Sequence record: NC_048045.1
Reading direction: 5' to 3' (one strand)
Length of the DNA: 64,000 nucleotides
Each line of letters opens with the position of its first letter. The first letter of the stretch is position 1. The translations under genes and the position numbers were made by a program. Under the pieces are notes generated by a model that was not told where the DNA came from, did not search any database, and saw only the letters and a list, made by a program, of their open reading frames with translations. Of the stretch, positions 1 to 64,000 are shown one piece after another.

Positions 1-163
1 CGGGATGCACCGGCGAGACGCTGGCGCGAACCCCATCCTTCTTGAAGGACCCGTAGCACGGGAACTGGATGCGTGTTTCGAATTCGCTCGGCTTGACCGA
101 GTCGGTGTCGGCCAGGGCGATCCGGAAGCGCCCGTAGAGCTTGGGCTTCTTGGTCTTGCTCAT
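1..163 (-). CDS. ATP-dependent DNA ligase, N-terminal part (runs off window start)
   Basis: Manual translation MSKTKKPKLYGRFRIALAD...QFPCYGSFKKDGVRAS contains adenylation motif I KxDGxR in an FPCY context; ATG overlaps the upstream stop. Confidence 0.75.
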   Translation of the reverse strand, partial: MSKTKKPKLYGRFRIALADTDSVKPSEFETRIQFPCYGSFKKDGVRASVSPVHP

Positions 164-621
164 CTCAATTTCCCCTCGATCAACTTGAGGCCGGGTTGGT
201 CCCGGTCCATCTGGTAGACGGTGTAGCGATCGCCGTCGAACTCGACGCTGTAGACCCGGATGCCGGCGTTGAGGCACTGCATCCACATGTCCCGCGTGCC
301 CGGCCCGCCGGGGAACGCCACGCAGACGTCGGGCTGGCTGGTCTCACGCATGCGGGTGTTGCGGCGCTTGGGCGCATCGTCGCCCTCGCCGTCCAGCGCG
401 GGGTCGACCTTGTAGACCTCGGTGGCGAACCCCCACTTCTTGGCCCAGGCCCGGCAGAGCCGGTCATAGCCCACTGCATCACCGTCGACCCAGATCATGT
501 CGCGCGGCCAGCGCAGCGCCGAGACCAGGGCCGACAGCACCAGGGTGGGCGCGACCTCGACGACGCCGACCCGGCCGCCGCAGACCACCGCCACGAACGG
601 GCGTTCAGCTTCAGGCGTCAT
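160..621 (-). CDS. SLOG superfamily protein (YspA/DUF2493-like)
   Basis: VAVVCGGR, DGDAVGYDRLCRAWA, APKRRNTRM, CVAFPGGPGTRDM motifs; start moved to MTPEAE. Confidence 0.75.
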   Translation of the reverse strand: MTPEAERPFVAVVCGGRVGVVEVAPTLVLSALVSALRWPRDMIWVDGDAVGYDRLCRAWAKKWGFATEVYKVDPALDGEGDDAPKRRNTRMRETSQPDVCVAFPGGPGTRDMWMQCLNAGIRVYSVEFDGDRYTVYQMDRDQPGLKLIEGKLR

Positions 622-2518
622 CGAAGATATCCGGGTTGAGGATTTCGGGTTCCATGTCGATGAACGAGCCGTCGAGCTTGCCGGCGCGGCCAATGCCCGG
701 CACCTGCGCGTGGTACGACATCAGGTCCATCTCGACACGGTGGCGTTGATAGTCAGCGTTCGCGTTGTAGCTGTATTTGTTGTGATACACCTTGACAGCA
801 TGCTCAATGGTGTCCGAAGGCGGCGCGTAGCTGACCCCCCGCCCACCGCTGCCGAGATAGTCGTAGCGCGGGCTATGGCGGTGCCGCCCGAACTCGCGCT
901 CGGACATCACTGCTTGTTGCTGCATCTGGTCGCGGAACTTGGTGTAGCGCGTCGACAGGGCGACGTGATAGGCGCTGACATCGGCCAGGAGCTTGATCAG
1001 GGGCTTGAACGATTTCTGCCCGTCCGAAAACTCGGTCACCGCGTCGACGAAGGCCTCCGCCGCCGCGACCGAACGTGGCGCGCCGCCCAGCCAGGACAGA
1101 AGCTGCCCAGGCTTGACGTCGTAGCAGGAGCCGTCGATCGCCCATCCCCGTTCCTGTTCGTCCCAGGTCCACTGGGCATTGTTCATCAGCGCCAGGACCC
1201 CGAACGGGTCGTAGCGATCCTTGCCGTCGCGCAGCACACCGAACCCGAACTTGGTCTTGGCCATCAGCGCCGTCCACTCGGCCATGATGCCCGCGTCGGC
1301 GTTCATCTGGCTGAGAAGCTGCTGGAGCCGCCGCACGTTCGCCGGGACGTCGGTGCTGACGCTGTCGCGCACGACCGACCCTTGGAACGTCGTCCAGGAT
1401 TCGAGGGTGCAGAACCGCTGGTGCAGGGGCTGACGGTCGTATTCCATGCGCACGTCGTCCAGGGCCGCGAACTGACCGGCGGAGCCGGGGAAGCCATAGC
1501 GATCCCGGCGGCGATAGTACATCCCGCCGCCGACCTTCATGATCGGCATGTCGTGGTAGGCTTCGAAGATGCTGCCCAGGTCGTGGTAGCCGTCGTAGTC
1601 CCGGCTCTTCTCCAGTTCGGCATCGGGGATCGCCCACAGACCCGTCCATTCGCCGTCCGGACCCCAGAGGAAGAGGTTGGCCATCGGCCCCATCTCATTC
1701 ACCGACGGCGTGCGATCCGGCAGGTAGGGCGCGAAGTGGTGAGCGTTCTTGTGGATGAAGTCGCGCACGTGAACTTCATAGCGATCGCGGGCGCGCCTTT
1801 CGCTGCGGTCGTACATCGAGTGATGAATGGAAGACATCTTGGTGTCCATGTACTTGAGGGGCGAGGCGGTCAGCCACCGCATCATGTCGCGTTGGTAGGG
1901 GCGGAGCGAAAGGCTCTGGTCCATGATCAGGTGGTCGCGCATGACCTGATCGGCGGTGCGCCCCTGGGCCTTGTGCGCGGTGATCACGAGGGTCCTCGCC
2001 ATCTCCTGAAGCCGGGACTTGCCGTGCTGGCGCGGCGCGATGTGAACCGTTCGGCAGAGGTTGTCGAGCTTGCCGCCCAGAGGGTCGGGCCACGGAGCAT
2101 CGAACTCGGTGACGTCCTGCATCATGGTCGCCTCATCGATGAGCCACGTGTTGTTCTGGGTGTCATGCCCGAAGAACTGGTGGACCGTGCCGCCGGACTT
2201 GCCGGCCGGGTCGATGCCGTAGTGGACCTTGAACGGCCCCAGGACGGCGTCGTCGACCTTGCGCTGCATCTCCTTGATGCGCTCCTCGATAGAGGGCAGG
2301 GTCGAAGCCTGCTCCAGGACCTCCATCGACAGCGGGAAGACGCTCGTCTTCCAGTCGGCCTTGACCTGGGAGGCCTTCATCACCGCGATCTGATCAGACA
2401 GCTTCTGGATCGACTTGGCCGCCTTGCCGGTCGGCGCCGGCATGACGAAGCTGGGGGCCGCAGCCGGCTCCTTGAACAGGCTGAAGACGTCGGCCGGCGG
2501 AGCGCTGACCTGCTTCAT
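611..2518 (-). CDS. Hypothetical protein (635 aa) with scattered helicase/terminase-like motifs in the N-terminal third
   Basis: Long ORF with phage codon bias; start moved to MKQVSA, just past the DUF1643 stop. Confidence 0.8.
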   Translation of the reverse strand: MKQVSAPPADVFSLFKEPAAAPSFVMPAPTGKAAKSIQKLSDQIAVMKASQVKADWKTSVFPLSMEVLEQASTLPSIEERIKEMQRKVDDAVLGPFKVHYGIDPAGKSGGTVHQFFGHDTQNNTWLIDEATMMQDVTEFDAPWPDPLGGKLDNLCRTVHIAPRQHGKSRLQEMARTLVITAHKAQGRTADQVMRDHLIMDQSLSLRPYQRDMMRWLTASPLKYMDTKMSSIHHSMYDRSERRARDRYEVHVRDFIHKNAHHFAPYLPDRTPSVNEMGPMANLFLWGPDGEWTGLWAIPDAELEKSRDYDGYHDLGSIFEAYHDMPIMKVGGGMYYRRRDRYGFPGSAGQFAALDDVRMEYDRQPLHQRFCTLESWTTFQGSVVRDSVSTDVPANVRRLQQLLSQMNADAGIMAEWTALMAKTKFGFGVLRDGKDRYDPFGVLALMNNAQWTWDEQERGWAIDGSCYDVKPGQLLSWLGGAPRSVAAAEAFVDAVTEFSDGQKSFKPLIKLLADVSAYHVALSTRYTKFRDQMQQQAVMSEREFGRHRHSPRYDYLGSGGRGVSYAPPSDTIEHAVKVYHNKYSYNANADYQRHRVEMDLMSYHAQVPGIGRAGKLDGSFIDMEPEILNPDIFDDA

Positions 2519-2528
2519 CAGGGCCGCG

Positions 2529-3161
2529 CTAGGCGCTCCTAAGAGGCTCGAAAGGCTGGTCGCCGGCGATGTAGAGGGGGTGGCGGGGATGGCCGTCTTT
2601 GGACTTGCCAAGGCACTTGACTTCGACCCCGGTGATTTCGGCTTGCTGGACCGCGCCATAGTCTTGATCCTTGAACTCCCCATGGACACCCCAGCCGGCG
2701 ATGACATCGGCCTTGGCGGTGACAGCGTACTCGAAAGCGTGTTGCAGGAACCGGGCATTGAGCGGCCCGATCGGATCAGGCGCCGCCTTCATGATCGCCG
2801 GCGATTTGGACCGGAAGGCGAAGAGGTTGACGACGATGATCCCACCATAGTCGTCGCGGCGCGCAAAGCCCATGCACCGGCGGATGGTGTTGTCGTCCAG
2901 GCGCGCGGTGGCGGTGGACGGGTTGAGCATCATGAAGATCAGGAGCGGCTTGCTCGGGTCCCAGACCCGCATGAGCATGTAGCGAAAGGTCTCGCACTGC
3001 GAGAGGATCGCGGCCTTGATCACGTCGTTCTCGATCACCACGTCGCCATAGACGCCGGTGATCTCCGGATCGTCGATCGACAGTTCAGCGGTCCCGTCCT
3101 CCAGGACCCGCAGGAAGTCGCCCCAGGAGGGCGCGTTCAGTTGTGCGGTGATCGTCGTCAT
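2529..3161 (-). CDS. DUF1643 family protein
   Basis: FRYMLMRVWD, IFMMLNPSTA, DDNTIRRCMGFARR, VVNLFAFRS, HPRHPLY. Confidence 0.85.
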   Translation of the reverse strand: MTTITAQLNAPSWGDFLRVLEDGTAELSIDDPEITGVYGDVVIENDVIKAAILSQCETFRYMLMRVWDPSKPLLIFMMLNPSTATARLDDNTIRRCMGFARRDDYGGIIVVNLFAFRSKSPAIMKAAPDPIGPLNARFLQHAFEYAVTAKADVIAGWGVHGEFKDQDYGAVQQAEITGVEVKCLGKSKDGHPRHPLYIAGDQPFEPLRSA

Positions 3162-3168
3162 TCCTGAC

Positions 3169-3202
3169 ATTTGCCCCGAGAAGGTTGGCTTTGTCAACGC
3201 TT
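3169..3202 (-). promoter_or_regulatory. Putative sigma70-type promoter TTGACA-N17-GCAAAT, possibly leaderless
   Basis: -35 at 3192-3197, -10 at 3169-3174, ATG 7 nt downstream; lies just after a terminator. Confidence 0.5.
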
Positions 3203-3208
3203 GGAATC

Positions 3209-3237
3209 AAAAGGGCCGCCCCGCAGGACGGCCCTTT
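3209..3237 (-). terminator. Intrinsic terminator
   Basis: GGGCCGTCC-TGCG-GGGCGGCCC stem followed by TTTT on the minus strand. Confidence 0.75.
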
Positions 3238-3240
3238 CTC

Positions 3241-3456
3241 GACCTTACCAGACTTCGCCGAACTTGCACGTCCTAGGACGTCGACCGCCTCGGAGTCTGG
3301 TCTTGTAGCGCCTCAAACGCTTGCCCCGCGCGCCGCTCTAAGGAGACTAGGAGATCGTTGCGCTGGTCTAATGGGCGGCAGGTGATCGCTGGCGGTCTTT
3401 CCGTGTAGGGCCTCCTACCTCTTGCGGTTCTGTTCTAGGATCGCCGGCCTAGGCCG
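3241..3456 (-). other. Unusually long non-coding stretch with nested inverted repeats (possible structured RNA or DNA site)
   Basis: No credible ORF; ACCAGACT/AGTCTGGT arms enclose palindrome ACGTCCTAGGACGT; second palindrome CGGCCTAGGCCG. Confidence 0.3.
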
Positions 3457-3714
3457 TCAATCCTCAAGCAGGGCCTTTTGAGCCAGGGCGCGATTGTACT
3501 CCAGGAGCTTGCGAAGAGCCTTGCGGTCGCCGTCAGCCATGGCGTAGAGCCGCACCACGTCATCGTAGTCGAATTCGTTGACGAGGTCGCGCAGGTCCTG
3601 GTCCATCTTGTCGATGGTCCGAAACAGGCGCTCGCGATATTGGCGCTGCTCCTGCCGGCGGCGACGGCCGGCGAGAACACCGATCCGCTGCCGCACGCGG
3701 CGATGACGCAGCAT
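3457..3714 (-). CDS. Hypothetical protein (85 aa)
   Basis: Start MLRHRR overlaps upstream TGA; helical, charged. Confidence 0.7.
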   Translation of the reverse strand: MLRHRRVRQRIGVLAGRRRRQEQRQYRERLFRTIDKMDQDLRDLVNEFDYDDVVRLYAMADGDRKALRKLLEYNRALAQKALLED

Positions 3715-4226
3715 CAGAGCGTCTTGGGCGCGTGCCAGTCCTCGCGGTCGTCGGCATAGAGCACCGACGCCAGCGGACCGGTCCCGATGTCGCACTTGGC
3801 GGCGATCTCCACCGCCTGGGCGGCCGTGGCGCCCATGTGCAGCGCCCCCAGAGCCGACCACGTGCCCGAGCCGAAGGCGTAGAAGGGCGCACGCATCACA
3901 TAGGCCGGCGCGCCGCTCTCGAACCGCAGGCATGTGCCATCCGGGAGGATGACATAGCCGTTGGTCTCCTTGTCGGGCTTCTCAGGGCGGCCCATGTCGC
4001 AGTACGCGCCCTTGCCGCCGTCCGCCAGCCACTCGTCGAATTGCTCGGACTTGACCCAGTCGAGGAAGATTTGGACGTAGGACGACTCGCCCGCCGCGCC
4101 GAAGAGCAGCGTGCCGCCCGGTCCGGTGCGCTTGCCGATCTTGGGGACGTCCCCGCAGGGGGTCCACAGGTCCAGAACCCGCGCGTCGGCGGCCAGGGCG
4201 CCGTCTCGATAGACGATACACGTCAT
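3714..4226 (-). CDS. Ntn-hydrolase, HslV/proteasome beta-like peptidase
   Basis: N-terminal M-T-CIVYRDGALAADAR, GAAG, AFGSG..ALGAL, AVEIAAKCDIGTG; AGGAG RBS. Confidence 0.7.
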   Translation of the reverse strand: MTCIVYRDGALAADARVLDLWTPCGDVPKIGKRTGPGGTLLFGAAGESSYVQIFLDWVKSEQFDEWLADGGKGAYCDMGRPEKPDKETNGYVILPDGTCLRFESGAPAYVMRAPFYAFGSGTWSALGALHMGATAAQAVEIAAKCDIGTGPLASVLYADDREDWHAPKTL

Positions 4227-4257
4227 ACGTCCAAACTCCTACTGATATCTTCTAGGT

Positions 4258-4947
4258 TTAGCGCGGAGCGCGGGGCAGACGCGCGGCGGCCGGGTTCTTC
4301 AGCGAGCCGGTAGTCGGCCCGGCTTGGCGTGCGCCGGCCTCCGGCTTGAAGCCCTCGGGGAGCAGCGGCGTGCGGGACTTGCCCGAGGCGGCCGACCGTT
4401 CCTTGACGAGATCGTCGCCGCCTTCGCTTTGGACCTTGGCGTCCGAGATCAACTTGTCCTTGCGCTTGGAGGGCGCGACGTTGTTGGACTGGAGGGTGCC
4501 GTCCGACCCGGCCGCGATCTGCCGCGTCGTCAGATCAACGACAGCGTTGACCAGCGCGGACAGCATCGCCTTCTCGGCGCTGACGGAGGCGGTGGTCGAG
4601 GCACCCGTGAAGCCGGTCCCGTCGCCTTTGGCCTTGCCGCTGACGCGCACGGTGATCAGCTTGCTCTTCTTGTTCTTCAGGAAGCCCGAGGCCTCTTCGC
4701 GCGACGAGACGTCGACCCGTGCGCCCGGCGCGATTTGCTCCAGCAGCCCCAGGGCCGCGTGGTAGCTGCTGGTGAAGTTGAGCGCGCCCTTGTAGCCGCT
4801 CGGGGCGGAGATTGTCTTATCGATCGTCTGATCGATGACCGTGGTGGCCAGATAGGTGGGCTCAGGGTCGCGCAGGTAGACGTCGACCTGCTCCTTGACG
4901 GCCCGCAGGCGGTTGATGTCGAGAGTGAGGGCGCGCGTGGCGACCAT
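4258..4947 (-). CDS. Hypothetical protein
   Basis: ORF with GGAG RBS; low-complexity C-terminus. Confidence 0.75.
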   Translation of the reverse strand: MVATRALTLDINRLRAVKEQVDVYLRDPEPTYLATTVIDQTIDKTISAPSGYKGALNFTSSYHAALGLLEQIAPGARVDVSSREEASGFLKNKKSKLITVRVSGKAKGDGTGFTGASTTASVSAEKAMLSALVNAVVDLTTRQIAAGSDGTLQSNNVAPSKRKDKLISDAKVQSEGGDDLVKERSAASGKSRTPLLPEGFKPEAGARQAGPTTGSLKNPAAARLPRAPR

Positions 4948-4956
4948 GGTGTGCTC

Positions 4957-5508
4957 CTATTGCTGCTCGTCGATCGCCTGGGCGACCTGGGTGTTGCCGT
5001 AGCGGTAGTTGTTCCAATGGTCGCTCGTGGCGTAGCGACCCTTGCGCTTGAGGCTGACCTCGACTTCCGGCGAGACCAAGCCCATCTTCTCTCCGGCCGC
5101 GATGAGGTCGAAGAACGCCTGCTGCCAGGGCGGCGGCATTTCCTGGATGGACATGCGAGGCAGGGTAAACCACGCCGCACGCCCCAGCCCGAAGAAACTA
5201 TCGACCGGCGCGTAGGGCATGGTCATCTCCCCGGCATAGTGGACGACCCGCCCGTCGCTCTCCTTGACCGAGTGCGTGTACGCGGCAATCCTGGCGCGCT
5301 CGTAGGCCTCGTCGTCCGCCTGCCGGATAAGCAGGGCGCGGATGTCCTCGGGACAGCCGTGGAAGAACGCCTCGTCCTTGGGCGTCAGGCAGTCGGCCAG
5401 GGCCGCCTTGAGCGCGCTGCGCATCTCGTCGAGCGCCTGGGCCGCGTCCTCATCCCGGTCGGGATGGAAGTCGTCGGCGATCTCAGCGATGCGGTCACGC
5501 AGGTTCAT
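4957..5508 (-). CDS. Hypothetical protein
   Basis: ORF in gene string with 4-nt overlap; FFGLGRAAWFTLPRMSIQEMP resembles a recurrent phage motif. Confidence 0.75.
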   Translation of the reverse strand: MNLRDRIAEIADDFHPDRDEDAAQALDEMRSALKAALADCLTPKDEAFFHGCPEDIRALLIRQADDEAYERARIAAYTHSVKESDGRVVHYAGEMTMPYAPVDSFFGLGRAAWFTLPRMSIQEMPPPWQQAFFDLIAAGEKMGLVSPEVEVSLKRKGRYATSDHWNNYRYGNTQVAQAIDEQQ

Positions 5509-5966
5509 TGGCAGACCTTCACGGGGTCGACGGCCGCGACCGGCGACATGTAGGTGTCGGGGTCCCAGGCGCCAGGAACGTTACCGCCCGAGATGTACTG
5601 GTAGTCCGGCGAGGGCGGGGTCATCGAGCCGCCATTGCTGGCGACCTTGCCCGGATTGGGGTAGAGCGACAGCCACAGGCGCCCGTCGGCCCCACGCAGG
5701 ACATATTGCCCGCTCTGGCGGCAGACCTTGGCGATCTGCATCCGCCACGCGTAGTTGAGCTTCTTCTTGCGCGCGGCCTCGTCGCGCAGCCACTGCTCAT
5801 GACCCATCCGCGCCCAGCGGGCCTTCTTGGCGACGAGTTCCTTGTGCTCCGGCGACCAGCGGAGGTGATCCTCCTCGTCGAGCGACACCACGGCCGCCGT
5901 CATCCCAAGGATGACGACGACCGCTATGGTCGTGAGCCAGAACAGCGGATCGGTCAGGCGCTTCAT
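5505..5966 (-). CDS. Hypothetical membrane-anchored protein
   Basis: Start MKRLTD; N-terminal hydrophobic helix LFWLTTIAVVVILGMTAAVV. Confidence 0.7.
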   Translation of the reverse strand: MKRLTDPLFWLTTIAVVVILGMTAAVVSLDEEDHLRWSPEHKELVAKKARWARMGHEQWLRDEAARKKKLNYAWRMQIAKVCRQSGQYVLRGADGRLWLSLYPNPGKVASNGGSMTPPSPDYQYISGGNVPGAWDPDTYMSPVAAVDPVKVCQ

Positions 5967-6208
5967 CAGGCGACGATGTCCTTGAAGGTGTCGCGGGCGT
6001 GGTCGGTGACCAACCAGACGCCCTCCTGGGTGTGGATCGGCATCAGCCAACCGGCGCGTTCGGCGAAGTCCAGGTTGCCGCAGAGTTGCCAGCCGCCGCC
6101 AGTATGGGCGTAGGTCGTCTGACCCTCGCCCACAAGGCCCTTGACGAGTTCGAAAGCGTGGGCGGCGTCATCGGCCACCAGGGCGGTGGCGGGGCGTTGA
6201 TAGCTCAT
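5966..6208 (-). CDS. Hypothetical protein
   Basis: ORF with GGAG RBS; TGATG overlap. Confidence 0.7.
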   Translation of the reverse strand: MSYQRPATALVADDAAHAFELVKGLVGEGQTTYAHTGGGWQLCGNLDFAERAGWLMPIHTQEGVWLVTDHARDTFKDIVA

Positions 6209-6219
6209 GATCTTCTCCT

Positions 6220-7650
6220 TCAGGCGATCTCATAGCCAGCGGCGACGCGCTCGCGGATTTGGTCCAGCGTCGTCGGCTCCAGCACCTTGCCGGTGTTGAA
6301 GACCTCGTCCAGCAGATCGTGCTCGACGACGTCGCCCTCGTGGACCGTGATGGTCTCGAAGCCGCCGGCCTCGTTGGTCACCAGGGCCAGCTTGCCCTTC
6401 TTGGAGACCTTGCCCGGATCGGTGATGGGGTCCTTGAAGATGTCGACCCACTCGCCGTTGATCTCTTGGGCCGACGACTTCATCGCCCACTTGTTGGTGT
6501 CGCGGTCCAGGTCGCCCGTCGCCAGACCACCGCCGGCCGCCGTCATGATGCTGTCGGGCGCGATGCCCAGGTCGCGACCCAGATAGAACGGGTCCATGTG
6601 GGTGTGCTCGTTCATGCCGTCGCCCTGGAGGACCTTGGCGTTCAGGTTGAGCACGTCCAGACCCTTGCTGTTGCGTTGGGTCCCGAAGCCGTCGGCCATG
6701 ATCTTGAGCACCGGCGGGATGACCTCGCCCAGCTTGCCGCTATCGGGACGGCAGACGATCGTGATGTTCTTGTTGGCGATCAGGTCCTTGAACTTCACCA
6801 GCTTGCGGGTGAACTCGAAGATGTTCCAGGTGTCGCCGACCAGCGAGACGATCGAACCAGCCGGCGCCCGGTTCAGGCAGTGCTCGATGTATTCGTCGTC
6901 GTTGTCGCGCCCGAACGAGCAGGAGATCGAGTGCTCGGTGGCCAGCACCGAGTAGGCCGACATCTCGCTGAAGTAGTTGATGTTCGCCGCGCGCACGGCC
7001 GGGACGTTGTCCGAGCCCTGGAAGTGGTAGAGGTGCGCGATGCCGGCCAGGACCGAGTGATCATAGCCCATGGTGCCGCGCGAGGAGAAGTCCAGGAAAG
7101 CGAACGGCGACATCGGCGTGTCGCTGGTGAGGTCCCAGAAGCTCTTGATCCGCGACGCGATGTTGTTGACGCGCGCGGCGATCGTCGAGGCCGTCCAGAC
7201 GTCGCGCAGGATCATGGTCTCGAAGTACGAGGTCAGCCAGGGCAGGCGCGGGTCGAGGTTCTCGACGCTGATCAGGGCGTTCTTGACCGGGATCATCATG
7301 CCCTCGGGCACGGCCTTGATGCGCAGCGGCAGGTAGCCGCCGTACTCGTTCAGGATGATCTCCCAGCCGTCGCGGTTGAACGGCAGGCCGTGGGCCGGCA
7401 CGAACACGGCCATCTCGTCGATGTCGGCGCGGGTGATCGGCTTGCAGAGCTTCTGGAAGAGCAGGCGCTGGAACGCGGCCAGCATCACCTTGGGGTAACG
7501 CCCGCCCCGGCTCTCGATGTAGCTGTAGACGGTGGTGCAGCCGTCGCGATAGAGCACCCAGTGCCCCAGCTTGTAGCTGTCGGTGTCGGCGATCAGGTTG
7601 TAGGTCTCGACGGGAGCGACCCCGTCCCATTTGGCGATGTCGAAGGCCAT
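6220..7650 (-). CDS. nadV: Nicotinamide phosphoribosyltransferase (NAMPT)
   Basis: DTDSYKLGH, VYSYIESRGG, DFSSRG, AHLYHFQGSD, ATEHS, RPDSG, LQGDG, GKVSKKGKL. Confidence 0.93.
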   Translation of the reverse strand: MAFDIAKWDGVAPVETYNLIADTDSYKLGHWVLYRDGCTTVYSYIESRGGRYPKVMLAAFQRLLFQKLCKPITRADIDEMAVFVPAHGLPFNRDGWEIILNEYGGYLPLRIKAVPEGMMIPVKNALISVENLDPRLPWLTSYFETMILRDVWTASTIAARVNNIASRIKSFWDLTSDTPMSPFAFLDFSSRGTMGYDHSVLAGIAHLYHFQGSDNVPAVRAANINYFSEMSAYSVLATEHSISCSFGRDNDDEYIEHCLNRAPAGSIVSLVGDTWNIFEFTRKLVKFKDLIANKNITIVCRPDSGKLGEVIPPVLKIMADGFGTQRNSKGLDVLNLNAKVLQGDGMNEHTHMDPFYLGRDLGIAPDSIMTAAGGGLATGDLDRDTNKWAMKSSAQEINGEWVDIFKDPITDPGKVSKKGKLALVTNEAGGFETITVHEGDVVEHDLLDEVFNTGKVLEPTTLDQIRERVAAGYEIA

Positions 7651-7660
7651 GATGTCCCCT

Positions 7661-8884
7661 TTATGCGTTGAGGCTGAGCATGCGGTCCACGATGAAGGCG
7701 TGGTCCTCGAAGGTGTTGGACGGGTCGATCTCGGAGATCGGGTCCCAGTCGGCGGCGGCGGCGTCGTCGTGCCCCTTGACCACCGGCAGGCTCAGGCCCA
7801 GCGCCGGCGGCGGGATGAGGAAGTGGAAAGCGGTCGAGATGATGTGGGCGCGCCGCGAGCGGTGCGGATCGTCAAAGACCTGGGGCTCGCCGACCAGGAA
7901 GCGGCGAAGCTCCTCCATGGCCTTGACCACGTAGCCCGGCGCGGCCGGCGGGCGCAGGCCCAGCTTCTCGGCCTGCTTGCAGGCGGCGAGCCAGTGGACG
8001 AAGTTGGGATAGTCCCGCTCGGAAATGAACAGCGCGGTCTCTTCGATGATCTCGCGCAGGCAGTTGGCCAGCAGCGAGGAGCCGGCGTTGACGAAGCCGC
8101 CGGGCAGGGCCTTCATGCCCAGCCCCTCGGCGCCGCCGCGCTCGATCCGCAGAACGTGACCGGCGCACTCGACCACGCCGTCGACGGCCAGGAACGGACC
8201 CGGCCCCCAGCGTTCGCGGTAGGCGTCCTCGGCCTTCTTCTGGTCGAGCAGGTAGGCGTAGACCTTCTTGTCGCGGAACCGCTCCAGGAAGTCGATGGTG
8301 CTCGGATAGAGCAGATCGGTCCAGGCATGGCCCCGGTCGCTCCAGGCGGTGTCGCGGAAGTTGACCCCGCCGGCGAAGTAGGCTTGACGCAGAGCCGTGG
8401 CGTTGACGCCGTTGTCCTCGACCGGGGTATAGGGCCATTGCGGGAACCAAGTCAGGTATTCGCTGGTGGCGTCGCGGACGTTGCCGATCAGGGTGACGCG
8501 CGGGCGCAGCACCTTGGTGGCGTTCTTGACGTGCTGCTGGACCTGGGCGATCCACTCGTTCTTGCCATAGGGGCCGGTGTCGTTGAGCGCGATCACCTCG
8601 GTGTTCGACAGGTGATGCAGGATGCGCTCGCCGGTGATCTCGACATCGCTATCTTCGACCTCCTCGCGGGCCAGATCGCTGAGCCCGTTGAGGATCATCT
8701 CCTTGCGTTCCTCGAACACGAAGGGATTGCGCGTGTCGCGGGCGAGGTTGGCCGAGCCGATGAACCAGAGGACCTTGCGGGCCTTCTTGCGCGCCGCCTG
8801 ATACAGGCGGAAGTGGCCGAGCTTGGTCGGCATTTGCGCCCGCGTGATCAGCACCGCGATGTCGTACTCGAAATCCACCATCAC
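7661..8884 (-). CDS. nadM: Bifunctional NMN adenylyltransferase / Nudix hydrolase
   Basis: TKLGH (HxGH-like), GSANLARDTRNPFVFEER, VNATALR, ALPGGFV..REIIEET, FEDHAFIV. Confidence 0.9.
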   Translation of the reverse strand: MMVDFEYDIAVLITRAQMPTKLGHFRLYQAARKKARKVLWFIGSANLARDTRNPFVFEERKEMILNGLSDLAREEVEDSDVEITGERILHHLSNTEVIALNDTGPYGKNEWIAQVQQHVKNATKVLRPRVTLIGNVRDATSEYLTWFPQWPYTPVEDNGVNATALRQAYFAGGVNFRDTAWSDRGHAWTDLLYPSTIDFLERFRDKKVYAYLLDQKKAEDAYRERWGPGPFLAVDGVVECAGHVLRIERGGAEGLGMKALPGGFVNAGSSLLANCLREIIEETALFISERDYPNFVHWLAACKQAEKLGLRPPAAPGYVVKAMEELRRFLVGEPQVFDDPHRSRRAHIISTAFHFLIPPPALGLSLPVVKGHDDAAAADWDPISEIDPSNTFEDHAFIVDRMLSLNA

Positions 8885-9336
8885 CTCCTAAAGGCCGGGC
8901 GGATGCGCCGGGCCGGCTTGTTCTCGGTCAATTCCCGCCCGCTGAAGGGCGGGAAGGAAAGCTCGCTGATGCCGTTCTGCCGGATGGCGAACTGGCGCTT
9001 CTTGGTGTCGATCCCGTCGAGGTGCGTGCTGCGCCGCCGCTCGATGAGTTCGAGGTCGACGACGTCACCAAACACCTTGCCGTGGAAAATCTGCCGCCGC
9101 GCCCAGGTGATGGCCGAACCCAGGTGCTCGAAGGTCCTGGTCTTCTCGGCCTCCAGGAGGCTGGCGCCGTCATGGAAGGACGGGTCCACCCACGACAGCT
9201 TGATTTCCCGCGCCGGGAGAGACTTGACCAGGACGTTGATGGGCTCGTAGCCGAAACGCTGGGCAAAGTCGCCCACGTCGTAGCTCTCGATGTCCAGCAC
9301 CACCATGGTGATCGGCTTGGTCGTTACGGACGACAC
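8881..9336 (-). CDS. Hypothetical protein
   Basis: GTG start with GGAGGG RBS; overlaps nadM start. Confidence 0.7.
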   Translation of the reverse strand: MSSVTTKPITMVVLDIESYDVGDFAQRFGYEPINVLVKSLPAREIKLSWVDPSFHDGASLLEAEKTRTFEHLGSAITWARRQIFHGKVFGDVVDLELIERRRSTHLDGIDTKKRQFAIRQNGISELSFPPFSGRELTENKPARRIRPAFRR

Positions 9337-9366
9337 TATCGATTTCCCTCCGGCTTTGTCAACGCT

Positions 9367-9843
9367 TTAACGCAGGAGCTTGAGCGAGGCCGGCGCGTGG
9401 TACTTGAACGACGACTCGGTGATCGGTCCAATTCCGACGAAGGTCACGGTGGGCTTGTCGAAAACGGTCCGGCCGGCGTCCACGACCAGGGTCGCGCCAG
9501 AGTAATCGCGGAACCGCTCGTAGAGGGCTTCCAGTTCTTCGTTGGTGCCGGTGTGGAGCGCGATCTTCGCCGCCGACTGCGAGTAGCGGTACTGGCGCGC
9601 GGTCTTCGGAAATCGCTCCATGGCGTCCCACCACGCATGCAGATAGGCGTGTCCAGCCTGGGCGGAGAGCTTGCCGATGTTAAGGGACTTGTCCTCCGGC
9701 TTGCGGCTGCGCTTGGCCACGGTCATCGCGTCGAGCGCTTCCTGGCTGACGATGGCGTAGAGTCGCAGTTCCGCCTTGGGCTTGCCGGCGAAGCAGGCCA
9801 TCAGAAGGTCCCAGGCGTGCAGCCAGTTGTCGATGAATTTCAT
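9367..9843 (-). CDS. pth2: Peptidyl-tRNA hydrolase, Pth2 family
   Basis: GKLSAQAGHA, KIAL, VVDAGRTVF, TVTFVGIGP. Confidence 0.87.
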   Translation of the reverse strand: MKFIDNWLHAWDLLMACFAGKPKAELRLYAIVSQEALDAMTVAKRSRKPEDKSLNIGKLSAQAGHAYLHAWWDAMERFPKTARQYRYSQSAAKIALHTGTNEELEALYERFRDYSGATLVVDAGRTVFDKPTVTFVGIGPITESSFKYHAPASLKLLR

Positions 9844-10283
9844 GCCCGCAAGGCCCTTTCATAGTGATCCTCCAGCGCGATGGCCGCGTCGAAGGCGATG
9901 TCGATGAGGTCCTCGTTGATGATGACCTCGCAGGAGCGATGGAGGCTGACCATCGCCAGGGATTCGTAGGCCTTGTTGAGGGCGCTCAGCGTCTTGAGGT
10001 TCAGGGCCAGACGATCCAGCAGCTTGACGCCATAGACCTCAGGGCCGAATGGTCCCTTGTGGGTGTAGAGCCGTTTCTTGACCTTCGGGAAGGTCTCCCA
10101 GTCCTTGACGTGCAGGTCGGCCATCAGGTCGGCGGTCTGCTCGATCAGCACCACATAGCGCATCAGCTTGCGCAAGCGCGCCTGGATGTCGTCGGACTTG
10201 GCCGTCGGCGGAGGATCGCGACAATCCTCCGCCTCATAGGCCGCCAGCATCCGCGCTCGATACAGAACGTCGGCGATCGCCAC
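9840..10283 (-). CDS. Hypothetical protein
   Basis: ORF in co-directional string. Confidence 0.7.
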   Translation of the reverse strand: MAIADVLYRARMLAAYEAEDCRDPPPTAKSDDIQARLRKLMRYVVLIEQTADLMADLHVKDWETFPKVKKRLYTHKGPFGPEVYGVKLLDRLALNLKTLSALNKAYESLAMVSLHRSCEVIINEDLIDIAFDAAIALEDHYERALRA

Positions 10284-10286
10284 CGA

Positions 10287-10718
10287 TTAGGCCTCGGGGG
10301 TCGGGGCTTCGGTTTCCGGCTCGGCGGTGGTCTTGGCCTTACCCTTGGCGCCCGTCGTCGGCGAAGCCTGCGGCTCGTCAACCATCGGCGCGGCCGGCGT
10401 CTCGACCTGCACCGGCTCGACGTCGGCCGGGACGTCGACCGCCGCGTAGTCGGCCTCGAACGCGGCCGGCTTCAGGATCAGCATCTCGTAGTCGTTCTCG
10501 CCGCGCGGGATGCGCACGATGTAGTCGTCCTGGGTCGCCGAGGCGATCTGGCCGTTGATCGGCACCAGCAGCTTGCCGACCGCATCCTTGCCGACGCTCA
10601 TGGTGCCCATGGCGGTGTAGGCGGAGTGCTTGGTCAGCCATTCCGGCAGGTCTTCCAGGCGCTGGAAGGTGTATTGGACCGCGTCGACGGTCACGGGCAG
10701 GCGGGTGTACTTGCTCAA
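10287..10718 (-). CDS. Hypothetical phage protein
   Basis: KYTRLPVTVDAVQY..ATQDDYIVR..ILKPAAFEADY pattern common in phage proteins; A/P/E-rich tail. Confidence 0.75.
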   Translation of the reverse strand: MSKYTRLPVTVDAVQYTFQRLEDLPEWLTKHSAYTAMGTMSVGKDAVGKLLVPINGQIASATQDDYIVRIPRGENDYEMLILKPAAFEADYAAVDVPADVEPVQVETPAAPMVDEPQASPTTGAKGKAKTTAEPETEAPTPEA

Positions 10719-10727
10719 GGATAGCTC

Positions 10728-11312
10728 CTACTGGGGTTGGGCCGGCGCCGGGATGGCGAAGGCAAGGGATTGTTCGACCAGGGCCAAGAGGTCGGTTACC
10801 AGCTTGGGATTGAGGTCGTCCTCGGTCAGGGCGGCGGCGACGGCGTTGATCCGCGACCACGTGAAGTCCTCGGTCAGGCCAAGGTTGTGGAGGCGCAGCA
10901 GGGTCTCGCCGTGGATCGCCACGACGCCGGAAAGGTCACGCAGGTTGCGCAAGGTCAGCAGCCGCTCGGAAAGCATCTTGATCGCGCTGCCCGAGGGCGC
11001 CAGGAGCAGGCGCATCCAGTCGCCGCCGGGGTCGTCGCCCCGGCGCAGGTCCGGATGGTCCAGGGTCGCGCCCCAGATCACCGCGTGGGCTTTGGCGGCC
11101 AGCGACTGCCGGCGCTTGGCGATGGCCTCGGCTTCCTTGGCTTCGCGCTGGGCGGTCAGGAAGGTGGCGATGATCGCCGAGGGAAAGATCGCCACGAGGA
11201 AGAAGGCGAGGCGGTCGGTCCAGACCGCGTGCGGCGTGATCACGTTCATGGCCGTGCCGATCAGCACCGTGGGATAGATCAGGCCGCCGTGGCGGTGGAT
11301 GAACTTGATCAT
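10728..11312 (-). CDS. Hypothetical membrane protein
   Basis: Two N-terminal hydrophobic segments; GGAGG RBS; first gene after a promoter. Confidence 0.75.
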   Translation of the reverse strand: MIKFIHRHGGLIYPTVLIGTAMNVITPHAVWTDRLAFFLVAIFPSAIIATFLTAQREAKEAEAIAKRRQSLAAKAHAVIWGATLDHPDLRRGDDPGGDWMRLLLAPSGSAIKMLSERLLTLRNLRDLSGVVAIHGETLLRLHNLGLTEDFTWSRINAVAAALTEDDLNPKLVTDLLALVEQSLAFAIPAPAQPQ

Positions 11313-11350
11313 GAAAAGGGCCTCCGGCGTTGTCGTCGGAGGCCCTTCTA
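11310..11350 (-). repeat. 41-nt exact repeat, copy 1 (copy 2 at 63152-63192, plus strand)
   Basis: TAGAAGGGCCTCCGACGACAACGCCGGAGGCCCTTTTCATG is identical in both places. Confidence 0.9.
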
Positions 11351-11387
11351 GCGAGTCGGTGTCAGGCTGTCAACACATGTCAGCCAG
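11316..11387 (-). promoter_or_regulatory. Phage promoter family member
   Basis: TGGCT-N6-TGTTGACA-N17-TAGAAG-N7-GACGACAAC-GGAGG. Confidence 0.8.
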
Positions 11388-11994
11388 CCGCAGCCACCAA
11401 CTTCTCGATGCGGTTGAAGCCCAGTTCGAGCCGGCCCCAGAAGGCGCTCGGCACGTGCGGCTTGACGACCTCGGTGAAGCGCGCGCGCTCCTTGAGGTAC
11501 ATCTTGGCCATGCCCAGGTGAGGCGCCTGGGTCGCCGGGTCCTTGATCGACGCCTCGACGTTGGCGATCCGGTCGGCCAGCTTCAGGATGCAGGCCTCGG
11601 GGTTCTCGCCGAGCTTGCGATAGATGTCCTCGTTGCGGGACTTGCGGTTGGGACCGATGCCCGAGACCGCCCAGACCAGCGCCGCGACGCGGTCGCCGAA
11701 CTTGTCCTCGATCATCTGACGGCGGGCCTCGGGCGTCATGTCGAGGTGGGTGTCCTCGATCACGTCGTGCAGCTTGGCCGCCGCCGTCCAGGTGAAGCCG
11801 GCATAGCCGAAATCGTCCAGGATGCGCTCGACCTTCTGGAGGTGGTAGAGGTAGGGCTGGCCGGCGTACTGCTGATCGCCGTGCGCGGCGATGGCGAACT
11901 TCGTCGGGTCCTCCTGGTGGAAGCCGCCGGGCGCGCCGACGTCCGCCATCAGGTTGGCCAGTTGGTCGGGATCGGACAGGGGCGTGTCGGTCAT
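11380..11994 (-). CDS. HD-domain hydrolase, RelA/SpoT/Mesh1-like (small alarmone hydrolase candidate)
   Basis: AHGDQ..PYLYH, AAKLHDVIEDT, FGDRVAALV, LKLADRIAN. Confidence 0.85.
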   Translation of the reverse strand: MTDTPLSDPDQLANLMADVGAPGGFHQEDPTKFAIAAHGDQQYAGQPYLYHLQKVERILDDFGYAGFTWTAAAKLHDVIEDTHLDMTPEARRQMIEDKFGDRVAALVWAVSGIGPNRKSRNEDIYRKLGENPEACILKLADRIANVEASIKDPATQAPHLGMAKMYLKERARFTEVVKPHVPSAFWGRLELGFNRIEKLVAAAG

Positions 11995-12398
11995 GACGTT
12001 TTCTCGGGGATCAGGGTGAAGACTTCCACGCCCTCGTCGATGCGCATGTGGTGCGTCGGCGGGTGGGCGGGGTTGTAGCGGATGTAGCCGGCGAGGCCGC
12101 CGTCGATCATCGCGCCGCCGCGCTCCTGGTAGTCGTGGCGGAAGCGCGAGACCAGGAACGAGCCATCGGCGAGCTTGATGGCCGAGAACACCGCCTCGCG
12201 GATCGAGGCCGCCGAGGTAATGTAGACGCCCTCTTTGAGGGGATGGACGAACAACCCGAAGTAGTTGTCGTGGCCCTGCGACCGATCCGGCGTCTCGGTG
12301 TAGAAGACGTAGAACGGACCCTCCCGATCGGGGAGGTCATAGTAGCCCACGTACTTGGCGTTGTAGCGCTCTTCGGCGACTTTGACGTTGATGCCCAT
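11991..12398 (-). CDS. Hypothetical protein
   Basis: ORF with overlaps on both sides; SRFRHDY and MIDGG motifs. Confidence 0.75.
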   Translation of the reverse strand: MGINVKVAEERYNAKYVGYYDLPDREGPFYVFYTETPDRSQGHDNYFGLFVHPLKEGVYITSAASIREAVFSAIKLADGSFLVSRFRHDYQERGGAMIDGGLAGYIRYNPAHPPTHHMRIDEGVEVFTLIPEKTS

Positions 12399-12898
12399 CA
12401 GGCGACCCTCAGGAATTCACCCCACGCGGGGGCGGCGTATTTCAGATAGGCCTCGTGCGCGGCCTCCGGCGTACTATAGCGTCCCAGGAAGCGATAGACA
12501 CCATGAATGGTGATCTGGGCCTGGAACGGCTTGCTCTTGCATCGGCACTTGGTCACGCCCTTGGGCAGGGCGCCGATCGGGCGGCGGTTGACGAGGTTCT
12601 GCGACCGCGTGGCCTTCCGGAGGTTCTTGATCCGGTTGTTGCGGCGGTTGCAGTCCTCGTGGTCGACGTCATGGTCGGGGACGACCCCGTGGTGGAGCGC
12701 CCAGGCCAGCTTGTGGGCGGCGATCTGGATGCGGCGGCCCTCGTAGGGGACCTTGATCACCCGGTAGCCGTCCTGGTTGACCGTGCCCAGGCGCTTGCGG
12801 GTCTTGGAACCCCGCAGATAGATGGCGCCGGACGAGGCCTCATAGCGGTAGCGCGCCTTGAGGTACTCGACCGGGATGACGTACTCTGCCCCCGACAT
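12398..12898 (-). CDS. HNH endonuclease with AP2-like domain (free-standing homing endonuclease)
   Basis: AHKLAW, VDHEDCNRRNNRIKNLRKATRSQN, GV..FQAQITIHG...FLGRYSTPEAAHEAY; start moved to MSGAEY. Confidence 0.88.
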   Translation of the reverse strand: MSGAEYVIPVEYLKARYRYEASSGAIYLRGSKTRKRLGTVNQDGYRVIKVPYEGRRIQIAAHKLAWALHHGVVPDHDVDHEDCNRRNNRIKNLRKATRSQNLVNRRPIGALPKGVTKCRCKSKPFQAQITIHGVYRFLGRYSTPEAAHEAYLKYAAPAWGEFLRVA

Positions 12899-12902
12899 GG
12901 GA

Positions 12903-13142
12903 TCAATCCTTCTTGGCGTACCGCTTGAAGAGGAGATAGAAGCCATAGGCGACCAGCGCCCCGAGCCAGCAGAACCACAGGATCGCCGCCTGCCCCAGGG
13001 TCATGAAGAAGAACCCGATCTTCCAGTCGTCGTTGAACCGGTTCTCCCGGTTCTCCCGGACCTGGGGGTAGTCGATGGCGTAGCGGTAGCCGATCCTGGC
13101 CAAAGCGATCAGGCCGCCCAGGATGAAATAGATGTCCTGCAT
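12903..13142 (-). CDS. Small membrane protein
   Basis: Two hydrophobic segments, basic C-terminus. Confidence 0.7.
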   Translation of the reverse strand: MQDIYFILGGLIALARIGYRYAIDYPQVRENRENRFNDDWKIGFFFMTLGQAAILWFCWLGALVAYGFYLLFKRYAKKD

Positions 13143-13149
13143 GGCGGAC

Positions 13150-13425
13150 CTACTTCGTCGAGGCGTTGTCGAGGGCGTCGACGCCCTTTTCAGCCAGGGC
13201 GCCCAGCTTCTTGCGCACGAAGAAGAACACGCCGGCCCAGAAGCCCAGGAACAGCGCCAGCGGCCAGATCAGGCCGATGATGATCCCGGCGATGCCGAAG
13301 AAGAAGCAGTAGACGCCGATGCCTTCGTAGTCGGTGATCCCCAGCTTGCGGAACACCGCCGGGAAGACGGTCGCGGCGGCGGCCCAGACGCCGGCGCAGA
13401 TGAAGAGCGCGGTGAGGAAATACAT
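13150..13425 (-). CDS. Small membrane protein
   Basis: Two to three hydrophobic segments. Confidence 0.7.
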   Translation of the reverse strand: MYFLTALFICAGVWAAAATVFPAVFRKLGITDYEGIGVYCFFFGIAGIIIGLIWPLALFLGFWAGVFFFVRKKLGALAEKGVDALDNASTK

Positions 13426-13727
13426 CAGGTCGGTTCCTTTTCGAGCCCGTGATCGGGGTCGTACTTGACGAGGATGCCGTCTTCGTTCCGGTGCTCCATC
13501 AGGGGCAGGCCGGAGACGAACTGCGGCACGAAGAGGTCGCGGCGCGGCTGCTGGAGCCAGATGAGGCCGGTCTCGGCCACCTGCGCGCGCTCGGCCGGCG
13601 AAAGCTCCCAGCAGGAGATCACACCCTCGGGGCCGGTGTAGGTGTGCAGCGGGATGACCGAGTCCTCGTTGCCCGGCGCCGGGTTCCAGACCTTGTTGGA
13701 GCCGGCGAAGTTACGCGGCGTGGCCAT
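13425..13727 (-). CDS. Hypothetical protein
   Basis: VISCWELSPAERAQVAETGLIWL pattern; overlaps neighbours. Confidence 0.7.
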   Translation of the reverse strand: MATPRNFAGSNKVWNPAPGNEDSVIPLHTYTGPEGVISCWELSPAERAQVAETGLIWLQQPRRDLFVPQFVSGLPLMEHRNEDGILVKYDPDHGLEKEPT

Positions 13728-13959
13728 GTTTGGACCCCTTGTTGACGAAGAACCAGATCGCCAGCGCGATCAGGAAGCCGGGCACGGCCAGGGGCCACGC
13801 GAAGGTGACTCCCAGGAAGACGAAGACGCCCAAGAAGACCGCACCGACCGCGTCGGAGAGCTTGAGCACCCCGTCCTTGGTCTCGTGCTTGATCGCCCAA
13901 AAGAGCGCGCCCAGGCCGGCAATCACGCCGACGACGAGAGAGAAGAGGATGTACTTCAA
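13711..13959 (-). CDS. Small membrane protein
   Basis: TTG start; three hydrophobic segments. Confidence 0.65.
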   Translation of the reverse strand: MKYILFSLVVGVIAGLGALFWAIKHETKDGVLKLSDAVGAVFLGVFVFLGVTFAWPLAVPGFLIALAIWFFVNKGSKHGHAA

Positions 13960-14339
13960 AGCAGCCCCGCCGCCTGCTTGGCGGCCTCCTTAGCTTGAAC
14001 CTTCTCGTGGGAGAGGGTCTTGACGCGGTTGATCTCGTCGGCTTCGCAGCCGTCGGCGCTGATCCCGAGGTTCTCGCAAAGCGTGTAGAGTGACAGCAGC
14101 AGCCCGCCGACCTCCTCCTTGACCTCGCCGACCGGGCGGCTGAAGGTCCATTCGGCTTGGCGGATCACATCTTCCTTCGTCAGGCCCTGGGTCTGGACGA
14201 GTTCCATGCACTCCTCCAGCGTCCGGAAAGCCTGGATGCGGCGGTTGAAGACGCGGCCCGTCAGGACCTCCTCAACCCACTTCCAGCACCACGTCTGACG
14301 CTTGGCCCGGTGCTCGTGGCACGCGTCCACCTCGGTCAT
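13956..14339 (-). CDS. MazG-like all-alpha NTP pyrophosphohydrolase
   Basis: RTLEECMELVQ..FSRPVGEVKEEVGGLLLSL (EExxE...E pattern); the ORF track fuses it to a spurious upstream frame. Confidence 0.65.
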   Translation of the reverse strand: MTEVDACHEHRAKRQTWCWKWVEEVLTGRVFNRRIQAFRTLEECMELVQTQGLTKEDVIRQAEWTFSRPVGEVKEEVGGLLLSLYTLCENLGISADGCEADEINRVKTLSHEKVQAKEAAKQAAGLL

Positions 14340-14482
14340 CACTTGCCCCATCCGAAAGCCTTCCACAGAGATTGGCCGGTGTCGCGCGAGCAGCGCCACG
14401 GGCGGATGACGAGGACCGAGGCGATGACGGCGACGATCATGTAGATCGCCGCCGCCCGCCCGAGGATGTCGAGCAACGCCAT
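14339..14482 (-). CDS. Small membrane protein (47 aa, below track cut-off)
   Basis: MALLDILGRAAAIYMIVAVIASVLVIRPW...; TGATG coupling to the next gene. Confidence 0.6.
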   Translation of the reverse strand: MALLDILGRAAAIYMIVAVIASVLVIRPWRCSRDTGQSLWKAFGWGK

Positions 14483-14485
14483 CGA

Positions 14486-15718
14486 CTAGCCCTTCACGCA
14501 GAGGACTTGCTTCAGGGTGTGGACGATGTCCACGAGGTCCTTCTGCGCCTCCATGACCGCGTCGATGTCCTTGTAGGCCATCGGGATTTCGTCGATCACG
14601 CCGATGTCCTTGCGGCACTCGACGCCTTCGGTCGCCTTGATCTGGTCTTCCAGCGTGAAGGCCGCCTTGGCGGCGGTGCGCGACATGGTCCGGCCCGCGC
14701 CGTGCGAGCACGAGCAGAACGAGTCGGCGTTGCCCTTGCCGCGCACGATGTAGGACTTGGCCCCCATCGAGCCGGGGATGATGCCGAACTGGTCCTTCTG
14801 AGCCGACACCGCGCCCTTGCGGGTCACGAAGACCCACTCGTCGAAGTGGAACTCCTTCTGGACGTAGTTGTGGTGGCAGTTCACCGCTTCCTTGTCCGTC
14901 TTGAAGGGCGGCAGGCCCGAGGCGCGCATGGCGTCCAGGACCCGGATCATCATCATCTCGCGGTTGATCCGCGCGAAGTCCTGGCCCCAGGCGACGGCTT
15001 CCACGTAGTCGTAGAATTCCGGCTCGCCTTCCGACAGCCACGCGAGGTCCTTGTCGAGCGGCTTCTGGCCGTCCCGACGCAGCATCATCTCCTTGGCCTT
15101 CTCGATGAAGATACGACCGATGGTGTTGCCGACGCCGCGCGAGCCCGAGTGGAGCATCACCCAGACGCGCTGGTCCTCGTCGAGGCAGACCTCGATGAAG
15201 TGGTTGCCGCCGCCCAGCGTGCCCAGTTGGACGACGCTGTTGGCGTTCTTGAGGGCCTTGTACTTGTCGCAGAGCTTCTCGAACCGAGCCTCCAGGCCCG
15301 AGTCGACCCACTTGCGCATGATCGAGTTCGGGATGCCGCTGCGCCCGTTCCAGCCGCCCGACGGACCCGGCCCGCCGTGCGGGACGGCGTGCTCGATCAG
15401 CGAGCGCAGCTTGGCGAGGCTGTCGGGCAGGTCCGAGGCCGTCAGCGAGGTGCGCACGGCCATCATGCCGCAGCCGATGTCCACGCCCACGGCCGCCGGG
15501 ATGATGGCGCCCTTGGTCGGGATCACCGAGCCCACGGTCGAGCCGATGCCCATGTGGACGTCCGGCATCAGGGCCACGTGCGAATGGATGAACGGCAGGG
15601 CGGCGAGGTTGTGCGCCTGCACCTGGGCGGGTTGTTCGAAGGTCACGCCCCGGACCCAGGCCTTGATCACCCCGCCGTTCCAGCCGGTGATCTCTTCGTA
15701 TTGGGTCTCGGCGGTCAT
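14486..15718 (-). CDS. rtcB: RNA ligase RtcB (tRNA-splicing/repair ligase)
   Basis: MPDVHMG, VGVDIGCG, LGTLGGGNHF, HSGSRG, HHNY, RKGA, IPGSMG, SHGAGR, DEIPMAYKDI. Confidence 0.97.
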   Translation of the reverse strand: MTAETQYEEITGWNGGVIKAWVRGVTFEQPAQVQAHNLAALPFIHSHVALMPDVHMGIGSTVGSVIPTKGAIIPAAVGVDIGCGMMAVRTSLTASDLPDSLAKLRSLIEHAVPHGGPGPSGGWNGRSGIPNSIMRKWVDSGLEARFEKLCDKYKALKNANSVVQLGTLGGGNHFIEVCLDEDQRVWVMLHSGSRGVGNTIGRIFIEKAKEMMLRRDGQKPLDKDLAWLSEGEPEFYDYVEAVAWGQDFARINREMMMIRVLDAMRASGLPPFKTDKEAVNCHHNYVQKEFHFDEWVFVTRKGAVSAQKDQFGIIPGSMGAKSYIVRGKGNADSFCSCSHGAGRTMSRTAAKAAFTLEDQIKATEGVECRKDIGVIDEIPMAYKDIDAVMEAQKDLVDIVHTLKQVLCVKG

Positions 15719-15722
15719 GTGC

Positions 15723-15784
15723 TCCTCGCTGCCGTTGTCGTGATTTACGACTTTTGACCACGCCCTTCGTCGTCTGTCAACACA
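15723..15784 (-). promoter_or_regulatory. Phage promoter family member (variant) upstream of rtcB
   Basis: TGTTGACA-N17-TCAAAA, then ACGACAAC and AGGAG. Confidence 0.6.
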
Positions 15785-16065
15785 CCTTCGACCGCTTCGA
15801 TCTGGATTTGCAGCGTCGTCCTGGCGATGCTCAGCGGCGGGAGTTGCTCACCGACAAGCTTCATGTCCCCCAGGGCGTAGAGCAGGGTGTCGTAGAACTC
15901 GGCCTCCGAGCCCCCGACGTTGAGCCGCTCCTGGATATGGGTGATCCGGGCCTGGAGGACGCGGGCGCGATCATCGTTGGGCAGGAGCGAGGCCTCGACC
16001 TGGGCGATCGCCTCGACGGTGTCTCGCAGCATGCTGCGGTAGGTGTTCTGACGCGGGGTACTCAT
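15745..16065 (-). CDS. Hypothetical protein (106 aa)
   Basis: Start MSTPRQ overlaps upstream TGA. Confidence 0.65.
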   Translation of the reverse strand: MSTPRQNTYRSMLRDTVEAIAQVEASLLPNDDRARVLQARITHIQERLNVGGSEAEFYDTLLYALGDMKLVGEQLPPLSIARTTLQIQIEAVEGVLTDDEGRGQKS

Positions 16066-16166
16066 GGGATCGCCTTCAGCAGTTGGAGAATGGCCGCCCA
16101 GAGCGCCAGATCGGCGAGCACGGCCAGGAAGAGTTCGTAGTTCAGACGGTAGCCCTTGTGGGTCAT
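16062..16166 (-). CDS. Small hydrophobic peptide (34 aa)
   Basis: MTHKGYRLNYELFLAVLADLALWAAILQLLKAIP; GGGAGG RBS. Confidence 0.55.
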   Translation of the reverse strand: MTHKGYRLNYELFLAVLADLALWAAILQLLKAIP

Positions 16167-16184
16167 CGTTGCCTCCCTGAAACG

Positions 16185-16218
16185 AAAAACGCCGGCGAGA
16201 GGGTCCCGCCGGCGTTTC
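16185..16218 (-). terminator. Intrinsic terminator after the SPFH gene
   Basis: ACGCCGGCG-GGACCCTCT-CGCCGGCGT followed by TTTT. Confidence 0.8.
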
Positions 16219-16253
16219 CTTAGTCCACAGTCGTGCGGCTGGGCCGCGCCGAC

Positions 16254-17084
16254 TTACTTCACGTTGACGAAGGGAACCGCGCCGCCGGTCGTGGTCGGCA
16301 GACGACCGTCCCACTTCTCGATCGCCTTCAGTTCGACGATCTGCGGGCTGGCCGCGATCGACGCCGCCAGCAGACGGTTCGATTCGGCTTGACCACGGGC
16401 TTCTTCGATCGCCGCGTTGGCGCGCGCCTTGGCGACTTCGACCTGGGCCGTGGCGGACACGGTGTCGGCGTCAGCCTTGGTCTTGGCCTGGATCGAGTCG
16501 AGGATCACCTGCGGGTAGCGGATGTTGCCGATCCAGTCGAGTTGGCTGATCGTCACGCCTTCCTTCGCCCACTTGTGCTGGACGCTGGCGAGGGCCTTCT
16601 GGATCACCTGCTGCCGGCCGCCCTTGTACAGGAACTCGACCGACACCAGTTCGGTCTCGCGGGCGATGGCCGAGCGCACGTCGTTGCGGATCGGACCTTC
16701 GAACAGTTGGTCGAACGACAGCCGGTACTTCTTGTAGAGCGCCGGCGCCGCCGCCGAGTCGACGCGCATGACGAGTTGGACGTCGGCGGTCATCGGCAGA
16801 GCGTTGTTGTCCGAGAACGTGACTTCTTCGTTCTCGGCGCCGCGCTCGTCGGAGTCCTTGGTGTAGGTGTAGGTGCGTTGGATCGCCGGGTAGTCGACGA
16901 TCTTCTCGCCGAAGCTGTTGAAGTGCATGCCCGAGGACAGCGGCGCCGGATCGACGCCTTGGCCGCCGACGGTGCGGATTTTCACGCCGACATTGCCGGG
17001 CTCGACCGTATGCCAGCCGCAGGCCGAGAGGGAAGCGCCTAGGCCCATCAGGGCCACGGCGGTCAGAATTGCCTTAATTTTCAA
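16254..17084 (-). CDS. SPFH/Band 7 (prohibitin-like) lipoprotein
   Basis: Signal peptide with lipobox LSAC; TVEPGNVGV; Band 7 core; coiled-coil AQVEVAKARANAAIEEARGQAESN; KWDGRLP. Confidence 0.9.
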   Translation of the reverse strand: MKIKAILTAVALMGLGASLSACGWHTVEPGNVGVKIRTVGGQGVDPAPLSSGMHFNSFGEKIVDYPAIQRTYTYTKDSDERGAENEEVTFSDNNALPMTADVQLVMRVDSAAAPALYKKYRLSFDQLFEGPIRNDVRSAIARETELVSVEFLYKGGRQQVIQKALASVQHKWAKEGVTISQLDWIGNIRYPQVILDSIQAKTKADADTVSATAQVEVAKARANAAIEEARGQAESNRLLAASIAASPQIVELKAIEKWDGRLPTTTGGAVPFVNVK

Positions 17085-17424
17085 CGGATTGCTCCTTAGG
17101 TTGTTTCGGGGACTTGTGGAACGCTTTGGCGATGTCGCCCAGAAGCTTCATCGCGAACAACAGGACGGTCGGCATGCCGAGGACCAGGACGAGAAACGCC
17201 ACGATGGTCGAGCCGACGAAGTGGGCCTCGGTGAGGGTCCAGGCGAAGCCCATGTAGACCAGGACGCCGGCGATGATCACCAGAGTCGGGTAGAGGCTCA
17301 GCCGGTAGAAGAGGCCGGGCAGACGCTTGTCCCGCAGCGCCGCGCTGGGGCCGCCCAGGGCCGAGACCAGGAAGGCGACCATCAGGATCAGGTAGAGCGG
17401 GAAGAGGGGAAGGAAGAGCCTCAC
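17074..17424 (-). CDS. Membrane protein (about 3 TM helices)
   Basis: GTG start overlapping upstream TGA; hydrophobic segments. Confidence 0.65.
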   Translation of the reverse strand: MRLFLPLFPLYLILMVAFLVSALGGPSAALRDKRLPGLFYRLSLYPTLVIIAGVLVYMGFAWTLTEAHFVGSTIVAFLVLVLGMPTVLLFAMKLLGDIAKAFHKSPKQPKEQSVEN

Positions 17425-18122
17425 GGGGTGGGACCTTTCAGAATGGTGTCGATCCGTGCGAGGAGGTCCCCGCAATCGACGCCGCCAACTTTGAAAGCCG
17501 AGGCCACCTCCGCCAGCAGGGCCGTCTTCTTGGCCGTGGCGATGGCAACCTGTTCCTCGATCGCCTCGACGATCGCAGCCACGAGGACCTCCTGGCGCAC
17601 GCGCCAGCAGCCATCGGAGCCGGCATAGAACCACGTCGAGATGATGTTGTCGGCGCGGCCATTGTCGGCGATCTTGCGCGCGGCGTGGTAGGGACCTTCG
17701 TCGCGCCCGATGACGGAGCCGGCGGACAACGCCGCCTCGATGTCCTTGAACCGGCCGGCGACCATCGGGAACCACGACTCGCGGTCCTTGAAGTCGTCGC
17801 GGGCGTTCTGGATGATCTGGAGGATCAGGGTCACGCGCTTGTCGGAGATCGGGCGGTCCTCGACCAGCCGGCGGGCGGCCCACTTGACGCGCTCGATCGG
17901 CATGACCGCGACCGGCGCGCCGGCGTCGACCAGCAGTTTAGCGACCTCGTTCTCGTAGGCCTCGTCCTGACGGACGCGCGCTTCCAGGCGGCGGATCGTC
18001 TCCAGGTCAGTCTTCTTCTCCTGGGCGTAGGCGTCCAGGGCCTCGTGGGCTTCCTTCAGCCGAAGCTCCAAGGCCGCAATCTGCTCGGCGTCCGCGAAGG
18101 AGGCGATCATATGCTCCGCCAT
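17421..18122 (-). CDS. Hypothetical protein with N-terminal coiled coil
   Basis: ORF in string. Confidence 0.75.
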   Translation of the reverse strand: MAEHMIASFADAEQIAALELRLKEAHEALDAYAQEKKTDLETIRRLEARVRQDEAYENEVAKLLVDAGAPVAVMPIERVKWAARRLVEDRPISDKRVTLILQIIQNARDDFKDRESWFPMVAGRFKDIEAALSAGSVIGRDEGPYHAARKIADNGRADNIISTWFYAGSDGCWRVRQEVLVAAIVEAIEEQVAIATAKKTALLAEVASAFKVGGVDCGDLLARIDTILKGPTP

Positions 18123-18406
18123 CAGGAAGCGAGCCCGCGCTGCTTCAAGGCGACGATCTGCTCGATCTCCTTGAGGATGTGCTCAGACAGGCGGTCGGTG
18201 CGCTCCTTGATGCCGGCGGGGACGCCGATCTTGCATTGGCCGATCTCGTGCAGGCGATCGGAGACCGCCTTCAGATCGATCAGGGTGTCGCGGATCAGCA
18301 CGTCGGCGAGGCTCAGGGCCTCGGACTGGAGCGCGGCGATGCGCTGGGCGGTGGTGATCTCGTCGCCCGTCGTCACAACGGCGAGCTTGGTCTGGGCAGC
18401 GGTCAA
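18122..18406 (-). CDS. Hypothetical coiled-coil protein
   Basis: TTG start after AGGAG RBS of a promoter leader. Confidence 0.7.
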   Translation of the reverse strand: MTAAQTKLAVVTTGDEITTAQRIAALQSEALSLADVLIRDTLIDLKAVSDRLHEIGQCKIGVPAGIKERTDRLSEHILKEIEQIVALKQRGLAS

Positions 18407-18413
18407 ATCGGGT

Positions 18414-18468
18414 CTCCTTGTTGTCGTCGGGCGTGACTTCTAGCCGGCGTCCGTGGGGCTGTCAACAC
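18414..18468 (-). promoter_or_regulatory. Phage promoter family member
   Basis: TGTTGACA-N17-TAGAAG-N8-GACGACAAC-AGGAG. Confidence 0.8.
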
Positions 18469-18997
18469 TTTCGCTCACGGGCACGGCACCATAGTGCGCG
18501 ACCAGCACGAGCCGCGCGCCGCAGGCCACGAGCGAGCCCTGGGCGTTGTAGATGAGCCGCCCGGCTTCCTGGCCGTTGGCGTCGAGGATCGCGGCGGCAT
18601 GCGCGTAGGTCGGCTTGCCGCCCTTGCCCTTCTGGATGCGGATCGGCGGAGCGTTGGTCTGGTGCTTGGTGTTGCGGTCGATGACCTGCCGGTTGACGTT
18701 GAGCACGATCATGCCGCGCTCGATCTTCGGCAGCGGCGCGGGCTCCTCGGGTGGAAGCGGCATCCAGCCAATGACGTCGTCAATGGTGTAGGCGTCGCGC
18801 CCAGCCATTTTCCAGCAGATGTAAGGATCGTCGTCCTCGTCGATCTGCCAGTCGACCAGTTGTGCCGTGTACATGCGTCCGTGCTGGGTCTTCACCAGCA
18901 CCCAGTCGGAGGCCTTGGCTCCCCAGGGGTCCTCTTGCTTGATCTCGGGCGGATCAGCATGCGGGTGACGCCACAGGGGCCAGGACGGATTGTTCAT
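18440..18997 (-). CDS. Two-domain hypothetical protein (DUF551-like N-terminus)
   Basis: DVIGWMPLP ends domain 1; VLNVNRQVIDRN..PPIRIQKG..LVACGARL forms domain 2; start MNNPSW. Confidence 0.7.
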   Translation of the reverse strand: MNNPSWPLWRHPHADPPEIKQEDPWGAKASDWVLVKTQHGRMYTAQLVDWQIDEDDDPYICWKMAGRDAYTIDDVIGWMPLPPEEPAPLPKIERGMIVLNVNRQVIDRNTKHQTNAPPIRIQKGKGGKPTYAHAAAILDANGQEAGRLIYNAQGSLVACGARLVLVAHYGAVPVSESVDSPTDAG

Positions 18998-19005
18998 GAG
19001 ACCTC

Positions 19006-19905
19006 CTACCAGCCAAACTTGGTGGCGCAGACCGGGCCGATGCCGGCATCGATCGAAGCGTGATTGGTCAGTTCCCGGCCGCAACAGGCGCAGGAGCCGG
19101 TGCGCTGACCGTAAGCGATGGCGGCGGCGTGGGGATCGGCCGCCAGGGCGAGGATTTCGGCTTCCTGCTCGGTGGTGCAGTCGCGCACCTTGAGGAACTT
19201 GCCGTTCATTACCTTGCCCATGTACACGCCCTCCACGGTGCGCACGTAGATGGCGCCGGCGTTGGTGCTGTCCATGGCGGCGGGCTTGAACTTGTAGCCG
19301 GCCAGTCGCAGGGTGATGTTCTTCAGGCCCGAACCCTTGGCGTGGAAGAAGGCTTCTTCCAGCTTGGCGAGCGAGATCACCGGCGCGGCGGCTTCGCGGG
19401 CGACCCGCTCGGCTTCGCGCTGGATCGCGCGCTTCTTGTCCTCGGCCGCGAGCCGTTCGACGGTCGCCAGTTGCTTCTCGGTCAGGTGACCGAACCGTTC
19501 CACGGCCTGAAGCATCTGATTGGCGAAGTCGAAACGCGGCGCGCGCTCGACCATCCAGGCCGTCGCCTCGGGGTGCGCCAGCTTCCAGGCGGCGCGTTGC
19601 TGCTGGAGATCGAACTGGACCTGGGCCTTTTTCTTGTCGGCGTTGGCGCGGCGGCGGGCGCGTTCCTCGGGCGAGGTCTTGCGCACGAACTTGCCCTTGC
19701 CCTTACAGACGAAGCACTGGCGGCCGTACTGCGACATGCCGCGATAGGTGCCCGTGCCCCGGCATTTGGGGCAAAGCTCGATCCACTCGGCCGGCGGCGG
19801 GGTCTCGTCGACGAAATCGACGCCCGCCTCCATGGGCTCACCCGGTTGGGTTTCCCGGACCACCGGCTCGGTGATCAGTTCATCCATGTCAGCGAAAAGG
19901 TCCAC
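19006..19905 (-). CDS. Zinc-binding protein with DnaJ-type CxxCxGxG pair and C-terminal DUF6011-like motif
   Basis: CPKCRGTG..CFVCKGKG; CACCGRELTNHASIDAGIGPVCA. Confidence 0.8.
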   Translation of the reverse strand: MDLFADMDELITEPVVRETQPGEPMEAGVDFVDETPPPAEWIELCPKCRGTGTYRGMSQYGRQCFVCKGKGKFVRKTSPEERARRRANADKKKAQVQFDLQQQRAAWKLAHPEATAWMVERAPRFDFANQMLQAVERFGHLTEKQLATVERLAAEDKKRAIQREAERVAREAAAPVISLAKLEEAFFHAKGSGLKNITLRLAGYKFKPAAMDSTNAGAIYVRTVEGVYMGKVMNGKFLKVRDCTTEQEAEILALAADPHAAAIAYGQRTGSCACCGRELTNHASIDAGIGPVCATKFGW

Positions 19906-19909
19906 GGCG

Positions 19910-19980
19910 GGTCTCCATCAGCAGGTGATGGAGCCCTTCTAGGCCTCTCGACCTAGCGTGTCAACACTCTCGCGCCAACA
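19910..19980 (-). promoter_or_regulatory. Phage promoter family member lacking GACGACAAC, with RBS hairpin
   Basis: TGGCG-N6-TGTTGACA-N17-TAGAAG; CTCCATC/GATGGAG stem. Confidence 0.75.
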
Positions 19981-19989
19981 AAATGTCGG

Positions 19990-20313
19990 CTAATAGGTTT
20001 CGAGTTTCGGAGCCTCTTCCAGGACCAGGGTGTACATGTCGCGGGGATCACCGCACGGGATGATGTCCACGATCACGCAGGTCCGGATGCGCTCGCTTTG
20101 GGTCAGGTAGATGACGAAGTCACCCAGGCGCGGTCCTTGGCAGTGGACCATCACGCTGATGCGCTCGATCTTCAGCGGCTTCCTGAACCAGCCGCGCTTG
20201 ACCAAGCGCGGCTGCTCGATCTTGAACGTGCTGGAGTGCATGGCGTGACCCCAGCCTTGCTTGCCGGGGCGGAAGTCGAAGGTCCGAGGACCGTTGTTAA
20301 GACGCAGGAGCAT
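19990..20313 (-). CDS. Hypothetical protein
   Basis: ORF in string. Confidence 0.65.
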   Translation of the reverse strand: MLLRLNNGPRTFDFRPGKQGWGHAMHSSTFKIEQPRLVKRGWFRKPLKIERISVMVHCQGPRLGDFVIYLTQSERIRTCVIVDIIPCGDPRDMYTLVLEEAPKLETY

Positions 20314-20527
20314 GGCGATCCTTTTCGGCTAGGACGCGGCGCTCCAGACGGCCGTGTCCGATAAAGGTGATGATGTCCTTGCCCCGGACGCGTTTGGGCA
20401 TGTAGCCGCCAAAGCGCCGCTGGAGCGGGATGCGCCGGTACTTGGGATCGAACAGCCCGACCCAGCGGCGCGCCCTGGGGTTCTCGCGCGGCAGGATCAC
20501 CGACAGGACATAGGGTGAGAAGTTCAT
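20297..20527 (-). CDS. Hypothetical basic protein (76 aa)
   Basis: Start MNFSPY overlaps upstream stop. Confidence 0.6.
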   Translation of the reverse strand: MNFSPYVLSVILPRENPRARRWVGLFDPKYRRIPLQRRFGGYMPKRVRGKDIITFIGHGRLERRVLAEKDRHAPAS

Positions 20528-20766
20528 GTCGTGAACGTCGAGAGGACGTAGGTCGCCTCGGCCCGGCCGTAGTCGTCGGGGCCGATCAGCGCCAGTTGCG
20601 ACGGCTGGTCGAGATCGACATCGCGCCAGACCACCTTGCCCTTGCGGCCGGTGATCGACGGGTCGTGCGGCAGGTCGGCGATCAGCCGCAGGGCGCCGGT
20701 GGCAATCTGGTGGGCCTCGTAGGAGCCCGGCTCGATATGGTCGGCGAGGGTGAGCTTGACGAGCAT
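20524..20766 (-). CDS. Hypothetical protein
   Basis: AAAGGAG RBS. Confidence 0.7.
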   Translation of the reverse strand: MLVKLTLADHIEPGSYEAHQIATGALRLIADLPHDPSITGRKGKVVWRDVDLDQPSQLALIGPDDYGRAEATYVLSTFTT

Positions 20767-20798
20767 CTGGGCTCCTTTCTATCCGTGAAGAGAGGTCT

Positions 20799-21290
20799 TC
20801 AGGTGGGCGCGGCCCTGGTGATACATCCGCACCGCTTGCTTCTCGGTCTTGCAGGGACCAAACCAGAGCAGGTCCCCGGCCGCCGGGCGGCGAACCCGTA
20901 TTGGCGCATGGGCTCTTCAACGTAGTCGACCCCGGCCAAAATGCTGATCACCTCGTAGGGGCTTTCGCCCGCTTCGATCTGCGCGTCGTCCACGCCGACG
21001 TAAAACGAGACATCCTTGCCGAACATCCCGCCGGTGACCCTGGCGTGCCGCCAGGACGACCAGAACCATCCGCGTCGTAGTTCCAAGCCGCCACGCCGTC
21101 CCAGGAACGCTTCCATCGGCTCACCGTCGGGCCAGGACCCGAGCACCGACGCCTGGAAGACCGAGTCAGCAGGAGACTCCGCCTTGACGAGACCGGTGGC
21201 GATCCGCTTGGCGTCGTCCTCGTCGACCGCCGTGACCTCGACCTCGGTGACGAGGGCCTGGGTGACCTTGATCAGGAAGGTTTCAGTCAC
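20799..21290 (-). CDS. Hypothetical protein; C-terminus possibly frameshifted (alternative end 20779)
   Basis: Codon bias drops after a G4 run at 20874-20877. Confidence 0.65.
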   Translation of the reverse strand: MTETFLIKVTQALVTEVEVTAVDEDDAKRIATGLVKAESPADSVFQASVLGSWPDGEPMEAFLGRRGGLELRRGWFWSSWRHARVTGGMFGKDVSFYVGVDDAQIEAGESPYEVISILAGVDYVEEPMRQYGFAARRPGTCSGLVPARPRSKRCGCITRAAPT

Positions 21291-21969
21291 GCAGGTGCGC
21301 CAATTGAAAGGCCGTGGCGCCGACCGCCGCCGCCAGTTCCGACTTGATCTGGTCGACGTCGGCCTTCAACTCCTTGAAGTAGGGCGTGTCGGCGAGCAGG
21401 TCCTGCATCTTCCACAGGCCCATATAGGCGCGCAGCACGTAGCCGGTCGGGTCATCCTCGACCAGCGGCACGACCTCGGTGGTCTTGACCTCGAACGTGC
21501 CCATCGGCCCGACCAGGAACACCACGTCGTGGGGCTCGATGATCCGCACGCCGCCCGAGGCGAGGTTCTTGACCACGCGCTCGCGGTGCTCGCAGTGGCT
21601 GACCAGGGCGATAGACGCGCTTTCGGCATGCGGCGGATTGTTGGTCACCACCACCACGCGGTCGCCCGGCTGGAGCGCCCAGCGGACCTCGGGATCGTTC
21701 AGGTGGTCATCAACCATCTTGCGGATCGTCGCCAGCGAGCGATGACCATAGCAGTCGCCGTTGACGACGTACTGGATGATCTTCCACTCCTTGTCGGTCG
21801 GCGAGGGGATTTCCTTGCCATCGCCGTCGCGGCCGTGGAAGTAGGCCACCGACTCCAGGCGCTGGATGGCCTCAATGTCGTTGTCGGTGTCGGTCTCGAT
21901 CGTGTCGAGCAGGTTGATCATCCGCACGAGACTGTAGGTGATCGGACGGGTGTAGGGGCGCTTGATCAC
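21283..21969 (-). CDS. Hypothetical protein
   Basis: ORF in string. Confidence 0.75.
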   Translation of the reverse strand: MIKRPYTRPITYSLVRMINLLDTIETDTDNDIEAIQRLESVAYFHGRDGDGKEIPSPTDKEWKIIQYVVNGDCYGHRSLATIRKMVDDHLNDPEVRWALQPGDRVVVVTNNPPHAESASIALVSHCEHRERVVKNLASGGVRIIEPHDVVFLVGPMGTFEVKTTEVVPLVEDDPTGYVLRAYMGLWKMQDLLADTPYFKELKADVDQIKSELAAAVGATAFQLAHLRD

Positions 21970-22862
21970 AGGTGCTTCTCCAGGCCCAGGTCGTCGATCA
22001 CCGCCTGGGCGATGGCTTCGAGGTTGAAGTGGCCGTCGAGGATCGCATCACGCATGTCGTCGGCGTCGACCCAGTTGGAGGCGCCCTGATAGGCGGTGTT
22101 CTCGGCGGCCTCGATCGCGCGCTTGAGCGCGTCGGCCAGGATCACCGCCGGGGTGCGCTTGACCTTGGCCTTCTTGACCTTCCAGTGGAGGTCCTGGATG
22201 CGCACGACGCGGCGGGCGCCGTCGTCGATGTCCTTGAACGCGCCGGCCTCGACCAGCCGCTCGACGGTGGCGTCGCTGAAATGCGGATTGGCGTCGTCGA
22301 CCGGGAAGGTCGTCCAGCAGTCGGTGCCCAGTTGAGTCAGGGTGCCCGACGGCGTGGCGCGCGCGGCGTGGATGGCGTGGTATTCGTCGGCGAGCATGAA
22401 CTGCTCGTAGCCGGGGCCGCTCTCCTCGCCCTTGTCGTCGATGACGCGGACGTAGCAGTTCTCGCCGTTCCACGAGTCGGAGACGTAGCACTCGACCAGG
22501 ATATAGGTCTTGCCGACGGTGAAGCGTTCGCTGCTGCCCACGTAGACCGCCTTGGCGTTCTGAGGGAAGGGCCAGCGATAGTGCTCATGGTCCGGATCGA
22601 ACTTCGCCAAGACGGCGAGGATCGAGTCCAGGCTGACATCCTCAGGCGAGAAGCGCTTGTACTTGCCGGTCTCGTCGCGGCCATGGAAGAGGTCCTGACA
22701 CTCGCGCACGATGTCGTACTCGTCGGGCCAGATCGCGCCGCCGCGATACTCGGACAGCACCTTGTCGAACTCGGCGACCGAAGCGGTGTCGTGCGCCAGA
22801 CGGAGTAGGGTCTGGAGAATCTCGGCCGGCTGGCGGGCATAGGCGTGGGGTTGGCGGACCAT
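21966..22862 (-). CDS. Hypothetical protein
   Basis: ORF in string with strong codon bias. Confidence 0.8.
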   Translation of the reverse strand: MVRQPHAYARQPAEILQTLLRLAHDTASVAEFDKVLSEYRGGAIWPDEYDIVRECQDLFHGRDETGKYKRFSPEDVSLDSILAVLAKFDPDHEHYRWPFPQNAKAVYVGSSERFTVGKTYILVECYVSDSWNGENCYVRVIDDKGEESGPGYEQFMLADEYHAIHAARATPSGTLTQLGTDCWTTFPVDDANPHFSDATVERLVEAGAFKDIDDGARRVVRIQDLHWKVKKAKVKRTPAVILADALKRAIEAAENTAYQGASNWVDADDMRDAILDGHFNLEAIAQAVIDDLGLEKHL

Positions 22863-23227
22863 CAGGCCGACACCTTGCCCAGTTGCTTTTCCAGTTCGGC
22901 GCGCAGTTCGGCGTCGGTCAGGCCCAGGCGTTCCTTCATGAACGTCAGGGCGTCGGCCGCGTTATCGAAGGAGCGGGTCTCCCGATCGGTACTGTCGCGC
23001 AGGCCCCGGATTTCGGTCACGCCCCAGAAGGTCGCCCAGAGGGCCACGACCAGGGCCGCCAGCGCCGCGAAGAACGAGCCACCGAACTGGTGCGCATCGA
23101 CGCGCTCGACGAGATCGGCTGCGGCCCAGGTCGCGGCGAGCACCGCCACGGTGCCCAGATGCAGCAGGGCGGTCTTGCGGGTGTAGGTCGGGGTCACCGC
23201 CAGGGTGAACTTGTCGCTGGTCTCCAA
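22862..23227 (-). CDS. Membrane protein (2 TM)
   Basis: TTG start after promoter leader; hydrophobic segments. Confidence 0.7.
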   Translation of the reverse strand: METSDKFTLAVTPTYTRKTALLHLGTVAVLAATWAAADLVERVDAHQFGGSFFAALAALVVALWATFWGVTEIRGLRDSTDRETRSFDNAADALTFMKERLGLTDAELRAELEKQLGKVSA

Positions 23228-23235
23228 GAGAGGTC

Positions 23236-23303
23236 TCCTCTGTCGTTGTCGTCGAGGTGCTTATAGGCGGTGGTCAACCGGCTGTCAACACTCTCACGCC
23301 AGC
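23236..23303 (-). promoter_or_regulatory. Phage promoter family member
   Basis: TGGCG-N6-TGTTGACA-N17-TATAAG-N6-GACGACAAC-GAGGAG. Confidence 0.85.
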
Positions 23304-24712
23304 TTTACGCCGACCGTGCCCGCGACCTTGGCTAGGGCCTCGCGCTGCGCCTTGATGCGCTTGTCGAAGGCGTCGAGCGAGGCCATCATGTCGCTCTCCA
23401 GCTTGTCCAGCGCCGCCCATTGCTCGACGACCGCCTTGGCGGCCTTGTCCTGGGCTTCGTTGCGCTCGGGACCATAGACCCGCTCACGCAGTTCAGCGAC
23501 CCAGGCGCGGGGCAAGCCCAGTTCCTTGGAGACCTTCTCGTCGGTCATGTCGCCGCCATAGCACTGGCGGTTGGTGTCGTAGTGGATATCCAGAGCTTCG
23601 AGGATGCGGCGGTTTTCGGCTGGCGTCGCCGCGCGCGGCGGCTCGGCGGTCTGGACCGGGGGCGAGGTCTTGGTGGCGGTTGCGGGCATGGCGATCTCCG
23701 GAATAGGGGTTTCGATATGGGCTTCGATGGTGGTCGGATTGTTCTTCTTGGCCAGCCGCGTCTTGGCGGCGGCCTTTTGGCGCTCGGAGCGCTCTTCCTT
23801 GGTCATGGCGGCCCAGTAGGCGCGCGGACCCGCACCGCGCTTCTCGCGCTGCTCAGCGATCTTGGCCTGCTTCTTGGCCTTGCGGGTGGCGTGGCCCTTC
23901 TTGGCGAGTTCCGACTTCTGCTCGGGCGTCAGCGACTCGTGATGGGCGCGCAGATGGGCGCCGTCGAAAAGCTTGCGCAGGTCGACCTTGCCGTCGGCTT
24001 CCTGTTCCTTGCGCACGATGGCGTTGGCCTCCTCGATAATGGCGTTGAGGAACTTGTCGGACACGTAGTGCTCGATCTCCTCGGCCAGCACGTCGGGCTC
24101 GGTCTTCAACTGCTTGAGCATCCGGCGCACGGACTCCAGGAGGGGAGCCGGCGGGGCGTCGACACCGCACTCGCGGAAGAACTTGCCCGCGTACACCGTC
24201 AGGATGCCCTTGATCCGGTTCTCGCGGGGATAGCCCCCGGTGGTTTTGCGGATGGCGCCGCGCACGATCTTGTCGGCCGTGTCGGGATCGATCTCCGCCA
24301 CATTGGCCAGCATCTTGCCCACGGCCTCATCTTCGAGGACGAAATCGCCAGCCTTGCCCGGCTCGACGAGTTCCAGAGGCTTGATCGCGTTGGCCACCAT
24401 CTGGATCGCCGTGTCGATGGCGATGTCGTCGCGTTCGGCGGCGGGGGCGGAGTGTACCTTGGCGTTGCCGTGGCAGGAGGGGCAGACGTCCTTGTTGCGA
24501 TTGGCACCGATCGCCCAGCCGCGCTTGCGGAATATCTTGGAGGCCAGTTCCGCCGGGATGTGCGGGCTGCGCGTCGTCACCGGGACGGCGTCATCGCGCT
24601 CGCATTTGCGGCAGACGGCCACGACATGGTTCTGGCGTTTGTTGGGGTCGGACACCAAGGGTCGCATCTCGACCCGGAACGACTCCCGCGTGGCGAGTTT
24701 GGTCGTGCTCAT
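23294..24712 (-). CDS. Multidomain hypothetical protein (Cys motifs, basic repeats, HTH-like C-terminus)
   Basis: CRKC..CPSCH; LTPEQKSELAKKG and MTKEERSERQK repeats; KVSKELGLPRAWVAELRE. Confidence 0.8.
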   Translation of the reverse strand: MSTTKLATRESFRVEMRPLVSDPNKRQNHVVAVCRKCERDDAVPVTTRSPHIPAELASKIFRKRGWAIGANRNKDVCPSCHGNAKVHSAPAAERDDIAIDTAIQMVANAIKPLELVEPGKAGDFVLEDEAVGKMLANVAEIDPDTADKIVRGAIRKTTGGYPRENRIKGILTVYAGKFFRECGVDAPPAPLLESVRRMLKQLKTEPDVLAEEIEHYVSDKFLNAIIEEANAIVRKEQEADGKVDLRKLFDGAHLRAHHESLTPEQKSELAKKGHATRKAKKQAKIAEQREKRGAGPRAYWAAMTKEERSERQKAAAKTRLAKKNNPTTIEAHIETPIPEIAMPATATKTSPPVQTAEPPRAATPAENRRILEALDIHYDTNRQCYGGDMTDEKVSKELGLPRAWVAELRERVYGPERNEAQDKAAKAVVEQWAALDKLESDMMASLDAFDKRIKAQREALAKVAGTVGVKLA

Positions 24713-25041
24713 TTCTTGCCTCTCGGACGGTTGGCCTCAAACCACGCATGCCACTCGGCCTTGGTCATCCAAGGCTGGGTGCGGCGGGCGTTGTAGAGGG
24801 CGAGGCCCTCCTCGGTCACGGTGTAGAATTTCGAGCCGCGCTCCATGTGCGGCATGCGCTGCTCGGACTTGGCGAGCCCGCGCTTTTCGAGCTTGGCCAG
24901 GGTCGCCGAATGGTGCGAGCCATTCGAGCCGCCGACATCCATGGTGCGGTGCCGGCGGATCGGTTCATCTCGGAAGGATGGGATCAGGCACCCCAGGACC
25001 TCCCAGTCGCGGTCGGTCAGCGGGGACAGGCGTCGGGTCAT
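24709..25041 (-). CDS. Winged-helix (MarR-like) DNA-binding protein
   Basis: LTDRDWEVLGCL..SATLAKLEKRGLAK..YTVTEEG; start MTRRLS with GGAG RBS. Confidence 0.65.
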   Translation of the reverse strand: MTRRLSPLTDRDWEVLGCLIPSFRDEPIRRHRTMDVGGSNGSHHSATLAKLEKRGLAKSEQRMPHMERGSKFYTVTEEGLALYNARRTQPWMTKAEWHAWFEANRPRGKK

Positions 25042-25047
25042 CGCGGT

Positions 25048-25113
25048 CTCCAGGTTGTCGTCAATCCGACATCTAGGAGGCTTTTCCGAACCTGTCAACA
25101 CAATCACGCCAGC
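25048..25113 (-). promoter_or_regulatory. Phage promoter family member
   Basis: TGGCG-N6-TGTTGACA-N17-TAGATG-N7-GACGACAAC-GGAG. Confidence 0.85.
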
Positions 25114-25319
25114 GAGGAGGTAAACACCACGGCGCCGACGATCAGGCAGTAGAGGCCGCCGACGATCGAGGCGCCGCGCAGCCAGCCACGCGCCTGGGTA
25201 TAGAAGGTCCGATCATTTCCGGACGCGCGGGCGATCACCTGGGGCAGGATGTCGTCTGCCAGATAGAGGCCCAGGGCGCTGACCAGCATCACCGTGATCA
25301 TGATACCCGAGAGGTTCAT
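25104..25319 (-). CDS. Small membrane protein
   Basis: Start MNLSGI; two hydrophobic segments. Confidence 0.65.
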   Translation of the reverse strand: MNLSGIMITVMLVSALGLYLADDILPQVIARASGNDRTFYTQARGWLRGASIVGGLYCLIVGAVVFTSSLA

Positions 25320-25660
25320 CGGTCTTCTCCTTGTTCGGCCTCGGCGAGGCGTTGGATGTAGTCGCGCATGCCTGCGCTCGACGCATAGCGCCACGTCCAG
25401 GGGACTTGTTCGGGCCGGGCGCCGTTGAAGCGGCAGAGCCAGAGGAAGGCCTCCTCGGTGTGCGGGTAGTTCTCGGCGTCGGCCGAGAAGCCCGTCATGC
25501 GAAAGCATGCCGCGACCTGGGCCGGCGTGAGGTTCGGATCGCGCACGGCCTTGAGCTTGACCTTCACCTCCTCGGGAGGTGGCGGTGGTGGAGGCTCGAC
25601 CTCGTAGCCGGCCGCGCGTAGGAGCTTGATCGCCGCAACGATCTCAGGAGACGGCTTCAT
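25316..25660 (-). CDS. Hypothetical protein with poly-Pro linker
   Basis: Start MKPSPE; EPPPPPPPEE. Confidence 0.7.
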   Translation of the reverse strand: MKPSPEIVAAIKLLRAAGYEVEPPPPPPPEEVKVKLKAVRDPNLTPAQVAACFRMTGFSADAENYPHTEEAFLWLCRFNGARPEQVPWTWRYASSAGMRDYIQRLAEAEQGEDR

Positions 25661-25896
25661 GGGCGCGCCTTCCATTCCCCGCACCACGCGTTCACGTGGG
25701 TCTGGGGGAACTTTGCCCAGCCGATCTGATCAGGCGCGCGGTCGCCTTGGAAGCTTCCGCCCGAGCGCGCAGCATGATAGCGCGACGGATCGGTCGGGAT
25801 CGAGGGTGGAAAACGCCGGCATTGCCCGTGCATCCGAACTTCCTGGGTGTCCCGGAAGAACTTGCAGTTGGCGCAGCTTTCCTCGGCCTCGCTCAT
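25657..25896 (-). CDS. Small Cys-rich protein
   Basis: CANC..GQCRRFPP..FP..WCGEW pattern; start MSEAEE. Confidence 0.7.
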   Translation of the reverse strand: MSEAEESCANCKFFRDTQEVRMHGQCRRFPPSIPTDPSRYHAARSGGSFQGDRAPDQIGWAKFPQTHVNAWCGEWKARP

Positions 25897-26420
25897 AGGA
25901 CGTAAGTCCCACCGTCGGCGCTCTCGCAGCGCTGGTCGTGGAACGCATCCATGCCAATGCGGTAGACCTCGCAGATCGTGGGGCGTGAGTGCGGCTCGTC
26001 CCAGGGACGCATCAGGCCGTTCAGGGCTAGTTCGAAGCCCTGGACCTGACCGTAGTGGGTGAAGACCGCGCCGAAGGGTACGTTCAGCGGGCGCACCAGG
26101 ATCGCCTTGACCCGCTCGTAGGTTTGGATGTCCTCGGGCATGTAGCCGTCCTGGCAAAGCACCGCCAGTTCGCAAGCGACGCGCGTGCGCCGGCCGTAGA
26201 CGTTGTCGATCTCCTCACCGGTCAGGAACCGATCGTCGAAGATCGGCGTCGTTCGGTCTGTCTTCTCCAGGAAGGCCAGTTGCTTTTCCGCCCACTGCCC
26301 CGCGCTCATGTAGGGCTGGTATAGGCAGGTCGCGACGATGCCGTCCTTGACGCTCTTGTCGTAGAGCGTGTAGCGGCGGCCGGCGTGGTCGCGCTCGATC
26401 CAGATGGCCGGGCGCTTCAT
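25893..26420 (-). CDS. Hypothetical protein
   Basis: ORF in string. Confidence 0.7.
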   Translation of the reverse strand: MKRPAIWIERDHAGRRYTLYDKSVKDGIVATCLYQPYMSAGQWAEKQLAFLEKTDRTTPIFDDRFLTGEEIDNVYGRRTRVACELAVLCQDGYMPEDIQTYERVKAILVRPLNVPFGAVFTHYGQVQGFELALNGLMRPWDEPHSRPTICEVYRIGMDAFHDQRCESADGGTYVL

Positions 26421-26725
26421 TGACGGATCACCTCGATGGTTTGGATCGAGAATTCGACGTGGCCGTGATCGCAGTCACCCGCACCCAGCAAGATGGCCTC
26501 CAGCGCCTCACGGGTCCCTCGCTCCCAGGCGTCGCGCGCGGCGCGGGCTTCCGAGGGGGTGGCGGTGGGGTTTCGATCGGGCATCTTGAAGCGGCGGGAG
26601 ATCACGCTGTTCAGCTTGGCGGAGGTCTCCTCGGCGTGGGCCGAGTCGGCGAACGCGGCGAGGTTGGTGATGCTCCCGGCATCGTAGTCGCGGTCATCCA
26701 TGACCAGGATGTAGACGGTGTCCAC
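26417..26725 (-). CDS. Hypothetical protein
   Basis: GTG start with GGAGG RBS after a promoter. Confidence 0.7.
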   Translation of the reverse strand: MDTVYILVMDDRDYDAGSITNLAAFADSAHAEETSAKLNSVISRRFKMPDRNPTATPSEARAARDAWERGTREALEAILLGAGDCDHGHVEFSIQTIEVIRQ

Positions 26726-26731
26726 GGTGGG

Positions 26732-26783
26732 CCTCCTTCGTTGTCGTCGGAGCCTACCTAGACTGGCGCGAGTGTGTTGTCAA
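26732..26783 (-). promoter_or_regulatory. Phage promoter family member with inverted TGGCG site in the spacer
   Basis: TTGACA-ACACACTCGCGCCAGTC-TAGGTA-N6-GACGACAAC-GGAGG. Confidence 0.85.
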
Positions 26784-26923
26784 GCGGGCGTGCAGCGCAT
26801 GAGGAGCACGGCCACGAGGAGCAACACGGCGCTCACGCCAAACAGGCGAAAGCTCGGCACGGCGATCGAGAACAACAGCCCTAGGAGGCCCAGAAGCAGT
26901 AGGATGAGAATCAGGACGGCCAT
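26780..26923 (-). CDS. Small membrane protein (47 aa)
   Basis: MAVLILILLLLGLLGLLFSIAVPSFRLFGVSAVLLLVAVLLMRCTPA; fills a gap in the gene string. Confidence 0.55.
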   Translation of the reverse strand: MAVLILILLLLGLLGLLFSIAVPSFRLFGVSAVLLLVAVLLMRCTPA

Positions 26924-26925
26924 GA

Positions 26926-27168
26926 TCAAGCCGCCGCGACCGCTGCCATGATGACCAGGATCACCAGCCCCACCGTCACTACCGCGACCGCCGGGCAGAG
27001 GAGCAGCGACAGAAGGAAGGTCAGGGTCGGATGGTCGAGGAAGAAGTAGTCGAGATAGGCCGGCGGATGCGGCTGGTCATAGAGATAGCCGGCGACGAAG
27101 CCCAGGATCACGACGCCGCAGGCGTAGGCTGCGATGTACCAGAGCGTGTATTTGACCGCGTTGGGCAT
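26926..27168 (-). CDS. Small membrane protein
   Basis: Start MPNAVK; two hydrophobic segments. Confidence 0.65.
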   Translation of the reverse strand: MPNAVKYTLWYIAAYACGVVILGFVAGYLYDQPHPPAYLDYFFLDHPTLTFLLSLLLCPAVAVVTVGLVILVIMAAVAAA

Positions 27169-27365
27169 CAGAGCCTCCGCTTGCACGAGAACTCGCCGGT
27201 CAGGGCGCCCCAGGTTGCGCGCACGCCCACGCCAATGTAGTAGCAGGCGAGGATGCCGACCTGCCCCGGCGGAGCGATGTTTGCTGACGTCATGATCACG
27301 AGAGCAAGGATAGGGGCCAGCAGGAGCAGGAGCGCCAACAGGCTGATCGAGAGCAGGAATTTCAT
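27168..27365 (-). CDS. Small membrane protein
   Basis: Hydrophobic N-terminus. Confidence 0.6.
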   Translation of the reverse strand: MKFLLSISLLALLLLLAPILALVIMTSANIAPPGQVGILACYYIGVGVRATWGALTGEFSCKRRL

Positions 27366-27688
27366 CAGTTCCCCCTTTGGCTTTCCAGATAGCTGATGCG
27401 TCCGCGCAGCGACGAGATCGTGTCCTTCAGGCCCTCGATCTCCTTGGCGTGGCGCTTGTCGGTTTCTTCGCTCTCTCGGCGGTGGCGATCGCGCGTCTGA
27501 CGCAACTCGGTGTCCAGCGGGTTGGGGATCACGTCGTGACCCATCGCCTGACCGTAGTTCTCGGCCGAGGTCTCGATCCCCTGGGCGATGCCGTTGCGTT
27601 GCTCTTCGGTCAGACTGCTCCAGACAGCCCAGAGGTCCAGGCCGTCGAACGCGTAATCCAGGCTGTCGCGCCAGTAGCTATTCGACAT
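27365..27688 (-). CDS. Hypothetical protein with C-terminal coiled coil
   Basis: Start MSNSYW. Confidence 0.7.
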   Translation of the reverse strand: MSNSYWRDSLDYAFDGLDLWAVWSSLTEEQRNGIAQGIETSAENYGQAMGHDVIPNPLDTELRQTRDRHRRESEETDKRHAKEIEGLKDTISSLRGRISYLESQRGN

Positions 27689-28058
27689 CGACGTCGATAT
27701 CCCGCTTGATCGCCCTGGCGAAACCCACGGGCTTGTCGGCGGACCCATCGTGATGAAGGTCGCCCGATTGGATCAGCATGTTGACCGTGGCCTCGCCGAT
27801 CCGCACGGTGCGGTGACCGATCGGGTACCAGTCGCCGTCGTGGTCCTTGAGGAGACCATGGTCGCGCACCGCCCAGGACAGCGCCTGGGCCGCGCGCTGG
27901 GCGGCGGCCGTGGCGCCCTCGGCCATCTGCCGCAGGTCCTCGGGCGAGAAGCAGTTCAACAGCTTCTCGCGCATCCCTTCACGATCTTCGGCCGGCGGCT
28001 TGATGAAGAATTCCAGCAGCAGGTCGACGTGGTGCTCAGGCGAGTTGGTCTCGGTCAT
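27678..28058 (-). CDS. Hypothetical protein
   Basis: ORF in string. Confidence 0.7.
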   Translation of the reverse strand: MTETNSPEHHVDLLLEFFIKPPAEDREGMREKLLNCFSPEDLRQMAEGATAAAQRAAQALSWAVRDHGLLKDHDGDWYPIGHRTVRIGEATVNMLIQSGDLHHDGSADKPVGFARAIKRDIDVDVE

Positions 28059-28327
28059 CTCTGCTTTTCCAGCGCGGCCCAGGTGACGTCGATCGTCACG
28101 CCCAGCGTGGTGTGCTCATCGGGGAAGCCCTCGGGCAGGTCGATCCCAAACTCCTCCTCCAGCGACATCGCCAGATCGACGAGGTCAAGGCTGTCGAAGC
28201 GCAGGTCTTCCATGAGACGAAGCCCCTTGTGGTAGTCATCCAACGCAATATGCGACTCGCTCATCATGTGCGCGAACTCGTAGACCGCGATCTGGACTTC
28301 AGACCATGTGGTGCTCGTATCGACCAA
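28055..28327 (-). CDS. acpP: Acyl carrier protein
   Basis: LMEDLRFDSLDLVDLAMSLEEEFGIDLPE with the phosphopantetheine DSL serine; acidic, 90 aa. Confidence 0.88.
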   Translation of the reverse strand: MVDTSTTWSEVQIAVYEFAHMMSESHIALDDYHKGLRLMEDLRFDSLDLVDLAMSLEEEFGIDLPEGFPDEHTTLGVTIDVTWAALEKQR

Positions 28328-28331
28328 GGAC

Positions 28332-28399
28332 TTCCCCTTCTGCTGCTGCCGGGCGGTTCTAGCTAAGCTTCACTATGGTGTCAACGTACTAACGCCAGA
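28332..28399 (-). promoter_or_regulatory. Phage promoter (no GACGACAAC) upstream of ACP
   Basis: TGGCG-N6-CGTTGACA-N17-TAGAAC. Confidence 0.7.
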
Positions 28400-29054
28400 C
28401 CCAACTCAAGCTGAGCACGATGTCGTGGTCCTCGTAGGCGGCGCTGCGGCCGGTGATCAGCTTGATTCCGCGCAGAGGACCCAGGCGCCACAGTTGCACC
28501 TCGCGCCGCTCATGGCGACCAGGGACGTGCTCCAGCAGTTCGCGGCGCTTGATCGCCACGTGCTTTTGCTCCCGGTGGACGACCAGGGCGATCTTGTGGG
28601 TCGGGCTTGCGCCGAACCACCGCCGCCAGTAGCCCGGCGTATCGATGTCGTCGAACAGGCGCTCGACGCGCTTGCTGACCGGACGCAGCCCCGACATGCT
28701 TCGCCGCACGCTCAGCGGCGGGAAGGTGCAGGACGGCCAGACATCGAGCAGGCCCTGACGCAGCCGGCGAAATTCCTCCGCCGGCATGGCGTTGTCCTTG
28801 GTGTTGTTGCACGCCACGCAGGCCGCCGCGACATTGCTGTCGTGGTTGGAGCCGCCCTCGGCCTTGGCTTCCAGGTGTTCGATCGTGACCTCGTCCGGTT
28901 CCAGATTGCCGGCCTTCTTGCCGACGCGCTGGCGGTATTTCATCTGCCCCGTGCAGTAGGTGCAGAGCCCACCCGATTCCAGGAAGAGCCGGCGCCGGCG
29001 GTTTGGAGCCGCCGGCGGGAGAGGATCGTAGACGATGACGTCAGAGGACGACAT
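28389..29054 (-). CDS. HNH endonuclease (McrA-like, Zn-binding) with C-terminal extension
   Basis: CTYC..TIEHLEAKAEGGSNHDSNVAAACVACNNTK; start MSSSDV. Confidence 0.8.
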   Translation of the reverse strand: MSSSDVIVYDPLPPAAPNRRRRLFLESGGLCTYCTGQMKYRQRVGKKAGNLEPDEVTIEHLEAKAEGGSNHDSNVAAACVACNNTKDNAMPAEEFRRLRQGLLDVWPSCTFPPLSVRRSMSGLRPVSKRVERLFDDIDTPGYWRRWFGASPTHKIALVVHREQKHVAIKRRELLEHVPGRHERREVQLWRLGPLRGIKLITGRSAAYEDHDIVLSLSWVWR

Positions 29055-29481
29055 AGCTGTCCTCGCCGGTCTCGAACGCGAGATCAGCGAAACGCAGGTT
29101 TTCCAGGGCGGTGTTGAACGCCTCCTCCGAGCCGCCGACCTTGGCCCAGATCGACCGGCGGGGGACCACCGTGGCGAAGAGGTTGGGCGAACGCCCCTGG
29201 CGGACTTCATCGGCGGCGAGATCGACGAGCACGCGATAGGCCGCGCCCGACACCGTCTGGCGGCTGCGGACGTCGACGAGGCTCAGACCCCGCAGGGTGT
29301 CCAGATAGGCGCTCAGGTCCTTGATCTCGACGCCGGCCGTCATGGCGAAGGTCGTCGGATTGGTGTCGAGCACCTTCAGCGACTCGGCGCGCCGCAGGAC
29401 GACCTCCTCGCGGGCCTCGATCTCCAGTTGCTCGTCCGACTTCTTCTCGGCTTGCTTGATCTTGCGCAGGGGCTTCAGCAT
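29041..29481 (-). CDS. Hypothetical protein, possible winged helix
   Basis: Start MLKPLR with GGAG RBS. Confidence 0.7.
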   Translation of the reverse strand: MLKPLRKIKQAEKKSDEQLEIEAREEVVLRRAESLKVLDTNPTTFAMTAGVEIKDLSAYLDTLRGLSLVDVRSRQTVSGAAYRVLVDLAADEVRQGRSPNLFATVVPRRSIWAKVGGSEEAFNTALENLRFADLAFETGEDSYVVL

Positions 29482-29489
29482 GGGGTCTC

Positions 29490-29882
29490 CTAGTAGAGGA
29501 CGCTCCAAGACTTCTGGGTCTTGGCGTAAGCGGATGGGACGATGTAGCCGCGATCGTTCAGATCGGCGAGCAGGGTTTCGGTGGTCGGCAGGAACGCCTC
29601 TTCGCTCGCGGGCTCCTGGCCCGGCTCGCAGTGGTTCCGAGCCCACCAGTAGAGGCGGTGGTTCAGGCGCAGCGTCGTGCGCTCGAACGCCCGGCGCGGA
29701 TTGATCTCGTTGGCCAGGATGTGCATGAGCCAGCCCGCCAGCGTGTAGCGCGAGGAGTTGCCGACCGGGTCCCGGTAGAACCCGGCCTGCTTCAGGCGCT
29801 CGAACTCGGCCTGGAACTCTGGCAGGAAGCGCACGAGGCGTCCGAACGGCTCATGGAAGACGACGATCTGCCGATCATTCAT
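29490..29882 (-). CDS. Hypothetical protein
   Basis: ORF in string. Confidence 0.7.
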   Translation of the reverse strand: MNDRQIVVFHEPFGRLVRFLPEFQAEFERLKQAGFYRDPVGNSSRYTLAGWLMHILANEINPRRAFERTTLRLNHRLYWWARNHCEPGQEPASEEAFLPTTETLLADLNDRGYIVPSAYAKTQKSWSVLY

Positions 29883-30240
29883 CGGCTTGATAGCCCAGAT
29901 GCGGCCTCAAGTTGACGAGATCGTCTTCTTCCAGACGGATCGCGGTCAGCTTCGAGCACCGGGCGCTGTCGGCCATCTTGGTGTAGCGCTTGGCGAGTTT
30001 CCAGTAGGTTTGGGCGTGATCCCACCAGCGGTAGCTCGCGCTCTGGATTTCCTCGGCCTCCTCGCGGGTCACCGGCCGGCGCTGGAAGAGCCACCACGGC
30101 GAGACCGTCACCCGCTCCTGGCGCATGATCTTGGCGATCGTCTCCTCGCGGATGGCGTCGCCCTGGGCCTCGAAGTCCTCGGCGCCTTTGGTGGCGGCCT
30201 CGATCAGGACGAGACGGTCGATTTCGGCGCTCATGGTCAC
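29875..30240 (-). CDS. Hypothetical protein
   Basis: ORF in string. Confidence 0.7.
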   Translation of the reverse strand: MTMSAEIDRLVLIEAATKGAEDFEAQGDAIREETIAKIMRQERVTVSPWWLFQRRPVTREEAEEIQSASYRWWDHAQTYWKLAKRYTKMADSARCSKLTAIRLEEDDLVNLRPHLGYQADE

Positions 30241-30506
30241 TTCAGCTTCTCCCCGACATAGACCTCCAGGAAACGCGCCTGCGTGTCCGGGTCCTGGAAC
30301 ATCCAGATGGCGTACTTGGTGCGCGGGAACGGCTGACGGAAGAACTCGGCACCGCCCAGCGTCTGCTTGGCGATGGGCGGGGTCGGCGCGGTCAACGGCG
30401 TCTTGACCACGAACGGGTAGGCCGTCAGGTGCTTGATCACCGCCAGCGAGCAGTCGCGCTCACGCGAGGTCTTCTCCGGCAGGTCGCGGGTCCAGGTCGT
30501 CGTCAA
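30237..30506 (-). CDS. Hypothetical protein
   Basis: TTG start overlapping upstream TGA. Confidence 0.65.
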   Translation of the reverse strand: MTTTWTRDLPEKTSRERDCSLAVIKHLTAYPFVVKTPLTAPTPPIAKQTLGGAEFFRQPFPRTKYAIWMFQDPDTQARFLEVYVGEKLK

Positions 30507-30658
30507 AAGGGCTTCTCCGAAGCGCGGGCGATGATCGCCACCAAGAGGATGGAAAAGAGAGCGGCCGTGATCATCGGCGGCTGGCGGTGGTAGCCGTCGA
30601 CGAAGCCTTGGATCACACCGACCAGCATGGCGGCGCCGTAAGCGGACCAGAACTTCAA
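30503..30658 (-). CDS. Small membrane protein (51 aa)
   Basis: TTG start; KFWSAYGAAMLVGVIQGFVDG..ITAALFSILLVAIIA; 4-nt overlaps on both sides. Confidence 0.55.
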   Translation of the reverse strand: MKFWSAYGAAMLVGVIQGFVDGYHRQPPMITAALFSILLVAIIARASEKPF

Positions 30659-31227
30659 GCCTTGATCTCCTCGAAGCGGCCGTCCATGAACTCGGCCTCG
30701 CGCCGGCCCCAGACCTGTCCGCTGCCGTCGATATAGGTCAGCAGGATTTCGTCATCCTGGATCGGGGTCTCGCATTGGATGCGGACGATCCCCACCAGGG
30801 CATAGTCGGTCCCGCGCTTCTTGTGCCGGAACCGCCGCATGCCGCGCGGAAGTTCGGCCAGGAACGCTTTCATGGCGTCGGCTATCTTGGTGAAGCCGTG
30901 CGGGAAGTGCGAGCCGGGGTTGCGCATCCAGGCATAGACCGTGGCCAGGGCGAACCGCCCGGCCGCGATCTCGCCGGTGGGGTCCTTGCGCAGGACGTCC
31001 GGGGCGTGCTCTTCCAGATAGTTGGTGCCGACGAGCGCCAGCATCCGGGCCTCGTCGACGCTCGTCGGCAGGTTGATGTGTCCCACCGGGGTCGACGTTT
31101 CCAGGCGCTTGATCATGTCGTCGATCAGCTTGGCGCTGTCCTGGTGAAAGCGCTTGAGGTCGCCGCCATAAATGGAGGCGCTGCTGAGATGCCAGTCCCG
31201 GAGAAGGATGAGAGGGTCTTGAGTCAT
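30655..31227 (-). CDS. Hypothetical protein with C-terminal DUF1653-like domain
   Basis: RFRHKKRGTDYALVG..LLTY..VWGRREAEFMDGRFEEI; start MTQDPL. Confidence 0.7.
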   Translation of the reverse strand: MTQDPLILLRDWHLSSASIYGGDLKRFHQDSAKLIDDMIKRLETSTPVGHINLPTSVDEARMLALVGTNYLEEHAPDVLRKDPTGEIAAGRFALATVYAWMRNPGSHFPHGFTKIADAMKAFLAELPRGMRRFRHKKRGTDYALVGIVRIQCETPIQDDEILLTYIDGSGQVWGRREAEFMDGRFEEIKA

Positions 31228-31229
31228 TG

Positions 31230-31296
31230 GAGCCTTTCGTGTCGTCACCCGCGACACTAGCTGGTCGCGGGTGAAGCTGTCAACACATCACGCCAG
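31230..31296 (-). promoter_or_regulatory. Phage promoter family member with 10-bp inverted repeat around the -10
   Basis: TGGCG-N5-TGTTGACA-N18-TAGTGT; CACCCGCGAC/GTCGCGGGTG; GACGACAC. Confidence 0.7.
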
Positions 31297-31812
31297 GGCG
31301 TCGAGGCCGCGATGATAGAAGAGGCGGCGGCCGTTGAAGAACAGCCGAACGCGGAACTTCTCGCCCAGCACGCCCATATCGAGAGAGAACCCCAGCAGGC
31401 CCAGGCTCACATAGGCATGCTTTCCGCGCATGCCGCCGGCCATGGGGAGGTCGTTCATCCCGCCGATCACGATCCGCGCCAGCCAGAGCCAGCCCAGGTC
31501 GAAGCGCTTGAAGCCCTGCCAGGAGATCGAGCGCCAGGAGAAGCCGCCATCCAGGATGCGCAGGTCCGCGTCGAGGTTCCAGCCGCCGGCCAGGGGGTCG
31601 CCCCGGCGATGGTAGCGCAGGCGGCAGAGCACGGTCTGGTAATCGAACTGCGGCAGGCGTCCGAGAAGGGCGAACCAGAGCCGCGCGACGACGTAGAAGA
31701 AGGGATGGATCAGGACCGCGTACAGCAACACGGCCAGGAAGACCCAGGCGTGGTAGTAATTGATCCAGAAGAGGCCCAGGAAAAGCCCGAGCTTGGGTTG
31801 GTCGTTGGTCAA
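31288..31812 (-). CDS. Hypothetical membrane-associated protein
   Basis: Hydrophobic, aromatic N-terminus. Confidence 0.7.
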   Translation of the reverse strand: MTNDQPKLGLFLGLFWINYYHAWVFLAVLLYAVLIHPFFYVVARLWFALLGRLPQFDYQTVLCRLRYHRRGDPLAGGWNLDADLRILDGGFSWRSISWQGFKRFDLGWLWLARIVIGGMNDLPMAGGMRGKHAYVSLGLLGFSLDMGVLGEKFRVRLFFNGRRLFYHRGLDALA

Positions 31813-32441
31813 GGCAGGTCCCCCTTGGCGAAGTCACCGGCGCGGCCGATGATCGGATAGAACGCGTACACGTCGCCCGGACGGTTCCAGGCGTCGCGGC
31901 TGATCACCGGCAGGTCCGGGGCGTAGCGGGAAAACCACGCGGCCTTACGCGCCGCCCAGGCTTGCGGGTCCTCGTCATGGTCCCAGCCGAACACCCCGCG
32001 CCCGTTGTCCTTGCCCTTGCGGATCGAGGACAGCATCTGGTTGGTGCCGATGTAGCGGCAGTAGGACTCCGGCGCCGAGCCTTGCTGCGTCGGACGCGGG
32101 CCATCGAAGGCCAGATCGTTCTTGGAGAGGTCCTGCTCGATCCAGCCGCGCCCGTCCTTGACGAACGGGTCGACGAGCTTGGTGATCTCGCGGTAGACGT
32201 CCCAGCCGACGAAGGCGCTGTAGCCCTTGGACAGGTCCAGGTTTTGATCCGTCCCGTCACGAATGGCGATCAGGGCGGCGCAGCCCTCGGCGATGGTCTT
32301 GCCTTCAAGGCGCTCGGCGAACTTCATGCAGGTGTCGCCCCAGGCCTTGGCGGACATCACGTCCCAGGCGGTGCGCTGCAAGACGTCGCGGCGGTAGTAG
32401 ACCTGGGCGGCTTCGCGCAGGTGATCGGAGAAGGTCTGCAT
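31809..32441 (-). CDS. Hypothetical protein
   Basis: ORF in string. Confidence 0.75.
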   Translation of the reverse strand: MQTFSDHLREAAQVYYRRDVLQRTAWDVMSAKAWGDTCMKFAERLEGKTIAEGCAALIAIRDGTDQNLDLSKGYSAFVGWDVYREITKLVDPFVKDGRGWIEQDLSKNDLAFDGPRPTQQGSAPESYCRYIGTNQMLSSIRKGKDNGRGVFGWDHDEDPQAWAARKAAWFSRYAPDLPVISRDAWNRPGDVYAFYPIIGRAGDFAKGDLP

Positions 32442-32734
32442 CAGGCGTCCTTCGTCGAGCGCTTGAAGCGGCCGTTCTCGTCGTAGTGGTCGATGCTGGC
32501 GCCGGGCGCGTGGAAGCCGGCGATCGAGCCGAACTCCATGGCGGCGCGCTGCTGCTTGGTCACGCCCATGCGCTCGTTCAGAGAGTCGACGACGTCCTGG
32601 CCCTGGACGCCATAGCCCGTCGGGTAGTAGCCGGTCTCGTCCTTCTTCAGGACGACCGTCGTACCGTCCGCCGGGCTGACCGCATAGCAGAGGTCGGGAA
32701 GGGCGGCGAGATTGATCTGGCGAAGCGTCATCAT
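32441..32734 (-). CDS. Hypothetical protein
   Basis: GGAGG RBS after a promoter; LNERMGVTKQQRAAMEFGS. Confidence 0.75.
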   Translation of the reverse strand: MMTLRQINLAALPDLCYAVSPADGTTVVLKKDETGYYPTGYGVQGQDVVDSLNERMGVTKQQRAAMEFGSIAGFHAPGASIDHYDENGRFKRSTKDA

Positions 32735-32738
32735 GGGG

Positions 32739-32806
32739 GCCTCCTTGGTTGTCGTCGACGATCCCTATAGACCTGCCTTGTCAGGCTGTCAACACTCGAC
32801 AGCCAA
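32739..32806 (-). promoter_or_regulatory. Phage promoter family member
   Basis: TGGCT-N6-TGTTGACA-N17-TATAGG-N7-GACGACAAC-GGAGG. Confidence 0.85.
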
Positions 32807-33106
32807 GTAACGATTCCGCCTGGGTTCATAGGGGAGATCGTTGGCGACCGCCATCAGCCAGCCGGCGTGACAGCGCTTTGGGGCGCAATGGCAGACGAGG
32901 TGGAAGCCCTTGAGATTGGCCTTGACCCAGGCGATGAACTCCGGATCGAGTTCGCGCACGGCGATGTAGTGGTCGATCACCTGATCGCGGGTCCCGTCCA
33001 CGCCGATGAGAAAAGGGTTGCCCGCCGGCGTCCCCCGGCCGACGTACTTGGACATCGGCGGGAGGTGGCCTGGGAAATCGCTTCGGCTCAGGACTTGGAG
33101 GATCAC
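32789..33106 (-). CDS. DUF4326 family protein
   Basis: YVGRGTPAGNPF..GTRDQVI..LKGFHLVCHCAPKRCHA. Confidence 0.85.
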   Translation of the reverse strand: MILQVLSRSDFPGHLPPMSKYVGRGTPAGNPFLIGVDGTRDQVIDHYIAVRELDPEFIAWVKANLKGFHLVCHCAPKRCHAGWLMAVANDLPYEPRRNRYLAVEC

Positions 33107-33798
33107 GCCGCCTTGCTCTCCACGTATTCGGCCAGCCGCGCGATCGTGTCCTCCGCCGAGGTGTGGTAGATCGCGAAACCCCCGGCGTCGATCCAGGCGT
33201 TGCAGTTGGCCGTGCGGTCGTCGATCAGGACTTGGTGGTCCGAGTGCTTGCGGTGCATGAAGGTCTGCTTCAGCGCCGACGTCGTGCAGATGAACCGATG
33301 GTCCGGCAGGCGGACGCGGCGGCTGAACGGCGGGTCCTTCTCGAACACGATCTCGGTGATCCGGGCGACGGCCTCTTCCTCGCTGATCTCGCTGGGAATG
33401 GCGCGCGCAAGGTCGCCGTAGAGGTTGGCGGCGGGGATGAAGCGCTCTTCGACCCAGCGCCGCTTGCTATAGGCCGCGCCCAGCCAATAGGGATGGGTCA
33501 GATAGGTGTCATCCGTGGCGCCGAACTTCGGAGCCGCCGTCAGGATGATGGGCTCAGCCGGGGCCAGGGTGTGGAGCAGCTTCAGGGCGCCCGGCATGAA
33601 CGGCAGGGTCTCGAAGAAGTCCGTGCCTTGGATCGACCGGTACATCCCCTGCTTCCAGAGGTTGGCCTCGTCATCCATGGTGTGGCTCGACTGGTTGTAG
33701 GTCGGGTCGGGGTTGAAGCCCAGCCGGCGGATGCCTTCGTCGAAGTCGGCGCCGACCCCGTCGAGGTCGAGATAGATGGCGTAGTTCTTCAGGTCCAT
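33103..33798 (-). CDS. HAD-family 5'(3')-deoxyribonucleotidase (NT5C-like)
   Basis: IYLDLDGVGADF, ILTA, SKRRWV, VLIDDRTANCNAWIDAGG; start MDLKNY. Confidence 0.85.
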   Translation of the reverse strand: MDLKNYAIYLDLDGVGADFDEGIRRLGFNPDPTYNQSSHTMDDEANLWKQGMYRSIQGTDFFETLPFMPGALKLLHTLAPAEPIILTAAPKFGATDDTYLTHPYWLGAAYSKRRWVEERFIPAANLYGDLARAIPSEISEEEAVARITEIVFEKDPPFSRRVRLPDHRFICTTSALKQTFMHRKHSDHQVLIDDRTANCNAWIDAGGFAIYHTSAEDTIARLAEYVESKAA

Positions 33799-33800
33799 GA

Positions 33801-34166
33801 TCAATTGCACTCCCGCAGGTCGCCCAGGCCGCCGATCTGGACGTCGCACTCGGCCAGGGCCTGCTCGCGCCGCTCGCACATCCCGATCAGGTCCTCGATG
33901 CAGTCGACCAGCATGCCGACCCCGTCGTAGAGGTCGATCTCCTGGTCCTCGGTCAGCGTGCCGCCCACCTCGGCGATGTCGGCGATCTGACGGAACTTGG
34001 CCAGCTTGCCGCCCGGCTCCAGGAGTTTCTTGAACGCTGCGAGGTTGGGGCTGGGCACCTGGGCGCCCGCCGTGACGAAGCCCGACAGGCGCGGCGCGAC
34101 GCGCGCCATGGACTCTTCCCGAAGGTCCCCGACCGGACCCTTCAGGCTCATATTGACGACTTCCAT
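33801..34166 (-). CDS. Hypothetical protein
   Basis: Start MEVVNM with GGAG RBS. Confidence 0.65.
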   Translation of the reverse strand: MEVVNMSLKGPVGDLREESMARVAPRLSGFVTAGAQVPSPNLAAFKKLLEPGGKLAKFRQIADIAEVGGTLTEDQEIDLYDGVGMLVDCIEDLIGMCERREQALAECDVQIGGLGDLRECN

Positions 34167-34168
34167 GT

Positions 34169-34366
34169 CTACTCCGGAAATTTGTTGTGCAGGTCGATCG
34201 CGATGCGGGCCAACTCGTAGTTGGTCTTGACGGTCAACTTCGCCGTCGGGACCCGCTCGATTTTCAGTTGGTCGCACATCATATGGATGGCGTGGATGAT
34301 GTCGCTCTTGCGCTTCTTCTCATAATAGCGGTGCGACACCGTGGCGCGGATTTCGACGATCGCCAT
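34169..34366 (-). CDS. Hypothetical protein
   Basis: TGATG coupling. Confidence 0.65.
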   Translation of the reverse strand: MAIVEIRATVSHRYYEKKRKSDIIHAIHMMCDQLKIERVPTAKLTVKTNYELARIAIDLHNKFPE

Positions 34367-34704
34367 CAGAGGGCGCCCGCGCAGGCCAGGGCCATTATCC
34401 AGCCCCGCTCGGTGGGCTCGAAGCGCGCCACCGGCGAGATCACCTTGCGATCGTCGGTGAAGTGGGGGTCGAGCCAGCCCTTGTTGGCTTTGACGATCTG
34501 GTCGATCCCGCTGGCCTGGAACACCAGGACCTTGCGGCCCTCATAGTTGAGGCAATCAGGGTAGCAAATTTCCGCCACAAAGCCGCGACCGACCTTCTCG
34601 CCCCGGATCAGAGTCCACTTAGCGGGGTTGGGATCGCCGGGCGCCAGGGTGAGAGGCGATTGCCCCTCAACCTTGACGGCGACACCTGATGAGAATGGGC
34701 GCAT
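34366..34704 (-). CDS. Hypothetical phage protein (alternative start 34806)
   Basis: YPDCLNYEGRKVLV..LDPHF..SPVARFEPTERGW; GAGGA RBS. Confidence 0.7.
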   Translation of the reverse strand: MRPFSSGVAVKVEGQSPLTLAPGDPNPAKWTLIRGEKVGRGFVAEICYPDCLNYEGRKVLVFQASGIDQIVKANKGWLDPHFTDDRKVISPVARFEPTERGWIMALACAGAL

Positions 34705-34806
34705 GCCGACGTCCTCGCGTTCGAGGGTTCGGCTGGTCGACAGCGGACGGATTCCGCTAGGCTGGCGCGGCGAGCGCCCGGCCGAGAAATGACGCATGAC
34801 CCCCAT

Positions 34807-35193
34807 CTAGTCCCCCAGGCCTTGCATGGCGTTGTCGCGGCTGTCCTCGGCGTCGGGCCGGACCGCCAGTTCCGCCAGGAGGTCGACGTCCAGGTGGCGG
34901 TTGTAGATCGCCGCGCCCCTGTACTTGAAGAGTTCGCTGGCCTCGTGCAGCAGCGCCCGCTCCACCGCCGCCCAGGCCGTCTGCACGATCTCGGTGTCGG
35001 TGGCGTAGTAGGAGAGCTTCCACTTGCGGCCCTTCCAGGCCTCGGGCTCGCCCGTGACGGTGTTGACGCCGTCCTTGCAGGACACCTGGAGCCAGACTTC
35101 CGCATGGCTCGTGCTGAGCAGGAACTCAAAGCCCGGATAGCTGACTCGATCGACGACGTCGCGGATGGACTGGGGCGTGCGCATCTCTGCCAT
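34807..35193 (-). CDS. Hypothetical phage protein
   Basis: WKGRKWKLS..TEIVQTAWAAV..HEASELFKYRGAAIYNRH pattern. Confidence 0.75.
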   Translation of the reverse strand: MAEMRTPQSIRDVVDRVSYPGFEFLLSTSHAEVWLQVSCKDGVNTVTGEPEAWKGRKWKLSYYATDTEIVQTAWAAVERALLHEASELFKYRGAAIYNRHLDVDLLAELAVRPDAEDSRDNAMQGLGD

Positions 35194-35194
35194 G

Positions 35195-35659
35195 TCAGGG
35201 CCTCGACTTGATCAGCCGGCGCGGCTTGCGCCGGGGCGACTTGAAGGACATCAGCGGGTAGCCGCTACCCGCGTACACGGGTTCCGGCGGCGGATCGGGG
35301 AGGTCGGCCGGGCGCTCCAGGCTGAAGCCACCCATGTCGAGGTCGTAGATCGACAGGCGCTCGCTGTAGCCGTAGCGGTTGTTGGCGAAGGTGATCCCGA
35401 CATCGCCCATCGACGAGACCATGATCACCCGGCAGGCCTTCCCGCCCTTGCGCCCGTAGAGCGCCGGCATGAAGCCCGCCTCCTCGATCGCCAGGGTCTC
35501 GGTGGCGTTGCCGGCGTTGAGCGCCAGGAAGCCCCGGACGATGGCCGGCAGCTTGTAGTCGCAGATCGCCCGGCTGTTGCTGGCCTCGTAGGGCATGCCG
35601 ATCTTGCCCTCGATCACCGCGCCCAGGATTTCGGCGTCCGACATCGTCTCAGCGGTCAT
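35195..35659 (-). CDS. Hypothetical protein
   Basis: ORF in string; ACRVIMVSSMGDVGIT. Confidence 0.7.
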   Translation of the reverse strand: MTAETMSDAEILGAVIEGKIGMPYEASNSRAICDYKLPAIVRGFLALNAGNATETLAIEEAGFMPALYGRKGGKACRVIMVSSMGDVGITFANNRYGYSERLSIYDLDMGGFSLERPADLPDPPPEPVYAGSGYPLMSFKSPRRKPRRLIKSRP

Positions 35660-35906
35660 AGGTGATCCTGTAGGGCAGACCGCCGACGCAAATCTTGCCC
35701 CGACGCCCGCTGGCGGTGGTGAAGGAAAAGCCCTGGCGGCCTTTGGTCCCGGCGCAAGCGAACCAGCGCCGGTGGAAGCTCACGATCGTCGAGCCCGTGT
35801 CGCGCTCGACGAGCCGCCGGGCATGGTTGCCCTCCCAGCCCAGGGCATAGAGCCCGATCGCCGTGAAGATCAGGCCCAGGGCGAAAGTCGCGGCGATCGA
35901 CCTCAC
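35649..35906 (-). CDS. Membrane-anchored or secreted small protein
   Basis: N-terminal hydrophobic helix; two Cys. Confidence 0.65.
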   Translation of the reverse strand: MRSIAATFALGLIFTAIGLYALGWEGNHARRLVERDTGSTIVSFHRRWFACAGTKGRQGFSFTTASGRRGKICVGGLPYRITYDR

Positions 35907-36283
35907 GCGGCGGCCAGCCCGCCGATGACGTCGGTGACGATCCGGCGCTTTTCAGCCGACATGCCGGCCAGGGCCAGGATCGTGCCCGCGCCGATCTCGG
36001 CGACGGCGTTGTCCACGGCGGCGCGGCCGTCGGTCATGTAGGCGGGATCATCGACCGGCGGGTAGAAGCTCTCGATCGGCTGCTTCAGGAAGCGCGCGGC
36101 CTCGTAGAGCTTCGAGGACGAGATGCGGTTGGAGCCGCGCTCGTACTTCTGCACCTGCTGGAAGGTCAGGCCCAGAGCAGCGGCGAGGTCGCCCTGGGAG
36201 GCACCTTGCTCCTTGCGGGCTTGACGCAGGCGCTGGCCGACGAACAGGTCGACGGGGTGAGGGGTCTTGTCTTCGTCAGCCAT
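35903..36283 (-). CDS. XRE-family HTH transcriptional regulator (alphaproteobacterial type)
   Basis: HPVDLFVGQRLRQAR..SQGDLAAALGLTFQQVQKYERGSNRISSSKL; start MADEDK. Confidence 0.93.
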   Translation of the reverse strand: MADEDKTPHPVDLFVGQRLRQARKEQGASQGDLAAALGLTFQQVQKYERGSNRISSSKLYEAARFLKQPIESFYPPVDDPAYMTDGRAAVDNAVAEIGAGTILALAGMSAEKRRIVTDVIGGLAAA

Positions 36284-37259
36284 TGACGGCTTCCTCCTTC
36301 TTTTGTTGGCGGGCCTTGCGGCGGTGCGTGTACGCCGCGCGCAGGGCCTGGGTGGTGTCGTCGTGCGTGCCCAGGTCAATCCCATCGGGCGCGACGACGC
36401 TGTTCTTCAGGCCGAACCGGTAGCCCTCGGCCTCCAGTTCGTAGATCGCCTGCTCCTCGTGCATCTGGGCGAGGTGGCGGTAGTATTCCGCCAGGGCCAG
36501 TTCGTAGTCGCCCAGGAAGACGCGCGCGCTGCGCTCGGTCCCGGCGACCTCGGCGTGGAAGGTCAGCAGGAACCGGCCAGGGCCGACATGCGTCAGCTTG
36601 TAGCCGGTCTCGGCCAGGACCTCCTCGACGGTCTTGACGACCTCGTAGATGTGGAAGGTCCACACCGACTCGATGTGGGTGTCGTGGTAGAGGTACTCGT
36701 GCTCGGGCTTCTGCTCGCCGATGTAGGGACCCCACTTGTGATAGCGCCAGCCGCCGCTTTCGGGCTGATGCTCGCGGCGCACCTCGACCATCGAGATGAA
36801 GTAGTTGGTGTCCGGATCGTCGATCAGGTCCGGGATCAGCGCCAGCAGTTGCTCGGGGCCGTCGCAGACGCCGTAGCTGTCGATGGGTTCGGCGATGCGC
36901 TTGTAGCCGTCGGCCACCGGCGGCAGGTCCTCGTTGTCCAGGTCGCCCACGACCTCGATCTTGTACTTGTCGTAGAGGAGCTTGATGCGCGCCTCGCGGC
37001 GCTCGCCATCGGCCTTGATCCAGGCGCGGAACGCAGCGGTGCGCTCATCCTCGGTCTGGCCGGCCTTGTACTCAGGCCCCCAGCGGCCCCACTTGTCCTC
37101 GATCTTCTCGACGATCTCGTACTCGGGGTTCCAGGAGCCCAGCGCGAAGACGCCCTGGGCCAGCCGCTTGGGAAAGCCCGAGCGCTTGCTGCTCTCGGCG
37201 ATCATGCGAGCGATGGGATCGACGGCCGAGGCCGGGCGCGGGGTGATGTCGTAGAGCAT
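36276..37259 (-). CDS. Hypothetical protein
   Basis: GGWRYHKWGPYIG motif; strong codon bias. Confidence 0.8.
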   Translation of the reverse strand: MLYDITPRPASAVDPIARMIAESSKRSGFPKRLAQGVFALGSWNPEYEIVEKIEDKWGRWGPEYKAGQTEDERTAAFRAWIKADGERREARIKLLYDKYKIEVVGDLDNEDLPPVADGYKRIAEPIDSYGVCDGPEQLLALIPDLIDDPDTNYFISMVEVRREHQPESGGWRYHKWGPYIGEQKPEHEYLYHDTHIESVWTFHIYEVVKTVEEVLAETGYKLTHVGPGRFLLTFHAEVAGTERSARVFLGDYELALAEYYRHLAQMHEEQAIYELEAEGYRFGLKNSVVAPDGIDLGTHDDTTQALRAAYTHRRKARQQKKEEAVNG

Positions 37260-37558
37260 CAGGCGGCGCCCTGGGCGATTTCGTAGACGATCTTGGAGAT
37301 GCCGCCGAGGTCCACGGTGAAGCGGTCCTCCGAGCCATCGAAGATGTACTGCCCGACGCAGCCGATCGGCAGCATCTTGCCGTTATCCAGGTAGATGGCG
37401 TGCGGGGTGGCCTCGACCACGCCCCGGATCGCGCCTTGCTCTTCAGTCGGCGCCATGTCCACGAAGGTGTCCTTGGCGCTCTTGATCCGAACCACCGCCA
37501 CGCGAAGACGCGCGCCCGGCTGGTTGAGTTTGGCAATCAGGTCGGCGGTGGTTTGCAC
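37259..37558 (-). CDS. Hypothetical protein
   Basis: GTG start with GAGGAG RBS after a promoter. Confidence 0.7.
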   Translation of the reverse strand: MQTTADLIAKLNQPGARLRVAVVRIKSAKDTFVDMAPTEEQGAIRGVVEATPHAIYLDNGKMLPIGCVGQYIFDGSEDRFTVDLGGISKIVYEIAQGAA

Positions 37559-37564
37559 GCGGGT

Positions 37565-37631
37565 CTCCTCTATGTCGTCGTCCCGACCCTCTTAGGTGGA
37601 GTTTCCACTTCTGTCAACACACAACCGCCAG
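37565..37631 (-). promoter_or_regulatory. Phage promoter family member
   Basis: TGGCG-N6-TGTTGACA-N17-TAAGAG, then GACGACAT and GAGGAG. Confidence 0.8.
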
Positions 37632-37632
37632 C

Positions 37633-37671
37633 AGGCAAAAAGAAACCGCCGACCCGAGGGCCGGCGGTTTT
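37633..37671 (-). terminator. Intrinsic terminator
   Basis: AAACCGCCG..CGGCGGTTT stem followed by CTTTTT. Confidence 0.8.
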
Positions 37672-37690
37672 GGGAGGTGTGGGCTCGCGA

Positions 37691-39553
37691 CTAGACGTCG
37701 AGGATGAAGTAGCGCTCGCTGGACGGGCCGTCGACTTCAACGACAAAGCCCGCCGCCTTCAGGGCCTCGATTGCCTTGGCGGTGTGGTAGAGCGACAGCG
37801 AGGACGCTTCGCTGATCCGGGACAGCGAGAAGCCATGCTCGGCGATCTTGAGGTCTTGCAGCGACAGTTCGTTCAGGGTGGTGATCACCACGCCGGCCGG
37901 GGCCAGTTCGTAGGCGCCCTCGAAATCGCGATCCTCCGAGAGGCGCACAAGGCCCTCCTGCTCGATGTTGTCCATCAGCGCGGCCAGGAACTCCGGATCG
38001 ACGTACCCGACGTGGCTGCGGATTTCGCTCAGATAGGCCGGGCCGTCGATGTCGACGGCATTGAGCACCGCCAGCAGGGCGATGCCCGGCATGACCGCGA
38101 CGACTTGCTCGGCCTTCTCCTCCTCGGACAGTTCGACCGGGATGCCGGCGCCGCGCGACAGCGGGATCACGGCCTCGTCCGGGTGCGTCTCGATATAGGC
38201 CTTGATCGCCCGCAGCGCGGACAGGAAGTGCGCCTGGGGGATTTCGTCCAGCTTGAACGTGATGCAGTCATCGTCGGTCAGGGGGTAGTGGGCGCGCAGG
38301 TTGGCGACGATGTCTTCGGGCCAAGCCTCCAGCACCGCGTCCCACAAAGCCTTGGGCATGTGGAAGGCGCCGAAGGACAGGGACTGCTCGGGCGTGGCGC
38401 TTTCGACGGCGGCGATGGACTCGTCGATGCTGGCGGCGCTGTAGCCGCCGACATAGCCGTTTTGCGACGCGTGGAGGACCTCGGCGGCCTCCTCGGCGCT
38501 CAGCCCCGTGATGGTCTTCTCCACGGCGTCCTCGGGCTCCTGGAGCGGCTCCAGGGTCTTCAGCCGATCGCTCAGGCCCTGGATGGACTCGTAGGCTTCG
38601 GCCGCGTCAACGTCGAGCTTCAGCGTCAAGCGCTCCGGCCGGGCGCTGAACTCCTCGCCCGTGATGGTGTAGGCGCCGTCGCGCTCCAGGATTTCCAGGT
38701 TCAGGAAACGCCCAGTGTCGTTGAGGGCGCGGAAGCGCGCATAGAGCGCGTCCTGCTCGATCAGATCGGTGAAGATGCCCTTGTCGAGCGCGAACAGCAG
38801 GTCACCGTAGGACCGCAACGCCTCGCCTTCGACGAAGGGCGCGCTCTCCTCGGGCTGCTCCCGCGTGAAGCGTAGGCCCGGCCCGGTGGTTTCGGTCTCT
38901 TGCGGCTTGATGAGGGGTTCTTCGATCACGGGGGCTTTCTCCTTGAAGATGATGGAGGTCAGTTCGTTCAGCGAAACCGACCAGTTGGTGTCGACCTGGG
39001 CGGCATAGCGGCCGGAAAGGTCGTTCCATTCGACCTTGCCGATCTCACCGCTGAGCATCTTGCTGTCCCAGGCCGAAGGGAACGTGACGTCGGCGCCGCC
39101 GAAGAAGTCGGTCAGGTGCCCCGCGAAGGCCTCGATGTCCTCGCGGGTCGCCGGGCGCACTTCACGCAGCGGGTAGGAGTGATGGACGCCGGGCCGCGCG
39201 TCTTCGATCTCGACGAAGATCGGCCCGTGCTCGGTGTGGAAGCGCTGGGTGTAGCCGATCATCTCGCCTTGGGGGGTCATGACCATCACCGGTAGGGCCG
39301 AGAACTTGTGGTTCAGCCGATCCACATAGTCGCTCGGATAGGCGGTGGTCGTGTAGATCAGGTTGTCGCCGCGCCGCACGCCGCTGTAGTCGATCACGCA
39401 GAGGGGCACGGCGGTGCCCGGCGGCAGGCGCGGGCGGTCGACGAAGACCTGACCATCGGCCACCGGCGGGGACGATCCATGGATATAGGGGAGCACCTCG
39501 CTGAAGGTGGCGGTCCAGGCGGGCTTGACCCGGTCGAGGAAAGTTTCGGTCAA
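37691..39553 (-). CDS. Large acidic hypothetical protein with possible tandem winged helices at the C-terminus
   Basis: 620 aa; ALMDNIEQEGLVRL..YELAPAG and AKAIEALKAAGFVVEV. Confidence 0.8.
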   Translation of the reverse strand: MTETFLDRVKPAWTATFSEVLPYIHGSSPPVADGQVFVDRPRLPPGTAVPLCVIDYSGVRRGDNLIYTTTAYPSDYVDRLNHKFSALPVMVMTPQGEMIGYTQRFHTEHGPIFVEIEDARPGVHHSYPLREVRPATREDIEAFAGHLTDFFGGADVTFPSAWDSKMLSGEIGKVEWNDLSGRYAAQVDTNWSVSLNELTSIIFKEKAPVIEEPLIKPQETETTGPGLRFTREQPEESAPFVEGEALRSYGDLLFALDKGIFTDLIEQDALYARFRALNDTGRFLNLEILERDGAYTITGEEFSARPERLTLKLDVDAAEAYESIQGLSDRLKTLEPLQEPEDAVEKTITGLSAEEAAEVLHASQNGYVGGYSAASIDESIAAVESATPEQSLSFGAFHMPKALWDAVLEAWPEDIVANLRAHYPLTDDDCITFKLDEIPQAHFLSALRAIKAYIETHPDEAVIPLSRGAGIPVELSEEEKAEQVVAVMPGIALLAVLNAVDIDGPAYLSEIRSHVGYVDPEFLAALMDNIEQEGLVRLSEDRDFEGAYELAPAGVVITTLNELSLQDLKIAEHGFSLSRISEASSLSLYHTAKAIEALKAAGFVVEVDGPSSERYFILDV

Positions 39554-39562
39554 GGTGGTCCC

Positions 39563-40027
39563 CTATTCGCTCGGAATGACGGACGCCGGGGCGTCCAGGT
39601 CGAAGGTCTCGCCCTCATCGGTGAGGGCGAAGGTGGCGTAGCCGTCAGGGCTCTTGACCATGGACAGCATCTTGATCAGGCCGTGCTTCTCCAGCGCCTG
39701 GGCGGCGGGATAGTCGGCGTGCTGGTAGAAGACGTTGAGCCGCCCGCCGTTACCCAGGATGCGCACGCTGCGCAGCAACATGGCCTCTTGCTCGCTCAAG
39801 CCCAGCGTACCCTTGATCCGCACGCGGGCCAGATGCACGTCGATCACATGCGTTTGGCCCTCATGCTCGAACTCGATGATCGCCAGCGGCCCGAACGAGC
39901 CGTTGGTCACCGCCAGGATCACGCCCTCGAACTCGGTCGTCTTGCGGGCGGTGATCGGGACGTAGTAGTCGAAGAACACGGTCTTGCCCTTCATCACGTG
40001 GTGGGCCTGGGGCGCGACAGTGCTCAT
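39563..40027 (-). CDS. Hypothetical protein, possible C-terminal winged helix
   Basis: AQALEKHGLIKM..FALTDEG. Confidence 0.7.
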   Translation of the reverse strand: MSTVAPQAHHVMKGKTVFFDYYVPITARKTTEFEGVILAVTNGSFGPLAIIEFEHEGQTHVIDVHLARVRIKGTLGLSEQEAMLLRSVRILGNGGRLNVFYQHADYPAAQALEKHGLIKMLSMVKSPDGYATFALTDEGETFDLDAPASVIPSE

Positions 40028-40275
40028 GTTGTGGAGTCCTTCTTGCGGGCGGTGTAGTGGAACTCGTCGTGCATGCGCCCGTCCAAGGTGATCTCGTAGC
40101 CGGGACCCAGTTCAGCCAGGATGCGCGCCTCGATCTCGGCGAAGTCGATGTTGGCCATCGCACGCTCGGCCGCCGCCGCCTGCTCCAGAAAGCTGCTCCT
40201 GATCTTGGCGCCGGCCTCGGTACGGATCGGGATGTTCTGGATGGGTGGCTCGGACTTGGACAGGCGCTCGGTCAT
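40024..40275 (-). CDS. Small protein (83 aa) carrying DNA polymerase A motif A- and C-like peptides
   Basis: ANIDFAEIEARILAELG and GRMHDEFHY; start MTERLS coupled to the gcrA stop. Confidence 0.7.
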   Translation of the reverse strand: MTERLSKSEPPIQNIPIRTEAGAKIRSSFLEQAAAAERAMANIDFAEIEARILAELGPGYEITLDGRMHDEFHYTARKKDSTT

Positions 40276-40820
40276 CAAGCCCTCTTTTTCTTGCCGACGT
40301 GCGAGGGGCGCGTGGCGGCCTTGTAGACGAATGGGCGATAGGCCATGCGGTGGTGGTCGATGCAGTAGACGCCCTGCGCGGTGCGGCACCCGCAATGGCC
40401 GAAGTTCTGGTCGGTCGGGTCGCCGTAGGGCCAGCGGCACATCCCGCGCCCCAGGCTCAGGGTGGGGACGACAGTCTCGGGACGCACCGGGATCGGCGCC
40501 TGCCCCTCGGGGACCAGTTCGATCTTGGGCTTCGAAGGCGTTTCGGCCTTGGGCTTGGCGGCTTTCTTGGGCTTGGCGACCTTGACCTTCTTGATCTGGA
40601 TGCCGTAGCCGCGCGTTTTCTTGCGGCGCTCCTGGAGCGGCAAGACCTTGTCGCCCAGTTCGCCCTTCTGGCGCAGGCGATCGCCCATGCCGCAGACGGC
40701 GCTCTTGCTGCGCGGCTCGCGTAGCATTTCCCCGATCTGCTTGGTCCCGACAGGCTCGGCCCAGAGCTTCTTGAGCAGGGCGATGTCCTCGGCCAGCCAG
40801 TCCGACTTACGCTTCTTCAC
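40275..40820 (-). CDS. gcrA: GcrA-like cell-cycle regulator
   Basis: W..EDIALLKKLWAE...QIGEML..SKSAVCG..RL; CRWPYGDP..FGHCG...YCIDHHRMAY. Confidence 0.92.
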   Translation of the reverse strand: MKKRKSDWLAEDIALLKKLWAEPVGTKQIGEMLREPRSKSAVCGMGDRLRQKGELGDKVLPLQERRKKTRGYGIQIKKVKVAKPKKAAKPKAETPSKPKIELVPEGQAPIPVRPETVVPTLSLGRGMCRWPYGDPTDQNFGHCGCRTAQGVYCIDHHRMAYRPFVYKAATRPSHVGKKKRA

Positions 40821-40828
40821 CTTGAACG

Positions 40829-41014
40829 CTACTCCTGTTTTGCCTTGGCGGGGCGCCGGCGGCTCGTGGGATGGGGGACGAACACCAGGGCGACGGTCGA
40901 GCCGCCGGTGTAAAAGGTCCGGCGGCTATAGAGCCAACCGCCCTCGACTTCCAGGCGATCGGTGACTTGCCCGTCCGCTTCGTCGACTTTTTCCCATTTC
41001 GTCTTCTTGGCCAT
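40829..41014 (-). CDS. Hypothetical protein (61 aa)
   Basis: Start MAKKTK; TDRLEVEGGWLY..ALVFVP. Confidence 0.7.
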   Translation of the reverse strand: MAKKTKWEKVDEADGQVTDRLEVEGGWLYSRRTFYTGGSTVALVFVPHPTSRRRPAKAKQE

Positions 41015-41017
41015 GTG

Positions 41018-41065
41018 CCCCTCGAAATTCGCCGGCACCCTAGAGACGCGCCGATGTGTTGACAA
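41018..41065 (-). promoter_or_regulatory. Leftward promoter of the divergent region (gcrA operon)
   Basis: TTGTCA-N17-TAGGGT; GAGGGG RBS. Confidence 0.55.
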
Positions 41066-41079
41066 GCGCAAAATAGCTC

Positions 41080-41145
41080 TGGCTGGCGAGTGTTGACAAG
41101 GAGGCGGTGGTCCCTTAGAAGGGCGGCGACGACAACGAAAGGAGG
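41080..41145 (+). promoter_or_regulatory. Phage promoter family member (first rightward)
   Basis: TGGCT-N6-TGTTGACA-N17-TAGAAG-N6-GACGACAAC-GGAGG. Confidence 0.85.
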
Positions 41146-41150
41146 CGCCG

Positions 41151-41450
41151 ATGCGCTACGTTCTGGAGTACATGGACTGCGACGACCAGATCGTCCAGGT
41201 CGACTTCGAGGCCGCCACCCGCGCCTCGGCGATCGCCAAGGCCAAGCGCCTCTTCGTGAAGGCGGTCGAGGCCAGCGGTCGGTCGATCTTCACCGGCTAT
41301 ATGTTCGAGGACCACTCGATCACCATGAAGGTGAAGCTGGTCCCGTTCGGCACCCTGAGCCGCTACCTGGGTCTGGGCAAGGTCACCGTCGCCAACATCG
41401 CGTTCGACGACCGCGACGCCAAGATCGCCCGCCAGGACATGGCCGCATGA
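41151..41450 (+). CDS. Hypothetical protein
   Basis: GGAGG RBS. Confidence 0.75.
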   Translation: MRYVLEYMDCDDQIVQVDFEAATRASAIAKAKRLFVKAVEASGRSIFTGYMFEDHSITMKVKLVPFGTLSRYLGLGKVTVANIAFDDRDAKIARQDMAA

Positions 41451-41659
41451 TCAGGGTCGAGGACGTCAAGCCCGGCTTCATCTATCGCGGCGGCAAGGGC
41501 GGCGCCCTGCGCCAAGTGGTCAGCTACGGCGCCCACGAGGGCTTTGTCTGCTGGGCCAACCCGCACGATCGCCTGCCCTATGGCGGGTTCCTCACCACCA
41601 CCTGCACCAGCCGGGCGTCGTTCGCCCGCTGGGCCGACAAGATCGAGGAAGAGGTTTGA
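41447..41659 (+). CDS. Hypothetical protein
   Basis: Start MIRVED; ATGA overlap. Confidence 0.7.
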   Translation: MIRVEDVKPGFIYRGGKGGALRQVVSYGAHEGFVCWANPHDRLPYGGFLTTTCTSRASFARWADKIEEEV

Positions 41660-41946
41660 TCACCACCTTCCTACGCTGCACCCACCGCGACGCCGAGGGG
41701 CGTCGGTACCTGGAGTTCCGCGAGCCAGACCTCGTCCAGCGTCTCTATGTGCGCAAGCCGGCCGACGATTGGACCCAGGGCTACCCTATCGTCCTGGAGG
41801 ACTTCTACAGTGGCTCGCCCGGCGGCAAGACCCTCTTCCAGGCCGGCAAGCGCCGGGGCTGCGGCATCGGAGCGTTCTTTCGCGCCTACCCCGAGGTCTA
41901 CAGCCTCATCGTTTTGCGCCAGGAGGCACTCGATGCCCAGGTCTAA
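41656..41946 (+). CDS. Hypothetical protein
   Basis: TTGA overlap. Confidence 0.65.
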   Translation: MITTFLRCTHRDAEGRRYLEFREPDLVQRLYVRKPADDWTQGYPIVLEDFYSGSPGGKTLFQAGKRRGCGIGAFFRAYPEVYSLIVLRQEALDAQV

Positions 41947-42196
41947 GCGCCCCAACCTGCCGATCACCGTCGCCGACCTCAAGGCGTTCCTGGAGAAGTT
42001 CCCGGACGACATGAAGGTCGGCATCCGCGCCGGCGGCGGACGCTTCACTGGCTTCACCGAGGTCGAGGTCAAGAACCTCACCTCCTACGGCGCCGAGAAG
42101 GATCGCCTGACCATGGAGACCTCTCGCGGGGCCAACATCTTCAAAGGCTACAAGGGCAAGATTTCCGAGCCCTTCGACGCCCTGATCTTCGACTAG
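41933..42196 (+). CDS. Hypothetical protein
   Basis: Start MPRSKR with GGAGG RBS; ITVADLKAFLEKFPDDMKV. Confidence 0.7.
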   Translation: MPRSKRPNLPITVADLKAFLEKFPDDMKVGIRAGGGRFTGFTEVEVKNLTSYGAEKDRLTMETSRGANIFKGYKGKISEPFDALIFD

Positions 42197-42204
42197 GAGG
42201 GACC

Positions 42205-42459
42205 ATGAGCAATCGCGTTTGGATCGAACTCGAAAAGCCAAAGACGGCCGAGGAAGGCAAGGCGCGCGCCGCGCTTCTCTGCAAGATGCTCGGCCGGCTG
42301 GGCGTCGAGTTCGGCCGCTATCCCGCCGTGTTCTGGAGTGAGCGCGACGGCAACTACGCCTTCACCCTCGATGGCGGTGGCAGCTACGCCGTCTGCGAGG
42401 GCGCTGATCCTGGCCACTGGTACAACCTGGACTACATAGTGGAGGGGCTCGAAGCGTGA
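42205..42459 (+). CDS. Hypothetical protein
   Basis: GGAGGG RBS. Confidence 0.75.
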   Translation: MSNRVWIELEKPKTAEEGKARAALLCKMLGRLGVEFGRYPAVFWSERDGNYAFTLDGGGSYAVCEGADPGHWYNLDYIVEGLEA

Positions 42460-42854
42460 CCCAGGACACCTTCCCGCCGATCCGTTCCCGCGAAGCCAGG
42501 GACGAGGAAATCCATGGCTTCGTCGTCCGCTACGGCTGGTTCTGGAACGTGGTGATGCTGAACGGCGACATCCTGGCGTTCGACCCCGACGACGTCGATC
42601 CGTGCCGCTACGGCGTGACCGACAAGGACGCCTTCCGCAACCTCGCCGGCCCGGTCGAGACGATCGTCTCCTACGAGTGCGTCCAGGGCTGGCACGCCAA
42701 GGCCAAGCACCTGTCGGGCTGGACCGAGCGCCACGACGACCGCCTCGAAGCCCTGCGCACGGCCTATCGCCGGCTGGAGGCGCAGCGCGAGCGCAACTCC
42801 AAGGCTCTGGAGGAGCACGGCGGCATCTTCAAATTCCTGGAGAAGCAGGACTGA
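42456..42854 (+). CDS. Hypothetical protein
   Basis: GTGA overlap. Confidence 0.7.
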   Translation: MTQDTFPPIRSREARDEEIHGFVVRYGWFWNVVMLNGDILAFDPDDVDPCRYGVTDKDAFRNLAGPVETIVSYECVQGWHAKAKHLSGWTERHDDRLEALRTAYRRLEAQRERNSKALEEHGGIFKFLEKQD

Positions 42855-42855
42855 C

Positions 42856-43047
42856 GTGCTGACCAACGAGGAGATCACCTTCGCGGGCCTGATCCGGGCC
42901 ATGGAGGACGCCCGCCGCGAAGCCCGCGCGGTGGGCGATCTCCTCAAGTCCGCCGAGATCGACGGCTGGTTCAAGGAGCACGCGCCGATCATCCGGGCGA
43001 TCCGCGACAAGGCCGAAGCCGACGAATTCGACAATCCGTTGGCGTGA
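42856..43047 (+). CDS. Hypothetical protein
   Basis: ORF in string. Confidence 0.65.
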   Translation: MLTNEEITFAGLIRAMEDARREARAVGDLLKSAEIDGWFKEHAPIIRAIRDKAEADEFDNPLA

Positions 43048-43105
43048 GAGTGTTGACAGCCTCGCCGCGCCCGGTTAAAAGCCTCCTCGACGACAACGCA
43101 AGGAG
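43038..43105 (+). promoter_or_regulatory. Phage promoter family member
   Basis: TGGCG-N6-TGTTGACA-N17-TAAAAG-N7-GACGACAAC-AGGAG. Confidence 0.85.
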
Positions 43106-43111
43106 CCTGTC

Positions 43112-44275
43112 TTGACCGATTTCCCGATCATCCGCGCCGCCATCGAAGGCCGCCGCGCCGCCGCGTTCGACACGATGCTGGCCAATGCCGACGCCTTCGC
43201 CGCCGAGGGCGTGCTGATCAAGGCCGAGTTCGAGGACATCAAGGGCGTCTTCACCCGCTGCATCGACGCGGCCTGGGAGGTCGTGCGCAAACGCTACTTC
43301 TTCATCGACCACGCCCTGCGCACCAAGGAAGTCGAGGACCTCTTCTGGAGCTTCTCGATCCCCTACCCGCACGTCCTGCCGGGCTACCTGAAGAAGACCC
43401 TGGCGGCCAAGAACATCCCGTCCAACGTCCGCGAGGACCTCGTGGCCCTGTTCAACGAGGGCATCGCCCTCAACGACAAGCTGGTGGCGCTCAAGCCCCT
43501 GATCGGCAAGCGCGCGCCCAAGAAGACCAAGGTCGAGATCGAGCGCGAGGGCAAGGAGCGCACCTGCCAAATCTGCGGTCGCGGCATCCTGGCCGAGGGC
43601 GGCACCATCGCCCACCACGGCTATACCCGTCCCGGCTACGGCTGGCAGACCGCCTCCTGCTCAGGCGCCCGCGAGGTCCCGTTCGAGATCAGCCGCGACG
43701 AACTGCGCAAGGAGATCGAGGCCCTCAAGGCGTGGCGCGTGCGCAAACTCGCCGAGCGCGCCCGGATCGAGGCCGAGGAAGTCAAGCTGGTGCTGAAGTA
43801 TCAGGTCTCCGAGCAGGACCCGCGCCGCGCGCAGGGCTTCAAGCTGACCGTCGATCGCCAGATCGAAGTCACCCGCGACACCTTCGAGGCCCTGAAGGTC
43901 TCCACGCCCGAGGCCTTCTCGGGCAAGTACAACCCCCGCAAGGAGGGCAAGTACACCTACGAGGCCCTGACCTTCGATGGTCTCAAGACCCAAGCCATCG
44001 GCATGGTCGACATCGAGATCGGCCGCCTGGACACTGACATCCTCCGCCAGCAGGCCCGCTATGACGGCTGGACCCAGAAGGCGATCTTTGGCGCCGGCCG
44101 CTATTGGTTCATCGGCGAGACGGTCCGCGTCCCCGGCGGCGACACCGGCAAGATCAAGGGCTTCTACCAGCACGTCCCGCCGCAGCCCGGCGACATCGCC
44201 GGCGGCCTCTACCTGGAGCAGGAAGCCGGCGGCCACAAGTCCTGGAACGTGGCCGAACTGGAAGCGGTGGGCTGA
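43112..44275 (+). CDS. Hypothetical protein with Zn-binding-like motif
   Basis: TCQICGR..IAHHGYTRPGYGWQTASCSG. Confidence 0.8.
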   Translation: MTDFPIIRAAIEGRRAAAFDTMLANADAFAAEGVLIKAEFEDIKGVFTRCIDAAWEVVRKRYFFIDHALRTKEVEDLFWSFSIPYPHVLPGYLKKTLAAKNIPSNVREDLVALFNEGIALNDKLVALKPLIGKRAPKKTKVEIEREGKERTCQICGRGILAEGGTIAHHGYTRPGYGWQTASCSGAREVPFEISRDELRKEIEALKAWRVRKLAERARIEAEEVKLVLKYQVSEQDPRRAQGFKLTVDRQIEVTRDTFEALKVSTPEAFSGKYNPRKEGKYTYEALTFDGLKTQAIGMVDIEIGRLDTDILRQQARYDGWTQKAIFGAGRYWFIGETVRVPGGDTGKIKGFYQHVPPQPGDIAGGLYLEQEAGGHKSWNVAELEAVG

Positions 44276-44676
44276 TGCGCTTCGTCTCCCAGACCCAACC
44301 CTATTGCCGCTGCTGTGGCAAGCCGATCAAGAAGTTCACGACCCGCCTGACGTTCGGCAAGCGCGAGTACAAGGACCACGGCTGGTCGATCGACCGCACT
44401 GAAAAGCCGATGTCGAAGGAGGAACTCCAGCGCGCCGTCAACGGGAAGATCATCTCGTTCTCGTGGGATCACGATACGACCTATGGCGCCGACTATCAGC
44501 CCATCCGCACGAAGACCCACATTGGCGAGGCCAATGTCTGGGACGGCGAGACCTACGAGGCGGAGTTCTTCTGCACCCTGCGGTGCGCCGCCGCTTTCGG
44601 CGAGATGGCCGCCCGTGAATATCCGGGCCTCCACACCCAGACCTACGCTGACGCCATGAGAAAGAGGGAGGGCTAA
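44275..44676 (+). CDS. Hypothetical Cys-containing protein
   Basis: Start MRFVSQ; CRCCGK..FCTLRCA. Confidence 0.75.
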   Translation: MRFVSQTQPYCRCCGKPIKKFTTRLTFGKREYKDHGWSIDRTEKPMSKEELQRAVNGKIISFSWDHDTTYGADYQPIRTKTHIGEANVWDGETYEAEFFCTLRCAAAFGEMAAREYPGLHTQTYADAMRKREG

Positions 44677-45398
44677 TGTCCGACGAGATCAGGAAGACCC
44701 ACGAAGCCTTCGGCGTGATCGGCTACAGCCACACCCAGGGCGACACCGATCTGGTCGGCGTCGACTACGCCCAAGGGCACTACGTGTCCCTGACGATCAA
44801 GACGGCGATCGCCTACGAGGGCGAGACGCATGATCGCTTCCACGGCGACAAGTACATCTGCAAGGTGTCGATGAGCGAGGTCCAGTGGGCCTCCTTCATC
44901 GCCAACCCCAATCGGGGCGACGGCGTGCCCTGCACCTTGCAGTTCTACCGTGACCCGCTGACCGGCGAGGCCAAGCAGCCCAAGTACATGCGCGAGCGCC
45001 TGACCCGCATCGACCGCACCCGCGAGGCCGTCACCGCCCGCGCCAAGGCCCTGTCGACCAAGGTCAAGGAAGCGCAGGCCGAACTCCAGCGGCTGATGGA
45101 CGGCGGACCGATCAAGAAGGGCGACCTCAAAGCGCTCAAGGACCTGCTCTACTTCGCCAACCAGGACATGGACATGAACCTGGGCTACTTCGTCGAGCGG
45201 GTCGAGGAGACCATCGACAAGGCGGTGGTCGACGCCAAGGCCCAGGTCGACGCTCACGTCGATTTCGTGGTCCGGGAACTGGGCGTGCGCGCCCTGGGCT
45301 CGCGGCTGCAAGCAGCGATCGACGCAGGCCATGAGCCGGGCGCGGTCGGCCAAGCCCTGCTTGACGCGATAGCCCCGCCCCAGGAGCCGCCGACGTGA
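44676..45398 (+). CDS. Hypothetical phage protein
   Basis: VSMSEVQWASFIANPNRGDGVPCTL; helical C-terminus. Confidence 0.8.
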   Translation: MSDEIRKTHEAFGVIGYSHTQGDTDLVGVDYAQGHYVSLTIKTAIAYEGETHDRFHGDKYICKVSMSEVQWASFIANPNRGDGVPCTLQFYRDPLTGEAKQPKYMRERLTRIDRTREAVTARAKALSTKVKEAQAELQRLMDGGPIKKGDLKALKDLLYFANQDMDMNLGYFVERVEETIDKAVVDAKAQVDAHVDFVVRELGVRALGSRLQAAIDAGHEPGAVGQALLDAIAPPQEPPT

Positions 45399-45637
45399 GG
45401 ACACCCCGCTTCCTGAACCGCTGGCGCGACGGCGACATCGCCGAGGAAAAGGCCTTCCAGACCAAGGGGCTGGCCTTCGCCCATGCCGCGCGCATCGCCA
45501 GCCGCCTGGGCGAGATCGTTCGTGTCGAGCACCAGGAACCCATCAGCCAAGCCTCCCCGAACTGGGCGGTGGTCGAGAAGTGGTCCTTCCACCCCGACGG
45601 CCGCATGACCCGTGACCTCAAGAAGGAAGTCCTATGA
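45395..45637 (+). CDS. Hypothetical protein
   Basis: GTGA overlap. Confidence 0.65.
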   Translation: MRTPRFLNRWRDGDIAEEKAFQTKGLAFAHAARIASRLGEIVRVEHQEPISQASPNWAVVEKWSFHPDGRMTRDLKKEVL

Positions 45638-46128
45638 CCCGCAGCACCGCCGAAATCATCGCCCGCATCGAGGCCCTGGAGAACGACCTCTCGGACTTCT
45701 TCGGCTTCCAGAAGGGCGATCTGATCTGCTACCTGCCGTTCGACGACGCCAAGCGCTGGCTCAACGACAAGGCCTCGGCCGACGCCTGGGAGCCGAACGT
45801 CAACACGCCCGAGGCGATCAAGTCGTCGATCTACGACTACATGTCGTTCGCCTGGGACAAGGCCAACAACTGCCGGGGGCTGTCGGCCGGTCGCTCCATC
45901 GACCACATGAAGGCGTGGCTCTGGCTGCTGGGCGAAGACGAGGCGTGGGTCGAGGCCCTGCGGCTCGACAACTACAACATGTACGGCAAGCCCCAGCTTC
46001 GTGCGATCTGCGAGCGCTTCGGTTGGGACTGGACCAAATGGGATGACGGGTCCTGGACCAACAGCGAAGGCGAGGCCGGATACGGCCCTGATCAAGTCCC
46101 GCGCGTCGGCGTCGTCGAGCCGGCCTAA
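45634..46128 (+). CDS. Hypothetical protein
   Basis: FAWDKANNCRGLSAGRS..YGKPQLRAICE. Confidence 0.8.
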   Translation: MTRSTAEIIARIEALENDLSDFFGFQKGDLICYLPFDDAKRWLNDKASADAWEPNVNTPEAIKSSIYDYMSFAWDKANNCRGLSAGRSIDHMKAWLWLLGEDEAWVEALRLDNYNMYGKPQLRAICERFGWDWTKWDDGSWTNSEGEAGYGPDQVPRVGVVEPA

Positions 46129-46135
46129 ACACTCC

Positions 46136-46212
46136 GCTGGCGTTAGAGTGTTGACAGTCGTCGGGGCCTCCTCTATAGACACGCTCGACGACAACGAGGA
46201 GGCCCCGATGAC
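46136..46212 (+). promoter_or_regulatory. Phage promoter whose 17-nt spacer is antisense to the downstream RBS and start codon
   Basis: TGGCG-N6-TGTTGACA-GTCGTCGGGGCCTCCTC-TATAGA-N7-GACGACAAC-GAGGAGGCCCCGATGAC. Confidence 0.9.
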
Positions 46213-47989
46213 CACCGAGACCATGACCCTGAGCTTCCGGATCGAAGGCGCTGCGCTCGTTGAGCGCGCCCGCGATCGCGTCATCGAAGGCAACTGGGAG
46301 CACGGCCTGCGCATCCTCGTCGAGGGTCTGCACGGCATGACCTATGACTACGCCATCGACATCCTCAGGGGCAAATACACGCTGGGCGGCTGGTCCTCGG
46401 ACCCCGAGGGCGTCTATCTCGCCGACCAGGACCCCGAGGACGAGACCTTCAGGCGCTACAAGGAGACCTTCGACTACCAGTTCGGCGCCGTCCTGAAGAT
46501 GGACGATGGTCGCATCATGCGGCCCTACGCGGTGGTCGACAGCTACTCCAAACTCGATTTCGATTCGCGCGTGCGCCACCTGCGCCTAGCCCCCGGCTCG
46601 GACCCGGTCCACGTCCGTCCCAAGCGGTTCCGTGACGTGCGCGCCGAACTCGATGGCGAGCAGATCGACTGGGCCTATCGCTCGCTCCACTACGCCGACA
46701 ACCCGACCCAGGACATCGCCAAGCTGGTGACGCTGGACGGATATCACCCGACCCACCGGATGGTCGTGCTGTTCGAAGAGGTCCGGGACTACCCCAAGCT
46801 CCTGAAGCCGTCGGTCGAGACCGACGCCCAGAAGGTGGTCGATCTGGCCCTAAAGTGCGGGCGCGGGCTCAACAAGCGCGGGCACATCTACGATCACGGC
46901 GAGCCGGGCGTGACGGACGAGTACATGTACGGCACGACCAAGACGGTCGACAACGTCCCCGGCGCCTGGACCCTGCGGAACCCGAACTACATCGCCCCCG
47001 CCACCGCGAGCCTGACCGAGGCTGTCGCCGGCGCCAACAAGGTCTCGGCCGTCAAGGCGATCGAAGCCGTCGGCGGCCCTATGGACGAGGTCGGAGCCAT
47101 GAACCGGCTGATCAAGGATCAGGTCGACGAGGGCATGACCATCAGCGCGGCCATCGACATCGCCCGCGCCCGCATGGCTCTCATGGGCGGCATGGCCGAG
47201 GACCCAGAGCAGCGCCTGCGGGCGATCAACGACGCCTACGCCGCCAAGTATGAGCGGGCCGAGGGCCGCAGCGTCGAGGAGTACCGCAAGGCCATCCTCG
47301 CCCAGGCCGGCGACGACTTCTTCGATCTCGCGTACACGGATGTCGACGGCAAGGACGTCGTCCTGAAGGTCCCGACCGCGCCGTTCGAGCAATGGGCTCT
47401 GTGGCGCACGGCCGGCTCCCACCTCGCCAAGCCTTGGAAGCGGGTGACCTACACCGGCTTCAAGATGTTCGGCGATGATCCCTACCACACCGACTGGGTG
47501 CTGGGCGCGGGGCTCAATCCCGAGGACTGGCCGATCGTGGAGAGCGACAACCCGCCGCTCCACAAGGCCGCCTGGGACAAGCGCTTCCAGCTTGCCGAGG
47601 AAAAGCTGGGCGGCAACATGCGCGTCCTGCTTGGCAAGGGCTTCGTGACCGGCAAGATCGTGATGCTCAAGCCGGGCGAGACCCTATCGCCGGGCGAGAT
47701 CGGCGTGATCCGCAACGCCGGCCCCGACTTCGTCCAGGCCGCCCAGAGCGCGATCGAGCACAACACCGCCCTGATCTGCGAGAATGGCGGCAGCGTCGCC
47801 CACCTCGTGGTCGAGTACCTGGACAAGCCGCTGCGCCTGACCCGGATCGAGAACGCCCGCAAGATTTTCAAGGACGGCATGACCGTCTACCTCGACTTCG
47901 ACAAGTCGACGCGCACGATCGCCAAAGGCGGCCTGGGGCCGAGCCCCGCCGACCTGGGCCTGGACTCCGAATGGGAGATTGAAGAGTGA
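46208..47989 (+). CDS. Large protein with C-terminal PEP-utiliser swivelling phospho-His domain
   Basis: GKGFVTGKI..GEIGVIRNAGPDF..ALICENGGSVAHLVV..DGMTVYLD; start MTTETM. Confidence 0.75.
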   Translation: MTTETMTLSFRIEGAALVERARDRVIEGNWEHGLRILVEGLHGMTYDYAIDILRGKYTLGGWSSDPEGVYLADQDPEDETFRRYKETFDYQFGAVLKMDDGRIMRPYAVVDSYSKLDFDSRVRHLRLAPGSDPVHVRPKRFRDVRAELDGEQIDWAYRSLHYADNPTQDIAKLVTLDGYHPTHRMVVLFEEVRDYPKLLKPSVETDAQKVVDLALKCGRGLNKRGHIYDHGEPGVTDEYMYGTTKTVDNVPGAWTLRNPNYIAPATASLTEAVAGANKVSAVKAIEAVGGPMDEVGAMNRLIKDQVDEGMTISAAIDIARARMALMGGMAEDPEQRLRAINDAYAAKYERAEGRSVEEYRKAILAQAGDDFFDLAYTDVDGKDVVLKVPTAPFEQWALWRTAGSHLAKPWKRVTYTGFKMFGDDPYHTDWVLGAGLNPEDWPIVESDNPPLHKAAWDKRFQLAEEKLGGNMRVLLGKGFVTGKIVMLKPGETLSPGEIGVIRNAGPDFVQAAQSAIEHNTALICENGGSVAHLVVEYLDKPLRLTRIENARKIFKDGMTVYLDFDKSTRTIAKGGLGPSPADLGLDSEWEIEE

Positions 47990-48279
47990 ACGACCTGACC
48001 CTGACCCTGGTGGGCTCCGACGCCCAGGACCGTTTCGCCGTCGAGACCCGCGTGGCTGACGTGCCGGGCGGCAAGCTCTACATCACCACGGCGCATGCCG
48101 GCGAGAACTCCGAGGCCATCTCGGTCGCCCAGGCCTTCGTGCCGAACCCGCCGCCGCAATTCACCGTGCAGGTCACCGACGAGGACCTGCGCGCGCTCGC
48201 CGAGTGCAGGGACGTCGCCAGGGCGCGCAGCCTGTTCCGGGGCATCCTCAAGGCGCACGGCCTGGATATCGTGGCCTGA
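47986..48279 (+). CDS. Hypothetical protein
   Basis: GTGA overlap. Confidence 0.7.
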   Translation: MNDLTLTLVGSDAQDRFAVETRVADVPGGKLYITTAHAGENSEAISVAQAFVPNPPPQFTVQVTDEDLRALAECRDVARARSLFRGILKAHGLDIVA

Positions 48280-48458
48280 TGCCGCTCTACAGCTTCAAGG
48301 CCACGGTCACCTATCACGACGAGGTCGTCATCGACGCCGAGGACGAAGACCACGCGCGCGAACTGGTGGCGGAGACGGGCTTCACCGGAAGCCACATCGT
48401 CAGCCACGACGCCGACCTCGACCCCGAGATCAAACTCCACCTGGACGAGGAGGACTGA
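48279..48458 (+). CDS. Small acidic hypothetical protein
   Basis: MPLYSFKATVTYHDEVVIDAEDEDHARE. Confidence 0.7.
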   Translation: MPLYSFKATVTYHDEVVIDAEDEDHARELVAETGFTGSHIVSHDADLDPEIKLHLDEED

Positions 48459-48459
48459 C

Positions 48460-48966
48460 ATGGCCGACTTCAGCAAAGCCCGCCGCACCATGGAGGCGTC
48501 CGACATCGTCGATCGCCTGAAAGCTCTCCACGACCTGGAAGATGCGCGCGACCACCCAGACGAGGAGACCAAGACCGTCCTCAAGGAGGCGGCGATCCAC
48601 ATCGGCCTGTGGCATGATCAGGCCCGGCTCAATGACGACCTCGCAAAAGCTGCGTTGGCGCACGCCAACGTCTACAAGACCATCGCCCTTACGGCTTCCC
48701 AGGAGCCCAACTTTAAGCGCGCGGCGTCGCAACTTGCCCTCGTGGAAATGTACGCTGATCAGCTTCGGGTCAGCGTCAATACATTCCAGCGGGTGATGGA
48801 CGAAGCTGGCCTCCTTTCAGGGCCGGAGGGGCGCAAGGCCTATGAGATCATCATGAAGCACCTCCAACATGATCTTGCAGGCGTGAAGGGCATGTCGATC
48901 CGCTATAATGTCCGCGCCGCCGTCGAGGCGCTGCGCGGCTTGCCCGCCAAGGAGCCGGAAGCTTGA
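48460..48966 (+). CDS. Hypothetical helical protein
   Basis: GAGGAG RBS; weaker codon bias in the 3' half. Confidence 0.7.
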   Translation: MADFSKARRTMEASDIVDRLKALHDLEDARDHPDEETKTVLKEAAIHIGLWHDQARLNDDLAKAALAHANVYKTIALTASQEPNFKRAASQLALVEMYADQLRVSVNTFQRVMDEAGLLSGPEGRKAYEIIMKHLQHDLAGVKGMSIRYNVRAAVEALRGLPAKEPEA

Positions 48967-49175
48967 GCCGCCGCTACACCGGCCCGCGCTTCTGGATCGC
49001 CGAGGACGGCCACGTCCATCAAATCCAGGACGGCGTCACCAACGTCGTCGCCACCCTGACCAAGGACGAGATGAGCCGGCTGCGCAAGTGCGGCTGGAAC
49101 ATCGGCTCGTCCACCCGACGCTACGCCCACAACCCCGCCACCGTCCTGCGCAACGCCCTGGGAGCCGCCCGATGA
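48963..49175 (+). CDS. Hypothetical protein
   Basis: TTGA overlap. Confidence 0.65.
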   Translation: MSRRYTGPRFWIAEDGHVHQIQDGVTNVVATLTKDEMSRLRKCGWNIGSSTRRYAHNPATVLRNALGAAR

Positions 49176-49741
49176 TCGATCCGAAAGCCAGCCTCGCCCA
49201 GCAGACCGAGTCGTTCCTGGGCGACGGCCGCGCGCTCGCCGAGGTCTGTCAGCGCGAGGGCACCTACAATCTCGCCGACCAGACCCTGGCCTACATCGCC
49301 GACGCCGAGACGATCATCGAGGCCCAGCGCAAGCGCATCACCCAGTTCCAGGAGGAGAAGCTGCGCAACTGGGGCACCAACAACGCCTACCTGCGGGTGA
49401 TCCAGGAATTCATCGCCGGCCGGGCGAACCCCCACCTCAAGGCCCTGCAAGACCTGGGCGGCATGACGATCGTCCAGGGCCGGCATCTCCAGCAGACCAT
49501 CGACAAATTCAACGCGACCCTGCGGGCCGAAGGCATCTCCGGAAAGGAGTTGACCGGCAAGGGTAAGCGCCTGATCGACCTCGTCGAGTTCTTCGTCTTC
49601 CACGAAATCCATCGCATCGCATGGTACATCGAGAAGTTCGTGGGCCGCGACATCCATCTGGCGGTGGCGGGGCTGACGCCGGCCGATATCAAGGACCTTC
49701 CAAACCCAGAGCCGCCGCAGCCCCAGGAGATGCCGTCGTGA
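49172..49741 (+). CDS. Hypothetical protein
   Basis: Start MIDPKA; ATGA overlap. Confidence 0.75.
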   Translation: MIDPKASLAQQTESFLGDGRALAEVCQREGTYNLADQTLAYIADAETIIEAQRKRITQFQEEKLRNWGTNNAYLRVIQEFIAGRANPHLKALQDLGGMTIVQGRHLQQTIDKFNATLRAEGISGKELTGKGKRLIDLVEFFVFHEIHRIAWYIEKFVGRDIHLAVAGLTPADIKDLPNPEPPQPQEMPS

Positions 49742-49965
49742 TCGATCACGTCTACCGCCGCGATCCGCGCGGCAAGGACTACGGCGTCCAGCGGATGGAC
49801 CTGGGCGAGGCCCTGGCGGTGGTCGCCGCCGAGAAGCAGGACTTTCTCCTGCGGCTCGTCGAGGTCCTGCACGAGAACAATCTCCTGCGCGACGCAGACG
49901 TCCTGGAATTGCTCGGCAAGGGCTGGGGCCTGGAGGCCTACGACGTCCTGTACGAAGACGATTGA
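49738..49965 (+). CDS. Hypothetical protein
   Basis: GTG start MIDHVY. Confidence 0.65.
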   Translation: MIDHVYRRDPRGKDYGVQRMDLGEALAVVAAEKQDFLLRLVEVLHENNLLRDADVLELLGKGWGLEAYDVLYEDD

Positions 49966-50014
49966 CAACACTCTCGCGCCAGCATAGAGGTGTCTCCGAC
50001 GACAACGAAGGAGG
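49962..50014 (+). promoter_or_regulatory. Phage promoter with inverted TGGCG site in the spacer
   Basis: TTGACA-ACACTCTCGCGCCAGCA-TAGAGG-N7-GACGACAAC-GGAGG. Confidence 0.85.
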
Positions 50015-50019
50015 CTTCC

Positions 50020-50391
50020 GTGAAGCTCGCGACCCAAGACCGGACCGATCCCCGCCTGAACGCCGACTACCGCCTGATCAAGGCGGTCTTCTACTACGGC
50101 GGCCCGGCCGAGTACCCGATCCACCTGGACGAACGCTGGAGCGCGGTGACGCCGGCCCAGGTCGAGGACCAGATTTCGGCCCTCTGCCGCGATCTCGCCA
50201 AGTGCTCGGGCAACACCCTGGCGCCGGCGACCTTCTACGAGCGCGCCAAGCTGAGCTTCGCCGAGGTCCCGCCGGTGTCCGACGAGTTCTGGGGCCTGAT
50301 CTCCGAGACCACCAAGCAGAACATCCTCGCCATGAAGGATCGCTTCACGGTCCACGGCAGCGGCTTCCTCCTGTCCTGGGCCAAGGCCTGA
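50020..50391 (+). CDS. Hypothetical protein
   Basis: GTG start MKLATQ after GGAGG. Confidence 0.75.
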   Translation: MKLATQDRTDPRLNADYRLIKAVFYYGGPAEYPIHLDERWSAVTPAQVEDQISALCRDLAKCSGNTLAPATFYERAKLSFAEVPPVSDEFWGLISETTKQNILAMKDRFTVHGSGFLLSWAKA

Positions 50392-50729
50392 TGTGCCATC
50401 TGGCCCACACCCAGGGATGCCGCGAGTGCCCGTTCAAGCGCGCCGCCGCGCCCGGCTGGCTCGGCGCTGACACCCCGGAGGGTTTCCTGCGCGCGACCAT
50501 GTCGGGCAGCGTCCAGATGCCCTGCCACATGACCGTCGACTACGAGGCCGACGACTGGCGCGAGCAGGCGGCCGACGCGCCGTTCTGCGCCGGTGCCCTG
50601 ATCTTCCTCAAGAACATCTGCAACCTGCCGCATGATCCGGTGATCGTCGCGGCCCGCGCGCAGGTCGAACCCAACCGCGAAGACTACTTCGCCCGCCCGG
50701 ACGAGTTCCTGGCCCATCACGGAGGCTGA
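50391..50729 (+). CDS. Cys/His-rich protein (DUF6283-like)
   Basis: CRECPFK..MPCHMT..FCAGALIF. Confidence 0.7.
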   Translation: MCHLAHTQGCRECPFKRAAAPGWLGADTPEGFLRATMSGSVQMPCHMTVDYEADDWREQAADAPFCAGALIFLKNICNLPHDPVIVAARAQVEPNREDYFARPDEFLAHHGG

Positions 50730-50730
50730 C

Positions 50731-51012
50731 ATGAGCAAGCCCGCCCAATACCGCGTCTACGCCTACACCAAGCGGGTCGCGGCTCAACGACCCTATATCG
50801 ACACCGAGATCGTCCACATGCAGGACCTCCAAGTGAGGCGCTGGTGGGGCTGGCAGACCATCGACGAGGAGGTCGTCCCGACCCACGTCAAGATCAGCCT
50901 GGGCGCGTTCGGCGACACCGGCGGCTGGGTCTCGAAGTTCACCAAGCTGGGGACCTTCGGCCGCGACGGCGTCTTTACCCTGCATCCGCACGTGGAGGCC
51001 AAACTGTCATGA
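50731..51012 (+). CDS. Hypothetical protein
   Basis: GGAGG RBS. Confidence 0.7.
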   Translation: MSKPAQYRVYAYTKRVAAQRPYIDTEIVHMQDLQVRRWWGWQTIDEEVVPTHVKISLGAFGDTGGWVSKFTKLGTFGRDGVFTLHPHVEAKLS

Positions 51013-51431
51013 AGCTCTTCCTGATCATCCTGGCGACCATCCTGTGGCTGGGCGACACCGCCCGCGCCCAGGCCTTCCGCCTCACCCAGCCGCTCAACTA
51101 CGGCAGCGATCTCCACTACACCGAGACGCGTGACGCCTCGGCCTCCCGTGAACCGCTCAAGCGGGTGATCGCTGACCTGTCGCGCTCGCCGACCGTGACG
51201 ATCGAGCGGGCCTGGACGTATGCGGAACTCGCCGGCGCCCAGACCACCTGCGGCGAGATCATCCTCAATGGTCGCCACCAGAAGTTCGTGCTCCAGCAGG
51301 GGCCGAAGACGGCCGTGATCGGCCCGGCCATGCCCACCGAGTTCTGGAGCCTGGACGTCCAGGACTACCAGTTCCGCAATGCCGGGTGCCTGCGCGACCG
51401 CGCCGCCCAGATCATCCCGCCGAGGTTCTAA
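51009..51431 (+). CDS. Secreted protein with Sec signal peptide
   Basis: MKLFLIILATILWLGDTARA-Q; two Cys in the mature part. Confidence 0.7.
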   Translation: MKLFLIILATILWLGDTARAQAFRLTQPLNYGSDLHYTETRDASASREPLKRVIADLSRSPTVTIERAWTYAELAGAQTTCGEIILNGRHQKFVLQQGPKTAVIGPAMPTEFWSLDVQDYQFRNAGCLRDRAAQIIPPRF

Positions 51432-51433
51432 CG

Positions 51434-51509
51434 GCTGGCGTTCTTGTGTTGACAGCGACCCTCATGCGGGCCTAGAACGTCATCGACGACAACAAAGGAG
51501 CCCCGCATG
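51434..51509 (+). promoter_or_regulatory. Phage promoter family member; spacer pairs with the start codon region
   Basis: TGGCG-N6-TGTTGACA-N18-TAGAAC-N6-GACGACAAC; CATGCGGG/CCCGCATG. Confidence 0.85.
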
Positions 51510-51863
51510 CCGCTGTATGATTTCCCGACCGGCCCGACCACGATGGAGGACATCGAAGCGTTCGTCGCCGGTGCCCAGGCGGTGGTCAACGCCCAGATGG
51601 CGAAGGCCTTCCCGAACGTGAGCCCGCCGGTCCTGACGATCGAGCCGATCCGCCCCAACACCCAGTTCGCCAAGATCGTGTCGAGCGACCGCTCGCAACG
51701 CTCGGTCTGGGCTTTCGTTCGCCTGGAGGACGGCCTGATCTACAAGCCCTCGTCGTGGAAGGTCCCGGCCAAGCACGCGCGCGGCACGATCCATACCGCG
51801 TCCTTCGGAGCCGAGTACGTCGACTGGACCGGCCCGCGCTACATCAAGGACCTGCGCCCGTGA
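51507..51863 (+). CDS. Hypothetical phage protein
   Basis: SVWAFV..GLIYKPSSWKVPAKHARGTI pattern. Confidence 0.8.
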   Translation: MPLYDFPTGPTTMEDIEAFVAGAQAVVNAQMAKAFPNVSPPVLTIEPIRPNTQFAKIVSSDRSQRSVWAFVRLEDGLIYKPSSWKVPAKHARGTIHTASFGAEYVDWTGPRYIKDLRP

Positions 51864-52120
51864 GCGTCTTCACCGTCATCCTGTCGCAGTACGACGAGCA
51901 GCGCTTCTACATCGTCGAGGCCGGCAACAACATCAATGCCCTGGCGCACGCCAAGCGGGTCGCGGAGTCCCATGACGACAACGGCTCGATCTGGAAACTC
52001 GACATGATGTTCGTCGGCGCGCCCGACCTCGCGATGAAGGCCCAGGGCCTGAAGGTCATCGACCTGCGCGCGACCGTCCATGAGCCCGTTCCCCACGCCC
52101 AGCGGGGAGGCGGCTGCTGA
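51860..52120 (+). CDS. Hypothetical protein
   Basis: GTG start MSVFTV. Confidence 0.7.
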   Translation: MSVFTVILSQYDEQRFYIVEAGNNINALAHAKRVAESHDDNGSIWKLDMMFVGAPDLAMKAQGLKVIDLRATVHEPVPHAQRGGGC

Positions 52121-52662
52121 TGGTTGACCTGCTCGACAAGCGCACCATCACCGTCGACCCCTATGCGATCGTCACCGATCGCCTGGAGGGGTCGATCACC
52201 CTGGTGCGCCTCCATGAGGGCGGGCGTTACCGCCATGGTGGCAGTCTCATGTACTATAGCGGCCGGCAGATCAACACCGGGCTCAAAGGCGTCGCCTACA
52301 CCTACGACGACGAGACCAACGCCTCGTCGCTCGAATTCTGGGGCGGCTACGAGGACCGCGTCATGGCGCGCTTCGCGACCCGCGAGGACGCCATGAAGGC
52401 CCTGCACGATGGTCTGGCGGCGCGCGCCGAGGTCGACATCCTGGTCAAGCAGGCCCAGGCCATGCTCCAGGCCCTGGCCGATCTGCGCGACCGCCGGTTC
52501 AAGGAGACCGTCCAGGCCCAGGAGCGCGACGGCGTCCAGCGCGATGGCTGCGAGGTCTGCAACGGCGCGCGCGGCGGTGTGCCGGGCAACGAGAACGTCG
52601 TCGATGGCAAGGTGGTCTGCGACTACTGCCACGTCGACATCATGGATGCGAGGAAAGCCTGA
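52120..52662 (+). CDS. Hypothetical protein with C-terminal Zn finger
   Basis: CEVC..GGVPGNENVVDGKVVCDYCH. Confidence 0.75.
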   Translation: MVDLLDKRTITVDPYAIVTDRLEGSITLVRLHEGGRYRHGGSLMYYSGRQINTGLKGVAYTYDDETNASSLEFWGGYEDRVMARFATREDAMKALHDGLAARAEVDILVKQAQAMLQALADLRDRRFKETVQAQERDGVQRDGCEVCNGARGGVPGNENVVDGKVVCDYCHVDIMDARKA

Positions 52663-52883
52663 TGGGCTCCTACATCTATTGCACGAATGGCGACTGCGGC
52701 GCCGGTTTGGGACCCCCTTCGGCCCGTGAGGTCGTGGAGCAGGATCGCAAGTGCCCACATTGCGGTACCTACGTGCCGGTCTACGACTCCATGGCCGACG
52801 TGCTGGAACGCATGGAAGGCCGGATCGAAGAACTGGAAGACGAGGTCAAGGCGTTGAAGATAGGGGACGGTCTTGGGGCTTAG
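52662..52883 (+). CDS. Zn-ribbon small protein
   Basis: CTNGDC..CPHCG plus coiled coil. Confidence 0.7.
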   Translation: MGSYIYCTNGDCGAGLGPPSAREVVEQDRKCPHCGTYVPVYDSMADVLERMEGRIEELEDEVKALKIGDGLGA

Positions 52884-53229
52884 GAAAATTCCGCCCGCCC
52901 ATTCGTGGCTTTCGGCGCTCGCCTTCAGGACGGCGTTCAAGCGTCCGAGCCACGAGGAGCGCCTCAAGCGCCTCCAGGCTGTCCGCGCTGCCCGTCTTTC
53001 GGGTTCGGAGCTACGTGACCCGCTGATGAAGAAGCTGGTCCGCGACGGCCTCGTGCGCCTGCATCGTCCGTCAAACGCCGAATTCTACAGGCAGACCAAG
53101 GGTGGTTTCATGAAGCGGACCCAGGCTTTCCTCACGCCGGCCGGCGAAGCCTATCTGGCGGACCCGACCACCCATCATGTTCCGAAGTCGGAGCGCACCG
53201 AGAAGGTCAAGGGGATTCGGGGCAAATGA
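52873..53229 (+). CDS. Basic protein with winged-helix-like C-terminus
   Basis: LMKKLVRDGLVRL..FLTPAGEAYL. Confidence 0.6.
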   Translation: MGLRKIPPAHSWLSALAFRTAFKRPSHEERLKRLQAVRAARLSGSELRDPLMKKLVRDGLVRLHRPSNAEFYRQTKGGFMKRTQAFLTPAGEAYLADPTTHHVPKSERTEKVKGIRGK

Positions 53230-53678
53230 TCAACTGGAAAGACCCCTTTGGCCTGGAAGCCCGCCGCATCGAGCGTGAGCAGCGTTGGGAAGAAGAGGCC
53301 AAGGCGACCCGCGCCGCGCGCCTGAAGCGGGCGCAGGCGGCCGGGACCCATCGCATCAAGCAGACGGACGTTGACACCTTCTACGTGATGATCCTCGACC
53401 CGCACGGGCGTTGGCATTTCGTGTCCCGCGCCGGCCGGGTGACCGCCCAGTCCGCCGACAAGTGCTACAAGGGTGCGACCCTGGAGGCGGCCAAGACGAT
53501 CGCGTCCGAGATCGAGCGCATCTTCCGCAACGACGTCGCCGACGAGGTCAAACGGTTGAAGAGCCACCAGAATTACTACAACCCTCCCGAGTACGAGGCC
53601 AAGCCTTACGACGTCATCAAGGACGATGATATCGCGTTCTGTGACGCGGTCGACGCGATGTGGAGGACGCGGGCGTGA
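53226..53678 (+). CDS. Hypothetical protein
   Basis: ATGA overlap. Confidence 0.7.
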   Translation: MINWKDPFGLEARRIEREQRWEEEAKATRAARLKRAQAAGTHRIKQTDVDTFYVMILDPHGRWHFVSRAGRVTAQSADKCYKGATLEAAKTIASEIERIFRNDVADEVKRLKSHQNYYNPPEYEAKPYDVIKDDDIAFCDAVDAMWRTRA

Positions 53679-53887
53679 GTGAGGTCCTGATCGAAACCCG
53701 CGCGGACGCGATCCAGGCCGTCGCCCTGGCGCTCTATCAGCGCCAATGGAGCCGGGGAGGACAGGTTGACCCACCAGCCTGGGCGACCATCCCACCCCAG
53801 TTCAAGAAGCCCTTCCTGGAGACGGCCGAGCTTTGCGTCGACCTGATCATCGAGCACGTGAGGAACAACAGCCATGAACCGTCGTAA
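53675..53887 (+). CDS. Hypothetical protein
   Basis: GTG start MSEVLI. Confidence 0.65.
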   Translation: MSEVLIETRADAIQAVALALYQRQWSRGGQVDPPAWATIPPQFKKPFLETAELCVDLIIEHVRNNSHEPS

Positions 53888-54503
53888 TCTCCTGCTGGGC
53901 GCTGGCGCGGCCGTCATCGCCGCCGGGGTCGCCCAGGCCCAGACGGTCCACGTGTCGGAGGTCAAGCCGACGACCTACACGTGGTTCTCCAGCATCGAAG
54001 GCGGCATGCGTCATCGCGAGAGCCACGACACTCGCTACGTGATCCAGTGGGAGAAGGGCGCGCTCCAGCATCCGCACTCCGAGATCGTGCGCAAGTGGGT
54101 CCGCGAGACGATCGACAGCGGCTACCTCTACTGCTACGGCGACATGCGCTGTATGGACCGCAAGGTGCGCCTGGAGGAAGTCCACATCCTCATCCGGCCG
54201 GGCAAGAAGGTCTGGAACCACGTCACCGGCTACACCGACGAGGAGGGTCTTCAGATCGAGGTCAACGAGGCCGGGGCGAAGTTCGCCCCTTTCGGCCTCG
54301 CCTCGACCCACGGGCTGACCTACGTCGCCGAGACGATGCGCGACACCTACTACGTCCGCAAGCCGTACCTGCGCTACGACGAGGAGCGCGAGCTTCGCTT
54401 CGCCCTGGGCGATGACCCGCAAGGCTACTACGCACCGAACTCGAAGATTGGGCTCGACGACCGGATGTGGACTGAAACCCTGGCCGCACTGGGCAAGACC
54501 TGA
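53874..54503 (+). CDS. Protein with twin-arginine (Tat) signal peptide
   Basis: MNRRNLLLGAGAAVIAAGVAQA-Q. Confidence 0.75.
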   Translation: MNRRNLLLGAGAAVIAAGVAQAQTVHVSEVKPTTYTWFSSIEGGMRHRESHDTRYVIQWEKGALQHPHSEIVRKWVRETIDSGYLYCYGDMRCMDRKVRLEEVHILIRPGKKVWNHVTGYTDEEGLQIEVNEAGAKFAPFGLASTHGLTYVAETMRDTYYVRKPYLRYDEERELRFALGDDPQGYYAPNSKIGLDDRMWTETLAALGKT

Positions 54504-54751
54504 TGGCCGACCCCCGCATCCACAGGGTCCACTATCACGTCTTCCAGGACGCGATCGACGCGGCGCAGTTCGCTGAGCGCATGCTGATGCGCTGCGCGCC
54601 GCACGATCGGCCCGTCCGGATGACTGGCGGAAGTTCCGCTGGCATTGAAGGTGTGCGCATCCTGTGGGCGGGTGGCGAGCCGATCGCCCAGGCGACGCTC
54701 TTCACCGACGACCTCAACCAGACCCTCGTTACCGTGGTGGCCCTCAAATGA
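54503..54751 (+). CDS. Hypothetical protein
   Basis: TGATG coupling. Confidence 0.65.
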   Translation: MADPRIHRVHYHVFQDAIDAAQFAERMLMRCAPHDRPVRMTGGSSAGIEGVRILWAGGEPIAQATLFTDDLNQTLVTVVALK

Positions 54752-55248
54752 TCCGCTCTCGTCACGAACCGCCCGAGGCTACCGCCGGCAAGATGCAGGA
54801 GAGGTGGTCGGCCCAGAAGGTGGCTATCCACGGCTTCTTGTGCGGCCCCGAATCGGCGCTGAACGCCAACTGGCAAGAGGCGAGCGCCATGATCTGGGCG
54901 CATGTCGACGGCCGGGTCCTGGGGGACTGGCAAGACCGCCCCGTGCGGGGCTGGACCGCCGAGCATATCAACGCGCCGTTCGACATCTGCATGGTTCAAG
55001 ACCGTGACGCCAAGACCATCAAGGATTGCGACTTGGCGCTGGCCATGATCGTGACCCTGCTTCCGCAGGCGCCGCTCAAGATCAGCAAGGGCTATGGGCG
55101 CGACGGTAGCTGGGAAGTCCAGATCGACACCCGCCACACCGTGGGGGCCAAGCACCACGGGATCGTCTGGGGCTTTGGTCCCGGCATCGCCCTGGCGGCG
55201 TGGCGCGCCTACTTCGGCTACATCAACAAGGAGCCCAACGATGTCTGA
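54748..55248 (+). CDS. Hypothetical protein
   Basis: Start MIRSRH; DCDLALAMIVTLLP..GIALAAWRAY. Confidence 0.7.
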   Translation: MIRSRHEPPEATAGKMQERWSAQKVAIHGFLCGPESALNANWQEASAMIWAHVDGRVLGDWQDRPVRGWTAEHINAPFDICMVQDRDAKTIKDCDLALAMIVTLLPQAPLKISKGYGRDGSWEVQIDTRHTVGAKHHGIVWGFGPGIALAAWRAYFGYINKEPNDV

Positions 55249-55462
55249 CATCTTCGACGAGGTCGAGCGCCGGCTCAACCGCAAGCGCCCCGGCTTTTGG
55301 CTGCACAAGATCGCCACGGTGTTCATCGCGGTGGTCTTCGTGATCGTGATCGCCGGCGCCGCCATCCAGGTCTTCAACCCGACCCTGGCGACGCAATGGC
55401 AGGCCAAGCAGGACGCGGCCTACGACCGCGCCTACGAGGAAGCCCGGCGGCGGGGCGAGTAA
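55241..55462 (+). CDS. Single-pass membrane protein
   Basis: MSDIFDEVERRL..KIATVFIAVVFVIVIAGAAI; AAGGAG RBS. Confidence 0.75.
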   Translation: MSDIFDEVERRLNRKRPGFWLHKIATVFIAVVFVIVIAGAAIQVFNPTLATQWQAKQDAAYDRAYEEARRRGE

Positions 55463-55944
55463 TGGCCGGCCCGCAGTACACCTGGGAGCCGGCTTCGACC
55501 GCTGACGGCGTCAAGCTGACCGAACACGTGATCCGAGGCGAGATCGTCCCGATCTGCGTCGGCTCCTCGCTGCATGCGATCGAGATGCACGCGATGATGG
55601 GCGAGCGGCTCTACCGGGCCTTTGGGACCATGTCCGGCGACGCCGACTGGACCCAGGCTGAGATCGGCACGCCCCAGGCCCATCCGCTCGACGGTCAGGA
55701 CCTCAACGCCCTGGACTACCACACCAGGGTCCGCGAGGAGTACCGCCGCGACATCGCTACGGCCGGCGGCCGGCACCTGATGATCTGCCGCAAGACCGAC
55801 GACCTCCAGGACCTGCTCGCCCTGATCCCGATGGACCTGCGCCGGCGGCATGAGATGGCCAACATGATCACCCTACTGGCCCGCATGCTCCTCATCGAGA
55901 ATACGCCCCGCACCCTTTCCGACTCCAGCCTCAAGCGCTTCTGA
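55462..55944 (+). CDS. Hypothetical protein
   Basis: Start MAGPQY; TAATG coupling. Confidence 0.75.
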   Translation: MAGPQYTWEPASTADGVKLTEHVIRGEIVPICVGSSLHAIEMHAMMGERLYRAFGTMSGDADWTQAEIGTPQAHPLDGQDLNALDYHTRVREEYRRDIATAGGRHLMICRKTDDLQDLLALIPMDLRRRHEMANMITLLARMLLIENTPRTLSDSSLKRF

Positions 55945-55946
55945 CC

Positions 55947-56489
55947 ATGACCTCCCAACGCCTCGATTTCACCAGCAACGATCTCTGGCCGCCCAAGGTC
56001 GACTACGAGATGAAGAAGCTGCGCTACGACACCACGCTCGATGCGCTGGAGATCGTCCACCCCAAGAACCGCCTGGGCAACCGCGTCGACGTCTCGCACG
56101 TCGCCAGCTACCTCGTGAACGGCCGCGTCAAGGGCGTGCTCGACCATATCGCCAGCACCGGCGTCGAGGACCCGCGCGAGCAGACCTTCAAAATCCTGCG
56201 CATCCTGGAGAGCCGGGGCATGGTCGCCAACACCGGCGGCGACTGGACGCTGACCGCGACCGGCGCGATCTGGCATCTGGTGGCGGACAACCACCCCTCG
56301 GGCTGGGCGGAGCAACAGGCTCTGCTCTACGACATCCGCCTGCAATGGTGGGCGGGCCACGAGATCGCCACGGCGATCAAGGAGACGCCGTACTTCCAGA
56401 TGCGGCCCCAGCACGGTTCCGCGCCGATCATCGCCTTCGACCTCTCGGCCCTGCAACAGCCGCTCGATGGGTGGAACGGATGGCGCTGA
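55947..56489 (+). CDS. Hypothetical protein, possible winged helix
   Basis: KILRILESRGMV..WTLTATG. Confidence 0.7.
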   Translation: MTSQRLDFTSNDLWPPKVDYEMKKLRYDTTLDALEIVHPKNRLGNRVDVSHVASYLVNGRVKGVLDHIASTGVEDPREQTFKILRILESRGMVANTGGDWTLTATGAIWHLVADNHPSGWAEQQALLYDIRLQWWAGHEIATAIKETPYFQMRPQHGSAPIIAFDLSALQQPLDGWNGWR

Positions 56490-57016
56490 AGCAAGAAGCC
56501 TGGGACAGTCTGCTTCTCAACCTGCGCAGCGCCGCCCAGTTGAAGGATCGCGAGGCCTGGGACGACGCGATCCAGGCCCTGGAGAACGCCTTCGACGAGC
56601 ACGTCGACGGCCCGCTGGAGACCCACCCCAACACCCTGGCCTGGAAGAAGAGCGCCGACGAGCGCAAGCGCTTCTTGGCGGGCTGGGCGTACTGGGGTAG
56701 CGGCGCCCGCGATGTCCCCGACGACTACCGGGGCGATCCGCACTTCAACCGGGGGCGAACGGGCGCGGCGATCGCCCAGGACATGAGTGGCCTCCTGCGG
56801 GTTTTCGAGGCCTGCACCCACCAGGGCTCCAAGATCGAGGGTGGTGACAACACCGTGCTGCCGCGCTACCCCGCCGTCTACGGCTCCTACGCGGTTCAAA
56901 TCTGCCGTGGATGTCGTGGGTGGACCCAGGACCGTCACGGTCCGAAAACTTGGCATCCCGGCCCGTACTACGACGCCTACGAGAAGGCGATGCGCGAGGA
57001 AGAGGAGCGCTGCTAA
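56480..57016 (+). CDS. Hypothetical protein with C-terminal Cys motif
   Basis: Start MALKQE; CTH..ICRGCRGW. Confidence 0.7.
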   Translation: MALKQEAWDSLLLNLRSAAQLKDREAWDDAIQALENAFDEHVDGPLETHPNTLAWKKSADERKRFLAGWAYWGSGARDVPDDYRGDPHFNRGRTGAAIAQDMSGLLRVFEACTHQGSKIEGGDNTVLPRYPAVYGSYAVQICRGCRGWTQDRHGPKTWHPGPYYDAYEKAMREEEERC

Positions 57017-57705
57017 TGCTCTACGTGTTCGGGGACATCCACGGCCGCATGGACCTCCTGGAGGAGGCGCGCCACGTGATCCGTGTACGCGGCGACTGCT
57101 CCCAGATGATCTTCCTGGGCGACTATGTCGATCGCGGGCCGCAGAGCCGCGAGGTGGTCGAGGCCGTGATGGGGCTGCACCAGCAGGGCGAGATCGCGCT
57201 GAAGGGCAATCACGAGCAGATGATGGTCGATAGCTGGCGGATCGCCAGCTATGGAGCGCTGTCCAAGCTCTGGGTCAGCAACGGGGGCAAGCAGACCCTG
57301 AAGTCCTATGGCGCCGGCGACAATGCCTGGAACGCTCAGTGGGACATGATCCCCCAGGCCCACGTCGACTGGATGGACGCTCTGCCGACCTTCTACGATA
57401 CCCCCGGCCGGGTCTTCGTCCATGCCGGGCTGATCCCCGGCGTGCCGCTCAAGGCGCACGACGAGGAAGAGATGATGTGGATCAGGGACCGATTCCTTCA
57501 TGGCCGGCCCCAGGACTTCGAAAAACACGTCGTCCACGGCCACACCCATACCCACGCCCTGAAGAAGATCAGCGAGCCCGAACTGCTCGTGCATCGGACC
57601 AATCTGGACACCGGGGCCTTCTACACCGGCATCCTGAGCGTGGGGGTGTTTGATCCCGACGGCGACGGCGGCCCGGTCGAGGTGCTCAAGATCACGGAGG
57701 CCTGA
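57016..57705 (+). CDS. PPP-family metallophosphoesterase (Ser/Thr protein phosphatase-like)
   Basis: GDIHG, GDYVDRG, KGNHE, FVHAG, HGHT, LDTGA. Confidence 0.92.
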   Translation: MLYVFGDIHGRMDLLEEARHVIRVRGDCSQMIFLGDYVDRGPQSREVVEAVMGLHQQGEIALKGNHEQMMVDSWRIASYGALSKLWVSNGGKQTLKSYGAGDNAWNAQWDMIPQAHVDWMDALPTFYDTPGRVFVHAGLIPGVPLKAHDEEEMMWIRDRFLHGRPQDFEKHVVHGHTHTHALKKISEPELLVHRTNLDTGAFYTGILSVGVFDPDGDGGPVEVLKITEA

Positions 57706-58331
57706 TGTCGTTCGTCGACCGGATGCGGGCCTACCTGCAAGCGGACCTGGAGATCGTCAAGCACTTCACCGAGCGGTTCTTCGCCAAGCGTCCTGACGAG
57801 CCCGACGCGGGCGTCTCGCCGCAGCCCATGAAGCCCGCCCCGCCTGGGGCGGGGATGGGAAGCGGAACAATACCGGGCGGCGGCGGTGGTGGCGGCAACA
57901 CCCACTTCTACTATCCCGGCGTGGGTGGAGGCGGCGGCTATGCGACAGCGTCGGGCGGCAACGGCGGCGGCAGCTATAGTGGCTCATCCGGGCAGGTCCT
58001 GGCCTGCAATGGCCATGCCATGCCCTGGATGGTCGTATCGCCCGCAAAGTTGAAGTCCACCAAGCCGGCCGGCAGCTTCAAGGACCTCAACGCGACCGAG
58101 GAGGCGGTGGTCCACAACGTGGCCCAATACGAGGGCACCGAACTGGTCCGCGAGCGGGACGGGACGTTCTCCTATTGCCGCAGCGGGCTGGCGTTGGCCA
58201 AGGATCGCGTCAAGGCGCGTACCGTCAATGCCTTGATTTCAAAGAAATTTCTGGACGTGGTCGAGTTCGGCGACCGCGCCGAGGCCCTGGTCTGCAAGCT
58301 CGGCTCGAACATCTTGGTCCACGGCCGCTAG
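57705..58331 (+). CDS. Hypothetical protein with Gly-rich linker
   Basis: PGGGGGGGN, PGVGGGGGY; globular C-terminus. Confidence 0.7.
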   Translation: MSFVDRMRAYLQADLEIVKHFTERFFAKRPDEPDAGVSPQPMKPAPPGAGMGSGTIPGGGGGGGNTHFYYPGVGGGGGYATASGGNGGGSYSGSSGQVLACNGHAMPWMVVSPAKLKSTKPAGSFKDLNATEEAVVHNVAQYEGTELVRERDGTFSYCRSGLALAKDRVKARTVNALISKKFLDVVEFGDRAEALVCKLGSNILVHGR

Positions 58332-58338
58332 AAAGTGT

Positions 58339-58398
58339 TTGACAACACTCTCACGCCAACATAGAACCCTCCTCGACGACAACGAGGAGGGCCATATG
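58339..58398 (+). promoter_or_regulatory. Phage promoter with inverted TGGCG site and 9-bp RBS hairpin
   Basis: TTGACA-ACACTCTCACGCCAACA-TAGAAC-CCTCCTC-GACGACAAC-GAGGAGGG. Confidence 0.9.
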
Positions 58399-58815
58399 GC
58401 TTACGACATTCCCGACCTGAGCGTGTTCACGTTCACCGACCCGTCGATGGAGAGCTTCGCCAAGGCTATGGTCTCGATGATCGAGGCCAACCAAGCGATC
58501 ATCGACCAATTCGCCGAGAGCCTGAGCAAGGACCCGATCCGCGCGCTGGAGCGCAGCCTGTCCGTCAAGCTGGCGGCCGTCCGCCAGAGCGAAGCCAACG
58601 ATGCCCTGGGCCATGTCCTGGACACGCTGCTGCACGGTGACGACAAGACCTGGGCCTACACCAAGCTCCAAATCCAGCAGTCGCTCACCTACCATGTGGT
58701 CTACGCCGCCGCGCACCCGTCGCGGTCGACCTGCGCCGAGACCAACGACATGGCGCGCTTCGAACTGCAAGCCAAGGCCGAGATGCTCGACCGCCTGATG
58801 AAGGGTCGCTTCTAA
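58396..58815 (+). CDS. Hypothetical protein
   Basis: Start MAYDIP. Confidence 0.75.
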   Translation: MAYDIPDLSVFTFTDPSMESFAKAMVSMIEANQAIIDQFAESLSKDPIRALERSLSVKLAAVRQSEANDALGHVLDTLLHGDDKTWAYTKLQIQQSLTYHVVYAAAHPSRSTCAETNDMARFELQAKAEMLDRLMKGRF

Positions 58816-59057
58816 TGCGCGGCGTCGACGTCAACGAGTCCTATCAGACCGAGCAGCGCTCGTTCGATGGGCAACTGGCCAGCAAGTACGGCGCCGCCTC
58901 GGGCGGACCGGACCTGACCCGCGAGCAGTGGCAGGCGATGCAGCGGGCCGACCGCAAGCGTTTCGCCGGCGTCACCATGGGCCTCTTCGTGTTCGTATTC
59001 TGCCTCGCCTGGGTGATCAACGATCTGACCGGCTTTGGCAACGCGCTGCCGTTCTGA
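58815..59057 (+). CDS. Small membrane protein
   Basis: FAGVTMGLFVFVFCLAWVI. Confidence 0.7.
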   Translation: MRGVDVNESYQTEQRSFDGQLASKYGAASGGPDLTREQWQAMQRADRKRFAGVTMGLFVFVFCLAWVINDLTGFGNALPF

Positions 59058-59434
59058 TGAAGCCGCTCGACGAACGCATCCGCGAAGCTATCGCCACTCC
59101 TCGTCCGGCCTGGATCGAGAAGAAGGGCGACCGCTTCCACGTCATCACCAAGGGCGTGCTGTTCCCCAACACGCGCAACGCCCTCTCCAAGTCCTGGAGC
59201 CGCCGCGCCGGCGCCCTCGCCTGCATCCGCCAGGATTACCTCACCCTGCTGGAGGGCGACTGCCCGCTGCCGGAGGTGACCCAGGCCCAGCGCGACGCCT
59301 ACCAGTTCCAGGGGGCCGAGCGCCGCGAAGCCGTCGAGGCCCTGAGCCGCGAACTGGGCATCCACCAGGACGAAATCCGCCGCGCCCTGCGCAACCTCGA
59401 AGGGCGTGGCCTGATCCGTTTCGAGGCGCGCTGA
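59057..59434 (+). CDS. Protein with C-terminal winged helix
   Basis: VEALSRELGIHQDEIRRALRNLEGRGLIRF; start MKPLDE. Confidence 0.7.
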   Translation: MKPLDERIREAIATPRPAWIEKKGDRFHVITKGVLFPNTRNALSKSWSRRAGALACIRQDYLTLLEGDCPLPEVTQAQRDAYQFQGAERREAVEALSRELGIHQDEIRRALRNLEGRGLIRFEAR

Positions 59435-59739
59435 TGCAAATCCTGACCTTCGCCGAGTTCATCGCCATGCCCGACGGCGTCCTCTACCAGGAGGTCACCG
59501 AGTACGGCTCACCCGTCGCGGGACTGGCGATCCGCCACTCCGTCCTCTATGACGGCGACCGCCCGTTCGACTTCATCTACGAAGAGGTCCTCGCCCGGAC
59601 CGCCGACGGTGAGATGGACGCCCCGCTGATCCTAGAAGGGCCGGGCACGGCGCGCTGGGGCCTGTTCGACTACGACCTTCGCTACATCGTCTACGAGGAG
59701 GCCGATCGCAAGGCCCTGGCCGCGAAGGTCCTCGGCTGA
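59434..59739 (+). CDS. Hypothetical acidic protein
   Basis: Start MQILTF; TGATG coupling. Confidence 0.75.
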   Translation: MQILTFAEFIAMPDGVLYQEVTEYGSPVAGLAIRHSVLYDGDRPFDFIYEEVLARTADGEMDAPLILEGPGTARWGLFDYDLRYIVYEEADRKALAAKVLG

Positions 59740-59744
59740 AGCAG

Positions 59745-59812
59745 CTTGGCGTTTGTGTGTTGACAGGGCAAGTCCGGTTCTGTAGACCTCTGCTCGACGA
59801 CAACGAGGAGGC
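59745..59812 (+). promoter_or_regulatory. Phage promoter family member
   Basis: TGGCG-N6-TGTTGACA-N17-TAGACC-N7-GACGACAAC-GAGGAGG. Confidence 0.85.
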
Positions 59813-59816
59813 CCCC

Positions 59817-60023
59817 ATGCCGCATCTGAGCAAGCAGTCCTACAGCTTCGGCTACACCAGCGACGCCCTGGCGGCGGCCGGCGAGTTCGAAGCCCTGACC
59901 ACTGAGTTCTATCGCTACGAGACCCGCTACCTCTACGACGCGTCTCGCGCGATCGTCGGCGTCGAGGTCCGCGTCATGGACGAGGACGGCTTCTTCGTCG
60001 GCTACGTCGCGGGCGAGGTCTAG
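59817..60023 (+). CDS. Hypothetical protein
   Basis: Start MPHLSK. Confidence 0.7.
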   Translation: MPHLSKQSYSFGYTSDALAAAGEFEALTTEFYRYETRYLYDASRAIVGVEVRVMDEDGFFVGYVAGEV

Positions 60024-60026
60024 CCC

Positions 60027-60422
60027 ATGCAGAACCACACCATCGATCCGCGCATCGGCGTCCTCAACTCGGGCGTCTACTACGCTTTCGTCGACGGCTA
60101 TCACAAGCCCGAGACGCGCGGCACGCTCGAAGAAGTCGAGATCGCCCTGGGCGTTCGCAAGCCCAAGCCCGCGCCGGCTCCCCTGGTGGAAGTCCAGGGC
60201 CGGGGCGGTCGCGTCTCGGTGCAGTTCGGCACCATCAACGGCAAGCCCCTGACTCTGACGATCAGCGAGGCCGACAGCGTCTGCGCCGACGTCGAGTGCG
60301 GGCGCCACGGCTGCTCGCTGGCGCTGCTGGACGACTTCGGCACGATCGGCGAGGACGGTCCCCGCGTCTCCCAGAAGACCATCGACAAGATGATCGACTG
60401 GGCGCTGACGAAGGGGTGGTAG
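60027..60422 (+). CDS. Hypothetical protein
   Basis: ORF in string. Confidence 0.7.
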   Translation: MQNHTIDPRIGVLNSGVYYAFVDGYHKPETRGTLEEVEIALGVRKPKPAPAPLVEVQGRGGRVSVQFGTINGKPLTLTISEADSVCADVECGRHGCSLALLDDFGTIGEDGPRVSQKTIDKMIDWALTKGW

Positions 60423-60632
60423 ATGAGCACCACGCGCCTCACCGCCGAGGTCATGGAGGCCATGAAGAGCACCAACGACCCGTCGCTCCAGGAGCGCCGC
60501 GTTGGCGCCGCCATGGCCGAATACGCCGGCGATCCTGACACCTTCGATCTCGAAGGCCTGAGCCCGATGGCTCGTCGGGTCGTCCATGAAATCACGCTGG
60601 ACCTGCGGGCGCGCCTGCGCCTGTCTGCATGA
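60423..60632 (+). CDS. Hypothetical protein
   Basis: ORF in string. Confidence 0.65.
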   Translation: MSTTRLTAEVMEAMKSTNDPSLQERRVGAAMAEYAGDPDTFDLEGLSPMARRVVHEITLDLRARLRLSA

Positions 60633-60658
60633 AATTTTAATCCGGAGAGGGCCTTAAG

Positions 60659-62692
60659 TTGCTGAATTTCCAACCGTTTAAGACGGCCGTGGCGGCGCAG
60701 TTCGCCAAGATGTCCAAGGGCCAACTCTACCGCGTCGAGGTCGACAAGGACCTCCTGTGGCAAACCTATCTCGCCGCCTTCCCGCCGGGCACGGACCCGA
60801 TGTTCCGCGCGCGCACCGAGCACAACTGCTCGTGCTGCCGCGCCTTCGTGCGCCAGGGCGGCGACGTCGTGGCCATCGTCGACAACAAGATCGTCACCCT
60901 GTGGGACATCACCATTCCGGGCGAGCCGGCCTACCAGCAGGTCGCCGACAGCCTCGCGGGCCTGATCCGCTCGCGGCCGATCGCCGACGTTTTCCTGCAC
61001 GACCAGAAGTCGATCGGCACCGACCGCAGCGTCGAGTCGATGCTGGGCGGCGACGTGACCTGGAACCACTTCTACTGCGACGTGCCCGAGCGCTTCGTCA
61101 AGAAGCGCGCCGACATCCCCACGGCGCTGCACGAGCCGCGCATGGCGGCCGAGACGCTGCTGCGCGCGGTCACCGAAATCAGCCGCGAGGCGGTCGAGAC
61201 CGTGCTCGAACTGGTCGCCCAGAAGTCGGTCTACCGGATCGAGGAGCACAAGGCGACGGTCGAGGCCTTCCGGGCGATGCAGAACAGCTTCGCCGGCAAG
61301 TCGGGCCTGGACGCGACCCTGCACGCCTGGACCACGGCCACCAAGGGCGAGGTCTGGGGTTCGGTGATCGGCATCAAGAACACCGTCATCGGCTCGCTGC
61401 TGCTCGACCTGTCGGGCGACATGGAGATCGAGGACGCGGTCAAGAAGTACGAGACCAAGGTCGCGCCGCAGAACTACAAGCGCACCTCGACGATCGCCAC
61501 CAAGCGCCAGATCGAGGCCGCCAAGAAGACGCTGGAAGACCTGGGCCTGACCTCGGCCCTGGAGCGCCGCTATGCCGTCCTGACGGACGTGTCGATTAAC
61601 GACGTCCTGTTCGCTGATCGCTCGGCCAAGGCGGCGCTGAACGCGGACGTGTTCTCGGAGATGGCGGCCGAGGTGGGCGAGAAGACCAAGTCGTTCGACA
61701 AGGTCGAGGAGGTCCCGATCGACCGCTTCCTGAGCGACATCCTGCCCAAGGTCACCTCGATCGAGGCCCTGGTCGAGAACCGTCTGGCGGGCAACTTCGT
61801 CAGCCTGATCGCGCCCAAGAACCCGACGGCCGGCAACCTCTTCAAGTGGGGCAACAACTTCTCCTGGTCCTACGCGGGCGAGGTTGCCGACTCCATCAAG
61901 CAGCGCGTCAAAGCGGCGGGCGGCAACGTCTCGGGCGACCTCTGCTGCCGTCTGGGCTGGTACAACTACGACGACCTCGACTTCCACATGTTCGAGCCGG
62001 GCGGTGGTCACATCAACTTCCGCAACAAGCGCTCGGGCGCCACTGGCGGCCAACTGGACGTCGACATGAACGCTGGGCGCGGCACCACGCGCGCGCCGGT
62101 CGAGAACATCTTCTATGGCGATCGCCGCCGGATGAAGGAGGGCGTCTACGAACTGAAGGTCCACCAGTTCGACAACCGCGATCAGCCGCGTGATCCGGGC
62201 TTCGAGGTCGAGATCGACTACCTGGGCGCGGTGACCAAGTTCAGCTACGCCAAGGCTTTGCGCCTGGGCGAATACGTCACGATCGCCAAGTTCAAGTACA
62301 CCCACGCTGGTGGCGTGGAGTTCATCTCGTCTCTGCCGTCGTCCTCGGCCAGCAAGGACGTCTGGGGCGTGAAGACCGAGACCTTCCGCAAGGTCAACGT
62401 CGTCATGCTGTCGCCCAATTTCTGGGACGGCGAGCCGGGCGTGGGCAACAAGCACTTCTTCTTCATGCTGGAGGGCGGCATCAACGAGGACGGCGCGCGC
62501 GGCTTCTACAACGAGTTCCTCAAGGACTCGCTGAGCCCGCACCGCCGCGTCTTCGAGATGCTGGGCTCCAAGCTGAAGCCGGCGCCGGCCGCCGAGCAAC
62601 TCTCGGGCCTGGGCTTCTCGTCGTCCAAGCCTGACACCCTGACCGTCAAGGTCTCGGGGGCTTTCACCCGCGTTCTCAAGATCAAGTTCTAG
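60659..62692 (+). CDS. Large protein with HNCSCC motif and YfaP/DUF2135/TerD-like DLDxH domain
   Basis: TEHNCSCCRAF; LGWYNYDDLDFH..GGQLDVDMNAG..PVENIFY. Confidence 0.8.
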   Translation: MLNFQPFKTAVAAQFAKMSKGQLYRVEVDKDLLWQTYLAAFPPGTDPMFRARTEHNCSCCRAFVRQGGDVVAIVDNKIVTLWDITIPGEPAYQQVADSLAGLIRSRPIADVFLHDQKSIGTDRSVESMLGGDVTWNHFYCDVPERFVKKRADIPTALHEPRMAAETLLRAVTEISREAVETVLELVAQKSVYRIEEHKATVEAFRAMQNSFAGKSGLDATLHAWTTATKGEVWGSVIGIKNTVIGSLLLDLSGDMEIEDAVKKYETKVAPQNYKRTSTIATKRQIEAAKKTLEDLGLTSALERRYAVLTDVSINDVLFADRSAKAALNADVFSEMAAEVGEKTKSFDKVEEVPIDRFLSDILPKVTSIEALVENRLAGNFVSLIAPKNPTAGNLFKWGNNFSWSYAGEVADSIKQRVKAAGGNVSGDLCCRLGWYNYDDLDFHMFEPGGGHINFRNKRSGATGGQLDVDMNAGRGTTRAPVENIFYGDRRRMKEGVYELKVHQFDNRDQPRDPGFEVEIDYLGAVTKFSYAKALRLGEYVTIAKFKYTHAGGVEFISSLPSSSASKDVWGVKTETFRKVNVVMLSPNFWDGEPGVGNKHFFFMLEGGINEDGARGFYNEFLKDSLSPHRRVFEMLGSKLKPAPAAEQLSGLGFSSSKPDTLTVKVSGAFTRVLKIKF

Positions 62693-62704
62693 GAAAGGAA
62701 GACC

Positions 62705-63121
62705 ATGGAAAACATCTTCGAAGTCGCCTCGCGCGAGAAGTACCGCTACGAATCCGCTAAGGGCCTCATCACCACCGAGGACCTGTGGGACCTGCCGCTG
62801 ACCAGCGACACGGGCAAGGCCAACCTGAACGACATCGCCGTCGGCCTGTTCAAGCAGGTCAAGGACCTGGACGACATCTCGTTCGTCAAGCCCAAGACGC
62901 TCGACAAGACCGTCGCCCCGCGCCTGGAGATCGTCAAGGCGGTGATCGCCTACCGCCAGGACGAGAACCGCAAGAAGCTGGAAGCCAGCACCAAGCGCGA
63001 GACCGCCCGCATCCTGCAAGAAGCCATCAGCGCCAAGCGCTCCGAGAAGATCGCCGGCACCCCGCTGGAAGAACTCGAAGCGCAACTGGCTGCGCTGAAG
63101 GCCGAGGGCGTCGAAGCCTAA
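62705..63121 (+). CDS. Hypothetical helical protein, probable partner of the upstream gene
   Basis: IFEVASREKYRYESAKGLITTEDLWDLPL; AGGAAAGG RBS. Confidence 0.8.
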   Translation: MENIFEVASREKYRYESAKGLITTEDLWDLPLTSDTGKANLNDIAVGLFKQVKDLDDISFVKPKTLDKTVAPRLEIVKAVIAYRQDENRKKLEASTKRETARILQEAISAKRSEKIAGTPLEELEAQLAALKAEGVEA

Positions 63122-63126
63122 TCGGC

Positions 63127-63192
63127 TGTTGACAACACTCTAACGCCAACATAGAAGGGCCTCCGACGACAACGCCGGAGGCCCTTTTCATG
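63127..63192 (+). promoter_or_regulatory. Phage promoter with inverted TGGCG site and 11-bp RBS hairpin
   Basis: TGTTGACA-ACACTCTAACGCCAACA-TAGAAG-GGCCTCC-GACGACAAC-GCCGGAGGCCCTTTT. Confidence 0.9.
63152..63192 (+). repeat. 41-nt exact repeat, copy 2
   Basis: Identical to the reverse complement of 11310-11350. Confidence 0.9.
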
Positions 63193-63528
63193 CAAGCCGA
63201 GAACTACACGCAGAACCTGAGCGACTGGTCCCAGTACCGCAACAACGGGCGCGGCGGCTGCGGCCTCAAGCGCGCCGAGGGCACAATCTCCAAGCGCGCC
63301 TATGAGCGGCTGATCCGCGAGGCCAAGCGCGACTTCCTGTCGGGCTTCGACATCGACTGGTCCAAGTACGGCGAGCCGACCGTCACCTTCTACGACATGC
63401 TGACCGCCCAGATCGAGTGGCCTAACCTGAAATCGGGTCAGTTGATCACGCTGACCCATATTTGGTTCGAGCGGAAGACCGGCGAAATCCTCCAGGCCGG
63501 CTCCAACCACGGGAGCCTGACCCTGTGA
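63190..63528 (+). CDS. Hypothetical protein
   Basis: First gene after a promoter. Confidence 0.75.
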   Translation: MQAENYTQNLSDWSQYRNNGRGGCGLKRAEGTISKRAYERLIREAKRDFLSGFDIDWSKYGEPTVTFYDMLTAQIEWPNLKSGQLITLTHIWFERKTGEILQAGSNHGSLTL

Positions 63529-64000
63529 GCGAGACCCCCAAGGCCTTCAAGACCTTCACCGCCGACGAGGTCGCCGCCGCCATGGCGGCCCAGAACCGCG
63601 CCAACCGTCGCCTGGAAGCTCGGGCGGTCGAGAAGGAGCGCGAGGCCGGCGAGCGCCGCCAGCAAATCGCCCTGGACGACCTGCGCCGCCAGATGATGGC
63701 CGGCGCCCGCGCCAACGTCGAGCGTGGCGTGTACACGCTGTCGACTCTGGAGTGCGACGAGTACCGCCACACCAACGTGGTGCTGGCCGAGGTCCGCACC
63801 CGCGTCTTCGCCGCCCGGCTGTCGTTCTCGGACGAGGACGCGGCCTGGACGATCGAGGCGATCATCCGCCGCTTCCCCGGCGGGCCGGCTCGCGTCCTGG
63901 AGAAGGAAGTCCTGACGCAGCAGGCGGCCTGGGACTTCTACAACGAGATCATCGAACGCTTCTACAACACCGCCGGCTTCATCTGCCGCGTCGATTACTA
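63525..64000 (+). CDS. Hypothetical protein (partial, runs off window end)
   Basis: GTG start MSETPKAFKTF; frame open to the end of the window; absent from the ORF track. Confidence 0.7.
   Translation, partial: MSETPKAFKTFTADEVAAAMAAQNRANRRLEARAVEKEREAGERRQQIALDDLRRQMMAGARANVERGVYTLSTLECDEYRHTNVVLAEVRTRVFAARLSFSDEDAAWTIEAIIRRFPGGPARVLEKEVLTQQAAWDFYNEIIERFYNTAGFICRVDY

Follow-up and report, generated by a model that had tools for sequence, protein, structure and literature searches.

A Pol I palm-fragment protein encoded beside a gcrA-like gene in phiCbK-like Caulobacter phages

The closest described relatives of the protein analysed here are phiCbK gp221 and its orthologues. They are 75-94% identical to it, occupy the same slot between a gcrA-like gene and a hypothetical gene, and show no essential difference from it. 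Annotation of this family has been by similarity alone: phiCbK gp221 is entered as 'putative Pol I DNA polymerase, palm domain', PHROG 12116, which comprises the family, as 'DNA polymerase', and the gene studied here, HOT99_gp194, carries the product name 'DNA polymerase' in RefSeq. The databases already list both the gene and its similarity to PolA. In the phiCbK genome paper, the neighbouring GcrA homologue and a T7-like replicative polymerase are treated, but the small gene is not mentioned (PMC3556154). With names in the databases and the genome paper silent on it, the gene is thus annotated but unstudied. A second point of comparison is the truncated EF-Ts of CcrColossus, likewise part of a host housekeeping protein carried by a phage and proposed to modulate the host (PMC3556154); it concerns another protein in another phage, and that case, too, is an annotation-level proposal (PMC3556154).

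We analysed a window of 64,000 nucleotides of record NC_048045.1, which belongs to Caulobacter phage CcrBL10 (genus Poindextervirus); the 4.5 kb surrounding the gene match that phage with 100% identity, and positions in the record are window positions plus 124,000. The protein, referred to below as mini-PolA, has 83 residues against about 900 in DNA polymerase I (Pol I). Whereas Pol I has 5'-3' and 3'-5' exonuclease domains, a thumb, and fingers with motif B, mini-PolA is without all of these and without a certain motif C. What is new here is the evidence of selection, the strict linkage to gcrA, the ambiguity of the C-terminal tail, the lack of a palm-like structure prediction and the sporadic recurrence of the same fragment elsewhere.

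Operon context and selection

The reading frame of 83 codons plus stop claimed by the first-pass annotation is present on the minus strand, with the sequence as first read (Table 1). The PHROG 12116 profile matches the protein with E=3.8e-49, residues 1-80 aligning to profile positions 1-80 of 81, tail included. A promoter-like site and a strong terminator-like hairpin flank a row of five minus-strand genes, gp192, the gcrA-like gene, mini-PolA, gp195 and gp196. The start of mini-PolA overlaps the stop of the gcrA-like gene by 1 nt (TGATG), and a GAGGG lies 5 nt upstream of its ATG, so that the coupling to gcrA proposed at first sight is borne out. The gcrA-like gene and mini-PolA are found in the same 26 of 26 records, mini-PolA in each case directly downstream; nine of these loci were read. 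On the other side, the C-terminal region of gp195 (residues 79-141, pLDDT 70-88) retrieves MarR, PadR and HxlR winged-helix regulators in Foldseek, with weak E-values.

Table 1. Features of the mini-PolA locus in CcrBL10, in window coordinates.
Feature	Position	Strand	Basis or remark
Sigma-70-like promoter match	41070..41099	(-)	divergent intergenic region upstream of the operon
gp192, small hypothetical protein, 61 aa	40829..41014	(-)	first gene of the operon; annotation
gcrA-like gene, 181 aa	40275..40820	(-)	Pfam GcrA 2.7e-20; NCBIfam GcrA 3e-22
GAGGG, Shine-Dalgarno-like, 5 nt before the mini-PolA ATG	40280..40284	(-)	within the gcrA-like gene, at its 3' end
mini-PolA CDS, 83 aa + stop	40024..40275	(-)	CcrBL10 HOT99_gp194; orthologue of phiCbK gp221; PHROG 12116
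mini-PolA residues 2-57	40105..40272	(-)	same order as in bacterial Pol I; TGRLSS strand through the helix that follows motif A
PNLQNIPxR loop counterpart, residues 10-22, PPIQNIPIRTEAG	40210..40248	(-)	alignment of mini-PolAs and PolAs
Motif A, residues 43-56, IDFAEIEARILAEL	40108..40149	(-)	Pfam, PDB phmmer, alignment
Lineage-specific tail, residues 58-83	40027..40104	(-)	predicted beta-hairpin, 60-68 + 71-78
DGRMHDE, residues 65-71	40063..40083	(-)	best-conserved block of the tail; 6/7 columns invariant
gp195, 154 aa, next gene downstream	39563..40027	(-)	start overlaps the mini-PolA stop (ATGA)
gp196, large hypothetical protein	37691..39463	(-)	last gene of the operon; annotation
Intrinsic-terminator-like hairpin, 12-bp stem, T-run	37643..37670	(-)	just past gp196

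Mini-PolA is full-length and intact in 26 phage records, all of them from phiCbK-like phages of Caulobacter, and it is the best-conserved gene of its operon. Between the three clades into which these records fall, amino-acid identity is 72-78% for mini-PolA, 61-66% for the gcrA-like protein and 38-45% for gp195, and the corresponding dN/dS values are 0.28-0.32, 0.47-0.65 and 0.6-1.07 (dS of mini-PolA between clades, 0.5-0.6); with three diverged clades only, these conservation statistics are thin. For residues 1-57, dN/dS is 0.19-0.34. The constraint is tighter than in the neighbouring genes, as would be expected neither of a relic in decay nor of a simple spacer for coupling.

We therefore consider it very unlikely that mini-PolA is a functionless remnant of a captured host polA, its frame kept open only to couple expression of the genes downstream. 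The stop/start overlaps on both sides, a size far too small for an enzyme and the lack of a structural match (see below) would all suit such a remnant. However, its amino-acid sequence is more constrained than those of both neighbours at similar dS, it has kept the PolA-invariant residues while diverging by about 50% from any Pol I, and independent phage-like contigs retain the same segment as a free-standing open reading frame (ORF). The early impression of an intact rather than decayed gene thus agrees with its low dN/dS and its integrity in all 26 records. By its sequence, mini-PolA is a real gene with the look of being translated, and purifying selection acts on it in the phiCbK-like phages of Caulobacter.

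Residues 2-57 and DNA polymerase I

Mini-PolA scores 47.1 bits (E=2.1e-12) with the Pfam family DNA_pol_A (PF00476), for which the gathering score is 34.3, residues 2-57 aligning to profile positions 118-171; the match spans 54 of the 381 positions of the profile. A PolA HMM built in this analysis scores 60 bits. The NCBIfam Pol I model (TIGR00593 / NF004397) places the protein at positions 627-679 of 889, with 48.5 bits against an equivalog cut-off of 720. In a phmmer search of the PDB, residues 2-57 align without rearrangement to the Pol I enzymes of mycobacteria, Taq, Bst and Klenow. All bacterial matches are to Pol I, at about 50% identity across residues 2-56, and despite this divergence every PolA-invariant position is kept. 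With HMMER, Pfam and NCBIfam alike, homology stops at residue 57-59. On these matches, the first 57 residues are descended from an inner part of a DNA polymerase I of bacterial type. This part is the palm segment with the TGRLSS strand, the primer-contact loop, a helix and motif A, which we take from the established Klenow and Taq structures to lie between thumb and fingers.

Similarity to PolA is strongest, and most extensive, in residues 2-29, that is 5' of motif A and in the order found in Pol I (ERLSKSEPPIQNIPIRTEAG..I..F), ERLSKSEPPIQNIPIRTEAG of mini-PolA corresponding to TGRLSS.PNLQNIPIRTEAG of Pol I. This stretch, which the first-pass annotation does not mention, includes the counterpart of the PNLQNIPxR loop, which in PolA touches the primer strand; P10, Q13, N14, I15, P16, R18, T19 and G22 are invariant among the mini-PolAs and PolAs compared. 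Further on, IDFAEIEAR aligns with motif A (D-[YF]-S-Q-I-E-L-R), with D44, E49 and R51 invariant; in the alignment D44 is the counterpart of the catalytic Asp and E49 that of the steric-gate Glu. The family A match first noticed in the motif-A string is therefore genuine homology, as the Pfam score attests. The description of the protein as just motif A plus motif C does not hold, because the main match lies upstream of motif A: what is present is a contiguous Pol I segment, mostly upstream of that motif, followed by a tail of 26 residues.

The remainder of the enzyme is missing. By its Pfam and NCBIfam profile matches, mini-PolA falls far short of a full polymerase domain, in which thumb, palm and fingers together take up about 400 residues, and motif B, the O-helix (R..K...F...YG), is absent, only 26 residues following motif A (the profile match ends at 57-59). 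Since mini-PolA has neither thumb, nor fingers with motif B, nor the remaining palm, nor exonuclease domains, it is not capable of polymerising DNA. Thus, mini-PolA cannot be a polymerase.

The source of the segment was sought in the phage itself and in bacteria. Pairwise comparison with the phage's own T7-like polymerase (CcrBL10 gp299; phiCbK gp123) gave no similarity beyond a 10-residue match at chance level. Both proteins belong to family A, but motifs A, B and C are all present in gp299, which is a complete polymerase. As gp299 is both complete and dissimilar, mini-PolA is neither its copy nor its missing part, which rules out a duplicate of the phage polymerase as well as a piece complementing a defective one in trans. 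Further PolA remnants were found in no frame of the window. The LAE signature just past motif A also occurs in several alphaproteobacterial sequences.

The C-terminal tail and the predicted structure

The tail begins where homology to Pol I ends. As first read, GRMHDEF starts nine residues past L56. Across nine orthologues inspected from the three clades, H69-D70-E71 is invariant in 9/9 and DGRxHDE is likewise kept; 38% of all tail columns are invariant too. The preceding GYEITL varies between clades, being GYEASF or DYEITA elsewhere.

To place the tail in PolA, it was compared with a profile of 324 columns made from 79 bacterial PolA sequences. Read as a plain colinear continuation of PolA (..D..L..AF..G.DIH..TA), as BLAST, phmmer and MAFFT at times extend it, the tail scores at chance (p=0.63), and this placement was rejected. 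Two other placements score higher. Against motif C (QVHDELVFEV) the tail reaches 23-29 half-bits, and when the motif C segment alone is searched it beats 99.5% of shuffles (p=0.005); shuffled tails searched against the whole profile have a mean best score of 22.7 (sd 3.7), next to which the motif C scores are ordinary. The best match overall, at 32-37 half-bits, is to a different strand, TGRIHTSFNQT, which lies just upstream of TGRLSS in Pol I. HMMER places the tails of three variants on this strand and gives a weak motif C hit for two. Both placements use the same residues (R-[MVI]-H-D-E-F) and are therefore mutually exclusive.

The first-pass annotation took GRMHDEFHY for motif C. The HDE is indeed present and invariant, but its identity as motif C is not established by a tail in which homology has already ended at residue 57-59. 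Free variation of the motif residues, which would have spoken against the idea, is not seen, as they are invariant in nine orthologues; motif C is not thereby proven.

A structure was predicted with AlphaFold2 from an alignment of the three phage clades and 23 PolA segments trimmed to the homologous part. The model is of modest confidence (pLDDT 71.5, pTM 0.34). Residues 1-19, the most conserved stretch, form a low-confidence coil; they are followed by helices at 20-41 and 45-56 and by a hairpin (60-68 and 71-78) with H69-D70 at its turn. The strand that bears the motif A Asp in Pol I is modelled as a helix. A Foldseek search of the PDB with this model returned nothing below E=2.7 and no PolA or other polymerase, so that no structural match to the PolA palm or to another PDB fold is significant. 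A BFVD search returned the orthologue alone; its model superposes poorly on ours (TM 0.30), which leaves the fold in isolation undefined. The proposal of a palm mimic thus finds no structural support, the prediction being a helix-helix-hairpin in which Foldseek recognises no palm, though so weak a model would leave room for a palm-like state on a bound partner.

If the tail were motif C, two in-frame deletions would have removed the fingers and set motif A beside a GYxxTLxGR strand and an HDE hairpin, and the product could act as a palm-mimicking decoy or inhibitor. D44, E49, D70 and E71 would then be four active-site carboxylates on a scaffold of 83 residues. The invariance of HDE and of the DGR before it, with D65-E71 topping the conservation of the tail, fits this arrangement, as do the HDE-hydrophobic-x-aromatic pattern, the shuffles on the motif C segment and the HMMER hits for two variants. 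The predicted hairpin, too, recalls PolA, since H69-D70 lies at its turn as it would in the motif C hairpin known from established PolA structures. Nevertheless, we regard a minimal palm as rather improbable: motif C scores close to the whole-profile mean of shuffled tails, another PolA strand fits the same residues better, GYEITL is not conserved, the motif A strand is predicted to be helical in a model without a palm, other mini-PolAs lack the tail (see below), and with three clades and 38% of tail columns invariant, three invariant residues are weak evidence.

The TGRIHTSFNQT match would instead point to a circular permutation, in which the tail (P58..A76) goes back to P..V.P.TGRIHTSFNQT.TA, the strand of PolA that directly precedes TGRLSS. 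A tandem duplication of a PolA fragment of about 80 codons, followed by trimming, could have produced it, and the strands at the two termini would then pair with each other as in the parental beta-hairpin. The alignment of DGRMHDEFHYTA with TGRIHTSFNQTI is the top local match of the tail in the profile. Whole-profile shuffles give p 0.003-0.023 for single sequences; for the three-sequence average, none of 1000 column shuffles scores as high. The score is equalled by 0.5% of real 27-residue segments, and hhalign pairs 19 ungapped columns (P=0.009). However, the match was found post hoc, for which a p near 0.005 is merely suggestive; neither a DNA-level repeat nor a PolA remnant was found flanking the gene; the AlphaFold2 tail pairs with itself and not with the N-terminus; and the history required is more complex than that of a simple fragment. 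We hold a permuted origin to be unlikely, if a little less so than the minimal palm. It concerns origin and fold and is compatible with a function as a binding module.

Judged on sequence, both readings of the tail are weak and neither is compelling. A wider caution follows for short proteins of this kind: in a tail of 26 residues, catalytic-looking triplets such as HDE fit several polymerase sites about equally.

A 14-nt exact repeat encoding TARK is common to the tail of mini-PolA and gp195. In CcrRogue the DNA itself shows no such repeat, and the BL57 orthologue does not have it, so that it is probably a coincidence of codon usage.

Related fragments and possible functions

Outside the phiCbK-like phages, ORFs carrying the same PolA segment were found in tightly packed phage-like gene rows. 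One encodes 53 aa on a 206-kb viral contig (L094). Another, of 78 aa (L095/L096), has the derived PPIQNIP and DFA..EARI in common with the phiCbK mini-PolA and is followed by ParB-like and helicase genes. A third encodes 60 aa and is overlapped by a Dam-type methyltransferase gene (L097), and the last is a fusion protein of 201 aa (L098). Each of them begins within a few residues of TGRLSS and retains P, QNIP, R, T, G, F, D, E and R. For the L094 and L095 proteins, PHROG 12116 gives a higher score than does the PolA PHROG; L097 and L098 are near canonical Pol I and may be recent fragments. Whereas the CcrBL10 protein has both the DGRxHDE tail and a gcrA-like neighbour, these fragments have neither, and their GC content and neighbouring genes are unrelated to those of CcrBL10. 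As three diverged phage-like mini-PolAs lack the tail, the shared core is the loop before motif A together with motif A itself.

Wider searches added little to this set. An exhaustive search of 1.84 billion representatives recovered only the phiCbK family, as one cluster, at E<1e-10, and a search among short proteins for a wider family gave three clusters of phiCbK-like proteins only. A profile search yielded 2225 short PolA-like proteins; most are near-canonical Pol I with frameshifted or truncated ends and are therefore assembly or pseudogene artefacts, which disposes of a wider short-protein family. The idea that gcrA and polA were captured together from a single host locus was likewise set aside: no gcrA-like sequence lies near the other mini-PolA ORFs, and in 80 bacterial loci (Caulobacter polA not among them) none occurs in the roughly 3 kb around the PolA match. 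PADLOC, searched for the link to defence systems that the decoy idea had raised, returned nothing, with no match for mini-PolA, for the other genes of its operon or for the proteins of L094 and L095.

Mini-PolA is a small, non-catalytic, PolA-derived protein that probably works by binding. In the form that we tentatively favour, while giving it somewhat less than an even chance, it is an exapted binding module. Having kept the DNA- and metal-contact residues of the floor of the Pol I active site, it would be produced at a constant ratio to the GcrA-like sigma-70 cofactor of the phage, both coming from a single operon of predicted DNA-binding regulators. It would then occupy a ligand normally engaged by this surface of Pol I, be it a primer, a 3' terminus or some partner by which the surface is recognised, and so modulate host DNA transactions during takeover. 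The DGRxHDE tail would be a lineage-specific beta-hairpin that stabilises or extends the module. As targets of the module, the 3' end of DNA, a partner of Pol I and the transcription factor itself all come into question.

Several lines of evidence are consistent with such a module. Profile and PDB matches are confined to residues 2-57, where all PolA-invariant positions persist at about 50% identity, and the protein bears no similarity to the phage polymerase with its motifs A, B and C. Selection has kept it intact in every record, with low dN/dS at appreciable dS values (0.5-0.6, as above). The Shine-Dalgarno-like site, the overlaps on both sides, the promoter-like site and the terminator describe an expressed-looking operon unit, in which the gcrA-like gene is always adjacent and gp195 has a winged-helix-like C-terminal domain. 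Diverged ORFs of the same segment recur in other phage-like contigs. Against this, the AlphaFold2 model is only moderately confident and, with its coil at residues 1-19, unlike the PolA palm; the BFVD model of the orthologue disagrees with it; the conservation is read from only three diverged clades; and the PolA-invariant residues could reflect a constraint on local folding rather than the binding of a ligand.

A more specific possibility is that mini-PolA binds or modulates the GcrA-like sigma-70 cofactor, and that, more generally, sigma-like factors may have PolA fragments as partners, much as an anti-sigma gene follows an ECF sigma gene. The 1-nt overlap and unbroken adjacency in the 26 records are what such a pair might show, and a winged-helix-like protein is encoded in the same operon. 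In two unrelated contigs, moreover, the gene just upstream of the fragment gives a sub-threshold Pfam hit to a sigma-70 region (Sigma70_r2, E=5e-4, in L095; Sigma70_r4, E=7e-3, in L098). These hits stay below the Pfam thresholds and find no backing in a PDB sequence search or in PHROGs, so that the upstream genes were not accepted as sigma factors; the upstream proteins are mutually dissimilar, and the L094 and L097 contexts contain no such gene. Nor is any fragment of Pol I known to bind sigma or GcrA. We thus think a GcrA partner quite unlikely, and treat the sigma-like neighbours and the GcrA link as a lead and not a finding.

A broader generalisation, speculative and to our minds improbable though less so than the GcrA partnership, is that phages repeatedly carve out the Pol I palm segment of about 55 residues, with primer-contact loop and motif A, as a microprotein that mimics the Pol I surface. 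Such a mimic might serve as a cap or competitor at DNA 3' termini, as a decoy for a protein that recognises Pol I, or as a partner of sigma or GcrA type. The version in phiCbK-like phages would have acquired, in addition, a hairpin bearing carboxylates, by which a metal site may be restored.

For the annotation of this family, 'DNA polymerase' is a misleading RefSeq name for a protein of 83 residues, and 'Pol I palm-fragment protein' would be more accurate. If the protein is functional, these phages have made a small regulator or competitor out of part of a replication enzyme of the host, and its tight link to a homologue of a cell-cycle regulator would add a second player to the GcrA-based host takeover proposed for phiCbK-like phages, in a host, Caulobacter, that is a model organism with easy genetics.

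PolA fragments on other phage-like contigs

PolA-fragment ORFs are also carried by phage-like contigs (L094 to L098; see Table). That of L094 comprises only the PolA loop and motif A (..TPHIQNIPIRTEAGRKIKEAF..STDYSALERRL), ending six residues past the motif A Glu; GC content is 53%, and the genes around the fragment show no relation to those of CcrBL10. P0021, a mini-PolA present on two metagenome contigs of 72-74% GC, resembles the phiCbK family in having the derived PPIQNIP and DFA..EARI features, but not in its tail, which is Arg-rich and unrelated. P0021 overlaps at its stop with a ParB-N-like gene, and next comes a helicase gene. In L097, the near-canonical ORF and a Dam-type methyltransferase gene overlap. 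In L098, the PolA piece (RIHSSFNQT..DIHTA) is fused to about 115 unknown residues. The PolA pieces of L097 and L098 may be recent fragments.

Table. Coordinates of PolA fragments, neighbouring genes and operon elements
Feature	Location	Strand	Details
PolA-fragment ORF, free-standing	L094:2995-3156	+	53 aa; contig IMGVR_UViG_3300046660_000219, 205,908 bp
Mini-PolA P0021	L095:1422-1658; L096:1021-1257	+; +	78 aa; Logan contigs
PolA-fragment ORF	L097:43-225	+	60 aa
Fusion ORF	L098:2135-2740	+	201 aa
Sigma-like gene	L095:800-1414	+	Sub-threshold Sigma70_r2 match
Sigma-like gene	L098:1611-2123	+	Sub-threshold Sigma70_r4 match
GcrA-like sigma-70 cofactor gene	window 40275-40820	-	
gp195	window 39563-40027	-	Overlaps mini-PolA stop
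Exact 14-nt direct repeat	window 39940-39953; 40041-40054		Encodes TARK
Two CTTGTCAACAC copies	window 41057-41101	-	33 nt apart
Terminator-like hairpin, strong	window 37643-37670	-	12-bp stem, 8 GC pairs, T-run

The mini-PolA operon and gp195

The five-gene minus-strand operon ends at an intrinsic-terminator-like hairpin. Upstream of the operon, in a divergent intergenic region, lies a pair of CTTGTCAACAC copies, the first of which overlaps a promoter-like -35 hexamer; a possible role for the pair is that of an early-promoter or operator element of the phage. gp195 evolves fast (38-45% identity and dN/dS of 0.6-1.07 between clades of phiCbK-like phages). A winged-helix-like structure is predicted, at fair confidence, for its C-terminal half, for which Foldseek returned MarR/PadR/HxlR-type matches (E 0.03-0.2). 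The 14-nt repeat places TARK both in the mini-PolA tail and in the N-terminal part of gp195, and in phiCbK ..R(Q)KVE.. replaces it in both. The repeat is probably a coincidence, since in CcrRogue it is not identical at the DNA level and the BL57 gp195 orthologue is without the motif.

Genes directly upstream of PolA fragments

In phiCbK-like phages, the gene directly upstream of mini-PolA encodes the GcrA-like protein, which diverges faster than mini-PolA (dN/dS of 0.47-0.65 between clades). At 79.7 bits it falls far short of the NCBIfam GcrA equivalog cut-off of 280 bits, so it is related to GcrA only distantly and is no faithful copy. L095 and L098, which are unrelated contigs, each have a sigma-like gene, by sub-threshold matches, directly before the PolA fragment. 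PolA fragments are possibly associated, recurrently, with transcription-initiation factors.

Follow-up and report, generated by a model that had tools for sequence, protein, structure and literature searches.

The window analysed here, a stretch of 64,000 nucleotides, is 100% identical to bases 124001-188000 of Caulobacter phage CcrBL10 (MH588544.1), and a window coordinate is converted to the record coordinate by adding 124000. Positions 1-41014 carry annotated genes on the minus strand and positions 41151-64000 carry them on the plus strand; nearly all of these genes encode small proteins of unassigned function. The mRNA strands are C-rich (34% C and 31% G over the window). The sign of the GC skew flips at ~41 kb, the same place at which the direction of transcription changes, with a C-rich mRNA strand in both blocks. 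Approximately two dozen close relatives in the phage collection share 82-87% DNA identity with the window; they comprise phiCbK, Karma, Magneto, Swift, Rogue, the Ccr, RBC and BL isolates, and S2L.

The region of interest is the short intergenic space between gp233 and gp234 (Table 1). All genes from 43053 to 46151 are co-directional, and a sequence scan revealed no terminator-like site between these two positions. The stop codon of gp233 (TAA, 46126-46128) is located 29 nt ahead of the 5' arm of a long inverted repeat, which reaches from a putative promoter into the start of gp234. The gene after gp234 begins at 47986 within a GTGA overlap, and the two genes are probably translationally coupled. 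A 78-nt stretch of gp234 is composed of 45% C and 23% G. Pfam searches assigned no family to gp234, gp261, gp270, gp160 or gp233, and an Rfam search of 40000-64000 returned no RNA family.

Table 1. Features of the gp233-gp234 junction and of the cassettes compared with it, in window coordinates. Promoter elements and hairpins are predictions.
Feature	Position	Strand	Basis or remark
gp233, upstream gene	45634..46128	+	annotation; last gene of the unit starting at the 43053 cassette
Conserved element GGCGTnAGAGTG	46139..46150	+	abuts the -35 on its upstream side; common to most cassettes
-35 hexamer TTGACA	46151..46156	+	sequence
17-nt spacer, hairpin 5' arm (anti-Shine-Dalgarno, anti-AUG)	46157..46173	+	inverted-repeat search
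-10 hexamer TATAGA	46174..46179	+	TAGAAG or TAGAAC in most other cassettes
Discriminator CACGCTC, 7 nt	46180..46186	+	sequence; within the hairpin loop
Leader GACGACAAC, inferred 5' end of the local mRNA	46187..46195	+	begins at the 8th nt past the -10
Hairpin 3' arm: Shine-Dalgarno, ATG, first two bases of codon 2	46196..46212	+	inverted-repeat search
Shine-Dalgarno GAGGAGG	46196-46202	+	sequence
Five bases between Shine-Dalgarno and ATG	46203-46207	+	sequence
ATG, gp234 start	46208-46210	+	annotation
gp234	46208..47989	+	annotation; 593 aa
gp245 cassette	51449..51509	+	spacer CATGCGGGCC pairs over the ATG
gp261 cassette	58339..58398	+	-10 end and discriminator CCCTCCTCG pair with CGAGGAGGG; leader forms the loop
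gp270 cassette	63129..63192	+	13-bp G+C-rich hairpin from -10 to Shine-Dalgarno, 4-nt loop, then TTTT
gp160 cassette	11310..11378	-	twin of the gp270 cassette, identical over ~40 nt
gp177 cassette	19903..19969	-	lacks GACGACAAC; hairpin right after the -10 covers the Shine-Dalgarno

A family of promoter cassettes

The putative promoter ahead of gp234 is one copy of a repeated cassette, the members of which were collected on both strands with a pattern search of our own; a promoter scan that demanded T at the last -10 position missed every one of them. From 5' to 3', a cassette consists of (C)GTnAGAGTG, TTGACA, 17 (rarely 18) nt, a TAGAAG-like hexamer, 6-9 nt, GACGACAAC, 1-4 nt, GGAGG, 5-7 nt and the start codon, with 56-62 nt between TTGACA and the start codon. 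The window contains 19-21 copies in both orientations, each of which precedes the first gene past one of the longer intergenic gaps. A scan of five genome pieces brings the total for the genome to ~25 near-identical cassettes, all but two within 114-195 kb. Both hexamers and the distance between them are in line with a promoter of the host -35/-10 type; the housekeeping consensus of Caulobacter reads TTGACGS, 10-14 nt, GCTANAWC. Discriminators are mostly C/T-rich and end in CTC.

The leader motif GACGACAAC is present in 18 exact copies in the window, 16 of them at a distance of 35-37 nt from the first base of a TTGACA. Almost all early cassettes have it at their inferred +1, for example at 43089, 49998, 58375, 63165, 32756(-) and 11337(-), which is where a start site would be expected, and it probably marks the +1. 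The motif could be a tag for translation, for stability or for a phage factor. A second motif, CGTGAGAGTG, is located directly 5' of TTGACA in most cassettes. In four of them (49962-49985, 58331-58362, 63129-63152 and 26760-26783(-)) it is absent or degenerate, with a weak copy at 58339, and in the same four (49962, 58339, 63129 and 26783(-)) the spacer carries ACACTCTCRCGCCA, its reverse complement. The -35 is thus centred in a potential palindrome, GTGTTGACAACAC, and CGTGAGAGTG/ACACTCTCRCGCCA looks like a protein-binding half-site that can occupy either side of the -35.

Outside the phiCbK-like phages, the exact cassette pattern gave only chance matches in unrelated low-G+C DNA when IMG/VR and one genome each of 185,579 bacterial species were searched. 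Brevundimonas phage Bajun, distantly related within the same subfamily, carries a looser version (AGAGTG-TTGACA, 17 nt, TACAGA, 7 nt, ACGACGACC, AAGGAG); in Bajun, the homologue of gp234 lacks its own cassette and overlaps the gene upstream. In the literature, GACGACAAC was encountered in primer sequences only, and neither the phiCbK genome paper nor the CtrA phage paper describes the cassette. The early promoter cassette of the phiCbK-like phages is defined here, with no description found in the literature searched.

Comparison among relatives suggests that the cassettes sit at mosaic junctions of gene shuffling. For the gp270 cassette, Rogue and CcrBL10 are 95.6% identical upstream, 97.2% within the cassette and 64.4% downstream. 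In the phages compared, except the near-identical RBC63, this cassette is 87-97% identical to that of CcrBL10 and the downstream sequence 60-64%, which is near background. The gp234 protein shares 80% identity with the Karma type and 63% with that of Rogue, and its cassette is Rogue-like. The 63152-63192 (+) and 11310-11350 (-) segments, 52 kb apart on opposite strands, have an identical -10-to-ATG interval of ~40 nt, which suggests duplication of a cassette or gene conversion.

Rarity, predicted folding and conservation of the gp234 stem

An earlier sequence-only reading of this DNA had proposed that the entire 17-nt spacer pairs with the ribosome-binding region of gp234 by 16 Watson-Crick pairs and one G-U. 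Our inverted-repeat search confirmed both arms: they are 17 nt each, 94% complementary and 22 nt apart, and the G of the single wobble faces the U of the AUG. The 5' arm lies wholly between the two hexamers and hence precedes every start site that this promoter could use. The length of the loop is that needed to span the -10, the discriminator and the leader. The match between GTCGTC of the spacer and GACGAC of the leader was considered as a selected pairing and rejected. RBC63 has lost this match and retains the one with the start-codon region (GAUGAC), so the pairing with the ribosome site is the conserved one.

When all 64 kb were scanned for 17-nt arms that form 16 or more Watson-Crick pairs around a loop of 3-40 nt, only the focal site emerged, and such a repeat was absent from 30 sequences simulated from the window by a first-order Markov model. 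Short stems are common at 65% G+C, and perfect 12-nt inverted repeats are in excess as well, with three in the window compared to a simulated mean of 0.6; the focal stem contributes two of these as sub-registers. The third, GCCGACGAGCG... / ...CGCTCGTCGGC at 31026-31070 with a 21-nt loop, is located inside the coding region of the minus-strand gene gp202c.

The predicted folds of transcripts with and without the 5' arm, a comparison that the sequence-only reading had suggested, differ strongly. A long RNA from 46129 to 46240 folds with -49 kcal/mol (z = -4.7), a stability reached by 0 of 200 shuffles, while a short RNA starting at 46188 folds with only -6.9 kcal/mol (z = +0.7). Opening the region from ATG-13 to ATG+2 costs 24.9 kcal/mol in the long RNA and 4.0 kcal/mol in the short one, and shuffles of the upstream part never reached the higher value (0/200). 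The duplex of the spacer with its own ribosome site was calculated at -39.4 kcal/mol and ranks first among 19 cassettes; the promoter regions of the other 18 average -14 kcal/mol against the gp234 ribosome site. The notion of a chance match in a G+C-rich genome, for which the frequency of short stems would speak, is effectively refuted by these simulations and shuffles together with the conservation of the stem in 11 phages described below.

To follow the stem through evolution, the orthologous cassette was taken from ten relatives, which together with CcrBL10 gives 11 phiCbK-like phages and seven sequence versions. Pairs were counted outward from the invariant CTCCTC/GAGGAG core, with slid registers as controls; a MAFFT alignment shifts the 3' arms of two lineages 2 nt out of register and was not used for the counts. 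All 11 phages retain the stem, with energies between -24.8 and -39.4 kcal/mol, and in each of them it includes the Shine-Dalgarno sequence, the AUG and codon 2. In register, 66 of 77 positions (86%) are paired over the seven versions, compared to 30-53% in the controls with the 3' arm displaced by 1-3 nt.

Compensatory changes in relatives, the absence of which had been named as a refutation of the pairing, were observed. Between CcrBL10 and Swift/Magneto, five of the 11 flanking positions are changed on both sides: position 1 from C-G to A-U, position 2 from G-C to A-U, position 6 from C-G to U-A, position 8 from G-U to U-G and position 10 from U-A to G-C. Changes that preserve a wobble recur in addition. 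RBC63 has its wobble at a different stem position, and members of the phiCbK lineage have GGUU, GGUC or GGCC in the outer part of the 5' arm, each of which pairs with GGCC at codon 2. Outside the focal site, a C to U change in the 5' arm of the gp160 stem retains a U-G pair in Karma and Rogue, and at the eighth base pair of the gp261 stem, C-G of CcrBL10 corresponds to G-C in phiCbK, Swift and RBC57. There are also changes that break pairs within lineages, namely C-U in BL57 and Ccr2, C-C in Ccr2 and A-C in Rogue, which leave one to three mismatches per arm pair in these phages. Moreover, most of the double changes fall on a single split of two lineages, and cassettes are swapped between phages, so that the number of independent compensatory events is small.

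The sequence-only reading took its one G-U pair as favouring a role at the level of RNA, and the wider comparison agrees with this. Positions that are not Watson-Crick paired include nine G-U and three A-C, an excess that fits pairing of the sense-strand RNA and not of DNA or of an antisense RNA. Overall, there is good in silico support for an RNA helix that only read-through transcripts can form and that compensatory changes have maintained.

Generality of the predicted masking among cassettes

Similar stems had been listed at six other sites, and these turned out to be of different kinds. The hairpin of the gp261 cassette (58360-58398) has a 9-bp core and an outer CAUA/UAUG pairing over the start codon; its cassette folds with -22 kcal/mol as a long and -5.7 kcal/mol as a short RNA. 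That of gp177 (19910-19936) has 11-nt arms with 91% complementarity, with -30.8 kcal/mol for the long and -4.6 kcal/mol for the short RNA. Both are upheld. A second gp177 hairpin, CUAGGUC-GAGA-GGCCUAG at 19941-19958 (-), extends across the spacer and the -10. The gp245 hairpin (51463-51509; 11-nt arms, 91% complementary) is weaker, with p = 0.10-0.11 against spacer shuffles, and at 26732-26758 the stem is weak, with no pair of at least 7 nt from a 6-nt seed.

The remaining two, at 63155-63186 (gp270) and 11316-11347 (gp160), have 14-nt arms with 93% complementarity around a 4-nt loop and resemble terminators. Stems of this type fold with -29 kcal/mol in the long and -2.9 kcal/mol in the short RNA. 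The layout of an intrinsic terminator was found only at 63155-63190 and 11312-11347, and TransTermHP called the counterparts in Karma, phiCbK and Swift rho-independent terminators. For gp270 and gp160, termination appears to be the simpler reading, though the stem also hides the Shine-Dalgarno sequence. The 5' arm of these hairpins begins inside the -10 hexamer, so transcripts initiated locally would bypass them.

Three tests were used to judge how general the masking is. By opening energy against shuffles of the upstream part, masking is strong at 46151, 58339, 63129, 11373(-) and 19964(-), moderate at 43053, 49962, 51449, 26783(-) and 25098(-), and absent at nine other cassettes. When promoter regions were exchanged among the 19 cassettes of the window, the mean energy was -15.2 kcal/mol for own pairs, -13.8 kcal/mol for other pairs (permutation P = 0.027) and -11.8 kcal/mol for shuffled sequences. 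The difference between the latter two values reveals a small generic anti-Shine-Dalgarno bias across the cassettes. Specific matches in this test were restricted to 46151 (by 25 kcal/mol), 58339, the 63129/11373 twins, 19964 and 51449, and 13 of the 19 cassettes paired no better with their own site than with those of others. Finally, with the hexamers fixed and spacer and discriminator shuffled, 6 of 25 CcrBL10 cassettes reached p <= 0.05 and 4 of 25 p <= 0.01; over eight phages, 18 of 75 unique cassettes reached p <= 0.01, all of them from four orthologous groups. Hence, an arm matched to its own ribosome site is present in about a quarter of the cassettes, and the genome-wide mechanism that the sequence-only reading had put forward was an overstatement.

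The generic bias, along with the C/T-rich discriminators ending in CTC, is what would be expected if the focal repeat were a feature of the DNA or of the promoter, that is, a protein-binding inverted repeat, a cruciform, or a by-product of a pyrimidine-rich promoter facing a purine-rich Shine-Dalgarno sequence. We regard such an origin as improbable: the focal arm exceeds the arms of other cassettes by the above 25 kcal/mol in its fit to the gp234 site, the arm sequences and loop lengths (4-25 nt) vary among cassettes and so offer no common protein site, and the G-U excess as well as the repeated replacement of C-G by U-G would be mismatches in DNA or in the antisense strand.

A further possibility is that the hairpin acts on the transcript from upstream, either as an attenuator or terminator or as a 3'-end stabiliser or processing site of the gp229-gp233 mRNA, and that it overlaps the ribosome site only due to the ~80-nt intergenic space. 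Several points are in line with this. Comparable stem-loops in T4-type phages, between the -35 and -10 or over the -10, stop upstream transcription (PMC2839356), and the gp270/gp160 stems have the terminator features and annotations given above. Several cassettes have hairpins wholly inside the promoter and clear of the Shine-Dalgarno sequence (37617c, 31283c, and 7493 and 16001 in Karma), and the units are not separated by other terminator-like sites. At the focal site, however, the stem is followed by CACCGAG with no T run, and its 22-nt loop is poor for intrinsic termination; an intrinsic terminator was rejected here for these reasons. In addition, the pairing tracks the AUG and codon 2 in both lineages though their sequences differ, which a pure terminator or 3'-end hairpin does not need. 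An action on the upstream transcript is thus a tentative explanation, which we consider rather unlikely for gp234.

Proposed mechanism and comparison with known systems

On balance, we find it probable that the focal hairpin is a translational mask of the type known from T4 genes e, soc and 49, able to form only in transcripts that arrive from upstream. In the mechanism that we infer, the 5' arm is the spacer of a predicted strong, host-type (sigma-70/sigma-73-like) early promoter, and the 3' arm comprises the entire ribosome-binding region of gp234 with Shine-Dalgarno sequence, AUG and codon 2. RNA that began at the upstream cassette at 43053 and read through would hold both arms, form the 17-bp helix and exclude the ribosome. 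RNA begun at the local promoter, at or next to GACGACAAC, would lack the 5' arm and leave the ribosome site open. The promoter would in this way double as a translational insulator, with gp234 made only from its local promoter. As the following gene overlaps gp234 by GTGA, the silencing could spread to coupled genes, which would probably be made only from this promoter, too. Untranslated read-through RNA might also be ended by Rho, for which the C-rich mRNA and the C-rich stretch of 78 nt in gp234 would be suited.

Masking is favoured over the other readings by the 3' arm, which coincides exactly with the ribosome region in both lineages despite the differing sequence near the AUG, by the fit of the loop, the lack of a T run after the stem and the possible spread of silencing through the GTGA overlap. 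The distance of the gp233 stop codon also supports it, since ribosomes terminating there should not melt the hairpin. We consider the effect on translation to be plausible. Alternatively, RNase III could cleave the 17-bp helix, which might raise or lower translation. Perfect complementarity exists between the final codons of gp233, GTCGTCGAGC (46110-46121), and the junction of discriminator and leader in the main hairpin loop, GCTCGACGAC (46183-46192). This match could make a pseudoknot-like contact in read-through RNA or could be due to chance in GTC/GAC-rich codons.

The cassettes at 43053 and 46151 have the same promoter architecture. The purpose of the mask is therefore likely to be the insulation of units and not timing, and its benefit has to be argued other than as a temporal switch. 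In a wider and more doubtful version, the early region of phiCbK-like phages would be built of self-insulating cassettes, in which spacers and discriminators have evolved into arms against the ribosome site and each promoter silences the translation, and through Rho the transcription, of RNA from the previous unit. Such an arrangement would replace terminators in 70-80 kb largely without them, and GACGACAAC would mark the translatable transcripts.

If the masking is correct, the promoter spacer, which is usually held to be unconstrained in sequence, carries a second code that chooses the translatable transcripts, and adjacent expression units are insulated compactly and without a terminator. 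A mechanism of a few T4 late genes would then also operate at a host-type promoter, in a phage that is unrelated to T4 and infects a model bacterium. With the arm located between the hexamers, promoter activity and hairpin formation should be separately mutable, which makes for an easy test.

The precedent of T4 e, soc and 49 had been cited correctly. In these genes and I-TevI, long transcripts form an inhibitory helix, with 100-fold less lysozyme being made, and a promoter embedded in the DNA of the 5' strand gives rise to a shorter, translated transcript, an arrangement that is conserved in related phages (PMC3014915). The gp234 site would share with them the sequestration of the Shine-Dalgarno sequence and/or AUG in the long RNA and the promoter at the 5' strand, both of which are predicted here. 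It differs in that T4 uses late promoters (TATAAATA box, gp55) and separates early from late expression, whereas the focal promoter is of host type and of the same class as the one upstream, so that no division into temporal classes as in T4 was found. It further differs from T4 in that the arm is exactly the 17-nt spacer, in its unrelated host, phage family and base composition, and in being known from sequence alone.

A second likeness is to the PeSL (promoter-early stem-loop) cassettes of T4-type phages RB49, phi1, PST and nt-1, in which a strong sigma-70-like early promoter is combined with a stem-loop that attenuates or terminates upstream transcription and marks gene shuffling (PMC2839356, PMC4122927). 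In common with PeSLs, the phiCbK-type cassettes are repeated, short and intergenic, comprise a sigma-70-like promoter, stem-loop, Shine-Dalgarno sequence and ATG, and occur in many copies among small genes lacking an assigned function; the cassette sequence is conserved and the flanking genes differ. The 5' arms lie in the spacer, -10 or discriminator, and the stem-loop would be made only in upstream transcripts. PeSL stems, however, are inside the promoter and have been shown to terminate, while the focal 3' arm is the ribosome-binding site and is followed by no T run. The invariant GACGACAAC leader and the GTG-TTGACA upstream element have no counterpart in PeSLs, and no sequence homology was detected between phiCbK-type cassettes and T4-type PeSLs. 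The resemblance is one of analogy and not of membership. Intrinsic terminators that overlap the next promoter provide a third comparison, which applies to gp270/gp160 with their 13-bp stem, 4-nt loop and TTTT and not to the focal hairpin with its long loop and lack of a U-tract. The gp234 site is best read as a candidate case of T4-style masking, in which promoter DNA encodes the arm that hides a ribosome site, here within PeSL-like cassettes of an unrelated phage.
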